This document shows positions 1 through 64,000 of a stretch of DNA of 64,000 nucleotides, one piece after another. A program made the position numbers and the translations under genes. Under the pieces are notes generated by a model. That model searched no databases. It worked only from the letters and a program-made list of their open reading frames with translations, and had not been told where the DNA came from. The stretch is from an uncultured Holophagales bacterium (GTDB lineage Bacteria; Acidobacteriota; Thermoanaerobaculia; Multivoradales; UBA5704): contig CAWJGT010000025.1 in the NCBI GenBank assembly GCA_963842525.1, positions 288,001 through 352,000 of the forward strand. Direction: 5' to 3'. The number at the start of each line of letters is the position of its first letter. The stretch's first letter is position 1.

Positions 1-37
1 GGCTCCGGGAGGGCGGGCACACCGAAAGGAATGATCT

Positions 38-268
38 ATGGCTCGAAGCTTTGAAGAGATCAGAACGGAGGCACTCGGTCTCGATCTCGACTCGCGGGCT
101 GCCCTCGCACACCTCCTCCTGAATAGCCTCGAAGATGTTTCGGAAGATGAAAGTGAGCGTCTCTGGCTGGACGAAGCGGAGAGACGGCAGACCGAAGTCC
201 GGGAAGGTCGCGTACAGCTCGTACCTGGCGATCAGGTGATGGAGCGGCTGGCCAAGGTCCTCGATTGA
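38..268 (+). CDS. Putative addiction module antitoxin component (TIGR02574-like)
   Basis: 76 aa acidic protein with 'RAALAHLLLNSL...WLDEAERR...G' pattern; overlaps downstream ParE-like toxin. Confidence 0.85.
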   Translation: MARSFEEIRTEALGLDLDSRAALAHLLLNSLEDVSEDESERLWLDEAERRQTEVREGRVQLVPGDQVMERLAKVLD

Positions 269-567
269 TCGGCTATTCATTCCATCCTCAAGCCGAAGAG
301 GAGGTTCTTGAGGTTGCCCGGTACTATGAGGCGCGATCTCCGGGGCTGGGAAAAGGCTTCCGGGCTGAGCTTGATTCGGTAATCCAGTTTTTGCGTCGCC
401 TCCCAGACGCGGCTCCAGCCGTTCGAGGCAACCTTCGGCGCAAATCTCTGAATCGCTTTCCTTATCTTCTGATCTATGCCGTTGAATCTGCCGAGATCCG
501 GATCTATGCCGTTTCGCATCGGCGCCGCCGTCCGGATTATTGGGTGAGCCGTCTACCACGCGGATAG
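265..567 (+). CDS. RelE/ParE family type II toxin
   Basis: FHPQAEEE...YYE...GLG..F and 'RFPYLLIY...IYAVSHRRRRPDYW' motifs; 4-nt overlap with antitoxin. Confidence 0.88.
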   Translation: MIGYSFHPQAEEEVLEVARYYEARSPGLGKGFRAELDSVIQFLRRLPDAAPAVRGNLRRKSLNRFPYLLIYAVESAEIRIYAVSHRRRRPDYWVSRLPRG

Positions 568-586
568 CAAGGGGGCCGCAGAGGAT

Positions 587-784
587 ATGACCCGAGTCGC
601 CGTCAACACCGGTGCCTCGCGCGGGACGCACTTCGCCGGCTCCACCCCGGGCGCCCCCGGCAAGGAGTGGTTCCTGCCGCCTGCTACGGTCGGAGAGGCC
701 GTCCGCTTCGCGCTACGGCTCCCCCCGGAGGCCCGGGTCGAGGAGATCGTCTTGCGGAGCGCGGGGCCGGCGCCGGGGCTCTGA
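587..784 (+). pseudogene. Internally deleted short-chain dehydrogenase (SDR) remnant
   Basis: N-terminus MTRVAVNTGASRG resembles SDR TGxxxG start; it joins directly to an SDR-like C-terminus (THF...VGEAVRFAL..P...VEEIVLR); no YxxxK; AGAGGA RBS present. Confidence 0.55.
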
Positions 785-797
785 GCAGTCCGCCGAC

Positions 798-1244
798 CTA
801 CGGCTCGGCGGGAATGTCCTCGATCTCGAGGAAAGGGAAGATCTGGAAGTCGCCGGGGTTGAAGGTGGCCAGACGCCGCACTCCCACGGACTCCAGCGTC
901 GCAGCCAGCGCGGTATCGAGGATCCTTTTTCGACCCAACCGGAGACTTTCGATCAGGTTCAGAGTACGGCGAAGCACCTCCGGCGTGGGCAGGATCTGGA
1001 CCACCTCTTCGGCATCCCACAGGGATCGTGCGAGTTGCAGGGCGTCCCGCATTTTCAGAGGAGCTTCGAACCGCCTCGGATCGGTGGTGATGTGGAGGAA
1101 TTCGTGCAGCACCTGCGGCGTGAGCCCCAGGAGCCCTCCACGATCCTGGACCTCGGCGGCAAAGATCCGGCGTGCCGTTTCATGCCGGGGTGCTCCCGTC
1201 ATCGCCCAGGCGACGAGCACGTCCGTGTCGATGCCCAGGATCAC
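798..1244 (-). CDS. PIN domain (VapC-like) toxin
   Basis: IDTDVLV, VLHEF, ILDTALAAT, LATFNPGDF acidic PIN motifs; GTG start overlaps antitoxin stop (GTGA). Confidence 0.88.
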   Translation of the reverse strand: MILGIDTDVLVAWAMTGAPRHETARRIFAAEVQDRGGLLGLTPQVLHEFLHITTDPRRFEAPLKMRDALQLARSLWDAEEVVQILPTPEVLRRTLNLIESLRLGRKRILDTALAATLESVGVRRLATFNPGDFQIFPFLEIEDIPAEP

Positions 1245-1471
1245 CGCTCGCGCATCTCGCCCAGCAGCTCGTCCCGGGTCCACGAGCGGAGCAGCTCGCC
1301 GCTCGCGTGCGGAGCCAGGTCGAAGACGGAGCCTTTGCGGCGCCCCCTCCGTTCGAGATACTCGGCCATCGCTTCCCGGATGAGCTCGGCGACGGGCTTG
1401 CCCGCGCGCTCCGCCATCCGCTTGAAGCTCCGGTACTCCTCGTCCTCGACGTGCAGCGAGATCGGCCTCAT
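1241..1471 (-). CDS. CopG/ribbon-helix-helix antitoxin
   Basis: MRPISLHV..EEY..FK..A...GKPVAELIREAM RHH pattern upstream of PIN gene. Confidence 0.85.
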   Translation of the reverse strand: MRPISLHVEDEEYRSFKRMAERAGKPVAELIREAMAEYLERRGRRKGSVFDLAPHASGELLRSWTRDELLGEMRER

Positions 1472-1477
1472 GGCACC

Positions 1478-1504
1478 ATCCTATATCGGAATCCTATATA
1501 GGAT
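1478..1504. promoter_or_regulatory. Probable autoregulatory operator of the RHH-PIN module
   Basis: ATCCTATAT repeated twice; second copy is part of perfect palindrome ATCCTATATAGGAT (1491-1504) just upstream of the antitoxin start. Confidence 0.55.
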
Positions 1505-1547
1505 CAACCGGCGGCGCCTGCACCGCATCAAATTCGCAAGACGTCCC

Positions 1548-1563
1548 TGGCAGAGGCCTTGCT
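1548..1563 (+). promoter_or_regulatory. Possible sigma54 (-24/-12) promoter of PBP1A gene
   Basis: TGGCAG-AGGCC-TTGCT matches TGGCAC-N5-TTGCW with one mismatch, 12 nt before the ATG. Confidence 0.35.
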
Positions 1564-1575
1564 TGACAAGCCGGC

Positions 1576-4500
1576 ATGGAGATGCAGGGCGTCCTCCGTC
1601 ATGTCCGGACCCGCTGGCGGGGGCTCTCCCGCCAGACGGCTTGGTTGACGATCGGGATCGCGCTCGTACTGGCCCTGCTCGTCCTGGAATTCTCCTGGGA
1701 ACGCTGCTTCTTCGACGGCTGCCCGGACGTTTCGACCCTGGCGGCGTACCAGCCGGGCGGGGCGCCCGTGATCCTCGACCGGCACGGCGAGGTCTTCGCC
1801 GACCTGACGCCGGTCGAGCAGAAGATCGTCCCTCTGGGCTCGCTGCCGTCCCATGTGGCGGAGGCCTTCCTCGCCGTGGAAGACCAGCGCTTTTACGCAC
1901 ACAACGGGGTCGACCTGCGGCGGGTCGGGGGAGCGTTGCTTGCAAACCTCCGGTCCGGCGGATTCGACCAGGGCTTCAGCACGATCTCCATGCAGCTTGC
2001 GCGCAACGTGTTCCCGGACCGCATCCCCGGGCAGGAGCAGAGCCTCGCGCGCAAGGCCCTGGAGGTCCGGGTGGCCCGGGAGATCGAGCACCGGTACTCG
2101 AAGCAGGAGATCCTCGAGCTCTATCTCAACCACATCTACTTCGGCAACCGGGCGCACGGCATCGAGGCCGCGGCCCAGCAATACTTCCGGATACCGGCCA
2201 CGCAGTTGAGCCTCACCCAGGCGGCGCTCCTGGCGGCGTTACCCAAGGCACCCAGCTATTACGACCCGCGCCGCCATCCCGAGCGGGCCCTCGAACGGCG
2301 CAATCTGGTCCTCAAGCTCCTGGAGGATCAGGGTCGGGTCCCTCACCTCCAGGCCCTCGAGGCGCAGCGCTCGCCGCTGGGCATGGCGCCGCCGCCGCGG
2401 CAGGAGAGGGTCGAGTCCGGCCTCGCCCCCTACTTCGTCGAGCAGGTCCGGCACGAGCTGGAGGAGCGCTTCGGCGCCGACCTCTACCGGCGGCCGCTGC
2501 GCATCCGGACGACTCTGGACTCGCGGGTGCAGCGCGCTGCCGAGGAGGAGCTCGCCCGGCAGCTCCGCCTCGTCGAGGACGGCGAGCTCGGGAGCTTCCA
2601 GGGCCCGCGCTACATGGCCGCCGATCAGCCTCCTCCCACCGGCACTCCCTATGTCCAGGGCGCGGTGGTGATGCTCGACGCCGTGCGCGGCGACGTGCTC
2701 GCCTGGGTCGGGGGCCGCAACTTCGCCCACTCGCAGTTCGACCGGGTGTCGCAGGCCCGGCGGCAGGCCGGCAGCGCGTTCAAGCCGTTCGTCTACGCCG
2801 CAGCGCTCCGCGACGGCTGGGTGCTCTCCCAGCCGCTCCTCGACCAGCCGCTGCGCGTGCGGCTGGCCAGCGGTCAGGTCTGGCGGCCCCGCAACTTCAC
2901 CAACGAATACGAGGGGCAGATCACCGTCCGCGATGCCCTGGTGCGCTCGAAGAACGTGCCGACCGTGCGCCTGGCGGACGCCATCGGCCTGCGGGAGGTG
3001 GCGGACACCGCCCGGGAGGCGGGGATCGACGAGCGCTTCTCCGTGGTCCCGGCCATGGCGCTCGGCACGGTCGCGGTATCGCCTCTGGAGCTGAGCGCGG
3101 CCTATACCGCCTTCGCCGGCCTCGGCGAGGGGGTCGAGCCCCGCTATCTCCTCGATATCCAGGACCTCGACGGCAAGGTGCTCTGGTCGTCGTCCTCTTC
3201 GCGCCGCAAGGTCCTCGATCCCGGCGTGGCCTTCCTGATCACCGACGTCCTGGCCGAGGCGTTGGAGCGGGGGACCGGCTACCGCGTCCGGCAGGCCGGC
3301 GTGCGGGTCCCCGCCGCGGGCAAGACCGGCACGACCAACGACGGCGCCGACGCCTGGTTCGTCGGTTATACGCCCGAGGTGGTCGCCGGCGTCTGGATCG
3401 GCTTCGACAAGCCGCGGCCCATTCTGGAGGACGCGACCGGAGGCCGTCTCGCGGCTCCGCTCTGGGCGCGTCTCGTCCAGCGGTTCCACGAACAGCGCCG
3501 ACCGCCACAGCCCTGGAAACGTCCGGCCGGCGTCGTGGTCCGGAAGGCGGACCCGGCGACCGGGCTGCGGCTGGAGGATGGCTGCGCGCCTCTCCGTGGC
3601 GAGGCGTACGACGAGCTCTTCCTCCAGGACTACGAGCCCAAGGCGTACTGCCCAGGCAAGGAGCCCGTGCCGCAGGACGGTTTCCCGACGATATGGCTCG
3701 CCAACAACCGCCGCCTCCGCGAGGAGGAGGAGCGCCGCCCCCTCGCACAGAAAGCGGAGCAGGCCGACGAGGCGCGCAAGCAGGCCGAACAGGAGCAGCT
3801 TACCCGTCAGGCCGCGGCCCGCCGCCAAGCCGAGCAGCAGGCCGCCCGCGAGACCGAGGAGCGGGAGCGGCTCGCCCAGGAGCGTCAGGCCCGCGACGAG
3901 GAGGCCCGCCACCTCGCCCAGCAGCGCGAAACCGCGCAGAAAAAAGCCGAGGAACGGCAAGTCGCCGCCGAGGCGCAGCGCAAAGAAGAGGAGAAGGCGG
4001 GGAGGTTGGCCCAGACACAGCGCCCGGAGGAGCTCCGGCGTGAGCGCGCAGAGCGGCAGGCGAAGGAGGTCCAGGAGACCCGGGCGGAGCAGGAGCGCCT
4101 GGCCCGCCTCCAGGACGGAGAGCGCCGCCTGGTCGAGAAGGAGCGCGAGCTGCGACGCCGCGAGGAGCGGCTGAGCAAGGAGCGAAAAGATCCGGAGTCG
4201 CGGCGGGCTGAGCCCAAGGCCGAAGAGCCGAAAGAAGAAACGAAACAGGATGAGGACGCAGAAGAGGACCGGGAAGAGGAGCCCCGGCACGGTCTCTCCG
4301 GCTGGTGGGAGATGACGAACCGGATCGACTCCACGAATTATGCCTCCTTCAAGGGGCTCCGGCTCGGCTATCGCGTCCAGCTCGAGCAGGACGGCAACCG
4401 GATCACCGGCCGCGGCCAGAAATGGGCCGAGGACGGCCGCACCCTGCCCGCCTCCGCCCGCACGCCCATCCGGGTTACGGGCTCCATCGACGGCGGCAAG

Positions 4501-4653
4501 ATCACCCTCCAGTTCACCGAACAGGGTGCTAAGAGGTCGACCAGCGGCGGCTTCACCTGGACCCTCTCGGCCGATCGAACCGAGCTGCGAGGCAGTTTCT
4601 GGAGCACCGCGGCCGGTACCAGCGGCAAATCGACGGCGGTGCGGATGCCGTAG
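1576..4653 (+). CDS. Class A penicillin-binding protein (PBP1A family) with charged coiled-coil and extra C-terminal domain
   Basis: TM anchor; transglycosylase motifs EDQRF, QGFSTISMQLARN, RKALE; transpeptidase SAFK, SKN, KTGT; long EQRA-rich tail and beta-rich terminal domain. Confidence 0.92.
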   Translation: MEMQGVLRHVRTRWRGLSRQTAWLTIGIALVLALLVLEFSWERCFFDGCPDVSTLAAYQPGGAPVILDRHGEVFADLTPVEQKIVPLGSLPSHVAEAFLAVEDQRFYAHNGVDLRRVGGALLANLRSGGFDQGFSTISMQLARNVFPDRIPGQEQSLARKALEVRVAREIEHRYSKQEILELYLNHIYFGNRAHGIEAAAQQYFRIPATQLSLTQAALLAALPKAPSYYDPRRHPERALERRNLVLKLLEDQGRVPHLQALEAQRSPLGMAPPPRQERVESGLAPYFVEQVRHELEERFGADLYRRPLRIRTTLDSRVQRAAEEELARQLRLVEDGELGSFQGPRYMAADQPPPTGTPYVQGAVVMLDAVRGDVLAWVGGRNFAHSQFDRVSQARRQAGSAFKPFVYAAALRDGWVLSQPLLDQPLRVRLASGQVWRPRNFTNEYEGQITVRDALVRSKNVPTVRLADAIGLREVADTAREAGIDERFSVVPAMALGTVAVSPLELSAAYTAFAGLGEGVEPRYLLDIQDLDGKVLWSSSSSRRKVLDPGVAFLITDVLAEALERGTGYRVRQAGVRVPAAGKTGTTNDGADAWFVGYTPEVVAGVWIGFDKPRPILEDATGGRLAAPLWARLVQRFHEQRRPPQPWKRPAGVVVRKADPATGLRLEDGCAPLRGEAYDELFLQDYEPKAYCPGKEPVPQDGFPTIWLANNRRLREEEERRPLAQKAEQADEARKQAEQEQLTRQAAARRQAEQQAARETEERERLAQERQARDEEARHLAQQRETAQKKAEERQVAAEAQRKEEEKAGRLAQTQRPEELRRERAERQAKEVQETRAEQERLARLQDGERRLVEKERELRRREERLSKERKDPESRRAEPKAEEPKEETKQDEDAEEDREEEPRHGLSGWWEMTNRIDSTNYASFKGLRLGYRVQLEQDGNRITGRGQKWAEDGRTLPASARTPIRVTGSIDGGKITLQFTEQGAKRSTSGGFTWTLSADRTELRGSFWSTAAGTSGKSTAVRMP

Positions 4654-4735
4654 GGCTGGGCACCGCTACAGAGAGACAGTACACTCTCTGGCGGGGGCCG
4701 GTGGGTTTAAAGTATGTGGCCAGTCATCCTGACTC

Positions 4736-5044
4736 ATGGACATCGAGACGATCAAGGCCAAGATCCGCGCCGACGAGTATGTCTATACTTCCCATGCCGA
4801 TCTGGAACGCAAGGCGGACGATTTGACGTTTACAGAGATCGAGACAGCGCTGCTTGGAGGCGAGATCCTGGAATCGTATCCCGACACTGGACGAGGCGAG
4901 AGTTGCCTCGTCGTAGGGTTCAGCGGCAACCGAGCCATCCACATTGTTTGCGGCTGGCGTGGGGTGAAAGCGGCGATCGTCACCGTCTATGTCCCGAAGC
5001 CTCCCCAATTCGTTGATCCCTGGACACGAGGAACTGAGTTATGA
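4736..5044 (+). CDS. DUF4258 domain protein (putative RelE-fold toxin)
   Basis: Y.YTSHA...R...EI..A...GEILESYPD..RG.SCLV.G...IHIV...IVTVY.P pattern. Confidence 0.82.
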   Translation: MDIETIKAKIRADEYVYTSHADLERKADDLTFTEIETALLGGEILESYPDTGRGESCLVVGFSGNRAIHIVCGWRGVKAAIVTVYVPKPPQFVDPWTRGTEL

Positions 5045-5289
5045 CGAAGGCGCGTTGCACCTACTGCGGGTCGGAGAGATCGGAGACGAGGAAGGTCGAT
5101 TACCTCTACAGCCATCAGGGGCAGTACCTCCTTGTTCCGAACACCCCGGTGGAAGTCTGCCTGGACTGCGGTATGTCGTTCTACGATGCGAAAGTCCTCA
5201 AGGAGATTGAGCGGCGTTTCTTCGCCATCCAGAACCATACAGAGCAACCCGAGGGCTACATCGAGATCCCGAAGGTCGCCTATCGTTGA
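5041..5289 (+). CDS. YgiT-type zinc-finger protein (MqsA-like Zn ribbon)
   Basis: CTYCG ... VPNTPVEVCLDCG; ATGA overlap with DUF4258 gene. Confidence 0.82.
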   Translation: MTKARCTYCGSERSETRKVDYLYSHQGQYLLVPNTPVEVCLDCGMSFYDAKVLKEIERRFFAIQNHTEQPEGYIEIPKVAYR

Positions 5290-5341
5290 GGCCTTCGCCC
5301 TCCTCTTATCGGCTCAGACGGGAGTGAGATAAGAGAGACAG

Positions 5342-6349
5342 TCAGGGCTGTGAGGTGATCTCCTTCGCCAGCTCCACCGCCGACAGCGGCGCGCTTCCTT
5401 CGGCGTTGTTGTTGATCGTGCAGAGGAAGGGCCGGCCGGCGGCGAGGGCGTCGCGGGCGAGCGCGGCGACGGCGTTGCGGGCGGCGGGGTCCGGAGCCGC
5501 CATCTTGTCGAAGGGGGCGTAGAGGCGGCCGGCGGCCTCGTAGGTCATGTTCGGCGCGAGGAGCCAGCGGATGATCGTCAGCGGCGTGCCCGGACGGTCG
5601 GTGCCGGCGCGCTTGGCCTGCACCCGGATCTCCGGCATCCGCGGGTGGACGTTGTGGCAGTGGCAGGCTCCCACCGCCGCCAGGGCGTCCGCATAGGCCG
5701 GGGTCAGGATCTCGCGGTTGCGCAGCTCCACGGCATAGACCGGACCCTTCGGCAGGGCGCCGAGGAAGGCCTGGAGCTCGTCCGCGAACTTCTCGGGGAC
5801 GCCGAGGTCCTGCGGCGCGATCTGGAAGAGGAGCGCGCCACCCTTCGCCCCCAATCCCTCGACGTAGGGCGCCACGACCTGCTCGGTCGTATAGACCGGA
5901 TCGAAGAAGAGCGGATTCACCTGGCCCCGGTGCTCGCCGTAGCGCGGCCGGTCCGGATAGCGCGCGATCGTGCAGGCCTCGTGCGCCTTGACCAGGAACA
6001 GGAAGCCCTCGGGCACCGCCTCCGCGTACTCGGCGAGGTCGTCCGCCGTGACAGGCGCGTAGTGGGTGCGATCGACCCCCACGCCCCGGAAAAGCGGATG
6101 TTTCGCATAGGCCGCGAGCCCTTCGTGCGCCAGCCGTGATTCGCTGTAGCGCTGGTCGTAGACCAGCCCCGCCCAGCCGGGGAACGACCAGGTCGATCCT
6201 CCCAGATGGATGCTCCGCGGCAACCGCCTCCCCAGGTCCCAGACCTCGCCGGACACCGGCGCCGGCTCCACGGCCGCCGGCTCCAGGTCTTCGGGAGTCA
6301 TCCCTGGGAAGAGCACGAGCTGGTCCTTGGATCCTTTCCGCCGCGCCAT
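5342..6349 (-). CDS. DUF72 family protein
   Basis: G.STWSFPGW.GLVY, D.THYAP, FLVKA, LLFQ, YAVELRN, NNAEGSAP motifs. Confidence 0.88.
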   Translation of the reverse strand: MARRKGSKDQLVLFPGMTPEDLEPAAVEPAPVSGEVWDLGRRLPRSIHLGGSTWSFPGWAGLVYDQRYSESRLAHEGLAAYAKHPLFRGVGVDRTHYAPVTADDLAEYAEAVPEGFLFLVKAHEACTIARYPDRPRYGEHRGQVNPLFFDPVYTTEQVVAPYVEGLGAKGGALLFQIAPQDLGVPEKFADELQAFLGALPKGPVYAVELRNREILTPAYADALAAVGACHCHNVHPRMPEIRVQAKRAGTDRPGTPLTIIRWLLAPNMTYEAAGRLYAPFDKMAAPDPAARNAVAALARDALAAGRPFLCTINNNAEGSAPLSAVELAKEITSQP

Positions 6350-6636
6350 GGCACAAGTCTATTCCCGGAACAGGGATGCGCGCTACACCTCCAGCCGGAA
6401 AAAATGCCGCCCGCGGGCCACAGCCATCCCACCTCAGCCGCTTGGATGCGATTCAAGGAACCGCATCGTCTCCGTGCCGGCGCGGAATTCAGTTTTCCGG
6501 ACGCCCCTGAAGAGGTCTCTCGGGAGCCGGCGGCAGGACGTTTCAAATTTCCGGAGCTGCACGCACGAACAATTGAACGATTTCGATCCATTCTCCTGGA
6601 TCGACCGTTCACCCTGCGGAGTTGGCATAAGGATCA

Positions 6637-6649
6637 CAAGTCATTGATT
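6637..6649 (-). promoter_or_regulatory. IHF binding site
   Basis: Reverse strand AATCAATGACTTG matches WATCAANNNNTTR exactly; lies about 30 bp upstream of the sigma54 motif. Confidence 0.6.
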
Positions 6650-6679
6650 TTCTTGGGTCAACTATGGTTTCCCGACCCA

Positions 6680-6694
6680 TGGCACATCGCTTGC
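6680..6694 (+). promoter_or_regulatory. Sigma54 (-24/-12) promoter of TonB-dependent receptor
   Basis: TGGCAC-ATCGC-TTGC, exact TGGCAC-N5-TTGC consensus; AAGGAG RBS before ATG at 6769. Confidence 0.7.
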
Positions 6695-6768
6695 GCTGAC
6701 CGGGCACATGGTTTGTTGCATGTTTTTGATTTGCAAGAGAGGGCGTAACGCGTAAGGAGACACATCCG

Positions 6769-9715
6769 ATGAGTAGAAACAGGTTGTGGCAGATCGTCCT
6801 CGCGCTCGCCTTGCTCCTTGGTTCTCTTGGAGGACCGGCGACGGCTCAACTGCAGACAGGAACCCTTTTTGGGACCGTTTCAGGACCGGATGGCGCGCCC
6901 ATTCCCGCGGTCAGAGTGACCCTCTCCGGCAGTGGAGCGCCTCAGGCCCAGGTGGCCGATGACCGCGGGAAGTTCCGGTTCCCGGGGCTTCCTCCCGGCA
7001 GCTACACAGTGGAGGCGCAGCCCGATGGTTTCACCCCGGTAAGATATCCGAACGTGATCGTCAGCGTAGGGCGCAACACTGAGATCGAGCTCACCCTCAC
7101 GCCGACACCGAACTTCACCGAAGTCGTGACGATCACGACCGAGCCTCCTCTGCTCGACACGCGCCGGATCTCGACGGGCAACGCCGTGTCCCAGACGGAG
7201 CTCGAGAAGATTCCCACCACTCGCGACCCGTGGGCCATCCTGCAGTCGACCCCGGGCGTGCTGGTCGACCGCGTCAACGTCGGCGGCAATGAGAGCGGTC
7301 AGCAGTCGCAGTACGTGGGGCCCGGCTCGAGCGGCGCCCAGGCCGTCTGGTCTCTCGACGGCGTGGTGATCACCGACATGTCGGCGACCGGCTCCTCGCC
7401 CGGCTATTTCGATTTCGACGCCTTCGAGGAGATGCAGGTGACGACGGGCGGCAGCGACGCCACGATCGCCACCGGCGGCGTCGTGCTCAACATGGTCACC
7501 CGGCGGGGCACCAACGAGTGGCGGGGCTCGGGCCGCTACTACGTCTCTGACCAGGACCTGCAGTCGGATCTCGAATTCGACGAGAATCGAGCTCGGCCAG
7601 GCCGGGCCCTGGAACCGCGGCACCGCGCAGACCGAGTTCAAGCAGGGCAACCGGATCGTCGAGGTCCGGGACTATGGCGTCGAGGCCGGTGGTCCGATTG
7701 TCCGCGACCGGCTCTGGTTCTGGGGCTCCTATGCCAAGCCGGAGATCGACCTCCTGACCATCAACGATTTCAGCGACAAGACCACTCTCGAAAGCTGGAA
7801 CGGCAAGATCACCGCGCAGATCTCATCGCACAACTCGGCCACTTTGTTCGCCTGGGACAGCGACAAGGTGAAGATCGGCCGTGATGCCGGTCCCCTGCGG
7901 CCGCAGGAGACCACCTTCAACCAGTCGGCTTTCGGCGACAAGCCGACCGCCTACAAGGTGGAGGACACCCATCTCTTCGGGTCGAGCTTCTACCTGTCAG
8001 GCATGTACTCGGTCGTCAACGGAGGATTCCAGCTCGAGCCGCAGGGCGGAGACAAGGTCCCCTATCTGGACTCGAATTTCAAGTGGAACAACAGCTTCTT
8101 CCTCTTCCAGATCGAGCGGCCGCAGGAGCAGCTCAAGGCGGACGCCGCCAGCTTCTTCAACACCGGCGGCTTGAGCCACGAGCTGAAGTACGGCGCCGGC
8201 TACCGGGTGGTGGAGCAGAGCTCGCTGGCCCACACCCCGGGAGGCGGCTGGGAGTTTGACGGCATCCTGCTGCTCGCCCGCGACGGCGTCACCAATTTCG
8301 AGGTCGACTATACCGACCTTTACATCCAGGACACGGTGGCGGCCGGCTCGTTCACGGCCAACATCGGTCTGCGCTATGACATCCAGGGCGGCCAGATCCG
8401 CGACACGGTCGTGGGCGCCAACCAGGCCTTCCCCGAGCTCCTGCCGGAGGCCCGTTTCGAGGGCCGCGACGCCGGCTTCGAGTGGAAGACCCTGGCGCCC
8501 CGGCTGGGCCTGACCTATGCCCTGGGCGAGCAGAAGAACACCCTCCTGCGCGCCAGCTATTCGCGCTTCGCGGACCAGCTCGCCTCCGGCTTCATCGGCT
8601 TCCTCAACCCCCTCGCCGGTCAGCAGTACCGGTATTTCCTCACCTCCAACAACGGCGGTCCGACTCTCGAGCCCGGCGAGCTGGGCCCCGAGATCGCGTC
8701 GCCGAGCGGGAACATCCACCCGGTCACGCTGCAGGCGCTGCAGTCGAACGCAATCGACTCCGACCTCCGCGCGCCCGTCACCGACGAGCTGCTGATCGGC
8801 GTCGAGCATGCGCTGCGTCCGGAGCTCGTGGTCGGCTTCAACGTCAACTACCGCCGGTACCACGACCTGCTGGAAGCCGAGCTGTTGGTCTTCGATGACG
8901 ACGATCCGTACTCTGCCGAAAACCTGAATCGTGTCGGCCGTGCGCACCGGCACGACGACTACGTCGCCGCCGAGACCCCTCTGACGGGCGTGCTGCCCAA
9001 CGGCGAGACCTACTCCATCCCGTACTACGAGCTGCGGCCGGGGCTCTCCACGCGCAACGGCTTCCTGCTGGAGAACGGAGACCGCGAGCAGGAGTTCAAA
9101 GGCGCGTCGTTCACCTTCACCAAGCGCCTCTCCAACCGCTGGATGATGCGCGGCAACCTCTCCTGGCAGGACTGGACGTGGGACATCCCCGACAGCGAGA
9201 ACGAGGACCCGACCGACACCATCGGCGGCGGCATCGTCGACGGTACCGAGGTCATGCAGGGCTCCGGCGTGGTCTCCGGCTCCAAGGGGAACGTGTTCAT
9301 CAACAGCGGGTGGTCGTACAACCTGAACGGTCTGTACCAGATCGCTCCCAGCCGGCCCTGGGGTTTCAACGTCGCCGCCAACCTGACCGGCCGTGAGGGT
9401 TATCCCCTTCGCTATGCCCGCCGCACCTCGCGGGAGACGCTCGCCGACACGCCGGGAATCGGCATCGACATCCCGGCCGCGACCGATCCGGACGCCTTCC
9501 GGTATGAGGACACCCACATCCTCGACTTCCGGGTGGAGAAGGAGCTCCACTTCAGCGACTTCGGGCTCACCGTGGGCGCCGACGTCTTCAACGTCTTCAA
9601 CCAGTCCTACGTGTTGCAGCGGCAGGGCCTCCTGAACGGGGGCAACTCGGACCACGTGCTGGAGATCCTCAACCCGCGCATCGTCCGCCTCGGAGCCCGG
9701 TTCAGCTTCCGCTGA
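6769..9715 (+). CDS. Oar-type TonB-dependent receptor with carboxypeptidase-regulatory-like N-domain (apparent +1 frameshift near 7588)
   Basis: Signal peptide, G.V..PDG.PIP...VTL domain, plug (RDPWAILQSTPGV), barrel ending in GARFSFR; ORFs 6769-7884 and 7844-9715 join if one base is removed near 7588 (continuation ELGQAGPW...GGPIVRDRLWFWGSY). Confidence 0.88.
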
Positions 9716-9751
9716 GCCGGCGCTGATCCCGCCTACGACCCTCCACCCAAG

Positions 9752-9776
9752 CCGCCGGGGGCCCAACCCCCGGCGG
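9752..9776 (+). terminator. Putative terminator hairpin
   Basis: CCGCCGGGGG-CCCAA-CCCCCGGCGG 10-bp stem just after receptor stop, followed by a pyrimidine-rich tract. Confidence 0.45.
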
Positions 9777-9837
9777 TCCCTTCCGGTTCTTTCCGCACGG
9801 GCTGGACCGCCCGGAAGTCTTCCTTTAGATTGAGGCC

Positions 9838-11778
9838 TTGCGCCGCCTCCTCCGCGATCCCCGCTTCCTGGCACTCGCCCTCCTCTGCCTGCTCCACGTC
9901 GCCTGGCTCGCGGCGTACCTCGTCTATCCGGACCTCAACCTGGACTATCCCTTCCTCGACGGGGATTCCCCCGAGTGGATCTCCAACGGCCTGCGCCTGG
10001 CGGGTGAGGACGTCCATTACACCGGCCGGTCGCCGCTGCTCCCGCTGGCGATCGCCCTGCTCGAGCGCTGCGGCGCGCTGTCCTGGCTGCCGGTACTCCT
10101 CGCGGTCCTGTTCCATGGCACGGTGCTGGCCTTCTACGGCCTGGCAGCGCGCCTCGCTCCGCCGTGGGCGGCGTTCGCGGTCGCGCTCTCGCTGCTGGCC
10201 AGCCACTCCCTCCAGGGGCTCGCGTCGCAGGTCATGGCCGATGTGCCGGCCTCCTGCCTGCTGTTCCTGAGCGCCCGCGCCTTCGTGCTCGCCGGCGAAC
10301 CTGGCGAACCCGGAAGACATTCGTGGCGTTATCTGCTCAGCGGGTTGCTGGCCGGTCTCTCCTACCTCGCCCAGTCGGCGGCTCTTTTCTGGGCGCCAGC
10401 CGCGGTGGTCACGGTCCTTTGGAGCCGCCGGCGGGACCTGCGCTCGCCGTTCTTCTACGCGGGGCTCGCCCTGTTCGCCGGTCTGCCGGTGCTGTGGCAA
10501 TCTGCGCAGCTCGCCTTCGTGGGCACCGAAGGCAATCTGCCGGCCCGCCAGTGGGAGCTCCTGCGGCTCCACGCCGACTCCGTGCCGTTCTATCTCTGGA
10601 GCCTCGTCTCGGTCCTCGGGCTGCCGGCCTGCCTGCTCCTCGTCCCGGCGGTCGTCGGGGCAGTCCGCCGTGCGCTGGCGCGGAGCGCCCCGGACCTCTT
10701 CAGCCTGGCGCTCCTGGCCGGGCTCCTGGGTTTCTTCGTCTTCCTCTACGACTTCAACGCCAAGCGTTTCTTGGCCTATGTCGTCTGGCCGGCTGGCCTG
10801 CTGCTGGCGCAGGCCCTGGCGCGGCTGCCCAGGCGGATCGCTCCCTGGGTGGCCGGGCTGGTGGTGATCGGCTCGGCGCTTCCGCTGCCCGGCACCGGCA
10901 ACGATCCGTTCTGGGTGGGACTGTGGCCCCTGCCCCCCGTCTATGCGCGCGCAGACTTCCAGGCCTCGCCGTCGGGCAGCCCCATCCTCGTCCCCGGCGC
11001 CATCCGGCTCGAAACCCATCCGGTCGCGAGCCTGGGCCGATTCTGCCAGCCCTGCCGGGTGCTGGCGGCGCGCGCCGCCTGGAGACGGCAGCCGCGGGTC
11101 GCACGGCCCGACCCAGCGCTCTATGCGTCCGACCGGTCCGCGCTCTTCCTCTACGAGCGGGAAAGCGACGGCGGGGGGCGCCACCGGACCGCCTCGCGGC
11201 TCTCGAATGCCCTGCGCCGGCGGGTGAAGTTCCTGCCGGCCGACCACTTCGAGGCCTACTGGCCCCTCTTGGAGATCTCTGCCTCCGGGGTGTTCATTCC
11301 GGACTACGCTGTCTATCGCACCCGCCTGCCGGGGCTCGACAAGACCTGGCTGCTGGTCGCACCCTTCGGCAGTCGTCTCCAGGGCCGCCTGGACAGTCTC
11401 GCGGCGTCTCCGGAGACGGGCCGGATTCCGGGCTCTCCAGGGCTTCTCGAAGCGCCCCGCAAGGCGGACGAGATCCTCCGCTTCCTGGTGGACAGCGACG
11501 CCTATCTGGTGATCGTCCCCTTCCGGCAGCGGGCCGACCTGTCGCAGCTCTACCTGCCGTTCCTGGCCGAGAGCACGGAGATGATCTTGAGCGATCAAGG
11601 GAAGGAGAGAGAGCTGCTCGGCCTTGCCACCGCCCTTCCCGTCCTTGCGGAGAGGCGCTTCGGGACCACGCAGGTGAAGAAGATCCGGCTCTTCGGCCGC
11701 GACGCCGGGCTGGTGTCCTATCTGCCGGAGAGTGCGGTCACTCCGCCGACCGATCGAGGACGTCGACCACCGTCTTGA
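9838..11778 (+). CDS. GT-C fold (ArnT/PMT-like) membrane glycosyltransferase-like protein
   Basis: About 10 TM segments, acidic first loop (DYPFLDGDS), R.PLLP, 'QVMADVP' motif, soluble C-domain. Confidence 0.65.
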   Translation: MRRLLRDPRFLALALLCLLHVAWLAAYLVYPDLNLDYPFLDGDSPEWISNGLRLAGEDVHYTGRSPLLPLAIALLERCGALSWLPVLLAVLFHGTVLAFYGLAARLAPPWAAFAVALSLLASHSLQGLASQVMADVPASCLLFLSARAFVLAGEPGEPGRHSWRYLLSGLLAGLSYLAQSAALFWAPAAVVTVLWSRRRDLRSPFFYAGLALFAGLPVLWQSAQLAFVGTEGNLPARQWELLRLHADSVPFYLWSLVSVLGLPACLLLVPAVVGAVRRALARSAPDLFSLALLAGLLGFFVFLYDFNAKRFLAYVVWPAGLLLAQALARLPRRIAPWVAGLVVIGSALPLPGTGNDPFWVGLWPLPPVYARADFQASPSGSPILVPGAIRLETHPVASLGRFCQPCRVLAARAAWRRQPRVARPDPALYASDRSALFLYERESDGGGRHRTASRLSNALRRRVKFLPADHFEAYWPLLEISASGVFIPDYAVYRTRLPGLDKTWLLVAPFGSRLQGRLDSLAASPETGRIPGSPGLLEAPRKADEILRFLVDSDAYLVIVPFRQRADLSQLYLPFLAESTEMILSDQGKERELLGLATALPVLAERRFGTTQVKKIRLFGRDAGLVSYLPESAVTPPTDRGRRPPS

Positions 11779-12229
11779 GCGTGAGGAACAGGGTCCCGCT
11801 CTCCTCTTCGGAAAATTCAGCCGCCTCCGGATCATCCCTCTCTTCAGCCGCCTCCTCCATGGCTTCCAGCACATAGCGAAGCACGTGCGGCTGATTCGAG
11901 GAGACCTCGACCGCCACGCCCTCGAGGGTCTCGTCGTCCGATTCCAGATGCTGCTCGAGAAGGTCCGAATTCGCCTCGAGCTGCTCCTCGAGCATCTCAC
12001 CCGAGACCTGGCGGACCGTGCCGGCCTTTTCGAACATCCGGTGCACGACGAACAGGAGGTAGATCGCCATCTCCTGGGCTTCTTCGGAGAGGTCCTCCAC
12101 CATCCCGGCGGCGAATGCGAGGAGATACGGTTGCTGCTTGCCGAAGCGCGTCATCTCCTTGCGGGCCCGCGATTCGGAGTACTGCGCGACTTCCTGCCAG
12201 GTCTCGGTGACCAGCTCTTCGGACAGCAT
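11738..12229 (-). CDS. Hypothetical acidic protein
   Basis: GGAG RBS before ATG; QP.LL repeat; typical codon usage; last gene of EVE-CPXCG run. Confidence 0.7.
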   Translation of the reverse strand: MLSEELVTETWQEVAQYSESRARKEMTRFGKQQPYLLAFAAGMVEDLSEEAQEMAIYLLFVVHRMFEKAGTVRQVSGEMLEEQLEANSDLLEQHLESDDETLEGVAVEVSSNQPHVLRYVLEAMEEAAEERDDPEAAEFSEEESGTLFLTLKTVVDVLDRSAE

Positions 12230-12251
12230 TCGGATCTCCTCTTGAAACGGC

Positions 12252-12452
12252 CTACCCGGCCCGCTCGATCCGCACGTCCGGATCGCCATACGAGTCGCGG
12301 GTGACGGTGACCTCCCACGGGTTGCAGCAGACCTCGCAGTCCTGGACGAAATTGCCCCAGACATCGGGCTCGATCGAGATCTCGACCCGTTCGCCGCACC
12401 AGGGGCACTGCACCTCGATCGCGTCGTTCCAGTAGCCGTCGCCGCTCATCAT
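12252..12452 (-). CDS. CPXCG motif cysteine-rich protein
   Basis: CPWCGE ... VQDCEVCCNP. Confidence 0.88.
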   Translation of the reverse strand: MMSGDGYWNDAIEVQCPWCGERVEISIEPDVWGNFVQDCEVCCNPWEVTVTRDSYGDPDVRIERAG

Positions 12453-12925
12453 CCGCCCTTCCGCCCGAGCCGCCGCACGATCTCATGCTCCTGCTTCGTC
12501 ACCGGCTGGACCGAGAGGCGCGAACCCTTCTGGGTCACCACCATCTTCTCCAGGCCGGGCGTCTCCTTGAGGGTCGAGAGCGGCACGATCCCGGGGAACT
12601 TCTCGACGAAGCGGATCTCGACTGTAACCCAGGTCGGATTGGCTGGATCGCTCTTGGGATCGTAGTACACGTGGCCCTTTTGGAAGGCGAAGGGGTCGGG
12701 GTAGGCTTCCCGCGACACCTCGGCGAGGCCGGTCACCCCCGAAGGCTCGGCGTTCGAGGCATAGAAGAGCACGCCGTCGCCCTTCTTCATGTCGTCGCGC
12801 AGGAAGTTGCGCGCCTGGAAGTTGCGCACCCCCTCCCACGTCGTTGAGCCGTCGCGCTCCAGATCCTCGATCGTGTAGGCCTCCGGCTCGCACTTCATCA
12901 GCCAATACCGCTTGGCTCGCGCCAT
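12449..12925 (-). CDS. EVE domain protein
   Basis: YWLMKCEP, WEGVRNFQARN, YYDPKS, RLSVQPV. Confidence 0.92.
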   Translation of the reverse strand: MARAKRYWLMKCEPEAYTIEDLERDGSTTWEGVRNFQARNFLRDDMKKGDGVLFYASNAEPSGVTGLAEVSREAYPDPFAFQKGHVYYDPKSDPANPTWVTVEIRFVEKFPGIVPLSTLKETPGLEKMVVTQKGSRLSVQPVTKQEHEIVRRLGRKGG

Positions 12926-13063
12926 CCCGTCCTCCCGGAATCCGTCCACGGACCGGTCCGCAGACCCGCGCATGATATCGCGCCCGGAGATGACCGGGGC
13001 TGCTGGGGATGCTGCAGGGAGCTGAAGGGTAGAATCCGGTTGATTCTGCCAGCCAAGCTTCCC

Positions 13064-14191
13064 ATGCCCAAGCCCGATCCCACTCCGCCACTGCCCTGGC
13101 AGCCCCGCTACACCCTCTCCCCAGCCATCATGCGTGCGCTGCTGGAGGTCGAGGCTGCCCGTGCGGTGATCGAGCACACGCCGATTCCGCCGGCAGCCCG
13201 GGAAGAGCTGCGCCGCCGAGCCCGGCTGCGCTCCACCCACTACTCGACCCGCATCGAGGGCAACCGGCTCACCCTGGCTGAAGCCGAGGAGGTCATTGAA
13301 GGCCGGCGAGCCCGGTTTCTCGGCCGAGAGCGGGATGTGGGCGAGGTGAAGAACTACTGGACCGCCCTCTTGCGAGTGGAAGAATGGGCGGCCCGGAGAA
13401 TACCGCTCAGCGAAGAGCTGATCCAGCGCCTCCACGGGCTCGTCGAGCGCGGAACGCGGGCCAGACCGAGCCGCTATCGGGATGGGCAGAACTCGATCAG
13501 GGATGAGACCGGTGCGCTCGTCTACCTGCCGCCGGAGGCTCGGGACGTGCCGGGCCTGATGGCCGGCTTGGAGGATTGGGTGAGGCGGGCCGGGGAGGAG
13601 GATCTGCCCGTCCCGATCCTGGCGGGCCTGGCTCATTACCAGCTCGTCACTATTCATCCCTACTACGACGGCAATGGACGGACTGCCCGACTGCTGGCTA
13701 CCTTCCTCCTGCACCGGGGAGGCTACGGCCTCCAGGGCTTCTTCTCTCTGGAGGAGCACCATGCCCGGGACCTCGCCGCCTACTATCGGTCTCTCGCGAC
13801 CCATCCTCACCACAATTACTATGAGGGACGCGCCTCCGCGGACCTGACTCCCTGGCTACAATACTTCCTTCAGACCCTTGCGGGAGTCTTCACAAACGCG
13901 AGAGAGGAAGCCTTGCGGGCCGCCGAGAAAGGAAAGGCCGTCGAGCCCGAGGCGTTGCGCCGCCTCGATGCACGGGCCCGGGTGGTGCTCGGGCTGTTCG
14001 GGCGTTCCGAGCGGATCACGAGCCGCGACGTCGCAGCGGCTCTGGGGCTCTCAGACCGCATGGCTCGGGAGCTTCTGCGAGACTGGGTTGGCGAAGGCTG
14101 GCTCGAAATGGCCGAGCCCTCGCGGCGGGGGCGCGCCTACGCGTTATCGGCGGTTTATCGGCAATTCATCGGCAATTTAACGGCAGAGTAG
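13064..14191 (+). CDS. Fic family protein with C-terminal winged HTH
   Basis: HPYYDGNGRTAR Fic motif; STRIEGN inhibitory motif; C-terminal ITSRDVAAALGLS helix-turn-helix. Confidence 0.92.
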   Translation: MPKPDPTPPLPWQPRYTLSPAIMRALLEVEAARAVIEHTPIPPAAREELRRRARLRSTHYSTRIEGNRLTLAEAEEVIEGRRARFLGRERDVGEVKNYWTALLRVEEWAARRIPLSEELIQRLHGLVERGTRARPSRYRDGQNSIRDETGALVYLPPEARDVPGLMAGLEDWVRRAGEEDLPVPILAGLAHYQLVTIHPYYDGNGRTARLLATFLLHRGGYGLQGFFSLEEHHARDLAAYYRSLATHPHHNYYEGRASADLTPWLQYFLQTLAGVFTNAREEALRAAEKGKAVEPEALRRLDARARVVLGLFGRSERITSRDVAAALGLSDRMARELLRDWVGEGWLEMAEPSRRGRAYALSAVYRQFIGNLTAE

Positions 14192-14236
14192 AGGCACGCC
14201 ACATCGGGAGCGGCGGGCATAGATGGCAGGGGAGGT

Positions 14237-15307
14237 TTAGCGCGAACCTTCCGGAGCTTGCATCTGGAGGTAGAACCCCGCGGCGGCGAGCCGGTCGAGG
14301 AGCGGCCGGGCGCCAAGGGCTTCCCAGGCGGTGAGAAAGCCGCGGGCTGCGATCCTGCCCTCCCGGAGGTCCCGGGCCACGAAGGCGGCCGGCAGGGCGG
14401 CCATGCGCTGGCCCTCCTGTGGGCCGCCGAGCGATGCGGTGGCGCGCCGGCCGTCGCCGTCCCAGAGCTCGACCTGCACGCACCCGCCGGAATGGCCGAA
14501 GTGGGAGAAGAGGCCGGCGGCCCGGCCTAGGACGGAGGCCGCCCGGGATCCCAGGTCCGGCCCGAGATACGACAGCGCCACGAAGGAGGTCGTGGCCAGC
14601 CGCGATTCGAACCCCACCTTCACCCGTACCTCGCGAGCGCCGAGGAGATCCGGGAAGAGATCGTATTCCGGGCTGTCGAGGTTGAGCACGGCCCGGCGTC
14701 CGAACGGAGGCGGCAGGCTCACGACCTCCCGGCCACGGAGCCCGATGAGCGTCCCCTGGGGAGCCCGGAACCGCCGGCCAAGCTGCGACGAGGCCGAGGC
14801 CACGGCTGCCTGCCCCTTCGGGTTGGCGTTGCCGATGAACAGGGTGACCCGTGCCCGCTCGACCCGGGGCAGGCCCTCGGCCGCGACGAGCGCCAGGGCG
14901 CCGGAGATTCCAGGCAAAGACGAGCAGCCGCAGGCCGCAGCGAGGCCCCGCGTCCGGAAGCGCTTTCCCAGACCCTGCAGCCGCGCCAGCCAGGCGCGGT
15001 CATCCGCGATGTCGACGTAGTGGACGCCTGCGGCGAGGCAGGCTTCCGGCAGAGCGAGCCCCATCCGGTCCGCACGGAAGGGACCAATGCAGGAAACTGC
15101 GACCTGCGCTCCGGCGAGCGCCGCCGCGCACGAGGCCGGATCGGAAGCGTCGGCCGCGATCCCCTCGTGCCCTGGACCCAGATCAGATGCGAATCGGGCC
15201 GCCCGTCCCGCATCCCGGCCGGCGATCCGCAGCCGCAGCCCATCCGCCGCGAGGGCCCGCGCCACGAGGGAACCGAAGGTGCCATAGCCGCCGAAGACGA
15301 CGATCAC
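14237..15307 (-). CDS. Saccharopine dehydrogenase-like oxidoreductase
   Basis: VFGGYGTFG Rossmann motif, IAGRD, GPF, HYVDIAD, SSLPGIS; GTG overlaps upstream stop. Confidence 0.85.
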   Translation of the reverse strand: MIVVFGGYGTFGSLVARALAADGLRLRIAGRDAGRAARFASDLGPGHEGIAADASDPASCAAALAGAQVAVSCIGPFRADRMGLALPEACLAAGVHYVDIADDRAWLARLQGLGKRFRTRGLAAACGCSSLPGISGALALVAAEGLPRVERARVTLFIGNANPKGQAAVASASSQLGRRFRAPQGTLIGLRGREVVSLPPPFGRRAVLNLDSPEYDLFPDLLGAREVRVKVGFESRLATTSFVALSYLGPDLGSRAASVLGRAAGLFSHFGHSGGCVQVELWDGDGRRATASLGGPQEGQRMAALPAAFVARDLREGRIAARGFLTAWEALGARPLLDRLAAAGFYLQMQAPEGSR

Positions 15308-15945
15308 GACCGCAGGTCCCGCGCCACGAGCACGGTCCACAGGCTGTACAAGACGATGGTCGGCCCGGTGGCCGCCGCCAGCAGCCACGGGGACGGCAGC
15401 AGGCCCGCCACGGCCATGGCGTATCCGGCGATCACCGTTCCGAAACCGGCCCAGCGTGCCGCAGCACCGATCTGGCTCCGGAGACGTAAGGTCATCAGAA
15501 GGATGCCGGTCGTGTAGAGGCCGTTTGCGACTGTGGCACCGCCGGTAAAGGCCAGACCCTCCAGGTAGCGGAAGACGCCGATCTCGGGCGAGCCGGCGGC
15601 CCGTGGCAGGTAGACGATCTGGACCAGATCGCACAGCAGGTCCACGGGCATCCCGGTCGCGGTGAGGAGGACGGCCAGCGAGGCGGTGACGGAGCGGCCG
15701 GGGATCTGCGTCCGCAGCACGACCATGTAGGCGACCAGCAGGAGCGAGCAGACGATCCAGGTCGCCCAGCCCCACGTCCAGCCCGCCGGACGGCCGGCGA
15801 GGTACGCCATGCGCTCGGCAAGCGGCACGAGCGCGCTGCCCGGCCGCATGCCGATCCAGGCGAGAACCAGACCGGCAGCGTGCAGAACGACGTTGGCCCA
15901 GGCGAGGACCCATAAAGCGCGGACGGTTACGGTACGCGGCGACAC
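15304..15945 (-). CDS. Integral membrane protein
   Basis: About 6 hydrophobic helices; translationally coupled to the downstream dehydrogenase. Confidence 0.7.
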   Translation of the reverse strand: MSPRTVTVRALWVLAWANVVLHAAGLVLAWIGMRPGSALVPLAERMAYLAGRPAGWTWGWATWIVCSLLLVAYMVVLRTQIPGRSVTASLAVLLTATGMPVDLLCDLVQIVYLPRAAGSPEIGVFRYLEGLAFTGGATVANGLYTTGILLMTLRLRSQIGAAARWAGFGTVIAGYAMAVAGLLPSPWLLAAATGPTIVLYSLWTVLVARDLRS

Positions 15946-16028
15946 GGTGACGCGAGTCTATGACACTTCAGCCTACCAGGGAATGCATCTCCAATTCCCT
16001 GGATCGATCCAGAGTGACGTGGAACCGA

Positions 16029-16336
16029 TTCCAAAAAATCTGTAGCGATTCCGGAAAACGTGGAACCGGTTCCAAATTTTCTGGATCGCTTCCAAAAAAT
16101 CTGTAGCGATTCCGGAAAACATGGAACCGGTTCCAAATTTTCTGGACGCGTTCCAGATTTCCTGGATCACTTCCAAAAAATCTGTACCGGTTCCGGGAAA
16201 CGTGGAACCGGTCCCAAATTTTCTGGACGCCTTCCAAATTTCCTGAATCGATTCAGCGTGACCCGGAATCGATTCCAAAAAATCTGTAGCGGTTCCAAAT
16301 TTTCTGGACGCGTTCCAGATTTCCTGGAGCGCTTCC
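16029..16336. repeat. Tandem array of about 15 degenerate 20-21-bp units
   Basis: Units start TTCC, e.g. TTCCAAAAAATCTGTAGCGA, TTCCGGAAAACGTGGAACCGG, TTCCAAATTTTCTGGACGCG, TTCCAGATTTCCTGGATCAC; AT-rich relative to flanks. Confidence 0.9.
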
Positions 16337-16387
16337 ACGCGGCTCGAAGGCCTCTCCGGCCGGGGGGTGAAGGTATCATCCCCCACC

Positions 16388-17194
16388 ATGTACGGCCTCC
16401 CCATCTTCCAGAACGATAGAGAAACATCGCACCTGGCGCTGCGCTTCGACGAGCCGGCTGGAGGCGAAGCCGCCCCGTTCTGCTTCCTCTATCTTCACGG
16501 ATTCGGCTCGGAGCAGACCGGCGAGAAGGCGGATTTCTTCCGACGGCAGGCCCTGGAGGCCGGTTTTCCCTTCTGCTCCTTCGACTTCCAGGGACACGGT
16601 CAATCCGGCGGATCGCTCTCCGATCTTACCCTGACGCGGAACCTCGAGGACATCGCCCGCGCGCAGGGCTGGCTGCGCGAGCACGGCCACGAGCGGCTCG
16701 TCCTCCTCGGCTCGTCGATGGGCGGCGGCTCGGCCCTCTGGTACACGGCTCTCCATCCCGATCTGGTCGTGGCCGGCCTGCACATCGCGCCGGCTCTGGA
16801 GCTCGACCTCTCGCTCCTCGCCTGGGCCGGCCCGGAGCGGGCCCAGGAGTGGGAGGCGACCGGCTCCATCGACTTCCAGAACGACCTGGTCTCCTGCCAG
16901 CTCGGCTGGTGCCTGATCGAGGACCTCCGCCGCCATCCCCATCGGGACCTCCTCACCCTCTACCGCACCCCCACCCTCCTACTTCAGGGCAAGCGGGACA
17001 CCTCGGTTTCCTGGAAAACCGTGGCCGATTTTGCCACCTCCTGCGCCTATGAAGGGATCGACCTCCACCTCTTCGCAGATGGCGACCACCGCCTCACCGA
17101 CCGCAAGGAGCGGCTGTGGGGCCTGATGTTGGAATTTTTGCGAGGAAGAGGTCTGGTGGAAGGGAGAGGGGGTGAGGGCCCCCTCTCCTGGTAA
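16388..17194 (+). CDS. Alpha/beta hydrolase
   Basis: YLHGF, FDFQGHGQS, GSSMGG nucleophile elbow, QGKRD, GDH. Confidence 0.9.
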   Translation: MYGLPIFQNDRETSHLALRFDEPAGGEAAPFCFLYLHGFGSEQTGEKADFFRRQALEAGFPFCSFDFQGHGQSGGSLSDLTLTRNLEDIARAQGWLREHGHERLVLLGSSMGGGSALWYTALHPDLVVAGLHIAPALELDLSLLAWAGPERAQEWEATGSIDFQNDLVSCQLGWCLIEDLRRHPHRDLLTLYRTPTLLLQGKRDTSVSWKTVADFATSCAYEGIDLHLFADGDHRLTDRKERLWGLMLEFLRGRGLVEGRGGEGPLSW

Positions 17195-17200
17195 GGGCTT

Positions 17201-18025
17201 CTAGCCGCCGGCGGCCGCCGGCGCCGCGCCGGCCGGGTACGCGACGTTCACCGTCGCGGTGCCGTTGGGCTCGACCGTGACCTGCTGGGTCTGCGGGCCC
17301 AACGTCTCGTGCCACATCTCGATGGTGTAGGTGCCCGGCGGGAGGTTGCCGATCTCGAACGTCCCGTCCTCGCCGCTCACCGCGTAGTAGGGGTGATCGA
17401 CCACGCCCACGTAGGAGCTCATCCAGGGGTGGACGTCGCACTTGAAGTGGACCATCACCTCGGTCTTGTCGAACTTCCGTTCGAATACCGCGTTCTGGAA
17501 CGGCTGCGCCGTGTTGAACTCCTGGTTCGTCTTGGGCAGGGCGTGGATGTTGTGCAGCGTCGCGTCGCTGTTCTTGATCTTCAACGTCTGGCCCACCTGG
17601 AGGCCGAAGACGTGCGGGTGATACTGGCAGCCCTGCTGATCCAGGGTCTTCGCTTCGGTGGGCGCCGGGAAGGTCTTCCCTTCGAGGCCGCTCTTCACGT
17701 AGACGAAGACACTTGCCAGCTTGCCGTCTTTGGTCTCGACAGTCTGGGTGGTGACGGGCGTCTGGTGCAGACTGCCGCAGACCGGGTCGGCGGAGGCCAT
17801 CTGGATCGGGGTATCTGGGTCGGTGCCGGTGTAGGTGATGGTGCCGGTGATCTTGCCGGCATTCGCCACGTCGGCGGCCGGCGCGGTCGCGGAGGGGCCT
17901 TCCGTGGAAGCCTCGGGGACGGCGCCGCCGTCGCCCGACTCTTCGCCTTCCTTCCCGCCGCACGCCACGAGCACGGCCAGGGCGCAGACGAGGGCGAGGA
18001 GCAACCACAGCTTATTCCTGCTCAT
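17201..18025 (-). CDS. Lipoprotein with cupredoxin-like and carboxypeptidase-regulatory-like domains
   Basis: Lipobox LVAC; NSD..LHNIH and CDVHPWM (possible type-1 Cu ligands); G.F.I.NLPPGTY..WHE C-domain. Confidence 0.75.
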   Translation of the reverse strand: MSRNKLWLLLALVCALAVLVACGGKEGEESGDGGAVPEASTEGPSATAPAADVANAGKITGTITYTGTDPDTPIQMASADPVCGSLHQTPVTTQTVETKDGKLASVFVYVKSGLEGKTFPAPTEAKTLDQQGCQYHPHVFGLQVGQTLKIKNSDATLHNIHALPKTNQEFNTAQPFQNAVFERKFDKTEVMVHFKCDVHPWMSSYVGVVDHPYYAVSGEDGTFEIGNLPPGTYTIEMWHETLGPQTQQVTVEPNGTATVNVAYPAGAAPAAAGG

Positions 18026-18147
18026 GCCAATACCTCCTTCGAAAATGCACGCACGTTGAATTAGAATGGCGAACTTCGTCGGTCCGTCGGAGGACCGGCC
18101 GGCGCATTATTCCACACCGTACTACACACCAGCTCCCAGGTGCCCTC

Positions 18148-21100
18148 CTACCGCCCTCCCGCCGCGCCCGCCGTGGCAGATGTGGTGGTGTCCATTCCCC
18201 CGGCCGGGTTGGCCAGGGCCGGAGGCCGCCGGAGGCCGCCGGAGATGCTCCAGATGTAGTCGCGCAACGCTCCGGCGACCTTGTCGGGGTCCGCCAGATA
18301 GGCCTTCAGCTCCGCCTCCGACGCGAAGTGCTGCAGCATCTGCGCCTTCTGCGCGGCGTAGGTCGGCGCGTCGATGCCCATGGCGAACGGCGACGAATAC
18401 GTGCCGTCCTCCGACTTCTGGAAGAAGTTGGGCATCCGGGTGCCGGGGATCCACTTCTGCGGGTCCTTGATCCAGTCCGGGACCCAGTCGTGGCGCAGGC
18501 GGTCGTCGGCGAGCAGCAGCGACGGCGCAAGCTCGGCCGTCGAGGCCGCCGCCCCGGCCGTGGTCGGACCCGACGGATGGCAGCGGGCGCACTGGGAGAT
18601 GCCGAAGACCACACCGCCCACGGCCAGGTCGCGCGCCTGGACCGTGATCGACCGCGAGAGGAAGGGCGGGCGCTCCTCGCGCGCGGTGAAATAGGAGATC
18701 ACCGTGTTGGCCTGCGCGTCGGTGAAGCCGAAGGTGGGCATGCGCGCCGTGAGCCACGGCCGCATCTGCACCTGGCCGGGATCGTGGAGGTAGCTGAACA
18801 GCCAGTCGGCCTGGACGCGCGCGCCCTCGGCGGCCAGGTTCGGCGGCAGCAGCGCCGGGTCCTGGATCACCTGCTGGATCGCGTGCCCCTGCCCTTCGAT
18901 CAGGTGGCAGCCCTGGCAGTTGAAACGGGTGATGAGCTTGCGCCCCTCGGCCAGGGCGGCGCTGCGGCTGTCCTGCGCCGCCTTCCGGGAAGCCTGGGCC
19001 GTCTCCCTGGTGAAGCCGACGATGTTGGCCGCGACCGCCCGCGCCTCGCGCTCCGAGGCCGCGAAGTCGGGCATCTTGAGCAGCTCGTTGTAGTCCTTGG
19101 TCGGCTCCTTGTCCTTGTCCCAGATGCGCGGCGTCTTGACCTTGGTGAGGACCCAGTCGTGCCGCGTGTGCGGGACGTCGTGGACGTGCCCGAAGTCGAA
19201 CTGGTGGAGCGGCTTCGAACCTTCCTGCGTCAGCTCCGTGCCGATCGGCTTGAGGCTCTCGAACCCGGCGATGTCGTGGCAGCCGTAGCAGCCATACTTG
19301 GCGATCGTCTGCTCGCCGAGATAGACGCTGCGGTCCGTCTCCGACATCGCGGCGAGCTTCGCGCCGGCGCGGTCGACCGTATAGACGTTGCGCAGATAGC
19401 CTAGCGCCAGCTCGTCGCGCACCTTCGGATCGATCGCCGGCAGGCGAACGTTCTCGTATTTGCCATCGCGGCTCGACAGCAGCCAGGCCGCGAGATCCGC
19501 GGCCTCCTGATCGGTCAACCGCAGGTTGGGCATGTTCGTGTCGGGGAAGTACTGCTTCGGGTCCTTGAGCCAGGCATAGAGCCAGCCGGGATGGACCTTG
19601 CTCCCCGTGCGCACCAGGTTGGGCCCGTGCAGCCGGTTGATCGTCGGGAAGAACTCGTCGCGCTTCGCCTTGGGGTCGTTGATGTGGCAGCCGGCGCAGC
19701 CGATCGTCTCGAAGAGCTGCTTGCCGCGCGCCGGATCGCCCTGCATCGGCAGCGGCCCATACGACGGCCGCTCGGACTTCGCCCAGAGATAGGACACCAT
19801 GGCCCCGATCTCGGCCTGCTGCCGCTTCTGGTTGACCGGCAGCCTGGTGTTCTCCTGGTAGAAGAAGTGGGGCATGAAGGTCGTGGGGTGGAAGTCGCGC
19901 GGCGCCTCGATCCACTTGTAGGCCCAGCCGGGATTGGTCTTGGCGGCGATGCGGGTGAGCGAGGGCCCGGCCTTGCGCAGGTTGGTGTAGGCCGGCAGGT
20001 TGATCGCGTGGCAGCCGTTGCAGCCCATATGGACGATCAGCTCGCGGCCGACGTCCTGCGTCTCGGACTCCGCGGTCCAGACGCCGCCGGCATGGCAGCT
20101 CGCGCAACCGGCCTCGCTCATGCCGGCCGGAAGGATCGGGTACTCGAGGTAGTGCTGCTCCTCCCACTCGTACTTCTTCTCCCACTCGCGCCGCTGCTCC
20201 TCGTTGCGCGGGCTGTGGCCGGCGCGGGAGAAATCGGTGGCCCGGTCGAGGCCGCCGTGGCAGACCGTGCAGCCGAACTGGGTATAGGGGTGGGGCGAGC
20301 CGTCGCCCACGAACAGGTCGAGCCGCGGATGGCTGCGGAAGGGCTGCTTCCAGTCCACTTCCTCCACCTTGCCATCCTTGCCCTGGACCTTCCGCTTCTC
20401 GAAGCCCGGACGGTTGGAAGCCACGTGGCAGGTCATGCACCGGTCGACCCGGGTGATCTCGGTGAAGTTGATGTTGTGGGTGATGCCGGGGAGGATCGCC
20501 TGCTCGATCTTGAGGCTCGGCACCAGGAAGTCCATGAGCGGGGCGTTGAGCAGGAAGTAGTCGATGCCCTTGTTCAGGCCGGCGACGCGGGTCTCGAGGC
20601 TCTCGACGCCGCTGCGCAGCGCCTTGAGCTTCTCCTCCGCCGCGGTCACCGAATGGCGCAGCTCGGCGAGCTCGGCCTCCCTGGCGGTCTGCTGGTCCGT
20701 GATCCGATCGACCTTCTCCTTGGCCTCGTCCAGATTGCGGCGGGCCTCGTCCGCCGCCTGCCGCCTCCCGGCGATCTTGCCCTCGTCGCCGGACTGGAGG
20801 GCCGTGTCGTGCTGGAAGCGCTTTTCGTCGAGGACCGCCTTGGCGCCACGCCAGCTCGCATCGGCCGTGTAGGCGTCGGCCTTCAACTGGCGGAGCTCGG
20901 CCTCGAGCTTTTCGATGCGGTCGCGATGCGACGCGAGGCCCTTCTCGGCCGCCTTGATCTCCTGGCGCAGGGCGACCAGCTCCGTCTGGCTGATCCGCTG
21001 GCGCTCCTCCTCCATCTCGCCCGCCAGCTTCTGGCGCTCCAGGCTGCGGAATTCCGACTGGTAGCGCTTCCACGGCTGGGCATAGTCGGCGACGACCATC

Positions 21101-21213
21101 CACAGGGTGATCGCCAGGAGCCCCAGCGAGCTCAGGGCGAACACCATGTTCATCCGACCGAAGTTGTAATGCCGGTCCGGTTTTTTCTCGGGCGGTGTGA
21201 TCGGTGGAGTCAC
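18148..21213 (-). CDS. Membrane-anchored octaheme cytochrome c
   Basis: Eight CxxCH (CMTCH, CTVCH, CASCH, CNGCH, CAGCH, CYGCH, CQGCH, CARCH); N-terminal TM then long coiled-coil. Confidence 0.9.
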   Translation of the reverse strand: MTPPITPPEKKPDRHYNFGRMNMVFALSSLGLLAITLWMVVADYAQPWKRYQSEFRSLERQKLAGEMEEERQRISQTELVALRQEIKAAEKGLASHRDRIEKLEAELRQLKADAYTADASWRGAKAVLDEKRFQHDTALQSGDEGKIAGRRQAADEARRNLDEAKEKVDRITDQQTAREAELAELRHSVTAAEEKLKALRSGVESLETRVAGLNKGIDYFLLNAPLMDFLVPSLKIEQAILPGITHNINFTEITRVDRCMTCHVASNRPGFEKRKVQGKDGKVEEVDWKQPFRSHPRLDLFVGDGSPHPYTQFGCTVCHGGLDRATDFSRAGHSPRNEEQRREWEKKYEWEEQHYLEYPILPAGMSEAGCASCHAGGVWTAESETQDVGRELIVHMGCNGCHAINLPAYTNLRKAGPSLTRIAAKTNPGWAYKWIEAPRDFHPTTFMPHFFYQENTRLPVNQKRQQAEIGAMVSYLWAKSERPSYGPLPMQGDPARGKQLFETIGCAGCHINDPKAKRDEFFPTINRLHGPNLVRTGSKVHPGWLYAWLKDPKQYFPDTNMPNLRLTDQEAADLAAWLLSSRDGKYENVRLPAIDPKVRDELALGYLRNVYTVDRAGAKLAAMSETDRSVYLGEQTIAKYGCYGCHDIAGFESLKPIGTELTQEGSKPLHQFDFGHVHDVPHTRHDWVLTKVKTPRIWDKDKEPTKDYNELLKMPDFAASEREARAVAANIVGFTRETAQASRKAAQDSRSAALAEGRKLITRFNCQGCHLIEGQGHAIQQVIQDPALLPPNLAAEGARVQADWLFSYLHDPGQVQMRPWLTARMPTFGFTDAQANTVISYFTAREERPPFLSRSITVQARDLAVGGVVFGISQCARCHPSGPTTAGAAASTAELAPSLLLADDRLRHDWVPDWIKDPQKWIPGTRMPNFFQKSEDGTYSSPFAMGIDAPTYAAQKAQMLQHFASEAELKAYLADPDKVAGALRDYIWSISGGLRRPPALANPAGGMDTTTSATAGAAGGR

Positions 21214-21237
21214 TCGAGCATCTCCTGAGGGACGCGC

Positions 21238-22317
21238 CTAGATATTGAAGAAGTATTCCTGGATGTGGACGAAATACTTCAAGTTGAACAGCCAGCGGCA
21301 GTACATCTTGAGCGGCAGCAGCATCATGAAGAGGAATAGCGTGATGCCGGTGTAGTACCGCGGCGGGCCCATCCTCTCGTAGTAGCGACGGAACCGCTTC
21401 ACCCGGCGCAGCAGGATGGGCAGCGCGAAGAAATAGAACCCGACCAGGAGGATGCCCGGCAGCTCGCGGAGGAACCAGTTGCCGGGCAGGCCCGTGCCGA
21501 GGAGCTTGATCCAGAAGTACTCCGAGAGGTCGACGTTGACCAGCGCCTCGACCTTGTTCTGGTCCCAGTACTCATAGGGGCCGAAGAAGTTCCAGTTCGG
21601 GCCGCGCAGGAACGTGCCGATCACGATCATCTGGCTCCACAGGATCAGGAAGCCGAAGAGGAAGAGCGCGATCTCGAACCTGCGCTCCCGGAACGTGTAG
21701 TAGCCGTTTCCCTTGGGGTTGGTGTCGATGTAGGGGATGGCCATCAGGCCGACGATGATCAGGCCGGGGAGCACCACGCCGGCGAGCCAGGGATCGAAGT
21801 AGACGAGCATCTCCTGGAGGCCGAGGAAGTACCACGGCGCCTTCGACGGGTTCGGCGCCAGCGCCGGGTTGGCCGGCTCTTCGAGCGGCGCCCGCAAGGC
21901 GATCGACCAGACCACCATCACCACGGTCAGGATCACCATGCAGATGAACTCGGAGAAGACGAGGTCCGGCCAGGTGAAGATGCGGTCCTCGGCCTCGGTG
22001 CCCTCGTAGGTGGGGGAGCCCGCGGCGATCTGCCGGTCGTTGCGCGCCGCCTTGTACATGGCGAACCAGACGAAGAAGCCGACCAGGAACACCATCATGA
22101 CGATGGGCACGTTGTCCGGCTTGGCGACGATCTGGAAGAAGTCGGGATCGAACAGCGACAGCAGGAAGAACGCCACGCTCGCCGCGAGCAGGGCCAGACC
22201 GCCCTTCTTCGACCACAGCGACCGCGAGCGGAGCATGAGGACGAAGAGGATCACCGACAGCGTGAACGACCACGTCGGGTAGGCGAGGAAATCGATCGCA
22301 TCCTTGAGGAGCTCCAT
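21238..22317 (-). CDS. Cytochrome b6 subunit IV-like (QcrC/PetD-type) membrane subunit
   Basis: [26 protein letters not shown] (PEWY-equivalent), PYID; extra TM helices. Confidence 0.85.
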
Positions 22318-22335
22318 CGTGTCTCCCGTCTTGGC

Positions 22336-23097
22336 CTACATCGGTCCCGAGATGCCGCCGTCCTTGCGGACCCGCCAGAAGTGGACGGCCATGAGGAAGG
22401 CCGCGACCAGCGGAATGCCGACGCAGTGGAGGACGTAGAAGCGCAGGAGCGTCGCACCGCCGATCGTGCGCCCGCCGATCAGGGCGAAGCGGGCGTCGCT
22501 GCCGGCGTGGATCAGCCGTGCGCCGCCGAGCTGGAGCATCGCGGCGCCGGGCCCTTCGTTGCCCAACAGCGGCGTGGCGCGGGCCATGTTCGAGCCGACC
22601 GTGATGGCCCAGATGGCGAGCTGGTCCCACGGCAGCAGATAGCCGGTGAACGAGAGGAGCAGCGTCAGCACGAGCAGGATGACGCCGACGTTCCAGTTGA
22701 ACTCGCGCGGCGGCTTGTACGAGCCGGTCATGAAGACGCGGAACATGTGCAGCCAGACCGCGATGACCATGGCGTGGGCGCCCCAGCGGTGCAGCTCGCG
22801 CATGATGCCGAAGGCGAGGGCCTCGCGCAGGTCCACGATGTCGACGAAGGCGTACTCGACCGTGGGCCGGTAATAGAACATCAGCAGCAGGCCGGTGATC
22901 GTCTCGACCAGGAACAGGAAGAAGGTCGTGCCGCCCATGCACCAGGTGTAGCTCATCCGGATGCCGGACTTCTTCACCTTGATCGGGTGCAGGTGGAGCA
23001 CCACGTTGCCCAGCATGGCGAGGGCGCGCTTGCGGTTGTCCGTCGGGATGCCCACCCGGAAGATGGACTTCCAGATCTGGGTCTTCGTGATGTTCAT
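22336..23097 (-). CDS. qcrB: Cytochrome b6-type subunit (N-terminal cytochrome b)
   Basis: [53 protein letters not shown]. Confidence 0.9.
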
Positions 23098-23110
23098 ATG
23101 CCTCTCTGGC

Positions 23111-23737
23111 TCAGGCCGGGATGAAGGAATTGGGGTCGGTCCACTGACCCAGCTCGTATTGGAACTTCTGCGATTTGTCGACGACGACCTGGCCGTCGTC
23201 GGGGCTGATGAAGATGCGCGCCCTTTCGAGCGGCCGGGGGGTCGGCCCCTCGAAGTTGACGCCCGTTTTGTAATAGCCGCTGCCGTGGCAGGGGCACTTG
23301 AACTTGTTCTGCGTCTCGAGCCACGCCGGCGGACAGCCGAGGTGGGTGCAGATCGCGATCAGGGCGTAGATCTGGCCGCCGTTGTTCACCACCCAGACGC
23401 CGTACTTGTCGACGAGGCGGGTGTCGACCACGCCGGGCTGGAAGTCCTCGGGCGGGCCGGCCTTGAACATGGTGGGCGGCTCGAAGAGGACGTTGGGCAC
23501 CATGAACCGCCCCATGGCCGTCACGCAGCCGCCGATGGCGGCGGTGAAGCCGACCCAGGCGACCGCGGCCCAGGAGAAGAACCCGCGCCGGGTCATGTCC
23601 CCCCCGGCCGGCTTCGCAGCGGGCCTGGCCGCCGCTGGTTTTGCTGCAACGGGGACAGCCGGCTTCGCGGCCGCCGGTGTTGCCTCCGGCCCTGCTGTAT
23701 CCGCAGCAGCGGGGCTGTCCTTGGTCTCATCAGCCAT
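23111..23737 (-). CDS. qcrA: Rieske iron-sulfur subunit
   Basis: Tat motif TRRGFF; CTHLGC and CPCHGS; GPTPRPL. Confidence 0.92.
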   Translation of the reverse strand: MADETKDSPAAADTAGPEATPAAAKPAVPVAAKPAAARPAAKPAGGDMTRRGFFSWAAVAWVGFTAAIGGCVTAMGRFMVPNVLFEPPTMFKAGPPEDFQPGVVDTRLVDKYGVWVVNNGGQIYALIAICTHLGCPPAWLETQNKFKCPCHGSGYYKTGVNFEGPTPRPLERARIFISPDDGQVVVDKSQKFQYELGQWTDPNSFIPA

Positions 23738-23877
23738 GTGGCCCCTTTCCAGCGCCGTAAACGGTTGAATCCGGGCTCCCTGCGCGACCTTGCTTACTTC
23801 CCGCTTCTTGTCGACGTCTCTCCTGCGCCTTGCCGGTTTTACGGGTACCTCTTTCTAGCGGAACGGGTCGAGAGGTG

Positions 23878-24771
23878 TCAAGGGGTGGCCCTCCCGGCCT
23901 CGATCGCGGCCTGGCGCACCTTGAGGCTGGGGTCGTGCTCGGCGATCCGCGCGAAGGCGGCGCGGTGCTCGGGGCCGCCTACCCGGGCGAGGGCCTGGAG
24001 GGCGCTGATCATGGCGTCCTCCTGCTGCTCGTGGGTGATGTCGGGCACCTGAGCGAGGAGGCCGCGGTCGACCATGGTCTCGAGCACGGGCACGCCAGCG
24101 TCGCTGCCCAGCCGGGCGAGGGACAGGGCGGCGTTCCACCGCACGTCCGCCGCGGCATCGTCCAGCCGTTCGACGAGCGCCGGGACGGCGCTCCGGTCGC
24201 CGATCTCGCCGAGGGCGTAGGCAGCGATCTTCCGGATCCCGGGATCGGGGTCGGCCAGGGCCTTGACGAGGGGTTCGCGCGCCCGCTTGTCACCGAGCGT
24301 GCCGAGGGCCCAGAGGATGTAGATGCGGTTCTTGGCGTCGGGATCGTCGAGCGCCTGGACGAGGAGGGGGAGGGCCTCCGCGTCGTGCGTGCGACCGAGC
24401 ACGAGAGCGAGGTACTGGCGCATCTCGGGCTGCTCGGCGCGCTGGAAGAGGTCGCGCACACGGGCCCGCGCCCCCGGCTCCTTGTCGAGCGCCGCGGGAT
24501 CGGCGACCAAAATCTTGGACAGCTCGTAGGCGGCCTGGACCCGCCGCGGCGCATACCACGACTCCAGCTCGTTCAGGTAGTCCGATGTCGTCTGCCGGTC
24601 ATAGGCGATCCACCCGAAGCCGATGAACACCGCCACGCACAGCAGGATGACCAGCAGGGGGACGACGAACAGCCCGAGGAACGACCGCAGCGCCGAGCTG
24701 CCGCCGGTCTCTTGCTGGATCTCGGGCGCTTCCGGGGTTCCAGGGGGCTGGGGGGATTCGGGTTCGGACAT
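23878..24771 (-). CDS. Membrane-anchored HEAT-repeat protein
   Basis: N-terminal TM; repeated L..AL.DPD..(V/I)R..AA.ALG units. Confidence 0.85.
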   Translation of the reverse strand: MSEPESPQPPGTPEAPEIQQETGGSSALRSFLGLFVVPLLVILLCVAVFIGFGWIAYDRQTTSDYLNELESWYAPRRVQAAYELSKILVADPAALDKEPGARARVRDLFQRAEQPEMRQYLALVLGRTHDAEALPLLVQALDDPDAKNRIYILWALGTLGDKRAREPLVKALADPDPGIRKIAAYALGEIGDRSAVPALVERLDDAAADVRWNAALSLARLGSDAGVPVLETMVDRGLLAQVPDITHEQQEDAMISALQALARVGGPEHRAAFARIAEHDPSLKVRQAAIEAGRATP

Positions 24772-24843
24772 CGGCCGGGAAGCATAGCCGAACCAGGAGG
24801 GGGGCGCCAGGGAGGGACCGCGTGCGGCGGCTCGGTCACGGCA

Positions 24844-26967
24844 TCACTTGAGATACCCCAGGGCCCGCAGCTTGGTGATGTGGTTCCACTCCAGGTAGGT
24901 GGCGCCCAGGGCCTCGTCGCCGGGGACGAAGCGGGAGCGGGCCTTGCGCCTCTCCGCCAGCTCCCGCTGTCCGACGGCGCGCAGGGTGGCGACGAGGTCG
25001 GGCCGGCTCGCGGCCAGATTCCTCGTCTCCCCGGGGTCGCGCGCCAGGTCGTAGAGCTCCACGATGCGGGACGGGTCTTCCAGGACGACGAGCTTCCACG
25101 GGCCGCGGCGGATCGACCAGCGCGGGGCGCCGTGCAGGATGAATCCGGCGAGCAGGTTCGGCCGGGAGGTGGGAGGTGAGCCGTCGAGGCGCGGCGCGAG
25201 GTCCGTCCCCTGGCTCGGCGGCGGCTGGACGCCCACCAGGCCGAGCAGGGTCGGGAAGAGGTCGGGGAGCTGGGCCGGCCCGCGCACCACCGCCGGCCCG
25301 CGGCCGGGCACCCGTAGAAGGGCCGGCACGTGCACGAGCTCCTGGTAGAGGGTGTGGCCGTGGTCGGCGTTCGGCTCGTAGCCCATGGCCCGCTCCGCCT
25401 CCAGGCGGGTCCAGAATTCCTCGCCGTGATCGCTCACCACGGCCACCACGGTGTCATCGTCCAGGCCCAGGTCCCGGAGGCCGTCCAGGAAACGGCCCAC
25501 CTGGCGGTCGGTGTAGGCGACCTCAGCGCGGTAGAGCGCCTCGTGCCAGCGGCGGTCCTCGGGGGGCGGGATCGGCAGCTCGGGCCGGCGGTCCGCCTTG
25601 CAACCGAGACGGCCCCGGTAGCCCGGAAGGATGCGGCGTGCCACCCGCTCGCAGTCTCCGGCCGGCGGCTCGTACGGGTTGTGCGGGTCGAAGAGGTGGA
25701 GATAGAGGAAGAAACGGCGGTCCGGCGCGACGCGGCGCAGGTCGGCGAGGGCGCGGTCGACCAGGACCCCGGCCCGCTCCTCGATCGAGGTGTACTCGTC
25801 GAACCCCTGCTGCAGGCCAAAAGCCGGGTTGACGTAGATGTTGTGGTAGACCCCCAGGTTGTAGAACCCGGCATCGCGCAGCACCTCGGCCATCGTCAGC
25901 GCCCCCCCGGTCAGGCCGGAGGGCGCGAACTCGCCGCTGCGGATGCCGGCGCCGTGCGTCTGCGGCTGGAGGCCGGTCATCAGGGAGGAGACGCTGGGGA
26001 GCGTCCAGGGCGAGGGGGCGAGCATCTCCTCGAAGCGGACCGCCTCGCGGGCCAGCCCGTCGAGGCGCGGCGTGAGCCCCTCCCGGTTTCCATAGACGCC
26101 CAACAGGTCGGCCCGGAGGGTGTCGATCAGCACCACGACCAGGTTCTTCCCCTGCGGGCGGCCGGGAGTCACGACCACCGGATCGCCCCAGAGAGCGGCC
26201 CCCTCGGGCAGGGTCCGGCCGCGGCGCGAGGCCTCGACCTCCAGGGAGAGCCAACCGCCGCCGGACGGCAGGACCTTGCGGACCGGGTGCCACTGCTGGC
26301 CCTTGCCGGTCCCCTCGATCACCCGCTCCAGCCAGAGCGTCCTGCGGCCCCCGTCCTGGTGCCAGGCACGGAACACGGCCCGGACGCCCGGATGGTCGTG
26401 CTCCGGGATCAGGCCGAGGTGCGCCTCCAGGATCGAGCCGCGCGGCAGGTCGCGGGGAAGGGGGATGTCCATGCGCGAGAGGCCGGCCAGCGACGGGCGG
26501 GTCGTGCCGCCGAGCGACATCGAGCGGTACGGTTCGGTAGGAGGGTCGCCGGAGAGCTCGAGCAGCTCTAGCGTCCCGCGGTCCACGGCCAGGCGCAGGA
26601 CCTCGATCCGCCCCGACCAGTACGGCTCCCGCTGGAGGTCGATCTCGTAGGTGTGCTCCTGGCCGTCCGGGACCAGCGGGAAGCTCAGGGTGCGGAAGGC
26701 CGGAAAGCCGCGGTCCCAGTCGAGCTTCCAGGAGAGCGTCGCGAGCCGGGCATCCCCCCGTGCCCGCAGCCGCAGCCGGGCCACGAGAGCGGCCGTCAGG
26801 CGCGGCTTGACGCGATAGGGGAGCGCCGCCGAGGCCTTGCCCCTGGGCAGGGACACCATCTCGGCGCTCCCGACGTCCAGCAGCGATCCCAGACGGACCA
26901 GCCGCCGGGGGGAGCCGTCGCAGGCGAGGAGGACGAGGAGGCCGATGAAGAGGATGGGCTTCTTCAC
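24844..26967 (-). CDS. Sulfatase-like (alkaline phosphatase superfamily) lipoprotein
   Basis: LLAC lipobox; IDTLRAD, SPWTLPS..SLMTG, DPH.PY, SDHGEEF, HG, ELYDL..DPGE, LRALGY; GTG overlaps mnmA stop. Confidence 0.85.
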   Translation of the reverse strand: MKKPILFIGLLVLLACDGSPRRLVRLGSLLDVGSAEMVSLPRGKASAALPYRVKPRLTAALVARLRLRARGDARLATLSWKLDWDRGFPAFRTLSFPLVPDGQEHTYEIDLQREPYWSGRIEVLRLAVDRGTLELLELSGDPPTEPYRSMSLGGTTRPSLAGLSRMDIPLPRDLPRGSILEAHLGLIPEHDHPGVRAVFRAWHQDGGRRTLWLERVIEGTGKGQQWHPVRKVLPSGGGWLSLEVEASRRGRTLPEGAALWGDPVVVTPGRPQGKNLVVVLIDTLRADLLGVYGNREGLTPRLDGLAREAVRFEEMLAPSPWTLPSVSSLMTGLQPQTHGAGIRSGEFAPSGLTGGALTMAEVLRDAGFYNLGVYHNIYVNPAFGLQQGFDEYTSIEERAGVLVDRALADLRRVAPDRRFFLYLHLFDPHNPYEPPAGDCERVARRILPGYRGRLGCKADRRPELPIPPPEDRRWHEALYRAEVAYTDRQVGRFLDGLRDLGLDDDTVVAVVSDHGEEFWTRLEAERAMGYEPNADHGHTLYQELVHVPALLRVPGRGPAVVRGPAQLPDLFPTLLGLVGVQPPPSQGTDLAPRLDGSPPTSRPNLLAGFILHGAPRWSIRRGPWKLVVLEDPSRIVELYDLARDPGETRNLAASRPDLVATLRAVGQRELAERRKARSRFVPGDEALGATYLEWNHITKLRALGYLK

Positions 26968-28055
26968 ATCCGCCCCTGGATCCAGCAGCCGCCCAGGACT
27001 CTCGTCCCGCGATAGAAGACGGCGGCTTGACCCGGGGTGATACCCCGCTGCGGCGCGGCGAATTCGACCGCCGCCCGGCCCTCGCCCAACGCCCGGATGC
27101 GGGCAGCCACCCCGGGGTGCCGGGACCGGATGCGGACCACCGCCTCGACGTCCCCTTCCGGCGCCGGACCGATCCAGTGGAGGCGTTCGCCCACGAGGCC
27201 GGGCGCCAGCAGCTCCTCGGCCGCGCCCACCACGACCCGGTTCTCCTCCGGCTCGATGGCGAGGACGAAGAGCGGGCTCTTCGCCGCCAGGCCGAGGCCG
27301 CGGCGCTGCCCCACGGTGTAGCGGTAGTAGGGCTGGCCTGCGCCGAGCTCGCGGCCCGCCGGGTCGACCAGCCGCGCCGGGGCGGCCGGGGCCGCGCCCG
27401 CGAAGCGGTCCGGATGCTCGGCGACCTGTGCTTCGACGAACTCGCGGATCCCGCCGGAGACGAAGCAGACCTCCATGCTCTCGCCCTTCTCCGCCACCAC
27501 CAGCCCGGCCTGGCGGGCGATCTCCCGCACCTCCGGCTTGGTCATGCCGCCCAACGGGAAAAGGCTCGCCGCGAGCTGCTCTTGGCTCAGCTCGAAGAGG
27601 TAGTAGCTCTGGTCCTTGTCCTCGTCGAGGGCGGTGTGGAGCTCGGGCCCGTCGGGGCCCTCCACGATCCGCGCATAGTGCCCGGTGGCGATGCGCTCCG
27701 CCCCCAGCGACCGCGCCTTCTCGAGCAGCAGGTCGAACTTGATCCAGGTGTTGCAGCGCACGCAGGGACTGGGCGTACGGCCGGCCAGGTAGTCCTGCAC
27801 GAAAGGATCGACCACCTGCCGGCGGAACTCCTCGTCCATGCGCAGGGTGTAGTGCGGGATGCCCGCCTGCTGCGCCACCCGCTTCGCGTCGCCCAGGTCG
27901 AGCGCGCCGCAGCAGCGGCCGTGGGCCTCCTCCTCCGAGCGGTCCCAAAGGAGCATGGAGAGGCCGACCACCGGCCCCCCGCCGCGCGCCAGGAGCCAGG
28001 CGGTAACCGACGAGTCGAGGCCGCCGCTCATGGCGACCGCCGTCAAGCCGCTCAT
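26964..28055 (-). CDS. mnmA: tRNA 2-thiouridylase MnmA
   Basis: AMSGGLDSS, TPSPCVRCN..IKF, ATGHYA, KDQSY, YTVGQRRGLG, TPGQAAVFY. Confidence 0.95.
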   Translation of the reverse strand: MSGLTAVAMSGGLDSSVTAWLLARGGGPVVGLSMLLWDRSEEEAHGRCCGALDLGDAKRVAQQAGIPHYTLRMDEEFRRQVVDPFVQDYLAGRTPSPCVRCNTWIKFDLLLEKARSLGAERIATGHYARIVEGPDGPELHTALDEDKDQSYYLFELSQEQLAASLFPLGGMTKPEVREIARQAGLVVAEKGESMEVCFVSGGIREFVEAQVAEHPDRFAGAAPAAPARLVDPAGRELGAGQPYYRYTVGQRRGLGLAAKSPLFVLAIEPEENRVVVGAAEELLAPGLVGERLHWIGPAPEGDVEAVVRIRSRHPGVAARIRALGEGRAAVEFAAPQRGITPGQAAVFYRGTRVLGGCWIQGRM

Positions 28056-29230
28056 CGCGCCTCCACAGGAACGGCGAGCGGCGAGAGCCGGCGCAGCTCG
28101 GCCACCTCGCGGGCCAGGGCGGCAAGGAAGAGGTCGACCTCCTCGGGCCGGTTCTCCATGCCGAAGCTCACCCGCAGGGACGACAGCGCCTCCTCGGGCG
28201 AGAGGCCCATGGCGAGCAGGGTTTTGCTCGGCTCGACGCGGCCCGACGAGCAGGCCGAGCCGGTGGAGACCGCGAAGCCGGCGAGGTCGAGCCGGATCAG
28301 CAGCGACTCCCCTTCGACGCCGGGGAAGGCCACGTGCGAGGTGTTGGGGAGGCGCGGCGCGGCGGCGCAGTGAACGACCGCGCCGGGGACCCGCAGGGGC
28401 AGCTCCGCCTCGAAGCGGTCGCGCAGGCCGGCGAGGTGCGCGCGGCGCGCGGCCAGCTCCTCGCGGGCCGCCGCAGCAGCAGCGCCGAAGCCGGCGAGGG
28501 CCGGCACGTTCTCGGTGCTCGCCCGCCGCCGCCGCTCCTGGCTGCCGCCGACGAGCAGGCCCGAGATCCCGGCCCCCTTGCGCACCCAGACCGCCGCCGC
28601 CCCCAGAGGGCCGTGGAGCTTGTGCGCTCCCAGGGTCAGGTAGTCGACCCCCAGAGCATGGACGTCCACCGGGATCTTGCCGGCCGCCTGCACGGCGTCG
28701 CAAAGGATCGGAATGCCTCGCGCACGGCAGGCGGCGGCCACCTCGGCGACCGGCTGGAGGGTGCCGAGCTCGTTGTTGGCGAGCATCAGGCAGACCAGGA
28801 CCGTGTCGGGCCGCAGGGCGCCCGTCACGGCCGCGGCGGGGACGACACCGTCCGCTCCGGGAGACACTCTCGTCACCTCGAAGCCGCTTTCCTGCTCCAG
28901 CCGCGCCGCCGCCTCCCGCACGGATGGATGCTCGATGGCGGAGATCACCAGGTGCCCCTGGCCCGTGTTTCGCGCCAGGCGCGCCAGGTGGAAAACCACC
29001 GCGTTGTTGGCTTCTGTGCCCGAGGCGGTGAAAACGACCTCGGGCGGGCGGGCGCCGAGGAGGGCCGCAACCTGCTCGCGCGCCTCCTCCATCGCGTTGC
29101 GCGCGGCCTGGCCGAAGCGGTGCAGCGACGAGGGGTTGCCATGCTGCTCTCCCAGCCAGGGGAGCATCGCCGCCCGGGCCCGGGGGTGGAGCGGCGTCGT
29201 CGCGTTGTTGTCCAGGTACACGAAGCCCAT
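28052..29230 (-). CDS. iscS: Cysteine desulfurase (IscS/NifS family)
   Basis: YLDNNATT, GNPSS.H, DAVQ, HKLHGP, STGSACSS. Confidence 0.92.
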   Translation of the reverse strand: MGFVYLDNNATTPLHPRARAAMLPWLGEQHGNPSSLHRFGQAARNAMEEAREQVAALLGARPPEVVFTASGTEANNAVVFHLARLARNTGQGHLVISAIEHPSVREAAARLEQESGFEVTRVSPGADGVVPAAAVTGALRPDTVLVCLMLANNELGTLQPVAEVAAACRARGIPILCDAVQAAGKIPVDVHALGVDYLTLGAHKLHGPLGAAAVWVRKGAGISGLLVGGSQERRRRASTENVPALAGFGAAAAAAREELAARRAHLAGLRDRFEAELPLRVPGAVVHCAAAPRLPNTSHVAFPGVEGESLLIRLDLAGFAVSTGSACSSGRVEPSKTLLAMGLSPEEALSSLRVSFGMENRPEEVDLFLAALAREVAELRRLSPLAVPVEAR

Positions 29231-29367
29231 AAGCGAGCTATTGTAACGGGAGCGGTCTTCCCTTTCTTCCGGTGTCTCCGGCATGGGGAGAGGGGAGGCA
29301 TGGGAGTTGAATACCATGGGGCCCGTCCGGGGCTGAGCCTCGGACGTTGTCCTCTAGAGGTGAGAGC

Positions 29368-31932
29368 ATGCGCGCAACCCGAGCCCTGAAGGCGGCGCTT
29401 TCCCGCAGAGCGTCCCTCTGTGTCGTCGCATCCCTCCTGATCCCCGCCCTCCTGTACCCCGCTCCCGCGGCGGCCGAACGGCAGTCGCGCGAAGAGAAGA
29501 AGGAACAGAAGGAGGCCATCGCCAAGCTGCCGGAGAAGTACCGGCTGTGGCTGGAGGAGGTGGACGTCCTGATCACCGCCGAGGAGCGCAAGGCGTTCCT
29601 CGCCCTGGAGAAGGACTACCAGCGCGACGCCTTCATCAAGCGCTTCTGGGAGGTGCGGGACAAGTACAAGGCCACGGCGCGCAACGAGTTCCACGACCGC
29701 TGGAGCGCCCTGGTGGAAGAGGTGCGCAGCCGCTTCGGCGACCTCACCGACGAACGCGCCCGCATCATGCTGCTCAACGGCTTTCCCACCGTCGTGTTCA
29801 CCTCCTCCTGCACGCAGATCCTCTGGCCGATCGAGGCCTGGTACTACAACGGCAGCGACCAGCTCAGGGAAGACTTCCTGGTCATCTTCTACCGCCGGTG
29901 GGGGCTGGGGCCGTTCCGCATCTGGAACCCCTTGGAGGGGCTCGAGGTCCTCTTCTCGGACACCGGTGCGGGCATGGGCGCCCGGGCCCCCTCCCTCGAG
30001 CAGATCGCCAACAGTTGCCGCGACGGCGACAAGCTCGCCGGCGCCATCGGCTGGGTGCTCAACCAGCGCATGGGTTATTCGATGATCCAGGCGCGGATCG
30101 AATCGGCCGGCAAGGGCCCCGGCGGCGAGTGGGTCGCCTCCTTCGGCTCCTATTCGACGGACATCCCCGAGGGGGCTCCGGCCCTCCCGGCCAAGATGGA
30201 CGTCGAGTTCCCGGGCCGCCACCAGAACCGCACGGTCCTCCAGGGCATCCTCACGGTGCAGGCGGCGGACGCCGGCCAGGTGAAGCTCGCCGACCACCGC
30301 TCCTACAACTTCCTGGTGACCGGCGAGATCCTCCAGGACGGGCAGCTCTTCGACAACTTCCGCTACAAGTTCGACTTTCCCGGCACCGAGGCGCCCGGCA
30401 CCCAGCTCCCGCTCCTCTTCCAGCGCTATGTGCGGCCGGGCGAGTACACCCTGGTGGTCAAGCTGGAGGACGTCAACTCGGGCAAGCTCTTCCGCGCCGA
30501 GCGCGCCCTCACGGTCCCCACCGCCGACAAGGAGCTGCCGCCGCCAACCCCCGACGATCCCGAGACCGCGCAGCTGCTGGCCGAGGCCAACGCCGCCATC
30601 GCCAATGGCGAGACGACGGTGAAGATCATCCGCCCTCCGGGCGACCTGAAGACCGGCATGCAGCGCTTCGACACCCTGGCGACCGGCGACATCGCGAGCG
30701 TGACCTTCGCGCTCGAGGGCAAGCCGGTCCTCACCAAGAAGAAGCCGCCGTACAGCGTCGAGCTGGACCTGGGCTCGCTGCCGCGCCCCCGCCGGTTGAC
30801 CGTCACCGCCTTCGACCAGACCGGCGCCGAGATCGCCGGCGACGAGATGCTGGTCAACTCCACCGGCCACCGCTTCCGGGCACGGCTGGTCGATCCGCAA
30901 CAGGGCAAGACCTACGACAGCAGCCTGCTCGCCCGCGCCGACGTGGAGGCCCCCGAGGGCGAGGCGATCGAGCGGGTCGAATTCTTCGTCAACGACACCC
31001 GGGTCGCCACCCTCTTCCAGCCGCCCTGGGAGCAGCCGCTCGTGCTGCCCAAGGACCAGCAGATCGCCTACGTCCGGGTGGCGGCCTTCCTCACCGACGG
31101 CAACTCCACCGAGGACCTGGTCTTCGTCAACGCGCCGGAGTATCTGGAGAACCTCGACGTCGACATGGTCGAGCTCTACACCACGGTGCTCGACCGCCGG
31201 GGGCGCCCGGTCCAGGGCCTGGAGCAGAAGGACTTCGCGGTCGCCGAGGACGGCGCCCGCCAGGAGATCGCCCGCTTCGAGCAGGTAACCGACCTGCCGA
31301 TCCACGCCACCGTGGCCCTCGACGTCTCGGCCTCCATGACCGACAACCTCGAGCAGGCACGCGATGCGGCCCTCCAGTTCCTCCAGAAGTCGATCCGGCC
31401 CAAGGACCGGGCCGCGATCGTCACCTTCAACGACCGGCCGAACCTGGCGGTGAAGTTCACCAAGGACGTGACCACCCTGGCCGGCGGGCTCGCCGGCCTC
31501 AAGGCCGAGCGCGGCACCGCGCTCTACGATACCGTAGTTTTCTCTCTGTACTACTTCAACGGCATCAAGGGGCAGCGCACCCTGCTCCTGCTCTCCGACG
31601 GCAAGGACGAGGGGAGCCGCTTCACCTTCGACGATGCCATGGAGTACGCCCGCCGGGCCGGCGTCACGATCTACGCGATCGGCCTCGGCAAGGACGCGGA
31701 CAAGAAGAAGCTGGAGAAGATCGCCGAGGAGACGGGCGGGCGGTCCTTCTTCCCCGCCACCACCGCCGAGCTGGGCGGCATCTATGCCACGATCGAGCAG
31801 GAGCTGCGCTCGCAGTATCTGGTCGCCTACCAGTCGACCAACACGAGCGGCGCCACCGAGTTCCGCTCCGTGGACCTCAAGATCTTGCAGTCCGGGATGG
31901 AGGCCAAGACGATGCGGGGCTATTACCCGTGA
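29368..31932 (+). CDS. Exported GWxTD-like/Ig-like/VWA protein (paralog 1)
   Basis: Signal peptide; Y..WL.EV..LIT.EE..AFL...R..FI..FW..RD...NEF; MIDAS DVSAS..T..LSDG. Confidence 0.85.
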   Translation: MRATRALKAALSRRASLCVVASLLIPALLYPAPAAAERQSREEKKEQKEAIAKLPEKYRLWLEEVDVLITAEERKAFLALEKDYQRDAFIKRFWEVRDKYKATARNEFHDRWSALVEEVRSRFGDLTDERARIMLLNGFPTVVFTSSCTQILWPIEAWYYNGSDQLREDFLVIFYRRWGLGPFRIWNPLEGLEVLFSDTGAGMGARAPSLEQIANSCRDGDKLAGAIGWVLNQRMGYSMIQARIESAGKGPGGEWVASFGSYSTDIPEGAPALPAKMDVEFPGRHQNRTVLQGILTVQAADAGQVKLADHRSYNFLVTGEILQDGQLFDNFRYKFDFPGTEAPGTQLPLLFQRYVRPGEYTLVVKLEDVNSGKLFRAERALTVPTADKELPPPTPDDPETAQLLAEANAAIANGETTVKIIRPPGDLKTGMQRFDTLATGDIASVTFALEGKPVLTKKKPPYSVELDLGSLPRPRRLTVTAFDQTGAEIAGDEMLVNSTGHRFRARLVDPQQGKTYDSSLLARADVEAPEGEAIERVEFFVNDTRVATLFQPPWEQPLVLPKDQQIAYVRVAAFLTDGNSTEDLVFVNAPEYLENLDVDMVELYTTVLDRRGRPVQGLEQKDFAVAEDGARQEIARFEQVTDLPIHATVALDVSASMTDNLEQARDAALQFLQKSIRPKDRAAIVTFNDRPNLAVKFTKDVTTLAGGLAGLKAERGTALYDTVVFSLYYFNGIKGQRTLLLLSDGKDEGSRFTFDDAMEYARRAGVTIYAIGLGKDADKKKLEKIAEETGGRSFFPATTAELGGIYATIEQELRSQYLVAYQSTNTSGATEFRSVDLKILQSGMEAKTMRGYYP

Positions 31933-32137
31933 CCTCACCCCCTGTCCCCCTCTCCCATCGCCCCCCCTTCCCCCGGGAGAGGGGGGACGTAGTTGTGGCC
32001 GTCTGCCCGACAGGAACTTGAAGCGATCAGGAAAGTTCCTTTTCCTTGGGAGACTGATCATGCGCAAGGGCATCGCCTGCGTCCCCCCTCTCCCGGCCGG
32101 TGGGGGGGCGATGGGAGAGGGGGACAGGGGGTGAGGT
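31932..32137. repeat. G/C-rich palindromic REP/MITE-like element
   Basis: ACCTCACCCCCTGTCCCCCTCTCCCATCGCCCCCCC and its reverse complement flank an AT-richer core; related copies at 41725 and 51371. Confidence 0.85.
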
Positions 32138-34785
32138 TCTTCCTCCCCCTCTCCCTCCTCGCCGCCGTGGCGTGGGCCGCGGGGCCGCCCCCGGTCACGC
32201 CGCCGCCGTCGAGCCCTCCCTACAAGGTCCTGCGCGAGCTGCGCGAGGCCGTCGACAAGCTCCCCGAGAAGTACAGGCAGTGGGTGCTGGAGGTCGACCC
32301 GATCCTCACGCCGGACGAGAAGAAGGCCTTCCTCGCCCTCACCAAGGACTACCAGCGCGACGCTTTCATCGAGCGCTTCTGGGCGGTGCGGGATCCAGAG
32401 CCGCGCACCGGCCGCAACGAATTCCGCGGGCGCTGGGAGGCCAAGGTCCAGGAGGCCCGGCTCCGCTTTCCCGACCTCCGGGACGTACGCGCCCACATTT
32501 TCCTGCTCAACGGCGCGCCCACGGAGACCCTCGAGTCCAATTGCCCGCTGATCCTCTGGCCGCTCGAGGTCTGGTTCTACGCCGAAGCCGAACGGGTCCA
32601 CGAGGAGTTCGTCGCCGTCTTCTACCGCAAATGGGGCGAGAAGGACTTCCGGCTCTGGCACCCCAGCGAGGGGATCGACGCCCTGTTCGCCAATGGCGTG
32701 GGGCAGGGAGGAGGCGAGAGCGGCGGCGTGGCCAGCCAGGGTGGGGGCGGGAACCCGGAAAGCCCGCGCAACGGCGACAGGGGATCGACGACCGCGGCGG
32801 AAAACGTCCTCGACCGGCTCACCAATCCGATCTCCGGCTGCGGTGACACCGACAAGTCGATGAAGATCGCCGCGGCCCTGCGGTGGCCCGGCTCGAAAGG
32901 CATGGGCTACGAGATGCTCCGGGCGCGCTTCGAGAGGGCGCTGGAGGGGCCGGGCAAGGAATGGGTCGCCACCTTCGGCTCCTATTCGACCGACTTGCCG
33001 GAGGGGGCCGAGCTCCTGCCCGGGAAGCTCGCGGTCGACTTCCCCGGCCGGCGCCTGAGCCAGACCGTCCTCCAGGGGGTGGTCACCGTCATCGCGGCGG
33101 ACGCCGGGGCGGCCGTGTTCGAGGGCTACCGGTCGTGGAATTTCCTGCTCACCGGCGAGGTCCTCCGCGACGGCCAGCTCTTCGACAACTTCCGTTACAA
33201 GTTCGACTTCCCCGCGGGCGAGGAGAGCTTCCCCCTGGTCTTCCAGCGCTTCCTGCGGCCCGGCGAGTACACCCTGGTCCTCAAGGTGGAGGACGTCAAT
33301 TCCGGCAGGATCTACCGCGAGGAGCGCCCGCTGGCGGTGCCCCGGCGGGAGGAGGAGGCCACGGCGACCGCCACTCCGGCGAGCACCGATCCCACCGACG
33401 CGAACGACCTGGAGACGGCGCGCCTGCTCACCGAGGCGAACGCCGCCCTGGGCACCGGCGAGCCGACGATCCGGCTCGTGCCACCGCACGGCGAGCTGCA
33501 GACCGGCATGCTGCGCTTCGACACCCTGGTGACCGGCCCGCGCGTCGCCGGGGTGACCTTCCAGCTCGACGGCAAGCCGGTGCTCACCAAGAAGAGGCCT
33601 CCCTACAGCGTGGAGCTGGACCTCGGCTCCCTGCCGCGCCCCCGGACGCTCACGGTGACCGCCTTCGACGAGGAAGGCGCCGAGGTCGCCAGCGACGAGC
33701 TGCTGATCAACGCCGCGGTCCACCGCTTCCGGGTCGAGCTCGTGGAGCCCCGGCGGGGCCGGCACTACCAAGGGAGCCTGCTCGCCCGCGCCGAGGTCGA
33801 CACACCCGAGAGCGGGGCCGTCGAGCGGGTGGAATTCTTCCTCGACGAGACCCGGGTGGCGACCCTCTTCCAGCCCCCGTGGGAGCAGCCGGTCGTGCTG
33901 CCGCCGGAGGGGGCGCTCGCCTACGTGCGGGCTGTCGCCTACCTGACCGACGGCAACTCCACCGAGGATCTGGTGTTCGTCAACGCGCCGGAGAACATGG
34001 AGGAGATCGACGTCGACCTCGTCGAGCTCTACACCACGGTGCTCGACCGCAAGGGGCGCCCGGTCTCCGGCCTCGGCGGGCAGGACTTCGCCGTCTTCGA
34101 GGACGGCACCCGCCAGGAGGTCGTCCGTTTCGACCGGTTGACCGACCAGCCGGTCCACACCGCCGTGGCGATCGATGTCTCGGCCTCGATGGAGGAGAGC
34201 CTCGACCAGGCGCGCCAGGCCGCCCTCGGCTTCCTCAAGAGCACGATCCGGCCCAAGGACCGGGCCGCGGTCATCACCTTCAACGACCATCCGAACCTGG
34301 CGGCCAAGTTCACCAGCGACCTGGGCGTGCTGGCGGGCGGCCTCGCCGGGCTCAAGGCGGAGCGCGGCACGTCGCTCTATGACGCTCTGATCTTCTCGCT
34401 CTACTACTTCAACGGCATCAAGGGCCAGCGCGCCCTGCTGCTGGTCTCCGACGGCAAGGACGAGGGGAGCCGCTTCGGCTTCGAAGAGGCGTTGGAGTAC
34501 GCCCGCCGGGCCGGCGTGACGATCTACACCATCGGCCTGGGCAAGGAGGCGGACAAGAGGAAGCTGGAGCGGATCGCGGAGGAGACCGGCGGCCGGTCGT
34601 TCTTCCTGCGCGACGCCGCCGAGCTGGCGGGAATCTACGCCGCGATCGAGGAGGAGCTGCGGTCGCAGTACCTGATCGCCTACCAGTCGACCAACACCAC
34701 GGGCTCGAACGCTTTCCGCACGATCGACTTGAAGGTCGGCCGGTCGGGGCTGGAGGCGAAGACGATTCGGGGGTACTACCAGTGA
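32131..34785 (+). CDS. Exported GWxTD-like/Ig-like/VWA protein (paralog 2)
   Basis: Same architecture as paralog 1 with long identical stretches; MIDAS DVSAS; GTG start chosen because a signal peptide follows. Confidence 0.82.
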   Translation: MRFFLPLSLLAAVAWAAGPPPVTPPPSSPPYKVLRELREAVDKLPEKYRQWVLEVDPILTPDEKKAFLALTKDYQRDAFIERFWAVRDPEPRTGRNEFRGRWEAKVQEARLRFPDLRDVRAHIFLLNGAPTETLESNCPLILWPLEVWFYAEAERVHEEFVAVFYRKWGEKDFRLWHPSEGIDALFANGVGQGGGESGGVASQGGGGNPESPRNGDRGSTTAAENVLDRLTNPISGCGDTDKSMKIAAALRWPGSKGMGYEMLRARFERALEGPGKEWVATFGSYSTDLPEGAELLPGKLAVDFPGRRLSQTVLQGVVTVIAADAGAAVFEGYRSWNFLLTGEVLRDGQLFDNFRYKFDFPAGEESFPLVFQRFLRPGEYTLVLKVEDVNSGRIYREERPLAVPRREEEATATATPASTDPTDANDLETARLLTEANAALGTGEPTIRLVPPHGELQTGMLRFDTLVTGPRVAGVTFQLDGKPVLTKKRPPYSVELDLGSLPRPRTLTVTAFDEEGAEVASDELLINAAVHRFRVELVEPRRGRHYQGSLLARAEVDTPESGAVERVEFFLDETRVATLFQPPWEQPVVLPPEGALAYVRAVAYLTDGNSTEDLVFVNAPENMEEIDVDLVELYTTVLDRKGRPVSGLGGQDFAVFEDGTRQEVVRFDRLTDQPVHTAVAIDVSASMEESLDQARQAALGFLKSTIRPKDRAAVITFNDHPNLAAKFTSDLGVLAGGLAGLKAERGTSLYDALIFSLYYFNGIKGQRALLLVSDGKDEGSRFGFEEALEYARRAGVTIYTIGLGKEADKRKLERIAEETGGRSFFLRDAAELAGIYAAIEEELRSQYLIAYQSTNTTGSNAFRTIDLKVGRSGLEAKTIRGYYQ

Positions 34786-34806
34786 CCGGCCGAAGCCGGG
34801 CGACCC

Positions 34807-35475
34807 TTACGGCTCGAAGCCCTGGCCGAAGCGGGCGATCTTCTCCTGGATCTCGCCGACGATCCGGCGCAGGGCGGCGAGGTCGGTGGCGCTGAGATGA
34901 GCGGCCAGCTCCTGGAACAGGGGCTCGATCTCGGGCCGGTAGCGGTAGAGGAGGGTCAGGATGTCCGTCTCGTAGAGGGCCACGCGGACCAGGTCACCCT
35001 GGCGGTAGAGGGACGGCAGGGCATAGAGCTTCAGGATCAGCAGCCCCTCCACCGTGGCGCAGGGGACCTCCCGCTCCACGAAGGGCTGGACGGTCCGGTA
35101 CCTCTGCCTCACCGTCTCGAAGAGGGGGTTGCTGGTCAGCAGGAGGTCGATCCGCAGCCCGTCGAACGTCCCGCGGACGAAGTCCTGATCGCGGCCGGTG
35201 ATCTGGATCTCGGGAAGCCCCTCCAGGGCGGAGAGGGCCAGGATCAGATCGATGTCCTCCGTGTTCCGCCCCTCGACGTACTGCAGGAGCGCGATGCCTC
35301 CGACCAGCAGGTAGTCGGTCCGCCGCTCGCTCAGGAGGGCGAAGAGACGGTCCACCGCATCCAGCAGGGCACTGTCGCTCACGGTCGCTCCACGGGGATG
35401 GCGAAAGTTGAAGAGCAAGGCGTTCCGGACGACCTTGCCGATATGGACGGGGCTCCGGGCTTCGACGGCTCGCAT
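34807..35475 (-). CDS. Nucleotidyltransferase-fold hypothetical protein
   Basis: YLLVGGIAL...RNTEDID minimal NTase motif; L..LKL; start uncertain. Confidence 0.7.
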   Translation of the reverse strand: MRAVEARSPVHIGKVVRNALLFNFRHPRGATVSDSALLDAVDRLFALLSERRTDYLLVGGIALLQYVEGRNTEDIDLILALSALEGLPEIQITGRDQDFVRGTFDGLRIDLLLTSNPLFETVRQRYRTVQPFVEREVPCATVEGLLILKLYALPSLYRQGDLVRVALYETDILTLLYRYRPEIEPLFQELAAHLSATDLAALRRIVGEIQEKIARFGQGFEP

Positions 35476-35564
35476 GTCCACCTCGGCCCCCATTCTACGC
35501 CCCGACCCGCCCCGGGCCGGAACAGGCTTGTCTCCCTCATCCCCCGGGAGTAGGATCGTACGTG

Positions 35565-38150
35565 ATGTCAGGCTCCAGCCGTTCCCTCCTGACTGCCATC
35601 GCCGCTGTCCTCCTCGCCGGAGCCGTGAGCGCTGGTCCGGCGGCCCCGCCGAAGCCCGAGACGCCTGAGACGCCTGAAGACACTGCCAACCTTCAGCCCC
35701 GGCACAAGAAGTTTCTCGAAGAGGTCGCGCCCCTGCTCCGCGATCCGGAGCGCCAGGCCTTCCTCACCCTGACTAAGGACTACCAGCGCGACACCTTCAT
35801 CCGGCGCTTCTGGGAAGTGCGCGACCCGCACCCGCAGACGGCGCGCAACGAATTCCGTGAGCGCTGGGAGGAGCGGACCGGCCTCGCCCGTGAACGCTTC
35901 GGCAACCTCGAGGAGGACCGTGCCCGCCTGCTCCTCTGGAACGGCCCGCCGAAGGCGAGCTTCCAGGCCCAGTGCGACACCCTTCTGCCGGTCGAGGTCT
36001 GGAGCTACGACGGGACCGACCGCCTCAAAGGAAGCTTCACGCTGATCTTCGTCTCGCCCCAGGGCTCCTCGCGCGGCCCCTTCCGCCTCTGGTACCCGAG
36101 CCAGGGGATCCAGGCGCTCCTTGCGCCGGAGGCCCGCCTGCGCACCCAGGACGAGGGAGGCCTCGAACAGGCCCTCGACCGCTGTCCCCGCGGCGGCGAG
36201 GTGGTCGGAGCCCTCGGGCTCGCCGCCGACTGGGGGCGCATCGAGGAGAAGGTCCAGCTCGCCCCGGACCCGGGCACCGAGTGGCTCACCACCTTCCTGG
36301 CCCGTTCGACCGACCTGCCCGGCGGAGCGCAGCCCTTCCCTGCCCAGGTCGACGTCTCCTTCCCCGCCCGCTACGGCAGCCGCACCGTGATGCAGACCCT
36401 GGTGAGCGTGCCGCGGCAGGAGGTGCAGCCGGAGCGGCTGAAGGACAGCGCGGCCTACAATTTCGTCGTCGACGGCGAGATCCTCTACCGCGGCGAGCTG
36501 TTCGAGCAGTTCCGCTACCGGTTCAACTTCCCCGAGGCCGAGGCGCAGGCGGCGACCCTGCCCATGGTCTTCCAGCGCTATCTGCGGCCAGGAAGCTACA
36601 CGCTGGTGCTGCGGATCGAGGACACCGGCGGCAAGCGCTTCTTCCGCGAGCAGAGGGAGATGGAGATCCCGCCGGTCGAGGCGGCCGGGACGGCGGTGGC
36701 CGCGGCGCCGGCATCCGCGCCTTCCCCAGGGCCGGCGCCCTCCAGTCCCGGTGCGGAGGGCGCGCTCGCCGAAGCCAACGCACCCTCCTTCGGCAGCGAC
36801 GAGCAGAGCATCCGGATCATCGCGCCGCCGCCGGGGCTGATGACCGGCAAGGCACGGCTGGAGGCCCAGACGACCGGTGACGGGATCTCCAAGGTCAGCT
36901 TCCGGCTGAACGGCAAGCCGGTTCTCACCAAGGCCCGGCCGCCCTACAGCGTCGAGCTGAACCTGGGGGACGCGCCGCGCATCCACACCCTCGAAGCCGT
37001 GGCCCTGGCCGCGGACGGCCGCGAGCTGGCGCAGGACCAGATCCTCCTGAACAGCGGCCCGCAGCGCTTCTCGCTCCGCCTCGTCGAGCCGCAGCAGGGC
37101 CGCATGTACCAGGAGAGCCTGCGCGCCCAGGCCCAGGTCGACGTGCCCGAGGGAGAGCAGCTCGACCGGGTCGAGGTCTGGTTCGGCGAGACCCTGGTCG
37201 CCACCCTCTTCCAACCCCCGTTCGTGCAGCCCATCCTGCTGCCGCCGAACGCAGGCCTGTCCTACGTCCGCGCCGTCGCCTATCTGAAGGACGGCAACTC
37301 GACCGAGGACACGGCGGTGATCAACGCCCCCGACTACATGGAGCAGATGGACGTCGACTTCGTCGAGCTCTATACGACCGTCGCGGACAAGAAGGGGAGC
37401 CCTGTCGAGGGGCTGACCGCCAAGGACTTCACGGTCGTCGAGGACGGCGTGCCGCAGGAGGTCCGGCGCTTCGAGATGGTGCGCGACCTGCCGGTCTATG
37501 CCGGCATCCTGCTCGACACGTCCTCCTCCATGGGCGAGAACGAGGGGCAGAAGCTCGACGAGGCGGTCAAGGCGGGCCTGCGCTTCTTCGAGACCGTGAT
37601 CCAGCCCAAGGACCGGGCGGCCGTCTTCACCTTCAACGACACGGCGAGCCTGGCCGTGCGCTTCACCAACCAGATCGACGTCCTCTCGGCCGGGCTGAAC
37701 GGCCTCACCGCCGAGGGGAACACGGCGCTCTACGACAGCATCATCTATACCTTGTACTACTTCGGCGGGCTCAAGGGGAAGAAGGCCATCGTCCTGCTCT
37801 CGGACGGCCAGGACGTGGGCAGCCACTACGGCTTCAACGAGGCCCTGGACTATGCGCGGCGCAGCGGCGTGGCGATCTACGCCGTGGGGATCAACCTGCA
37901 GCATCGGGACGTGGACGTCCGGTCGAAGCTGCAACGGCTGGCCGACGAGACGGGCGGCAGGCCCTTCTTCATCAACGCGGCCACCGAGCTGGGCCGGGTG
38001 TTCGAGAGCGTCGAGAGCGAGCTGCGCTCGCAGTACCTGCTGGCCTACCAGTCCTCGAAGCAGGGAGGGGACGAGAAGTTCCGCACCGTCGAGGTGAAGG
38101 TGTCCCGCCCCGGCCTCGAGGCCAAGACCATCCGGGGCTATTACCCCTGA
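35565..38150 (+). CDS. Exported GWxTD-like/Ig-like/VWA protein (paralog 3)
   Basis: Same architecture, more divergent; MIDAS DTSSS, LLSDG; ends GYYP like paralog 1. Confidence 0.85.
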
Positions 38151-38761
38151 AATCACCCCTGAGCCCCCTTCCCAGGCTGATTCTCGCCTCAGGCTCTCCC
38201 CGGCGGCGCGAGCTGCTGGCCGGGTTGGGGCTGCGCTTCGAGGTGCACCCCGCCGACGTCGACGAGACCCCGCGTCCCGGCGAGCCTCCCCGCGACTACG
38301 TCCTGCGGCTGGCCCGCGAGAAGGCCGCCGCGGTCGCCCGGTCCAGCGGGCCTGGCACGCTGGTGCTCGCCGCGGACACCGCCGTGGTGATCGACGGTGA
38401 GATCCTGGGCAAGCCCCTGGACGAGGAGGACGCCCGCCGCATGCTCCGCCTCCTCGCTGGCCGCCAGCACGAGGTGCTGACCGGCGTCGCCCTGCAGGAG
38501 GTCGAAGGACCCGGAGCCGCTGTCGTGGAGACCTCAAAGGTGCGCATGGCGCCGCTCGACGACCGGGAGATCGACTGGTACGTGGCCACCGGCGAGCCGC
38601 TGGACAAGGCCGGCGGCTACGCCATCCAGGGCCTGGGCGCCCTCTTCGTGGAGGCGGTCGACGGCAATTACAGCAACGTCGTCGGGCTGCCGGTCTCGAC
38701 GGTGTACCGGCTGTTTGCCGATCTGGGGTACGACGTCGTCACCCTTCTGGACCGCCCCTAG
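38147..38761 (+). CDS. maf: Maf family nucleoside triphosphate pyrophosphatase
   Basis: [43 protein letters not shown]; start appears non-canonical (CTG). Confidence 0.9.
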
Positions 38762-39497
38762 GACCCTCGATCGCCCGCTGCGCCCGGCGGCAGATGCCAC
38801 GGAGAATGGCGACCTCGCGGCTGTTCGGGGTGGCGCGGGCGGCGAGGCGCCGGAGGTCTCGCAGCACGCCTGCAAAGCTGTCGTCGCGGTCGAAGCCGAT
38901 CCGCCGCAGGACGTGCGCCGCATGGTCGAAGAGGCCGTCGAGCTCCGCGGTCGTGGCCGGCGGGTCGGGCTCGCCGACCGCGAGGAGACTGCCGGGCGGC
39001 AGCGGCTCGCCGCGGGCGACGAACAGCTCGTAGGCGAGGATCAGCACGGCCTGGCTCAGATTGAGGGTCGGCTGGACCGGCGAGCAGGGGATGGTCACCA
39101 GGAGGCTGGCGAGGGCGAGCTCGTCGTTGGTGAGGCCTCCCACCTCGGGTCCGAAGAGGAGCGCCGTGGGCGTGCCAGGCGGGTCCTGGGCCAGCCGGGC
39201 CGCCAGCTCGCGGGGCGGGATCACCGGCACCTCCCACCGGCGGTCGCGGTTCGAGGTGGTGCCCACGATGCGGCGGAACGGCGCCAGGGCCTCCCGCAGG
39301 CCGGCCGCCCGCTGCGCGCCGTCGAGGACGTGCTTCGCCCCCACCGCGAAGGCTGTGGCGACGTTGCCGAGGACCGCGGCCGGCTCGACCAGGATCAGCC
39401 GTTCGAGCCCCATGTTCGCCATGGCCCGCGCCGTCGACCCGACGTTGCCTTCTTCCCGGGGGCGCACCAGCACGACGGCGGGGGTGGGCTCGCTCAT
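38739..39497 (-). CDS. TrmJ/LasT family SPOUT RNA methyltransferase
   Basis: VVLV.P...[31 protein letters not shown]. Confidence 0.9.
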
Positions 39498-39576
39498 GCA
39501 GCCGACTCTATCGTCCCTTGACAGCTCCGTCGCGGGGACGCTAGTTTGTTTTTACCGAAGGACAAGAGGAGGAGCG

Positions 39577-39891
39577 ATGAACGAGAACCCGGCGATGCGT
39601 GCGTACCTGATCTTCACCGGCAGCGGGCCGATCCTGGTGCTGTCGACCTATTCGGCGCTGACCGACGAGCGCTTGGTCAGCAAGCTGCGCTACAAGGGGA
39701 TCGACAAATTCATCGCCTACGAGGTGAACCTCGACGCGGTCCGGTCGCGCTACGAGCACTCCTTCGAGAACATCGCCCAGGACCTGGAGCACGGCGAGGA
39801 GGACGTCCGGGTCCTCGACTTCAACGGCCACCAGATCATGGCCAATTTCTCGCTGAATGCTTTGGGGGAGCCGATCAAGTACGGGGGTTAA
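39577..39891 (+). CDS. Conserved hypothetical cytosolic protein
   Basis: GGAGGAG RBS; AYLIFTGSGPILVL...KGI.KFIAYEV...RVLDFNGH. Confidence 0.75.
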   Translation: MNENPAMRAYLIFTGSGPILVLSTYSALTDERLVSKLRYKGIDKFIAYEVNLDAVRSRYEHSFENIAQDLEHGEEDVRVLDFNGHQIMANFSLNALGEPIKYGG

Positions 39892-39894
39892 AGC

Positions 39895-39938
39895 TCCCTT
39901 TCCCCCGGTACGGGGGAGAGGGCTGGGGAGAGGGGGGA
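39895..39938. repeat. Partial G/C-rich palindromic repeat between convergent genes
   Basis: CCCTTTCCCCCG-GTA-CGGGGGAGAGGG hairpin followed by GGGGAGAGGGG. Confidence 0.55.
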
Positions 39939-39949
39939 CGGGATCGACC

Positions 39950-40492
39950 CTATTCAGCCTCGGCTTCGATCTTCGCCGCCGTGAAGCCGCGGGTGACCAT
40001 CTGGTAGGTCAGCGCGGCCATGCAGCGGCGGGCCACCTTGCGGACGCTCGACGGGTGGTAGCCCATCTGGGCGGCGACCTCGGCGGAGTCGTAGCCAAGG
40101 CCATAGCGGAGCTGGAGGAGCTTGCGGCAGCGCGGCGGCAGCTCGTCGAGCAGGGCGTTCAGGTCCCACAGCAGCTCGGCCCGCTCCTGCGGAGCCGCCA
40201 CCGGCTCCGAGAGCAGCTCGAGGATCGCCGTGTCGACCGTGTTGTAGAGGTTGTTGCGCTTCTTCCGCCAGTAGACGACGCACCGGTTGCGCAGGGTGAC
40301 CAGGAGCCAGGCCTCGGGGTCCTGGATCGTGTCCCACTTCTGGATCGTGGAGATGAGAGCCTCCTGCACGAGGTCTTCTGCGTCGTGGGCCGGCACCCGG
40401 TATCGGCTAAGCACTTGCTTCAACCTGGGACGGAGTCGTCGCAGGAGCTGGTCGAGAGACTCCCTTCCTATCGGTTGGTCAGACACAGCCAT
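39950..40492 (-). CDS. ECF-type sigma-70 factor
   Basis: Region 2 DAEDLVQE...AWL; region 4 LP.RCR..L.LRY..G....EVA..MG. Confidence 0.85.
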   Translation of the reverse strand: MAVSDQPIGRESLDQLLRRLRPRLKQVLSRYRVPAHDAEDLVQEALISTIQKWDTIQDPEAWLLVTLRNRCVVYWRKKRNNLYNTVDTAILELLSEPVAAPQERAELLWDLNALLDELPPRCRKLLQLRYGLGYDSAEVAAQMGYHPSSVRKVARRCMAALTYQMVTRGFTAAKIEAEAE

Positions 40493-40628
40493 CAGGGTCC
40501 GCTTTCTGGCACAACGGTCCGCTCCACTGGGAGCCAATCATAAACCCGGTGAGCACCGCTTGCCCACCCAAGTACCGGCATAGACCTGGTCGAGCCGTCA
40601 AGCAGGAGGATGATAAACTCCCGCCCGC

Positions 40629-41306
40629 ATGACTACAACCGTCCGACTCAAGCCCCTGGTCGCTCGCAGTCTCCGCTCGGCGCCGATCGTCGGCGTGGTG
40701 CGCACCCCCTCTCGCGAGGAGGCGGCGCGCCAGGCCCGGCTCTTCGCCGGAGCCGGGATCGAGCTGGTCGAAATCACCTTCTCGGTCCCTGACGCTCCGC
40801 ACCTCGTCCGCGAGCTCCTGGCGGAACGCGGACCCGACGGGCCTCCCTGGTATGGGATGGGCACCGTGACCACCACCGCCCGCGCCCGCGAGGCGATCGC
40901 CGCCGGCGCCGAGTTCCTGGTCACCCCGAACGTCAGTGCCGAGGTGGCCCGCGAAGCCCGCCAGTCCGACCTGTTCCTTATACTAGGTGCACTGACTGCC
41001 ACAGAAGTTGTCAACGCCCACGAATTGGGAGCGGATCTCGTGAAGGTCTACCCCCTCCCGCCCGTGGGCGGGCCCACCTATCTTTCCACACTCCGCCAGC
41101 CCTTGGGCGACATCCCGATGCTGGCGGCCGGGGGGTTCGGGGTCGAGGAGATCCCGGCCTATGCCGCGGCCGGGGCCATCGCCTTCGGGATCGGCGGGCC
41201 GCTGCTGGGAGCCGACGACGACGAAACCAGGAGTCGAATTACACGGGGTCTTCATCTCGCCCGGGATCTGGTCCAACGGGGCCGCAAGGAAGAGGAGGAG
41301 CGATGA
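40629..41306 (+). CDS. KDPG/KHG aldolase family protein
   Basis: VEITF, G.GTV, AGAEFLVTP, GALT.TEV, VKVYP, GG. Confidence 0.85.
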   Translation: MTTTVRLKPLVARSLRSAPIVGVVRTPSREEAARQARLFAGAGIELVEITFSVPDAPHLVRELLAERGPDGPPWYGMGTVTTTARAREAIAAGAEFLVTPNVSAEVAREARQSDLFLILGALTATEVVNAHELGADLVKVYPLPPVGGPTYLSTLRQPLGDIPMLAAGGFGVEEIPAYAAAGAIAFGIGGPLLGADDDETRSRITRGLHLARDLVQRGRKEEEER

Positions 41307-41722
41307 GCTCGACCACACCCCCCCGCCAGGTGGTTTTCGACCCCACGCCCGAGATCTACGCCACCGACACGGCGGGGTCGTTCACCTTTCCGCTGCTGGT
41401 CGGCGGCAAAGCCTTCCTGGAGACGATCTCGTACGACGAGGTGCGCTTCGTCTTCTCGATCTGGCATCCCTCGGGGCAACGCACCATCGACCTCGACCGC
41501 GCCTACGTCGAGCTGCGCGCTTCCTTCGATCCGGACGAGGACCACTGGACCAAGATCGCCGAGATCGAGCCGGTGGTGCCGCCCTATGCCGGCGGCGACA
41601 GCTTCGACGGCTGGATCATCCTGCCGGTGCTCGGCGGCACCAGCGCCTTCGCCGTGGTCGGCAGCGGGTTCGAGCCGCGGGCGCGCCTGCAGCTCCGCGC
41701 CAGCGCCTATTTCGTCGCCTGA
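41303..41722 (+). CDS. Hypothetical protein
   Basis: GGAGGAG RBS, ATGA overlap with aldolase, typical codon usage. Confidence 0.7.
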   Translation: MSSTTPPRQVVFDPTPEIYATDTAGSFTFPLLVGGKAFLETISYDEVRFVFSIWHPSGQRTIDLDRAYVELRASFDPDEDHWTKIAEIEPVVPPYAGGDSFDGWIILPVLGGTSAFAVVGSGFEPRARLQLRASAYFVA

Positions 41723-41724
41723 GG

Positions 41725-41897
41725 CCCTCTCCCCCTGACCCCCTCTCCCGTGCGTCCCCCTTTCCTCCCGCCCCGAACGGGAGAGGGGGAACGTGCATGA
41801 ACTTGCCTGAAGATGGAGATTGGCTGGGTGCGGGCGCCCCTCTCCCGCTCGGGGTGGCGGATGGTGGCCGCGCGGGGGAGGGGTCGGGGGAGGGGGC
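41725..41897. repeat. G/C-rich palindromic REP/MITE-like element
   Basis: CCCTCTCCCCCTGACCCCCTCTCCC ... GGGGAGGGGTCGGGGGAGGGGG imperfect inverted repeat between convergent genes. Confidence 0.7.
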
Positions 41898-42503
41898 CTA
41901 CCGGAACCCCCGGCGCAGCTCGCGCTTGAAGACGCCGAAGGCTTCCTCGCCGTAGAGGCAGAGGACGACGCGGTCGAGCTTGGTCCCGCCCTGGAGGAAG
42001 CGCTGGACCTCGGTCAGCATGATCCGCGCCGCGCGCTCGATGGGGAACCCGAAGACGCCGGTGGAGATGGCCGGCAGGGCGATCGACTTCATGCCGTGAC
42101 GGTCGGCGAGGGCGAGGGCGGAGCGGACGGCGGAGGCCAGCCGCTTGTCCTCGTCCCCCTGCCCCATGCGGGGACCCACGGCGTGGATGACCTGCTTCGC
42201 CTTCAGGTTCCCGGCGCCGGTCATCACGGCCGTGCCCACCGGAGTCCCCCCGATGCGGTTGCACTCCTCCTGGATCGACGGTCCTCCCTTCGCCCGGATG
42301 GCTCCGGCCACGCCGGCGCCGAGCTGGAGGTGCTCGTTGGCGGCGTTGACGATGACGTCGACGTCCAGATCGGTGATGTCTCCCTCCACCAGCTCGAGCT
42401 GGGTGCGCTCCATCTGAAGCACCAGCCGGTTGGTGTCGGGCGCATCTTCGTTCGCGCTTCCCGCGGAAGCCGCCAGCGGAGTCGTAGCTCCCTTCTTGGG
42501 CAC
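41898..42503 (-). CDS. Macro domain protein (YmdB-like ADP-ribose binding/hydrolase)
   Basis: GDIT, IVNAAN, GAGVAGAI, IHAVGP, PAISTGVFGFP. Confidence 0.9.
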   Translation of the reverse strand: MPKKGATTPLAASAGSANEDAPDTNRLVLQMERTQLELVEGDITDLDVDVIVNAANEHLQLGAGVAGAIRAKGGPSIQEECNRIGGTPVGTAVMTGAGNLKAKQVIHAVGPRMGQGDEDKRLASAVRSALALADRHGMKSIALPAISTGVFGFPIERAARIMLTEVQRFLQGGTKLDRVVLCLYGEEAFGVFKRELRRGFR

Positions 42504-42569
42504 GCAGTCCCCCTTGGGCCGTTGGTAGGGCCGGCCCTCTACACCCAATAGTGTAGACTGCTCGCCGCC

Positions 42570-44505
42570 ATGTGGACGGAGCTGAGGCGGGAGCTGGCGG
42601 GCGAAATCGCCCGCACGATCCGGGAGTGCTTCGGGGTCGAGCACGAGCCTGTCCTCGAAGTCCCCCCGCGGCGGGAGCTCGGCGACCTGGCCTCCCCCGC
42701 GGCCATGCAGCTCGCCCGGGTGCTCAAACGCAATCCGCGCGCCATCGCCGAAGAGCTGGCCGGCGCCCTCCGCCGGCCGCCGCTGGTGCGTGACGTCCGG
42801 GTCCAGGGCGCCGGCTATCTCAACCTGTACCTCGACCGCCGCGCCTTCGCCGCCGCCGCCCTCGATGCCCGGTGGCTGGGTGGTGGAGACGCTGGAGATC
42901 ACCGACCCGGCAAGGTCGTCATCGAGCACACCAACATCAACCCGAACAAGGCGGCGCACATCGGGCACCTGCGCAACGCCGTCCTGGGCGACGTCCTCGG
43001 CCGCGCCCTGCGCAGCCTCGGCGTTCCGGTCGAGATCCAGAACTACATCGACGACACGGGCGTCCAGCTCGCCGACGTGGTGGTCGGCTTCCTCGACCTG
43101 CGCGGCTTGTCGCAGGAGGAGGTCGAAGCGATCCCCGAGCCCTTCGACTACTACTGCTGGGACCTCTACAGCGAGGTGGGCCGCTGGTACGAGGAGGATC
43201 CCGCCCGCCAGCGGCTGCGCCGCGAGACCCTGCACGAGCTGGAGGCCGGCAGCGGGCCGCGCGCCGACCTCGGCCGGCTGGTGGCCCGGCGGGTGGTGCG
43301 CTGCCACCTCGCCACCATGCGCCGCCTCGGCGTCGGCTACGACCTGCTGACCCGCGAGAGCGAGGTCCTGAAGTAGGCACTTCTTCGACAAAGCCTTCGG
43401 GCTGCTCAAGGAGAGCGGCGCCGTCCATCTGGAAAAGGAAGGCAAGAACGCCGGCTGCTGGGTCATGCCGCTCTCCCAGAGCGAGGAGTTCGCCGGCCTG
43501 GAGGACCCGGACAAGGTGATCGTCCGCTCCGACGGCACGGTGACCTACGTGGGCAAGGACATCGCCTACCAGCTCTGGAAATTCGGCCTGCTCGGCGAAG
43601 ACTTCCTCTACCGCTTCTGGCAGGAGGAGGGGGTCTGGGAGACGTTCGGCGAGGATGCCACGGACCAGCACCCCGACTTCGGCCACGCGCAGCGGGTGAT
43701 CAACGTCATCGACGCCCGCCAGAGCTATCTCCAGAAGATCGTGCGCGCCGGCCTCCAGGCCCTCGGCCACAAGGAGGAGGCGGACCGCTCGGTCCATTTC
43801 GCCTACGAGATGGTGACCCTCTCGCCGGCCACCGCCCGCCAGCTCGGCTACCTGGACGAGGGAGAGGAGGCGGGCAAGGGCCTGGAGATGTCGGGGCGCA
43901 AGGGGATCGGCGTCAAGGCCGACGACCTGATCCACCAGCTCCAGTCGAAGAGCCGCGAGGAGATCGCGGCGCGCAACCGCGACCTGGCGGACGAGGAGCT
44001 GGACCGCCTGGCGCGCGAGATCGCCACCGCCGCCCTGCGCTTCTTCATGGTCAAGGCGACCACCACCCGGCTGATCGCCTTCGACTTCGACGAAGCCCTG
44101 AGCTTCGAGGGCGATTCCGGCCCCTACCTCCAGTACTCGCTGGTGCGGGCCAAGAACATCCGCCGCCGGCTGCGCGAAGAGGGCCTCGCCGACGAGGTCA
44201 CGGCCGGCGAGGTGGAGACGCTCGGCGAAGAGCATTTCGGCGAGGACCTCTGGGACCTGATCCTGGAGGTCGCGCAGACCGGCGAGGCGGTGGAGAAGGC
44301 GGCGGAGAGCCTCGAGCTGTCGCTGATCGCCCGCCACGCCCTGGGCTTGGCGCAGTGCTTCAACGCCCTCTATCACAAGCACCCGATCCTCCACGAGCCG
44401 GACCCCCAGGTCCGCGCCGCCCGCCTGGCCACGGTACAGGTCTTCGGCCGCGGCCTCGAAGCGGTCTGCGACCTGCTGGGCGTGCCGGTCCCGGACCGGA
44501 TGTAA
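42570..44505 (+). CDS. argS: Arginine--tRNA ligase (apparent +1 frameshift at about 43374)
   Basis: EHTNINPNKAAHIGHLRN (HIGH), RSDGT.TY..KDIAY, MSGRKG, GDSGPYLQY, ends P.RM; removing one T restores ...VLK-RHFFDKAF. Confidence 0.92.
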
Positions 44506-44522
44506 ATAGACCGGAGGTCCCC

Positions 44523-45236
44523 ATGGACGCGGACCGGCCCCGTTCTTCCTCCAAATCGTCACCCTGGATCTGGCTGGGCTGCGGCTGCGGCATCCTCGTG
44601 GCTCTCGTCATGGCCGGCGTGACCTGGTTCGGCTACAAGGCGGGCAAGAAGATGGAGAAGGCCCGGGAAGACCCGGTGGCCCGCGAGCAGATGACCCGGG
44701 AGGTCCTCGCCTTCGAGAAGCCGCCCCCCGGCTACTATCCCACGGGCGCCTTCTCGATCCCGATGCTGACCGACATCGCCATCTTCTCCGACCGGCCGCC
44801 GGAACCCGGCGAGCAGGAGAATCACAGCCTGGGCGATCGCGGCTTCATCTTCCTCAGCATGCACGGCTGGATGGCCGACAAGGAGGAGCTGGCGAGCTTC
44901 CTGGAGGGCAAGGCCAAGCGGCCGGGCTGGCTCGGGAGGTCGGGCGCCAACACCGACATCGGCGAGGTCCTGGGGCGCGGCAAGATCGAGGTCGAAGGCC
45001 GTGAGCTGCTCTATATGGCCACCCGCGGCGACGTGAACATGCAGGGCAGCAGCAGGGAGGGGCTCGTCACCTGGCTGACCGTCGACTGCCCCGCCGACCG
45101 GCGGGCCCGGCTCGGCCTTTGGTTCAACCCCGATCCAGCCCCCGGCAAGCCCCTCCAGGGAGCCGCTCTCGCAGGCACCGCCGCCGACCCGCAGGCGATC
45201 CGCGAGTTTGCGAGGCATTTCCGGTTCTGCGGGTAG
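44523..45236 (+). CDS. Hypothetical membrane-anchored protein
   Basis: GGAGG RBS; 'WIWLGCGCG' followed by a TM helix. Confidence 0.7.
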   Translation: MDADRPRSSSKSSPWIWLGCGCGILVALVMAGVTWFGYKAGKKMEKAREDPVAREQMTREVLAFEKPPPGYYPTGAFSIPMLTDIAIFSDRPPEPGEQENHSLGDRGFIFLSMHGWMADKEELASFLEGKAKRPGWLGRSGANTDIGEVLGRGKIEVEGRELLYMATRGDVNMQGSSREGLVTWLTVDCPADRRARLGLWFNPDPAPGKPLQGAALAGTAADPQAIREFARHFRFCG

Positions 45237-46319
45237 ATGCGAGCGACCTGGGACGAGTGGATGGGCCTGCCTTTCCTGGGCAACCCGGTCGGGAGCTGGC
45301 TGACCGCGGCCCTGATCGCCGTCGCTGCCTATCTCGTGCTGCTCCTGGTCCGGCGACTGGCCGTCCGGCGTCTCGTGCAACTCGCCGGCCGGACGCGGAC
45401 GGACGTCGACGACTTCGTCGTCGCGACGCTGCAGCGCACCCGCCGCGTCCTGCTCCTCATCCCGGTCGTCTATTTCGCCTCCATCTCCCTCGACCTGCCT
45501 CCCAAAGTCGACAGCACCCTCCGCTCGTCGTCCATCCTGGCGGTCCTCCTGCAGCTCACCTTGTGGACCCTGGCGGGGATCAACTTCTGGGTGGCGCGCA
45601 CCCGCCGCCGCCGGCTGGAGGTGGACGCCGCATCGGCCACCCTGATCGGCGCCCTCGGCTTCGTCGGCAAGGTCGTCCTCTGGACGGTCCTCCTCCTGGT
45701 CGCCCTGGACAACGTGGGAGTAGACGTCACGGCCCTGGTCGCCGGCCTCGGGATCGGCGGCGTGGCCGTGGCCCTGGCGCTCCAGAACGTCCTGGGCGAC
45801 CTGCTGGCTTCGCTGTCGATCGTCCTCGACAAGCCGTTCGTCATCGGCGACACGATCCAGATCGACGACTTCACCGGCAAGGTGGAGAGCATCGGCCTCA
45901 AGACCACCCACCTGCGGAGCGTCTCCGGCGAGCAGCTCATCTTCTCCAACAGCGACCTGACGCGCAGCCGCATCCGCAACCACAAGCGGATGGCCGACCG
46001 CCGGGTGGGGCTTCAGGTCACTGTCGACCCGGCGACGCCGCCCGACAAGCTGGAGAGGGCCGTGGCCCTGCTACGGGAGGTCGTCGAAGCGCAGCAGCAG
46101 GTCCGCTTCGACCGTGCCCATCTCGCGCGGCTCTCCGACCGGGGACCACAATTCGAGCTGGTGTACTTCGTCCTCTCGACCGACTACAACCTACACATGG
46201 ACATCCAGCAGGTGGTCCTCCTCGACCTGCTGCGTCGCTTCGGAGAGGAGGGGATCACGCTCGCCCTGCCCGCGCCGACCATGCCGGGGCCACTCCCCGG
46301 GCCGCCGGGCCGCGGCTGA
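45237..46319 (+). CDS. Small-conductance mechanosensitive channel (MscS family)
   Basis: AGLGIGGVAVALALQN, DKPF.IGD.I, G.VE.IGLKTT. Confidence 0.92.
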   Translation: MRATWDEWMGLPFLGNPVGSWLTAALIAVAAYLVLLLVRRLAVRRLVQLAGRTRTDVDDFVVATLQRTRRVLLLIPVVYFASISLDLPPKVDSTLRSSSILAVLLQLTLWTLAGINFWVARTRRRRLEVDAASATLIGALGFVGKVVLWTVLLLVALDNVGVDVTALVAGLGIGGVAVALALQNVLGDLLASLSIVLDKPFVIGDTIQIDDFTGKVESIGLKTTHLRSVSGEQLIFSNSDLTRSRIRNHKRMADRRVGLQVTVDPATPPDKLERAVALLREVVEAQQQVRFDRAHLARLSDRGPQFELVYFVLSTDYNLHMDIQQVVLLDLLRRFGEEGITLALPAPTMPGPLPGPPGRG

Positions 46320-46332
46320 TATCCTCGCCTGC

Positions 46333-46614
46333 ATGGAGTGCCGTGCCGGCTGTGGGGCGTGCTGTATCGCCCCGTCGATCTCTTCCCCCATCCCCGGGAT
46401 GCCGCACGGAAAGCCTGCGGGCGTGCGTTGCGTCCAGCTCAGCGCAGACAACCTCTGCCTGCTCTTCGGCAAGCCCGAGCGCCCGGCCGTCTGCTCCCAT
46501 CTGCGGCCCACCGAGGACATGTGCGGCCAGACGACGGAGGAGGCCCTGGAACGTCTGACGCTGTTGGAGCGGTTGACGGCCCCTGACCTCAACTCCCGTC
46601 GAGCAGGTACTTGA
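46333..46614 (+). CDS. YkgJ-like zinc/iron-chelating cysteine cluster protein
   Basis: CRAGCGACCIAPSISSPIPGMP.GKPAG.RC. Confidence 0.88.
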   Translation: MECRAGCGACCIAPSISSPIPGMPHGKPAGVRCVQLSADNLCLLFGKPERPAVCSHLRPTEDMCGQTTEEALERLTLLERLTAPDLNSRRAGT

Positions 46615-47341
46615 GCATCCGGGCCGGGTAGGCGAGGAACTGGCGGGTGACCTGGTAGTGCTCGGTGTCCTGGTAGTCGATGCGCGCGATGCCTTCCTCG
46701 CCGAGCTGATAGATCCAGGCTTCGGGGTAGGCCATGAGCACGGGCGAGTGGGTGGCGATCACGAACTGTGAGCCGGCCCGCACGAGCTCGTGGAGGATGC
46801 GCAGCATGGCGAGCTGCCGCATGGGGGAGAGGGCCGCCTCGGGCTCGTCGAGAAGATAGAAGGCATCGCCCCCGAAGCGCTCCTTGAAGACCGCCAGGAA
46901 CGACTCGCCGTGCGACTGCTCATGCAGCGAGACTCCGCCGAAAGCCGGCAGGATCGGCGGCCCGAGGCCAGGCTCGGCGTCGAGGCGCTCGATTTCGGTC
47001 GCCAGGTTGAAGAGGCTCTCGGCACGCAGGAAGAAGCTGTCGCGCGGCCGGTGGACCCCCTTGACCAGGCGCAGGTACTCTCCGAGCTCGGAATGGGACG
47101 GGCGGGTTCCGAAGGAGAAGTTGCGGCTGCCTCCCTCGGGGTTGAGGCCGAAGGCCACGGCGATCCCCTCGATCAGGGTGGACTTGCCGGTTCCGTTCTC
47201 GCCGATCAGGAAGGTGACCTTCGGGTGCAGCTCCAGGGAGGTGAACTTGCGCAGGACCGGCAGGACGAACGGGTACTCCTCGAACGAGGGGACTCGTTCG
47301 CGGCGCAGTTGCACCTCCCGGACGAACTGTTCGGACGTCAC
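46589..47341 (-). CDS. AAA/ABC-type ATPase (predicted ATPase)
   Basis: GENGTGKST Walker A, SHGESF, LLDEPEAALSP, IATHSP. Confidence 0.9.
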   Translation of the reverse strand: MTSEQFVREVQLRRERVPSFEEYPFVLPVLRKFTSLELHPKVTFLIGENGTGKSTLIEGIAVAFGLNPEGGSRNFSFGTRPSHSELGEYLRLVKGVHRPRDSFFLRAESLFNLATEIERLDAEPGLGPPILPAFGGVSLHEQSHGESFLAVFKERFGGDAFYLLDEPEAALSPMRQLAMLRILHELVRAGSQFVIATHSPVLMAYPEAWIYQLGEEGIARIDYQDTEHYQVTRQFLAYPARMLKYLLDGS

Positions 47342-47373
47342 CGGGGGCCGATTGTACGCCGGCCGGGGTCGAA

Positions 47374-47831
47374 TCAGGCCTGGACGGCGTGCAGGGCCCT
47401 CTCCGCCCGCGCGGCCCGGCTGGGCGCCGGCCCCTGCAGGCCGCGGAAATCGCCGCGCAGGCCTTTCAGGGCATAGCGCTCGGCCTCGATCTCCGCCTTG
47501 CTGCGGATGCCCATGCCGCGGAAGAGCGGCAGGGGCGGGCACCAGCCGTGGATGGCGTGCTCGACGAGGAACGCGGCCATCAGCGCCGGCAGCAGCAGCC
47601 ACCAGGGGCTGGCGAGGGCTCCCAGGGCAAGGCCGATCAGGGAGAGGACCGCCGCATGGGCCTCGACGATCCGTTCGAACGTTCCACTCCCGGTCGAGCT
47701 TCCCGCAAGCGGTCGTCGATCGCCCCCGGGCGCTCGGCATACCGCCGCACCCGCTCGGAAGTCTCCCGCCAGATCCGCTCGTTGACGCTCTCCTCGATGA
47801 CGCTCTCGGCCGTAGACTCGGGCAATAGCAT
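47374..47831 (-). CDS. DUF2892-like membrane protein (two apparent +1 frameshifts at about 47700 and 47682)
   Basis: Reconstructed ...IDDRLRELDREWNVERIVEAHAA...GWCPPLPLFRGMGIR...EIEAER; reading requires removing two duplicated bases. Confidence 0.7.
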
Positions 47832-47915
47832 CGCAAAGCTCCTTGGACCAGGGAAGGCCGGATGGTCAATTCCCGGCTCTTCGCCTTGCGAGCGGTGTGC
47901 CATGATGGTGGTGAA

Positions 47916-48157
47916 ATGCGAGACCTAACCCAGGAAGCCCTCGATCGGCTGACGCGTCCGGCGAAAGAGCATGATCGTTCTCTGGACGAAAAGGTCAAGG
48001 TGATTACGCCGTTCACCATTGAGGAGGCGACGCGGGTCGCCGCGCAGTGGCGTCGCAGGCTTGCCGGCAGGATGACCAGTGACAGTGCGGATCTCATCCG
48101 CGAGGATCGAGACCTTTGACTCGGGGCGTGGTCGACGGCGGCTTTCTAGCGAGCTGA
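47916..48157 (+). pseudogene. Degraded FitA-like antitoxin followed by a VapC-like N-terminal stub
   Basis: RDL..E..DRL...AKEH.RSL...VK and SDSADLIREDR; overlapping TTG-start stub MTRGVVDGG stops after 13 codons. Confidence 0.45.
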
Positions 48158-48179
48158 CGAGATCTGTCCTGGGACCCCA

Positions 48180-48308
48180 GGCCCGTCGTGTCATCCTGAG
48201 CGTAGCGAAGGATCTGGGGGCAGGGAGGCTGCGAGTCCGTTGCGTTCGTGCTTCCGGGACCGACCACCGCCCAGATCCTTCGCTACGCTCAGGATGACAC
48301 GACGGGCC
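48180..48308. repeat. Perfect 39-bp inverted repeat (REP/MITE-like)
   Basis: GGCCCGTCGTGTCATCCTGAGCGTAGCGAAGGATCTGGG (48180-48218) and exact reverse complement (48270-48308), 51-bp spacer. Confidence 0.92.
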
Positions 48309-48436
48309 GGGTGCCTGGCGGGTCAATCTCGTTCGCTGGCAACGGTTTCGAAGACCCCTGCAAGTCAAGACACTTACTTCGTCACGAGACAGGAGGCGGG
48401 CCGTCCAGACCCGCCCCCATTAGATATCGGCCTGCC

Positions 48437-50720
48437 TCAATTCCCGCCCGCCGACGCGCCTTGCCTCTTGAGCCGGGCGGCGCGGGCGGCGAGGCGGGCG
48501 AATTCGGCCACGTCCGGCCCCTGGTCCGAGGTCGAGAGCTCGTTCACCAGCCGGCGCGAGCGGCGCAGGACCTCGTCCAGATTGCCCTCCTTCGCCGTCG
48601 GGGCACCCTTCAGGACTTCGGCGAGCTCGGCCACCAGGGAGGCCAGCCGGAGACCCCGCGGCGCCTTGTCCCAGCTCGCGGCCAGATCCGAGGCCCGGAG
48701 ACTCCTTGACCGTCTCCTGCTGCTCGCCGGTACCGGGCACCCGGTAGCGCAGCCGGAAGGTGGCGATCTTCTGGCTGTTCTGGACCCCGGGCCTGAGCTG
48801 GACCTCATAGAGCGCCGTCACGCTGTGCCCGGCGCCGACCTCGCCTGCGTCCACCGTGTTGTCGCGGAACTGCTCGTGCTTGAGCAGCCGGTTCTCGTAG
48901 CCGATCAGACGCCAGTGCACCACCGCCTTGGGGTCGAATTCGACCTGGACCTTGGCGTCCTTGGCGAGCGTCTGGAGCGTGCCGGAGAGCTGATCCACCA
49001 GCACCCGGCGGGCCTCCGCGAGGTTGTCGATGTACGCGTAGCCGCCGTCTCCCTTGTCGGCGAGCTGCTCCATCAGGACGTCGTTGTAGCTGCCCATGCC
49101 CACGCCGAGCGTGGTCAGCTCGATCCCCTGCCGGGCCTCGCGGCCGATCCGCTCCAGGATGGCGTTGGGTCCTGTGGCTCCCACGTTCGCCACCCCGTCC
49201 GAGCAGAGGATGATCCGGTTGATCGCGCCGTTGCGGAAGTACCGGCGAGCCAGGTCGTAGCCGGCGATCAGGCCGGCTTCGGCGTTGGTCGCACCCTCGG
49301 CCCGCAGGCTCTGGGTCGCCTGGCGGACCGCCTCGCGGTCGGCCGTCGGCTCGAGCACTACCCGGGCGTCGTTCCCGTAGACCACCAAACCGACCTTGTC
49401 GCCGGGACGGAGCTGGTCGAGCAGCAGGCCGAGGGACTCCTTGACGAGACCCAGGCGATTCTGCGCGTCCATCGACCCGGAGACGTCGACCACGAAGGTC
49501 AGCACCGAGGGCTTGCGGTTCTCGGGCCGGACCTCCCGGGCGCGGAGGTTGAAGCGCAGCAGGCGGTGGTCGGCGGGCGCGAAGGGGGTCGGGGCCCCCT
49601 CGGCGCGGAGGGCGAAGTCCGTCCGGGTCGGCGCCGGATCGCCGTAGCGGAAGAAGTTGACGAACTCCTCGACCCGGACGGAGGCGGGGTCCGGCAGCCG
49701 GCCTTCGCGCAGGAATCCCCGTGCCACGGTGTAGGAGGCGGTGTCCACGTCCAGCCCGAAGGTGGAGAGCGCGTCCGTGCCCGTCTCCGTGAACGGATTG
49801 GTGCCCACGGCCTGGAACCTGTTGTCGCGGAACCGGTCCACCGGCTCCTCACCCCCGACGCGCAGCGGAGAATCGTCCATGACGGCACCGGGGCCAGCCG
49901 CAACTCCACCGACCGTGCCCCCGGGCACACCACCGGGGACCCCTCCCACCACGCCGCCGGCGACTCCTCCTTCCACGCCTCCTTCCACGCCTTCGACCTC
50001 GGCAAGCTGGTCGGGGACCTCGACCGGCTGGACCGGCTCCGCGGCAGGCGGAGGGGCGTTGGCCCAGGGGTCCCGCGCGGCGGGGATCCTCTCGAGCTCC
50101 CGCTGATTGATGATGGCTCCCGTGGAGCTCCTACGCTTGTCGAGCAGCGGCGACTCGGAGGTGATCGTGACGACTTCGTCAGCAGCCCTCTGCCGCCGCG
50201 CCTCATCCTTCTCCTTCGCCGGACGCTCACCCACATAGCCCAGCGCCTTGAGCTCCTCCTGCTCGTCCCGTCGCGTCGCCTGCGGCACCGGCTTGGGAGA
50301 CGCCGGCACGGCATCGGCGGCCATCTGTGCGGTCTCGCTGTCCGGGGAGGCTGCCGGAGGCGGAACGGCCCGTGCCGCAGGGGGCGGAGGGCTCAGCGGC
50401 CGGATCTTCTGCTCCTCGGCGACCGGCTTCCGGACGGCCTCCAGCTCCTCGGGCTGGGGCGTCACTTTCATGACCTGCAGGGCGACCAGGCCGCCGCCGA
50501 TCGTGGCGACCAGCGAGGCGGCAATCAGCCACCTCCGCTGCCGGGGCTCGCGGGATCCCGGGCTGGGGAAGGCACGGACGTTGTCGCCCAGGACCCGTGG
50601 CCCGACATTGACCACCGGCGGGATCTCGCTCTTGATCTTTTCGAGCAGCCCCTCGGGCGGCTCGATATCGTCGCGCTCCGCCAGCTTGCGGGCGACTTCA
50701 CGTTCAGTCCAGGGGCTCAT
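48437..50720 (-). CDS. Membrane-anchored YfbK-like VWA/DUF3520 protein, putative anti-sigma factor (apparent +1 frameshift at about 48701)
   Basis: N-terminal PPEGL..KI segment, TM, STFGLDVDTASY, VRVEEFVNFF.Y, DVSGSM MIDAS, SDGVAN, LIGYENR, AGHSVTALYE; correct C-terminus lies in ORF 48437-48808. Confidence 0.85.
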
Positions 50721-51334
50721 CGGGCATCCTCCTCGAGCGTGCGCGCCAGGATCTGGAGCGCCCTCTTCAGGCGCTTGCGGATGGCGACAGGGGTGACCCC
50801 CTCGTGCTGTGCGACCTCCTTGACCGGGAGGTCGCCCCAGAAGAGGGCGGTCACGGTGAAGCGGAGCTCCTCCGGCAGGGCGAGCACAGCTCGCCGCAGC
50901 CGGTCTCCGGCCATCGCCTGTCCCACGATCTCTTCAGGATCGGGGTCGGGGTCCGGAGAGGTGGCCTCCACGCCCTCCTCCAGAGGGACGAAGAGGCGTG
51001 GCCTGCGGACATGGTTGAGGAAGGTGTTGTAGGCGATGCGGCAGAGCCAGGTCGAGAACTGGGACCGGCCATCGAACCCGGCCAGAGCGTCCCAGGCCTT
51101 ACGGTAGGTCTCCTGGGTCAGATCGGACGCCAGGTCGGGGTCACCGCACAGCCGGCGCAGCAGCGCATAGACCGTGCGATACGTCGACTCGACCAGCTTT
51201 TCCGCCGCCTCGCGGTCTCCTGCCGCGAGCGCCGCCAGCAGCCTGCCTTCCTGCGCTCCCTCGGATCGTTCCCGCAACCCACCTCCCCACCCGCTTGAAA
51301 CGGTCGCTGCTCGTTCTGTGGTCATCATTTTCAC
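50717..51334 (-). CDS. ECF-type sigma-70 factor
   Basis: ASDLTQET...F.GRSQFSTWL.RIA.N; region 4; ATGA overlap with VWA gene. Confidence 0.9.
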   Translation of the reverse strand: MKMMTTERAATVSSGWGGGLRERSEGAQEGRLLAALAAGDREAAEKLVESTYRTVYALLRRLCGDPDLASDLTQETYRKAWDALAGFDGRSQFSTWLCRIAYNTFLNHVRRPRLFVPLEEGVEATSPDPDPDPEEIVGQAMAGDRLRRAVLALPEELRFTVTALFWGDLPVKEVAQHEGVTPVAIRKRLKRALQILARTLEEDAR

Positions 51335-51370
51335 CTTACCTGCTCAGACACGGGAGGGGGGCGGAAGGAA

Positions 51371-51527
51371 ACCTCACCCCCTCTCCCATCTCCCTTCCAC
51401 CCCCCGCCGGGAGAGGGGGGACGCATCCGGAGCCGTTCCGCGAGATCGCCACACAGGCATCAACTACGTTCCCCCTCTCCCGGGGATGGGCGGGTGGGAG
51501 ATGGGAGAGGGGGCTAGGGGGTGAGGT
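51371..51527. repeat. G/C-rich palindromic REP/MITE-like element
   Basis: ACCTCACCCCCTCTCCCATCTCCC ... GGGAGATGGGAGAGGGGGCTAGGGGGTGAGGT; same family as 31932 element. Confidence 0.8.
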
Positions 51528-52185
51528 CCGCCGCCCGCAAATCCTCCACCACCCAGTCCGCCCCCGCCGCCCGCAGATCCTCGGCCGGGGTCCACCCCGT
51601 GGCCACGGCCAGAACGGGAATCCCGTGGGCGCGGGCGCAGGCGATGTCGTGGAGGCTGTCGCCGATGATGAGCACCTCGTCGGGTTGGAACCGGCGGCCG
51701 AGGTGGCGCTCGGCCCGGTCCAGGGCGACGGGCGGCAGGTCGTTGCGGTCCACGGCGTCGCAGCCGTAGGCGCCAAAGGGAAAGAACCGATTGAGATCGA
51801 AGCGCGACAGCTTGGTCCGCGCCCCCGGCTCCCAGTTGCCGGTGAGGAGAGCGAGCTCGATGTCGTCCCGGGCCGCGAGGTGTTCCAGGAGGTCGGGCAG
51901 GCCCGGCAGGAGTCGCATCCGCTGGCGGTCGAGGGCGCGCTCCAACCTCTCGACGTAGATCTCGCGGACCCGCGGCAGACCCTCCCGGACCTCGTCCTCG
52001 GAAAGCCCGGCGCCGGTCGCCAGGTCGAGCGTGATCCGGCCGTCGGTCTTGCCGGAGAAGTCGTACGCCCGCCAGTCTCCGGACCGGCCGAAGACCTCCT
52101 CCAGCACCTCGGCAAACACCGGCTTCGCCTGCCCGCCGCAGTCCAGCAGCGTGCCGTCGATGTCGAACAAGAGGAGGCGCACCAT
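51514..52185 (-). CDS. HAD-superfamily hydrolase
   Basis: LFDIDGTL, LTGN, IGDS..D. Confidence 0.9.
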   Translation of the reverse strand: MVRLLLFDIDGTLLDCGGQAKPVFAEVLEEVFGRSGDWRAYDFSGKTDGRITLDLATGAGLSEDEVREGLPRVREIYVERLERALDRQRMRLLPGLPDLLEHLAARDDIELALLTGNWEPGARTKLSRFDLNRFFPFGAYGCDAVDRNDLPPVALDRAERHLGRRFQPDEVLIIGDSLHDIACARAHGIPVLAVATGWTPAEDLRAAGADWVVEDLRAADLTP

Positions 52186-52189
52186 CACC

Positions 52190-52969
52190 TCATCTCCACT
52201 TCGGCGGCTTCTTGGTCTCGAGGAACGTGGCGATGCCGCGCTTGCAGTCGTCCGTGGCGCGGGCGGCGGCGTTGACCTCGGCGGCGTGGCCGAGGGCCTC
52301 GTCGAGCCGGATGCCCATCACCTCCAGAAGCAGCCGCTTGGTGCGGGCGATTGACTCCGAGCTGCCGGTCTCCAGCACCTGCGCCGCCAGCGCGTCGCCC
52401 ACCCCTGACAGGTCGGCCGCGGGGCAGATCCGGTTGACCAGCCCGATCTCCAGCGCCTTGCGGGCATCGAGGAACTGGGGATTGAGCAGCAGCTCGCGGA
52501 TGTCCGAGCCGCGCAGGCGCAACGGGAGAAAGGTCGCCACCAGCGCCGCCACGAAGCCGATCCGGACCTCGCTGTAGAGGAAGCGGGCATCGTCGGCCGC
52601 CACCACGAAATCGTGCGCCGTGGCGAGGCCACAGCCGCCGGCCACGCAGGCGCCGTGGACGAGAGCGATCGTGAGGGCCTCCTGGCGGAGGACCGCTTCG
52701 AAGAGGTCGCGCAGGCGCAGCGAATCGCGAAGGTTCTCCTCCGGCCCCGCGTCGCGGAGCGCCCGCAGGTGCTCCAGGTCCGCTCCGGCCGAGAAGTTCT
52801 TGCCGGCGCCCGACAGCAGGACGGCGCGGACGCCTTCGCTCCGCAGGTGGCGGCGGTAGATCTCGGTCAGCTCGCCGATCACCTCCGGGGACAAGGCGTT
52901 GGCCCGCGCCGGATCGTTCAGCGTCACCCGCAGGAGGTCGCCGTCACGGTGCGTCTCGAGGAGGCTCAT
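52190..52969 (-). CDS. Enoyl-CoA hydratase/crotonase (methylglutaconyl-CoA hydratase-like)
   Basis: NAL, FSAGADL, VHG..VAGGCGL, SEVRIG. Confidence 0.88.
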   Translation of the reverse strand: MSLLETHRDGDLLRVTLNDPARANALSPEVIGELTEIYRRHLRSEGVRAVLLSGAGKNFSAGADLEHLRALRDAGPEENLRDSLRLRDLFEAVLRQEALTIALVHGACVAGGCGLATAHDFVVAADDARFLYSEVRIGFVAALVATFLPLRLRGSDIRELLLNPQFLDARKALEIGLVNRICPAADLSGVGDALAAQVLETGSSESIARTKRLLLEVMGIRLDEALGHAAEVNAAARATDDCKRGIATFLETKKPPKWR

Positions 52970-53319
52970 CGATCCGATCGACCCACGGCCGCCTGGACCA
53001 GCTCGTCCGGGAGCTCCACCTCCATCTGGAGGAGCCCCTGGGCGTGGGTCTTCCCCTGGGCGTCCGTCTTCAGGCTCTCGGTCCCGCCGCCGCCGAGGGA
53101 GTCGTGGAGGATGAAGTTGAAGGCCAGGAGGTTCGGCACCTCGAAGCGCTCGACGCGGCCGCGGCAGACCTCCCGGAAGTGCTCCTGCACGCGCTCGGGC
53201 GTGGTCTGGTCCCGGATCGCGGCATAGATCTCCGGCGTGCGGGCGATCAGGCCGACATTGCTCGCATCGCCCTTGTCGCCCGAGCGGGCGAGCGCCACGT
53301 CGTAGAGGCGTACTCTCAT
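52966..53319 (-). CDS. AtuA-related small protein (C-terminal ferredoxin-fold domain)
   Basis: ARSGDKGD..N.G, VERFEVPNL.A.NF, LGGGG..SL..D.QGK. Confidence 0.85.
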   Translation of the reverse strand: MRVRLYDVALARSGDKGDASNVGLIARTPEIYAAIRDQTTPERVQEHFREVCRGRVERFEVPNLLAFNFILHDSLGGGGTESLKTDAQGKTHAQGLLQMEVELPDELVQAAVGRSDR

Positions 53320-53370
53320 TCCATTCTCCAGTCGAGCTTGAAGCGCGGCATGGGGGGCGAATCTCCGTTT

Positions 53371-55897
53371 TCAAGGAGTGGAGCTCAATTTTTTGAGCTC
53401 GGCGCACCCTTGCTGATCCCCTCCCTTGCATGCTTTGTCATAGAGCTCGCCGGCCTTTGCCGGGCTTGCCGCCAGTCCTCCACTTCCAGCCAGGTACATA
53501 TCCCCGAGGGATTTGCAAGATTCCGCGTGATTTTTGTCGCAGGCTTTCCGGTAAAGCTCCACGGCCTTCGCCAGGTCGGCAGAAAGCCCGCCCTCGCCAG
53601 TTGCGTACACAAATCCGAGGATATCGCAGCCAGCCGCCCAGTCGCCGTCGCAGGCCCTCGTAAAAAGATCGACAGCCTTCGCCGGGTCGCTTGGTACTCC
53701 CCAGCCGAGCAGGTACATGGCTCCGAGCTCGGTGCAGCCAGCCGCCGAGCCATCGGCGCAAGCCGTGCGGTAAAGCTCCACAGCCTTCACTGGATCGACA
53801 GAGAGCCCGCCTTCGCCTTTTGCGTAGGAATCTCCGAGGTTATGACAGCCTTCTGCCATACCACCATCGCAGGCTTTCCGGTAGAGATCTACAGCCTTCA
53901 CCGGGTCGACAGAGAGCCCGCCACTGCCATTGTCGTACGAAATTCCGAGGTTATAGCAGCCTTCTGCCATGCCACCATCGCAGGCTTTCCGGTAGAGCTC
54001 TACAGCCTTCACTGGGTCGACAGTCAGCCCGCCCTTGCCGTTTGCGTACGAAATTCCGAGTTTATGACAGCCTTCTGCCATACCACCATCGCAGGCTTTC
54101 CGGTACAGCTCCACAGCCTTCACAGGGTCAACAGAGAGCCCGCCTTCGCCTTTTGCGTACAAAATTCCGAGGTTATAGCAGCCTTCTGCGTGACCACCGT
54201 CGCAGGCTTTCCGGTAGAGCTTCCACAGCCTTCACTGGGTCGACAGAGAGCCCGCCTTCGCCTTCCGCGTACAACAAATTGCCGAGGGCATAGCAGCTAG
54301 GCGCCCAGCCGCCTTCGCAAGCCTTGCGGTAGGGCTCCACGGCCTTCGCCAGATCGACAGGCAGCCCTACCCCGCCAGTTGCGTACGAATTTCCGAGATT
54401 ATGGCAGCCAGCCGCCAAGCCGCCCTCGCAAGCTTTGCGGTAGAGCTCCGCGGCCTTCACCGGGTCGGCAGGCCGCCCGCCTTCGCCTTTTGCGTACAAA
54501 GCTCCGAGATTCGAGCAGCCAGCCGCCCAGCCGCCTTCGCAAGCCTTGCGATAGAGCTCCACGGCCTTCGCCGGGTCGGCAGCCAGCCCGCCCTCGCCTT
54601 TTTCGTACAAAGTTCCGAGATTTGAGCAGCCAGCCGCCAAGCCGCCTTCGCAAGCCTTGCGGTTGAGCTCCACGACCTTCGCTGGGTCGGCAGCCAGCCC
54701 GCCCGTGCCCTCCCAGTACATGACTCCGAGGTTATAGCAGCCTTCTGCCTGACCACCGTCGCAGGCTTTCCGGTAGAGCTCCACAGCCTTCGCCGGGTCG
54801 CTTGGTACTCCCTTGCCGAGCAGGTACCTGGCTCCGAGCTCGGCGCAGCCAGCCGCCGAGCCATCGTCGCAAGCCTTGCGGTAGAGCTCCACAGCCTTCA
54901 CCGGATCGGCAGCCAGCCCGCCCTTGCCTTTTGCATACGAATGCCCGAGGCTAGTGCAACCTTCTGCCATACCGCCGTCGCAGGCTTTCCGATAGAGCTC
55001 CGCAGCCTTTGCCGGGTCGACAGGCAGCCCGCCCATGCCTTTTGCGTACGAACCTCCGAGGTTATAGCAGCCTTCTGCCGTACCGCCGTCGCAGGCTTTC
55101 CGGTGAAGCTCCACGGCCTTCACCGGGTCAGCAGGCAACCCGCCCTCGCCTTTTGCGTAATAAACCCCGAGCATGGCGCAGCTCGTCGCCCAGCCGCCGT
55201 CGCAGGCTTTCCGGTGAAGCTCCACAGCCTTCACCGGGTCAGCAGGCAGCCCGCCCTCGCCGTCTGCGTACATATATGCGAGCTTCGAGCAGCCAGTCGC
55301 CAAGCCGTCGTCGCAAGCCCTGCGGAAGAGCTCCACGGCCTTCGCCGGGTCGGCGGGCAGCCCGCCCTTGCCTTTTGTGTACCAAAGACCGAGGTTATAG
55401 CAGCCAGCCGCGACGTCACCGTCGCAAGCCTTGCGGAAGAGCTCCACAGCCTTCACCGGGTCGACAGGCAGCCCGCCGTTGCCGTTTGCGTACAAATTTC
55501 CGAGGCTAAAGCAGCCAAGCGCCAAGCCGCCGTCGCAAGCCTTGCGGTAGAGCTCCGCGGCTTTCGCCAAGTCGACAGGCAGCCCACCCTCGCCCTCTGA
55601 GTACATAACTCCGAGATCATGGCAGCTTGGTGCCTGACCACCGTCGCAGGCTTTCCGGTAGAGCTCCACGGTCTTCGCCGGGTCGGCAGTCAACCCACCC
55701 ATGCCTTGTAAGTACATGGTTCCGAGATTCGCGCAGCCTTCCGCATCGCCCTCCTCGCAAGCTTTCTTGAAAAGCTCCACGGCGTTCTCGGGAAGCTGCT
55801 CAATCCCCTCTTGGCCAGGCGTCTCAGCCGCAACACCTCGACTTACCCCGACGGCTGAAAGCAACAGCAACACAAGGCAGGGTAGCCGCACTCTCAT
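53371..55897 (-). CDS. Secreted cysteine-rich Sel1-like repeat protein, about 841 aa (apparent +1 frameshift at about 54221)
   Basis: Signal peptide; 22 units of KA.ELY.KAC.GG...GC..LG..Y..G.GG; the two ORFs join on removing one base (GAAG to GAG). Confidence 0.88.
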
Positions 55898-56310
55898 TTC
55901 GTCTTCCTCTTCAGGCTCAACGTCAGGGCTACTCCGCCCAGCAAGGCACAGACCGCGCCAACGGCGCCTACCGTCGCCGGCCGGGTGGCCAGCGGATGAT
56001 AGAGGCCGGGGAACACGGCTCGGAAGCCCAGGTCGAGGATCTCGTGGTGCCGCCGCTCCAGGAGCGCGAAGCCGCCGAGGGCGACGGCAGCCAGCAGCGC
56101 CATGGCGCCGATCAGGCGCGGTCCCGGCCAGCCTTGCTGCAGGCCTTGCCGCAGCAGCACCACCCAGCAGACGGCCGCGGCGAGCGCCCAGGCCACGAAG
56201 ATGAGACGGTCGGCGAGCGCGCTGTAGAGGAAACCCAGGACCAGGATCGGCAGCAGCCCGGCGAGCAGGCCGCCGTACCAGGCACGGAGCAGAGATCGCT
56301 CCTCGCTCAC
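55894..56310 (-). CDS. Hypothetical membrane protein
   Basis: About 4 TM helices; start and stop overlap both neighbours. Confidence 0.7.
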   Translation of the reverse strand: MSEERSLLRAWYGGLLAGLLPILVLGFLYSALADRLIFVAWALAAAVCWVVLLRQGLQQGWPGPRLIGAMALLAAVALGGFALLERRHHEILDLGFRAVFPGLYHPLATRPATVGAVGAVCALLGGVALTLSLKRKTK

Positions 56311-57674
56311 ACCTCCTCCACCGTGACCTCGATCCGGCCCTCGACCTCCTCGCGGGCGAGCAGCGCGGGCCAGTAGGCCATGACCTCCTGCGGCTTGGGC
56401 CGGCCGCCCGCGAAACCGGTCACGCCGGGCGGGCCGGCGGTGATCAGCGGCGCGATCTCCATGCCAAAGCGCTCCACCCGCTGAGGGTCGGGATCGCGCA
56501 CGCCGAGGCGGAGGACCACCTCGGGCGGCTCGTCCGCCGCCGGCAAGATGCCGGGCAGGCAGGCGCCGGTGCCGAGCAGCTCCTCCGACCGGTGCTCCGG
56601 GTCGAAGCTGACCCCGGCCCGCTCCAGCCGCTTCCAGACCACCTCGGCGGCGAGCTTCGCCTTGTCGACGGCACGCGGACCGGAGACCGTGATCTGGCCG
56701 CTCGACTTGTAGCCGGCGAGATAGGAGCCTGAGACCTTGAGGAACGGCGTGCGCGGCTTGCCCTGGATGCCCGAGACCTCGACCCGGTCCTTGCCGTCCT
56801 GCCGCAGGCGGATCGAGGTGAAGTCGGCGGTCACGTCCGGAGTGAGGTACCCCGCGGGGTCGCCCATCTCGTAGAGGAGCTGCTCGGAGACGGTGTCGAC
56901 CGTCACCATGCCGCCTGTCCCCGTGTGCTTGGTGACCGTGAAGGTGCCGTCCGCGCGGGCCTCGACGATGGGATAGCCAGCGTTCCAGAGGTCGGGGACC
57001 TCCCACCAGCGGCTGAAGTTGCCGCCCGTGCACTGGGCGCCGCATTCGATGATGTGACCGGCGATCGTGCCGGCGGCCAGGCAGTTCCAGTCGTCCTCGG
57101 CCCAGCCGAATTCGTGGATCATGGGAGCGAGGGCGAGCGCCGTGTCCGTAATCCGGCCACAGAGGACGATGTGCGCCCCCTGCCGCAGGGCCTCCACCAC
57201 CGGCCGCGCCCCGAGGTAGGCATTGGCGCTCATGACCCGGTCGACGTGCGCCGCGATGGGCTCGCCGGTGTCCATGTTCTTCAGCTCGTGCCCGGCTGCC
57301 ACCAGGTCGCGCAGCCGGGGGAAGAGGTCGTCCCCCTCCACGACGCCCACGCGCAGGCCCTGGACCCCAAGCTCCTTGGCCACCTCGAAGATCCGCTCGC
57401 GGCAGGCCCGCGGGTTCAGGCCGCCGGCGTTGGCCAGGATGCGCACATTGCGCTCGCGGATCTCGGGCAGCACCCGGCGGACGAAGCCGATGAAGTCCGT
57501 GGCATAGCCCAGGCGCGGGTCCTTGAGCTTCTGCCGCATCATGATCGAGAGGGTGACCTCGGCCAGGTAGTCCATGCCGATGTAGTCGATCGGCCCGCCG
57601 CGGAGCAGCTCCACCGGCGCATCGACGTTGTCGCCCCAGAACCCCTGGCCGTTCCCGATCCGGATCGTCTTCAT
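56307..57674 (-). CDS. AtuA family (DUF1446) acyclic terpene utilization protein
   Basis: RIGNGQGFWGD, DYLAE.T, SANAYLG, GR.TD, AGH.IECG.Q.TGGN, EQLLYE. Confidence 0.9.
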   Translation of the reverse strand: MKTIRIGNGQGFWGDNVDAPVELLRGGPIDYIGMDYLAEVTLSIMMRQKLKDPRLGYATDFIGFVRRVLPEIRERNVRILANAGGLNPRACRERIFEVAKELGVQGLRVGVVEGDDLFPRLRDLVAAGHELKNMDTGEPIAAHVDRVMSANAYLGARPVVEALRQGAHIVLCGRITDTALALAPMIHEFGWAEDDWNCLAAGTIAGHIIECGAQCTGGNFSRWWEVPDLWNAGYPIVEARADGTFTVTKHTGTGGMVTVDTVSEQLLYEMGDPAGYLTPDVTADFTSIRLRQDGKDRVEVSGIQGKPRTPFLKVSGSYLAGYKSSGQITVSGPRAVDKAKLAAEVVWKRLERAGVSFDPEHRSEELLGTGACLPGILPAADEPPEVVLRLGVRDPDPQRVERFGMEIAPLITAGPPGVTGFAGGRPKPQEVMAYWPALLAREEVEGRIEVTVEEV

Positions 57675-57761
57675 AGGCCGGGGAAGCCTAGCACGACGGC
57701 CGGAGGTCGGGATTTTGCATACAAAAGAATGCGGACCATGGACATGGAGGAGGGACGCGAC

Positions 57762-58235
57762 ATGGCAACTGAGACGATGGAACGCACCGAAACCCGGTCG
57801 GGAAACATCAGCCAGGAAGAGTTCCTGGAGGGGCTGAACGTCGACCTGGCCCACGAATATGGGGCGGTTATCGCCTATCGGACCTACGCCAGCCAGGTGC
57901 AGGGGCAGTGGCGGATGGAGCTGCGGCAATTCTTCGAGGCCGAGATCCCGGACGAGCTCGGGCACGCCCAGATTCTCGCCGACAAGATCGTCGCCCTGGG
58001 AGGCACCCCGACCACCCAGGCCGCGCCGGTCAAGCAGGGCCGGGACGCCAGGGAGATGCTGAGGAACGCTCTTGAGGACGAGATCGAGACGATCGACCGC
58101 TACGTCAAGCGCCGCAAGCAGGCCGAGTCCCTCGGCCACTACGGCCTGGCCGTGGAGTTCGACGACCTGATCCGCGACGAGACCACCCACCGCGACGAGA
58201 TCCAGATGATCCTCAAGAGGTGGGACACGGGGTAG
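57762..58235 (+). CDS. Ferritin-like (bacterioferritin-type) protein
   Basis: Di-iron pattern E...DE.GH...E...DE..H; LGG.P. Confidence 0.85.
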   Translation: MATETMERTETRSGNISQEEFLEGLNVDLAHEYGAVIAYRTYASQVQGQWRMELRQFFEAEIPDELGHAQILADKIVALGGTPTTQAAPVKQGRDAREMLRNALEDEIETIDRYVKRRKQAESLGHYGLAVEFDDLIRDETTHRDEIQMILKRWDTG

Positions 58236-58264
58236 ACGCGAGCCCACCAGAGAGGACGGACCTC

Positions 58265-58600
58265 CAGGACGGACAGTTGGCCCTGATCCACGGACGGTTC
58301 ACCCTGCAGGTCGGACAGTCCCGTCTGGAGGTCGGACGGTCTGTTCCACAGGTCGGACAGTTGTTGGTGCGGGTCGGACAGTTCACGGAGCAGGTCGGAC
58401 AGTGGCTGCTGCAGCACGGACAGTTCACGGTCCGGGTCGGACAGTCTCTCCTGGAGCGTCAACCGTCCGACCTGGAGCAGTCGCGGCGCACGAGCCAGGG
58501 CCGACCGTCCGTCCTGCAACGGTGGACCGCGCGAGACCGGCGTCAACCGTCCGTCCTGGACCTGTGGACAGCGCCAAATCGGGACAGACCGTCCGTTCAG
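58265..58600. repeat. Bipartite 21/42-bp periodic array
   Basis: Nine direct units with core CAGGTCGGACAGT at 21-bp period (58265-58453), then four inverted cores at 58462, 58504, 58546, 58588. Confidence 0.88.
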
Positions 58601-58668
58601 CTCCGGTAGGCAGCGCCAGACCAGGCTCAACCGGCCATGGATCGGCCAACTTTGCGCCGGAGGGAATC

Positions 58669-58785
58669 CTGGGAGCGCCGGCGTCCCGCCGGCCCGGAGC
58701 CCGGGGAGATGCGCAGCACCCTTTCGACCGCCATCTTTGCGAGCCCGGAGGGCGACATTCGGTAGCCCAGGGTGTGAACCCTGGG
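58669..58785. repeat. Short REP-like palindromes
   Basis: GGGAGCGCCGGCGTCCCGCCGGC and CCCAGGGTGTGAACCCTGGG hairpins in an intergenic region. Confidence 0.5.
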
Positions 58786-59178
58786 CGAGCGGGCCTGAGG
58801 CTGAGGTGCTACGCCCCGCGGATCTTCGCAATCAACCCGCGAGTCCTACTCAATCATCTCCGTCGCACTCTCCCCATAGCTCTCGAATCCCCGTAGCGCC
58901 GCCTCGGCGTACTCCAAGGCATCCGGGGCGCAGGCGGGTGCTTTTGTTGAGGGTGGGTGCACCTCCACGCATCTGGGTACTTGCGAAGTTACCCCCATGG
59001 CACTGTAGACAACCCGCGGGTGAAGTGGTAGTGTCTGTCCCGCTTATCGACCCAACTGGTCCACAGACGAAGCTGCCGTAGCCTCGAAGGCGTTCGACCC
59101 TTCGCGTCAACCGCTGAAGGCCCTGGCAGAGACAGGCTGGGAGCGGCCCCCGAACGGCCGTAAAGGGAGAGACGAAAG

Positions 59179-59550
59179 TTGAGCTCGAAGAAGATTCTGC
59201 TCGTTGACGACTCGAGCACCATGCTGATGTTGGAGCAGATGGTCCTTAGCAGCGGCGGGTATCAGCTCATCACCGCCAAGGACGGCGAAGCCGCGGTCCA
59301 GGCCGCGCTGACACACACGCCCGACCTGATCCTCCTGGACGTGGTCATGCCCAAGATGGACGGGTTCGAGGTCTGCCGCCGCCTGCGCGACAGCGAGCCG
59401 ACCCGCACCACGCCCATCATCATGGTCACCACCCGGGGCGAGGAATCCCATGTCGAGAAGGGGTTCCAGAGCGGCTGCAACGACTATGTCGTCAAGCCCC
59501 TCGACCCGATAGTGCTGCTGAGCAAGATCAAGAATCTGCTGGGCGATTAG
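59179..59550 (+). CDS. CheY-like single-domain response regulator
   Basis: ILLVDDS, LLDVVMPKMDG, MVT, YVVKP. Confidence 0.9.
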   Translation: MSSKKILLVDDSSTMLMLEQMVLSSGGYQLITAKDGEAAVQAALTHTPDLILLDVVMPKMDGFEVCRRLRDSEPTRTTPIIMVTTRGEESHVEKGFQSGCNDYVVKPLDPIVLLSKIKNLLGD

Positions 59551-59565
59551 GAGGCGCACGGAGCC

Positions 59566-60369
59566 ATGACCACGAAGAAGGACGGCGAGGGGCAGGGAAG
59601 CTACATCCTCAAGGTCCGCGAGGACACGCGGCGGTACGTGCAGGACCTCCTGAACGAGAACGAGAAGCTGCGCCGGCTGGTGGCCTCTCTGGAGTCCGAG
59701 AAGGGCCGCCTCCTGAGCGAGAAGATGACGCTGCAGGAGAAGCTCCTGGCGCTGCGCGAGGAGCTCGACCGCATCTACCACGAGCAGAGCGAGCTGCGGC
59801 GCCAGCTCGCCGAGATCGAGGCTGCCAATCAGCAGTACTCCCACCAGTACTTCGAGGTGGAGCAGCAGAACAACAACCTGGCCAACCTCTATGTGGCCAG
59901 CTATCAGCTCCACAGCACTCTCGACCGCGGCGAGGTGCTGGCGGCCGTCAAGGAGATCATCATCAACCTGATCGGCTCCGAGGAGCTGGCGATCTACGAG
60001 ATGGACTCCGACGGGACCGCCCTGCGCCTGATCGGCTCGTTCGGGATCGACCCGATCGTCTATGCCACGGTCCCGCTCGGCTCTGGGATCATCGGCAAGA
60101 CCGCCATGACCGGCGACATCTTCCTCCCCGGCAAGGGGCTCGACCTGTCGCGCACGCCGCGCGAGGCGAACCTCACGGCCTGCGTCCCCCTGAGGCTGGA
60201 GGGCAAGGTGTCGGGGGCGCTCGCGATCTTCCGTCTCCTGCCCCAGAAGAGCGCTCTCGAAGCCGTCGACTACGAGCTCTTCAACCTTCTCGCGAGCCAT
60301 GCCGCGACGGCACTGTATGTGACGCGGCTGCACAGCGAGAGGATCCCCGGAATGACGCAGGCGTCGTGA
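59566..60369 (+). CDS. Coiled-coil plus GAF domain protein
   Basis: About 90-aa heptad region, then G.GIIG..A.TG, ACVPL, F..L..HAA.AL GAF pattern. Confidence 0.8.
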   Translation: MTTKKDGEGQGSYILKVREDTRRYVQDLLNENEKLRRLVASLESEKGRLLSEKMTLQEKLLALREELDRIYHEQSELRRQLAEIEAANQQYSHQYFEVEQQNNNLANLYVASYQLHSTLDRGEVLAAVKEIIINLIGSEELAIYEMDSDGTALRLIGSFGIDPIVYATVPLGSGIIGKTAMTGDIFLPGKGLDLSRTPREANLTACVPLRLEGKVSGALAIFRLLPQKSALEAVDYELFNLLASHAATALYVTRLHSERIPGMTQAS

Positions 60370-60893
60370 TGTTGGCCGAGAGGCGGAAGGCCGGACAGGG
60401 CCGCGGCGCGGACAAGGCGGAGCTTGGAGCGGACGAGAAGGAACGCAAGACCGCCTATCTCTTCGCCGGTCAGCTCTACCTGTCCACCGAGCCCAGCCAG
60501 GTCACGACGATCCTGGGCTCCTGCGTCGCCGCCTGTGTCTGGGATCCCGCCGAAGGCATCGGCGGGCTCACGCACTTCCTGCTCCCCGCGGGACCCGACA
60601 AGGGCCCCACGTCGCCGAAGTTCGGCAACACCGCCATCTCCACGCTCCTCGCCGGGCTGGTGCGCCTGGGCGCCCGCCACGAACGCCTGCTGTCCAAGGT
60701 CTTCGGCGGCGCGTGCGTGCTGGAGCCGATGCGGGAGCGCAGCCGCCACCTGGGGCTGCAGAACGTGGAGATCGCCCTCCGTCTGCTCGGAGAGCGCAGC
60801 ATTCCGGTCCTGGCCCAGGACGTTGGCGGCGAGCGCGGGCGCAAGCTCATCTTCCACACGGACACCGGCGGAAGCTGGATCCGGCGGCTCTAG
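60369..60893 (+). CDS. cheD: Chemoreceptor glutamine deamidase CheD
   Basis: TILGSCVA, GG..HFLLP, KVFGGA, G..N, DVGG..GRK. Confidence 0.92.
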   Translation: MLAERRKAGQGRGADKAELGADEKERKTAYLFAGQLYLSTEPSQVTTILGSCVAACVWDPAEGIGGLTHFLLPAGPDKGPTSPKFGNTAISTLLAGLVRLGARHERLLSKVFGGACVLEPMRERSRHLGLQNVEIALRLLGERSIPVLAQDVGGERGRKLIFHTDTGGSWIRRL

Positions 60894-60916
60894 CCGACCC
60901 CTGCGGAGAGCGCGCC

Positions 60917-62578
60917 GTGCTCGACTACGACCTCCTGTTCCAGACCTTCTTCGGGGAATCCAACGAGCGTCTTCTCGAGATGGAGGAGGCCGTGCTGGCC
61001 CTCGAAACGCACTCCGACGACCCCGAGCTGGTGGCCACGATCTTCCGCAACGCCCACACGCTCAAGGGGAACGCCGCGGCGCTCGGGTTCGACACCCTGG
61101 CGGCCTTCTGCCACGAGCTGGAGAGCGCCCTGGACCGCCTGCGCGCCGGTGAGGCGCTGGTGACGCCGCGCGTGGTCGCGCTCCTGCTCCGGTCGGTCGA
61201 CGTGCTGCGCCGGATGCTGCGCGAGGGCGAGTCCACGGGCCAGATGACCGAGGAGGCGCCCGCGGACCTGATGGCCGCCCTGAGCGGTTCGCTGCAGGAC
61301 GCCGGGAGCCCTCTCGCCGCGGCGGAGACCGGTGGGGGGTCGGGGGACGGAGCCGGCGGCGCGCCCGGCACGGCCGCGGCCGGGAGCGGACGGCGGTCCG
61401 CGCGCACGTTGCGCGTCGGCCTGCGCAAGCTCGACCAGCTCCTCGACCTGATGGGAGAGTTCACCGTGGCCCGCGGCCGCATGGCCGAGGCGCTCGAGCA
61501 CCCGGACACCCGGCGCAACGATTTCCAGGAGATCTTCTCCGGGATCGACGCGCTCTTCCTGCAGCTCCGCGAGCTGGTGATGGAGCTGCGCATGGTGCAG
61601 GTGGGGCCGCTCTTCCGCCAGCAGACCCGCGTCGTGCACGACCTCGCCCAGGCGCAGGGCAAGGTTGTCCAGCTCGTCCTCGAAGGCGAAGAGGCGGAGG
61701 TCGACGCCACGGTCATCGAGAGCCTGCGCGATCCGATCACCCATCTCGTGCGCAACGGGATCGACCACGGGATCGAGCCGCCGGCCGAGCGCTGGGCGCG
61801 CGGCAAGGACCCGCAGGGCCGGATCACGCTGCGGGCCTACCATTCGGCCGGCAGCATCGTGGTCGAGGTCTCCGACGACGGCGCCGGGCTGGACCGCGCG
61901 CGGATCCTCGAGCGGGCGCGCCGGCTGCCGGGGATCGAGGAGCCCGACAAGCTGGCCGACCCGGATCTTTTCCGCCTGGTCTTCGAGCCGGGCTTCTCCA
62001 CGGCGGGCGCGGTGACCGACATCTCGGGCCGCGGCGTGGGGCTCGACGTGGTGCGGCGCAACGTCGAGGCGTTGCGCGGCTCGGTGTCGGTCCAGGGGAC
62101 GCCCGGCCGCGGCGCCACGTTCAGCCTGCGCATGCCGCTCACCATCGCCATCATCGACGGCCTGCTGGTGAACGCGGGCGGCGAGAGCTTCGTCATCCCG
62201 CTGGAGAGCATCGTCGAGTGCGTCGACATGCCGCACGGGGAGCGGCCCGAGGGGCACTCCTCGGGTGTGATCGACCTGCGCGGCGCGCCGCTGCCGTATC
62301 TGCGCCTGCGCGAGCTGTTCGAGCTCGGTGAGGCGACTGAGCGCAATGGGCGGACGCGAGAGAACGTCGTGATCGTCGAGAGCGACGGCAGCCTGGCGGG
62401 GCTCGCCGTGGACGCTCTCCTTGGCAAGAGTCAGACCGTGATCAAACCCCTGGGGAAGATCTTCCAGGGGGTGCAGGGACTCTCGGGCTCGGCGGTGCTG
62501 GGCAATGGCCGGGTGGCGCTGATCCTGGACGTGCCGGCCCTGCTGCGCGAGGCGGTCCGCCGCGAAGCGCGCGCCTAA
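60917..62578 (+). CDS. cheA: Chemotaxis histidine kinase CheA (no P2 domain)
   Basis: [10 protein letters not shown] Hpt, [33 protein letters not shown]-terminal CheW domain. Confidence 0.93.
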
Positions 62579-62601
62579 CCGGGGTTCGAAGGAGGAGATC
62601 G

Positions 62602-64000
62602 ATGTTCAAGGACATGAAAATCGGGCGCCGGCTGGCGCTTGCCCTCTGGCTGCTGGTCTTCCTGGTCGTCGCCATGGCCGGAGCCGGCTTCTGGGGGGTG
62701 CAGAACGCGTCGAACGCCATGCTGGACATCCTCCGCAACGACCTGCGGCTGGCCAAGGGGTTTGCCGGGGTCCAGCTCATCTCGCTCCACCTGCAGAACA
62801 CCGAGCAGAGGCTGATCCTGAACGTCGCCTCCCCCGAGGAGAGGGACAAAATCGCCGAGGAGTGGACGAAGACCCGCAAGCAACTGGGGGGCGCCCTCGA
62901 CCTGGTCAGCAAGGACGCGAGGCAGGGCGAGGACATCGCCGCGATCCGCGACCTGCGCAACCTGGTCAACGATTACGAGACGGAATTCCAGGGCCTGCTC
63001 CGGCAGGTCCGGAGCGGACAGGTCGCGACGCCGCGCGCGGCCATGGACGCGATGCGGGCGGGCGATGCGCACCTGAAGGCGCTCATGGACAGGACGGCGA
63101 CGATCTCCAAGGACTACGCCAAGCGGATGGATCGGGCCGAGCCGGAGGTCGCCGCGCAGGTCAAGAGCGTCCTCCTGATCCTGTCGGTGCTGGTGGTCAT
63201 CGCCCTGGTGCTCGCCGCCACGATCTCCCTGCTGCTTGCGCGCAGCATCACCCGTCCCATCCTGCAAGTCGTGCGGATCGCCGAGCGGCTGTCCACGGGC
63301 GACACGAGCGACGAGATCGAGGTGGACCGCCAGGACGAGGCGGGCCTGATGCTGGCGTCCATGCGCGACATGATCCGTTCGCAGCGCGAGATGGCGGACG
63401 TGGCCGAGAAGCTCGCCAGCGGCGAGCTGGCGGCGAGCGTGCGTCCGCGCTCGGAGCACGACGTGCTCGGCCGCGCGCTCGCCGCCATGGTCGAGCGCCT
63501 GACGCAGCTCATCCGCGAGCTGCGTTCAGGCGCCTCGGCGGTCTCAGCCGCCTCCGGCCAGGTCTCGGCCACGGCGCAGAGCCTGGCCCAGGGGACGAGC
63601 GAGCAGGCGGCGGCCCTGGAGGAGACCACCTCCAGCCTGGAGGAGATGACCGCCTCGATCACCCAGAACGCGGAGAACAGCCGCAAGATGCAGCACATGG
63701 CCCGCCGCGGCGCCTCCGATGCCGACGAGAGCGGGCGCACGGTGCGCGAGTCGGTCAGCGCCATGAAGACCATCGCGCAGCGCATCTCGATCATCGAGGA
63801 GATCGCCTACCAGACCAACCTGCTGGCGCTCAACGCCGCCATCGAGGCGGCGCGGGCGGGTGAGCACGGGCGCGGCTTCGCGGTGGTCGCCACCGAGGTC
63901 CGCAAGCTCTCCGAGCGCAGCCAGGCCGCGGCGCAGGAGATCGGCGAGCTCGCCGGCTCCACCATGCAGGTGGCCGAGCACTCCGGCAAGCTGCTGGGCG
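62602..64000 (+). CDS. Methyl-accepting chemotaxis protein (truncated by window end)
   Basis: AAGGAGGAG RBS; TM-sensor-TM-HAMP; [30 protein letters not shown]. Confidence 0.93.

Follow-up and report, generated by a model that had tools for sequence, protein, structure and literature searches.

A TonB-box segment of receptor origin in the tether of a putative ECF anti-sigma factor from Acidobacteriota

The 64,000-nucleotide stretch of DNA from an uncultured Holophagales bacterium analyzed here (the window) encodes, directly downstream of a stress-type (ECF) sigma factor, a membrane protein with a von Willebrand-type (VWA) head and, in front of this head, a short piece of a TonB-dependent receptor. 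The locus raises the question of why a protein that apparently controls a sigma factor from the inner membrane should carry the TonB box of an outer-membrane receptor, and what might read it there.

An ECF sigma factor paired with a VWA membrane protein

The sigma factor gene (50717..51334, minus strand) encodes a 205 aa protein with the makeup of ECF sigma-70 factors, that is, regions 2 and 4 alone in about 200 aa (Pfam Sigma70_r2, 2.6e-18; Sigma70_r4_2, 1.7e-08); it scores 93.2 bits against the TIGR02937 sigma70-ECF model, for which the cut-off is 42.9. The stop codon of this gene overlaps the start codon of the next one, and reading of the ORFs (50717/50720) bears out the ATGA overlap that was described in the earlier note. 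The second gene (48437..50720, minus strand), delineated from the ORF, Pfam matches and comparison with orthologs, encodes a YfbK-type VWA membrane protein of 760 aa once an extra base is skipped.

The suggestion that the VWA protein is an anti-sigma factor is upheld by synteny and by the invariance of its N-terminus and membrane helix. In 12 of the 12 genomes with the N-terminal module, a close ECF sigma factor is encoded immediately upstream of the module gene, and the same arrangement was found in 8 related Acidobacteriota loci, the yield of a scan of genome contigs with VWA-core patterns (the matches were mostly YfbK proteins from other phyla). The invariant part of the family consists of the first 35 residues and the membrane helix. 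This sigma-coupled module (50463..50720, minus strand) comprises the predicted cytoplasmic residues 1-35, with two short helices, a variable spacer and the membrane helix (residues ~64-86); the invariant columns of the ortholog alignment are M1, L13, E20, P21, P22, G24, L25, L26, K30, I33, P34, W64, L65, A67 and A68. Given the synteny, we infer that the N-terminus binds the sigma factor. The AlphaFold2 model of the ortholog P0002 contains helices at 6-15, 25-32 and 61-87; the last of these is the only hydrophobic helix, and together with the Pfam matches to vWF_A, VWA and YfbK_C it agrees with the earlier description of the protein as single-TM and YfbK-like. Residues 1-100 produced no match to a Pfam anti-sigma family at E<=10 (the sole hit, CwsA, was below the cut-off), and just two short N-terminal helices are predicted in place of the four-helix class I anti-sigma domain (zf-HC2 / RskA).

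Beyond the membrane helix, a tether of about 210 residues, predicted to be periplasmic and disordered, leads to a head with three domains, all encoded on the minus strand: vWF_A (PF12450; residues 298-388; 49557..49829; 1.2e-24), VWA (residues 407-566; 49023..49502; VWA 1.3e-14, VWA_2 1.9e-16) with an intact DxSxS MIDAS motif (DVSGSM), and YfbK_C (DUF3520, PF12034; from residue 580; 48437..48983; 1e-29). This is the domain set of YfbK-type VWA proteins, with YfbK_C complete only when a frameshift is skipped: the first frame covers positions 1-79 of the 184 positions of the profile, and the remainder is found in the ORF 48437..48808, where it matches the orthologs. The 766-aa ORF departs from the true frame near residue 670, and removal of the single frame-breaking base at 48701 restores an open 760-aa frame that ends at 48437 and agrees with the orthologs at its C-terminus. 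One related soil contig (depth 3) lacks exactly this base. Public sequencing runs did not contain the window stretch itself (best share 0.10), and the contigs obtained from four runs come from relatives. The frameshift is probably an assembly error. In the same assembly, argS and the receptor gene of the window are also split.

Upstream of the pair lies a gene for a HAD hydrolase, and downstream one for an AAA ATPase; the neighborhood includes neither a protease partner gene nor an adjacent receptor gene, the receptor gene of the window being 41 kb away. The coupling of an ECF sigma factor to a VWA protein is not new. In the consulted part of the ECF catalogue (Casas-Pastor et al. 2021, PMC7826278), ECF226 and ECF289 pair an ECF sigma factor with a membrane protein encoded at +1 that has one helix, a von Willebrand domain and DUF3520, and ECF226, found mainly in Acidobacteria, has no conserved context beyond the pair. 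The window pair matches this description in its +1 layout with overlapping genes, the single helix, the vWF_A, VWA and YfbK_C (= DUF3520) domains and the lack of wider context; the two genes make up an ECF sigma / anti-sigma operon that belongs to a catalogued type, the one in which the +1 gene encodes a VWA+DUF3520 anti-sigma factor. The placement in the ECF226/ECF289 type is provisional, being based on architecture and on relatives labelled Acidobacteriota/Thermoanaerobaculia. The catalogue part consulted lists Pfam domains only and describes no tether, TonB box, plug pieces or TonB-like linker for these groups.

Origin and conservation of the tether

The tether of the anti-sigma protein matches no Pfam family at E<=10. 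The receptor-derived segment within it, residues 182-220 (50061..50177, minus strand), includes a TonB box (EVVTITSE) and the first plug residues. Its counterpart is the TonB-dependent receptor of the window (6769..9715, plus strand), which consists of CarboxypepD_reg, TonB box, plug and barrel and is encoded in two frames split at ~7844-7884. The ungapped identity of 27/39 reported previously was recovered by BLASTP (E 2e-13; residues 182-220 against receptor residues 118-156, 7120-7236), and an HMM search with the receptor plug profile detected the segment over profile positions 3-42 (i-E 3.9e-14). The matching part of the receptor lies between CarboxypepD_reg (32-111) and the Plug match (138-234), which fits its prior assignment to the TonB-box/plug-start region; the segment additionally aligns, weakly (E 0.044), with the TonB-box end of FepA, at its VTA, and presumably resembles the TonB boxes of E. 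coli. At the DNA level, the segment and the receptor are identical in 87 of 117 positions, and the codons differ for 10 of the 27 conserved residues; therefore, this is not a recent copy. Genome-wide, the 39-aa motif is confined to the anti-sigma protein and four receptor-type genes. What the window protein holds, positions 3-42 of the 143 positions of the plug profile, is neither a complete plug nor a 22-strand barrel; at 39 aa, its copy is among the shorter ones and is more diverged than the fragments of most homologs.

The GGV run that had been noticed directly after the segment belongs to a longer stretch of likeness to TonB, which extends across residues 228-290 (49851..50039, minus strand; EPVQPVEVPD, GGV repeats, DDSPLRVGG). 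Against the linker of the TonB encoded in this genome, this region scored 230 by Smith-Waterman, compared to 58 +/- 10.5 for 500 shuffles (unmasked alignment with shuffles was employed here; the composition correction of BLASTP is blind to linker similarity). The TonB gene is located at L082:964-1734. Among 120 TonB homologs, 90 contain GGV repeats and 75 contain the PLRVGG motif. In sequence, residues 228-290 replicate the linker of the TonB of this cell, and it is the linker module alone that the two proteins have in common: Pfam detects no TonB_C in the anti-sigma protein, and its membrane helix, WLIAASLVATIGGGLVALQVM, is not the His motor-binding helix of TonB, having no His or Asp and no SHLS motif, which makes direct coupling to the motor unlikely. 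The tether is a mosaic assembled from both sides of the TonB-receptor interface, namely, the TonB box and plug start of a receptor and the linker of TonB.

AlphaFold2 predicts the fragment to be disordered. In the model of the intact ortholog P0002 (73-sequence alignment), its pLDDT is 30-41, and in that of P0060, a homolog without a Pfam VWA match (52 sequences), a 116-aa remnant has a pLDDT of 36-54; in both models, the whole tether stays below 50-55, and the fragment is not docked on the head in cis. Accordingly, the two models lend no support to a folded partial plug or to a pseudo-ligand pose; the predicted disorder fits a linear docking motif. Upstream of the segment, the tether contains the motif LKALGY (residues 157-162; 50235..50252, minus strand), of which the pattern L-x-x-LGY recurs in the ortholog alignment, with one L position nearly invariant in alignment A8; the P0002 model has a weak helix (146-157; pLDDT 50-60) nearby.

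The segment is not a one-off recombination scar, the outcome that the earlier note had named as a possible refutation: plug-derived pieces are present in the tether of 68 of the 120 homologs. The most common stretches are PLLDERRI (53-54 proteins) and INVGGNESGQQ (~47); none of the 120 retains plug profile positions beyond ~120, and 52 have no significant fragment. Among the representatives that carry the N-terminal module, the fragment was found in 15 of 109. In 31 homologs with a long fragment, which, being picked by their match to the fragment profile, bias the comparison, the mean pairwise identity is 0.65 for the fragment, 0.51 for the folded C-terminal module and 0.41 for the flanking tether, and the fragment is more identical than the folded module in 397 of 465 pairs. 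The fragment is also kept in shorter homologs without a listed Pfam family of the VWA domain. The arrangement of the tether is variable: the order of the TonB box and the GGV module differs among homologs, the plug pieces are scrambled in P0003, P0004 and P0064, GGV repeats interrupt or replace plug parts in P0035 and P0058, and in the close relative L002 the TonB-like linker is present and the TonB box absent. In sibling proteins, the fusion partner of the N-terminal module is TonB_C (L107 and L108; 4 of 99 representatives) or CarboxypepD_reg (15 of 99); of 8 inspected cases of the latter, 6 have a TonB-box-like strand after this domain. CarboxypepD_reg is the domain that precedes the TonB box in receptors.

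Comparison with known Ton-linked and VWA systems

Our literature search found no published description of a TonB box inside an anti-sigma factor. The closest functional parallel is the FecA-FecR-FecI system, in which, according to the parts of PMC12036975 consulted, TonB force reaches the anti-sigma factor FecR via the TonB box of FecA. An ECF sigma factor, a single-pass anti-sigma factor freed by sequential proteolysis, and a TonB box and force as the trigger would be common to both systems if our proposal holds; the difference is that, in the Fec system, the TonB box resides on the outer-membrane receptor, whose signaling domain the anti-sigma factor touches, whereas in the window protein it is on the anti-sigma factor itself. 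Pfam searches detected no FecR, DUF4974 or STN domains here, and the receptor has CarboxypepD_reg instead of STN, so the pair is not of the FecR type.

For ECF255, contact of anti-sigma factors containing TonB_C with Ton-box transporters has been proposed, and the operons of this group place a VWA+DUF3520+CarboxypepD_reg protein beside the TonB_C anti-sigma factor (consulted part of the supplement of PMC7826278). Thus, TonB_C, CarboxypepD_reg and VWA+DUF3520 are tied to an ECF sigma factor there as well, and siblings of the window protein carry TonB_C or CarboxypepD_reg. However, as the same part of the supplement presents it, ECF255 belongs to Bacteroidetes, distributes the modules over separate proteins and represents the TonB side of the interface; the window protein has the receptor side, the TonB box, and of TonB only the linker.

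Inner-membrane YfbK-like vWA 'force transducers' (Mol Biol Evol 2025, PMC12204202, as far as the consulted portion describes them) share the TonB-like topology of helix, disordered proline-rich linker and YfbK-like vWA head, but have an SHLS/His or ExbD-like helix and tolQ/tolR-like neighbors. The window protein, with no His in the helix, an ECF sigma factor as its neighbor and a sigma-coupled N-terminus, is not one of these. Finally, SusC has a flexible Ton box, DEVVVTG, immediately after a carboxypeptidase-regulatory-like domain (Gray et al. 2021, PMC7782687, consulted in part). The order of CarboxypepD_reg and Ton box is the same in the window receptor and in several sibling anti-sigma factors; in SusC, an outer-membrane transporter begins with this module, whereas here the module, or its Ton-box part, is found in an inner-membrane regulator.

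Possible readers of the tether

A candidate autoregulated ECF-type promoter, GGTTTC-N16-GTGTCTGA (51344..51373, minus strand; genome position C25:339373, minus strand), lies ~10-40 nt upstream of the sigma start; L001, L002 and L003 have both blocks, again 16 nt apart, in front of their sigma genes, and this conservation points to a promoter function. The strict motif GGTTWC-N16-GYGTCTRA has three sites in the genome, that of the sigma operon and two others, upstream of an alpha-2-macroglobulin (A2M) family gene (1867 aa) and of an RnfD-like/DUF2330 operon. We treat these two as leads to putative regulon members; in five related genomes, the strict motif occurs at the sigma operon only, in two of the five. 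The three receptor genes examined, out of the four (all but C19), have no ECF-type promoter upstream, and two of these three have sigma-54-like sites. Furthermore, no receptor of this subfamily is encoded within 8 kb of the anti-sigma gene at 79 loci in relatives, and 8 of the 12 genomes with the anti-sigma module have no strong match to the subfamily of the window receptor. Taken together, these observations disfavor a simple receptor feedback loop.

The reading that we favor, tentatively and at slightly less than an even chance, is that this is an ECF operon in which the TonB-box tether is read by TonB, with proteolytic release of the sigma factor. Under this model, the conserved short cytoplasmic segment of the anti-sigma factor would bind sigma; ExbBD-energized TonB would engage or pull the tether, in competition with substrate-loaded receptors, and this engagement would make the tether more or less accessible to site-1 cleavage, after which the sigma factor would be released by regulated intramembrane proteolysis; the VWA head might bind a further periplasmic or outer-membrane ligand. 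A link to the Ton system at the level of the family follows from the fusion of the N-terminal module to TonB_C or CarboxypepD_reg in the siblings. The model is weakened by the patchiness of the trait (the 52 homologs without a fragment, the 15 of 109 representatives, L002, and the variable module order), by the retention of INVGGNESGQQ, which is not known to take part in TonB binding, at nearly the frequency of the TonB box, by the short and diverged window copy, by the 8 of 12 genomes without a strong receptor-subfamily match along with the three receptor genes without ECF-type promoters, and by a membrane helix that has no His or SHLS. A broader version, in which the anti-sigma family as a whole works directly with the Ton system, as client or as reader, with TonB pulling on an inner-membrane regulator and the TonB_C siblings reading the TonB boxes of receptors, seems to us possible but rather doubtful; if true, TonB availability and receptor occupancy would be transmitted to transcription without an outer-membrane transducer. 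Some relatives display the N-terminal domain of the receptor along with the TonB box.

The disorder of the fragment, and even of the 116-aa remnant, also fits an unlikely alternative in which the tether imitates the N-terminus of an uninserted or damaged receptor and falls to the periplasmic chaperone or protease that deals with such receptors, so that a pile-up of unfolded receptors or attack by an envelope protease would leave the tether cut or unprotected and free the sigma factor. The OMP-sensing logic of RseA/DegS provides a parallel, here with the bait inside the anti-sigma factor. Such a mimic would accommodate the plug pieces past the TonB box, kept in ~47 of the 120 homologs, and their scrambled order, and the A2M-family gene and the RnfD-like/DUF2330 operon among the three motif sites are in line with it. 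Nevertheless, this regulon lead is weak given the five related genomes, the gene neighborhood offers no protease partner, and the TonB_C siblings and the copied TonB linker are left unexplained.

The patchy presence, the variable order and the many truncations of the pieces, with the GGV repeats of P0035 and P0058, the short and diverged window copy and the rarity of the trait among representatives, could instead mean that the tether arose when domain shuffling combined the N-terminus of a receptor with an anti-sigma factor of the TonB type, and that it now serves only as a flexible spacer of periplasmic length with decaying remnants. We consider this left-over scenario improbable to a similar extent: the fragment is better conserved than the head, with the selection bias stated above, its residues have stayed the same while synonymous sites diverged, it survives in homologs that seem to have lost the VWA domain, and neutral sequence would no longer be recognizable at the divergence of the rest of the protein. 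Least plausible of all is a built-in pseudo-ligand, whereby the VWA/MIDAS head would bind the acidic TonB-box region of receptors (ESPLLDxRR) after release of this region into the periplasm, and the copy in the anti-sigma factor itself would block the site until displaced: a second protein of the genome joins a VWA module, a VIT-VWA N-terminal extension, to the same TonB-box/plug sequence of a receptor (L090:3885-8225), the MIDAS motif is intact and the ECF255 operons described above show a related pairing, but the fragment remains undocked in the P0002 and P0060 models and persists in homologs without a Pfam VWA match.

To our knowledge, the transmission of TonB force to transcription is understood in one layout only, from the signaling domain of a receptor to a FecR-type regulator. 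If the favored reading is correct, a regulator that itself bears the TonB box would represent a second, simpler layout and, by our literature search, the first reported TonB box on an inner-membrane protein of the cell itself. Three soluble pieces, the sigma factor, the TonB C-domain and a 50-residue peptide, make a compact test system for non-receptor clients of TonB. Should the segment instead serve to lure envelope proteases or chaperones, the protein would contain an imitation of an unfolded receptor, which would be new. Under either the TonB or the bait reading, conserved and informative motifs that escape domain catalogues can reside in the disordered tethers of anti-sigma factors. The locus provides a first functional lead for the uncharacterized ECF226/ECF289 groups and for YfbK-type VWA proteins, and the gene pair hints at a new wiring of the outer-membrane power system to gene control.

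The sigma–VWA gene pair

The ECF sigma gene (50717-51334 (-)) encodes Sigma70_r2 and Sigma70_r4_2 domains, with a TIGR02937 match above the cut-off, and its end overlaps, as ATGA, the start of the gene at 48437-50720 (-). This downstream gene encodes a YfbK-type protein, with Pfam matches to vWF_A (residues 298-388), the VWA domain (residues 407-566, with DVSGSM inside) and, starting at residue 580, YfbK_C. The genome encodes a single copy of the VWA protein, and the pair stands alone among genes that have no relation to it. Upstream, on the sigma side, are genes for a HAD hydrolase and an enoyl-CoA hydratase; the VWA gene is followed downstream by genes for an AAA ATPase and an MscS channel. 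A second ECF sigma gene (Sigma70_r2 and r4_2) is located at 39950-40537 (-), 10 kb from the first.

Around residue 670, the 766-aa ORF of the VWA gene slips out of the true frame; orthologs run on in the frame of the ORF 48437..48808, and with base 48701 skipped the frame stays open for 760 aa, to 48437. This base alone is absent from one contig (depth 3) of a related soil organism. Because the essential argS gene (42552-44505 (+)), the TonB-dependent receptor gene of the window (6769-9715 (+)) and a receptor gene on contig C19 are likewise split between frames, the evidence suggests an assembly error, a single-base indel; conceivably, it is a true strain-specific break.

The pairing of ECF sigma factors with VWA proteins is already known. 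The ECF catalogue (Casas-Pastor et al. 2021, PMC7826278) lists ECF289 (Proteobacteria) and ECF226 (Acidobacteria, 56%, Planctomycetes and Verrucomicrobia), both with a one-helix anti-sigma factor at +1 that contains a von Willebrand domain and DUF3520. In ECF255 (Bacteroidetes), the anti-sigma factor carries TonB_C and CarboxypepD_reg and adjoins a VWA+DUF3520 protein; contact with a Ton-box transporter is suggested by the authors (PMC7826278). At loci L048, L053-L057, L060, L067, L073 and L078, which include several from Pseudomonas and other Gammaproteobacteria, a YfbK-type VWA gene has an ECF sigma gene a short way downstream, in agreement with the DUF3520 neighbour that the catalogue records for ECF35.

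Receptor-like and TonB-like pieces of the tether

The tether, that is, the periplasmic linker between the membrane helix and the VWA head, had been claimed in the earlier note to contain a TonB-receptor-like segment, and this claim is borne out and extended by a likeness to a TonB linker and by a family-wide pattern. Residues 182-220 match residues 118-156 of the window receptor without gaps (27/39 identical; BLASTP, E 2e-13), and 87/117 bases of the corresponding DNA are identical. At the 27 conserved residues, the codon is the same in 17 and synonymous in 10; such codon differences point to an old likeness held at the protein level. The fragment motif is found in the 9.9-Mb genome only in the VWA protein and four receptor-type genes. 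Its receptor counterpart sits between CarboxypepD_reg (32-111) and the Plug match (138-234), and, in a weak alignment (E 0.044) of the profile of the four receptor copies with the FepA N-terminus, the segment's VTA coincides with the VTA of FepA, which we take to be the end of the FepA TonB box. The segment occupies the position of a TonB box in the receptor.

The GGV repeat previously noted in the tether is present, and the TonB likeness is wider than was then recognized. Among the 10 TonB_C matches in the genome is a 257-aa TonB, the linker of which consists of EPVQPVEVPD, GGV repeats and DDAPLRVGG. Residues 228-290 of the VWA protein align to this linker with a score of 230 (500 shuffles, 58 +/- 10.5, maximum 100), EPVQPVEVPD being identical at 10/10 positions; the DNA of the two linkers shows many synonymous differences. 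In 120 TonB homologs, GGV repeats occur in 90 and a PLRVGG-type motif in 75. Judging by these likenesses, the tether appears to join both sides of the TonB-receptor interface, with one receptor-side and one TonB-side piece.

TonB_C also ends long frames of 429, 1121 and 661 aa at G000:C7:43432, C8:29342 and C11:197905 (L080, L085 and L087, respectively). These are not plain TonB; the translations, read by eye, resemble a sensor of the BlaR1/M56 type and two proteins similar to protein kinases, and this bacterium may make wide use of TonB_C as a module for signalling. A 1446-aa protein encoded outside the window (L090:3885-8225 (-), G000:C25:444884-449224) has a signal peptide, VIT and VWA_3, followed by a TonB box, a plug and a barrel that belong to the window receptor's subfamily. 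Its VIT-VWA portion scores 619.7 bits, above the cut-off, against TIGR03788 'marine proteobacterial sortase target', so that the predicted protein amounts to a TonB-dependent receptor with a VIT-VWA N-terminal extension; two further genomes of the class have similar long frames (1469 and 1595 aa).

Module fusions and conservation in the family

Invariant in the family are residues 1-35 together with the membrane helix, for which Pfam names no anti-sigma family. This N-terminal module (query: first 90 residues) is present in 12 of the 121 genomes of the class, and a close ECF sigma gene is directly upstream in all 12, as it is at eight Acidobacteriota loci from a separate scan. In the Pfam tally, which covers the 12 genomes except L104, the module is fused to a VWA head in four (L097, the window's own, L098, L100 and L106), to CarboxypepD_reg in L099, L101 and L105 (and, by eye, L103), and to TonB_C preceded by a GGV linker and PLRVGG motif in L107 and L108; in L102, no Pfam family follows the module.

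A profile of ten N-termini searched against 1.84 billion representatives retrieved 543 proteins at E <= 1e-3. Among the best 150 listed, 109 are 250 residues long or longer, 15 of these with a plug fragment. Pfam analysis of 99 of the latter 109 identified TonB_C in 4, CarboxypepD_reg alone in 10, CarboxypepD_reg with a YfbK-type head in 5, other full VWA heads in 11, YfbK-type proteins without a VWA match in 27, and nothing in 42. A TonB-box-like strand follows CarboxypepD_reg in 6 of the 8 proteins inspected; in P0359, the plug fragment itself does so, reproducing the receptor N-terminus as a unit. These fusions indicate that the family swaps among TonB-receptor-interface modules, the strongest indirect argument for a putative role of the fragment in contact with the Ton system.

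A search with residues 1-300 matched 254 proteins; among the 120 listed homologs, labelled mostly Thermoanaerobaculia or Acidobacteriota, 68 contain a significant stretch (domain i-E <= 0.01) of the plug profile (143 positions, built on the plug regions of the four receptors in the genome), and the fragment is a family trait. Of its positions, 11-20 (PLLDERRI) survive in 53-54 proteins, 53-72 (INVGGNESGQQ) in about 47, 80-110 in 13-19, and almost nothing is kept beyond 120. A subgroup of 445-575-aa homologs keeps the fragment with no VWA-domain Pfam family listed. The absence of a significant plug fragment from the other 52, together with the close relative L002 (TonB-like linker, no TonB box) and with L001 (a remnant only), counts against a universal role. 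An L-x-x-LGY motif (LKALGY at 50235-50252 (-)), weakly helical in the predicted model, recurs throughout the family in the otherwise variable tether.

Putative TonB docking and its alternatives

Our preferred reading, held tentatively, is that the receptor-derived peptide is a functional TonB-docking motif on the anti-sigma factor; engagement by TonB would then gate the freeing of the sigma factor by proteolysis. The decoy or mechanical sensing of TonB engagement or receptor load proposed earlier is plausible. The FecR C-domain is released TonB-dependently via the TonB box of FecA (2025, PMC12036975), motor-coupled, membrane-tethered YfbK-like vWA proteins are proposed (PMC12204202), and a carboxypeptidase-like extension precedes the Ton box of SusC (Gray et al. 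2021, PMC7782687).

Three observations speak against simple feedback from the receptor: the three receptor genes examined (of four) lack an ECF-type promoter, no receptor of this subfamily was found near the VWA gene in relatives, and 8 of the 12 module-bearing genomes have no strong match to the subfamily (best E 1e-8 to 1e-15). The underlying tally of 120 of 121 genomes takes in two that are marked unpublished (G109 and G009), and none of the claims made depends solely on those two. Two of the three receptor genes have sigma-54-like sites; TGGCAC-N5-TTGC occurs at about 6690-6710 and upstream of L090:8225. The strict sigma-operon motif GGTTTC-N16-GTGTCT-RA occurs at two further sites, G000:C3:1655118 (+) and G000:C1:547179 (-) (L093, L094), one just upstream of a 1867-aa alpha-2-macroglobulin family gene, the other upstream of an RnfD-like and DUF2330 operon. 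Both are possible regulon members by this motif, although neither lead was confirmed in five related genomes.

In the AlphaFold2 model of the intact ortholog P0002 (pLDDT 72.7), helices 6-15 and 25-32 and the membrane helix 61-87 precede residues 88-303, mostly at pLDDT <50 except for a weak helix 146-157; the head, beginning at about residue 310, is for the most part at pLDDT >90. It is unlikely that the tether mimics unfolded receptors as bait for a chaperone or protease. That the tether is a decaying spacer is similarly improbable. Plug pieces do differ in length and in their placement before or after the GGV module, and are sometimes scrambled or broken up by GGV repeats; in 31 homologs with one stretch over plug positions 12-70, mean pairwise identity is 0.65 for the fragment, 0.63 for the N-terminal module, 0.51 for the folded C-terminal part and 0.41 for the flanking tether, the fragment exceeding the C-terminal part in 397/465 pairs (selection by profile match raises the value for the fragment). 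That the tether acts as a pseudo-ligand of the VWA head is the most doubtful reading, given that the fragment is undocked on the head in the models of both P0002 and P0060, a homolog without a Pfam VWA match in which the 116-aa plug remnant is disordered (pLDDT 36-54).

No description of a TonB box on an anti-sigma factor was found among the papers listed by full-text searches or in the part of the ECF catalogue supplement covered; the mosaic of Ton-interface pieces in the tether appears to be new, as does its pattern across the family. Under the TonB-docking reading, TonB would engage the receptor-derived peptide of the tether, and this engagement would gate the proteolytic release of the sigma factor.
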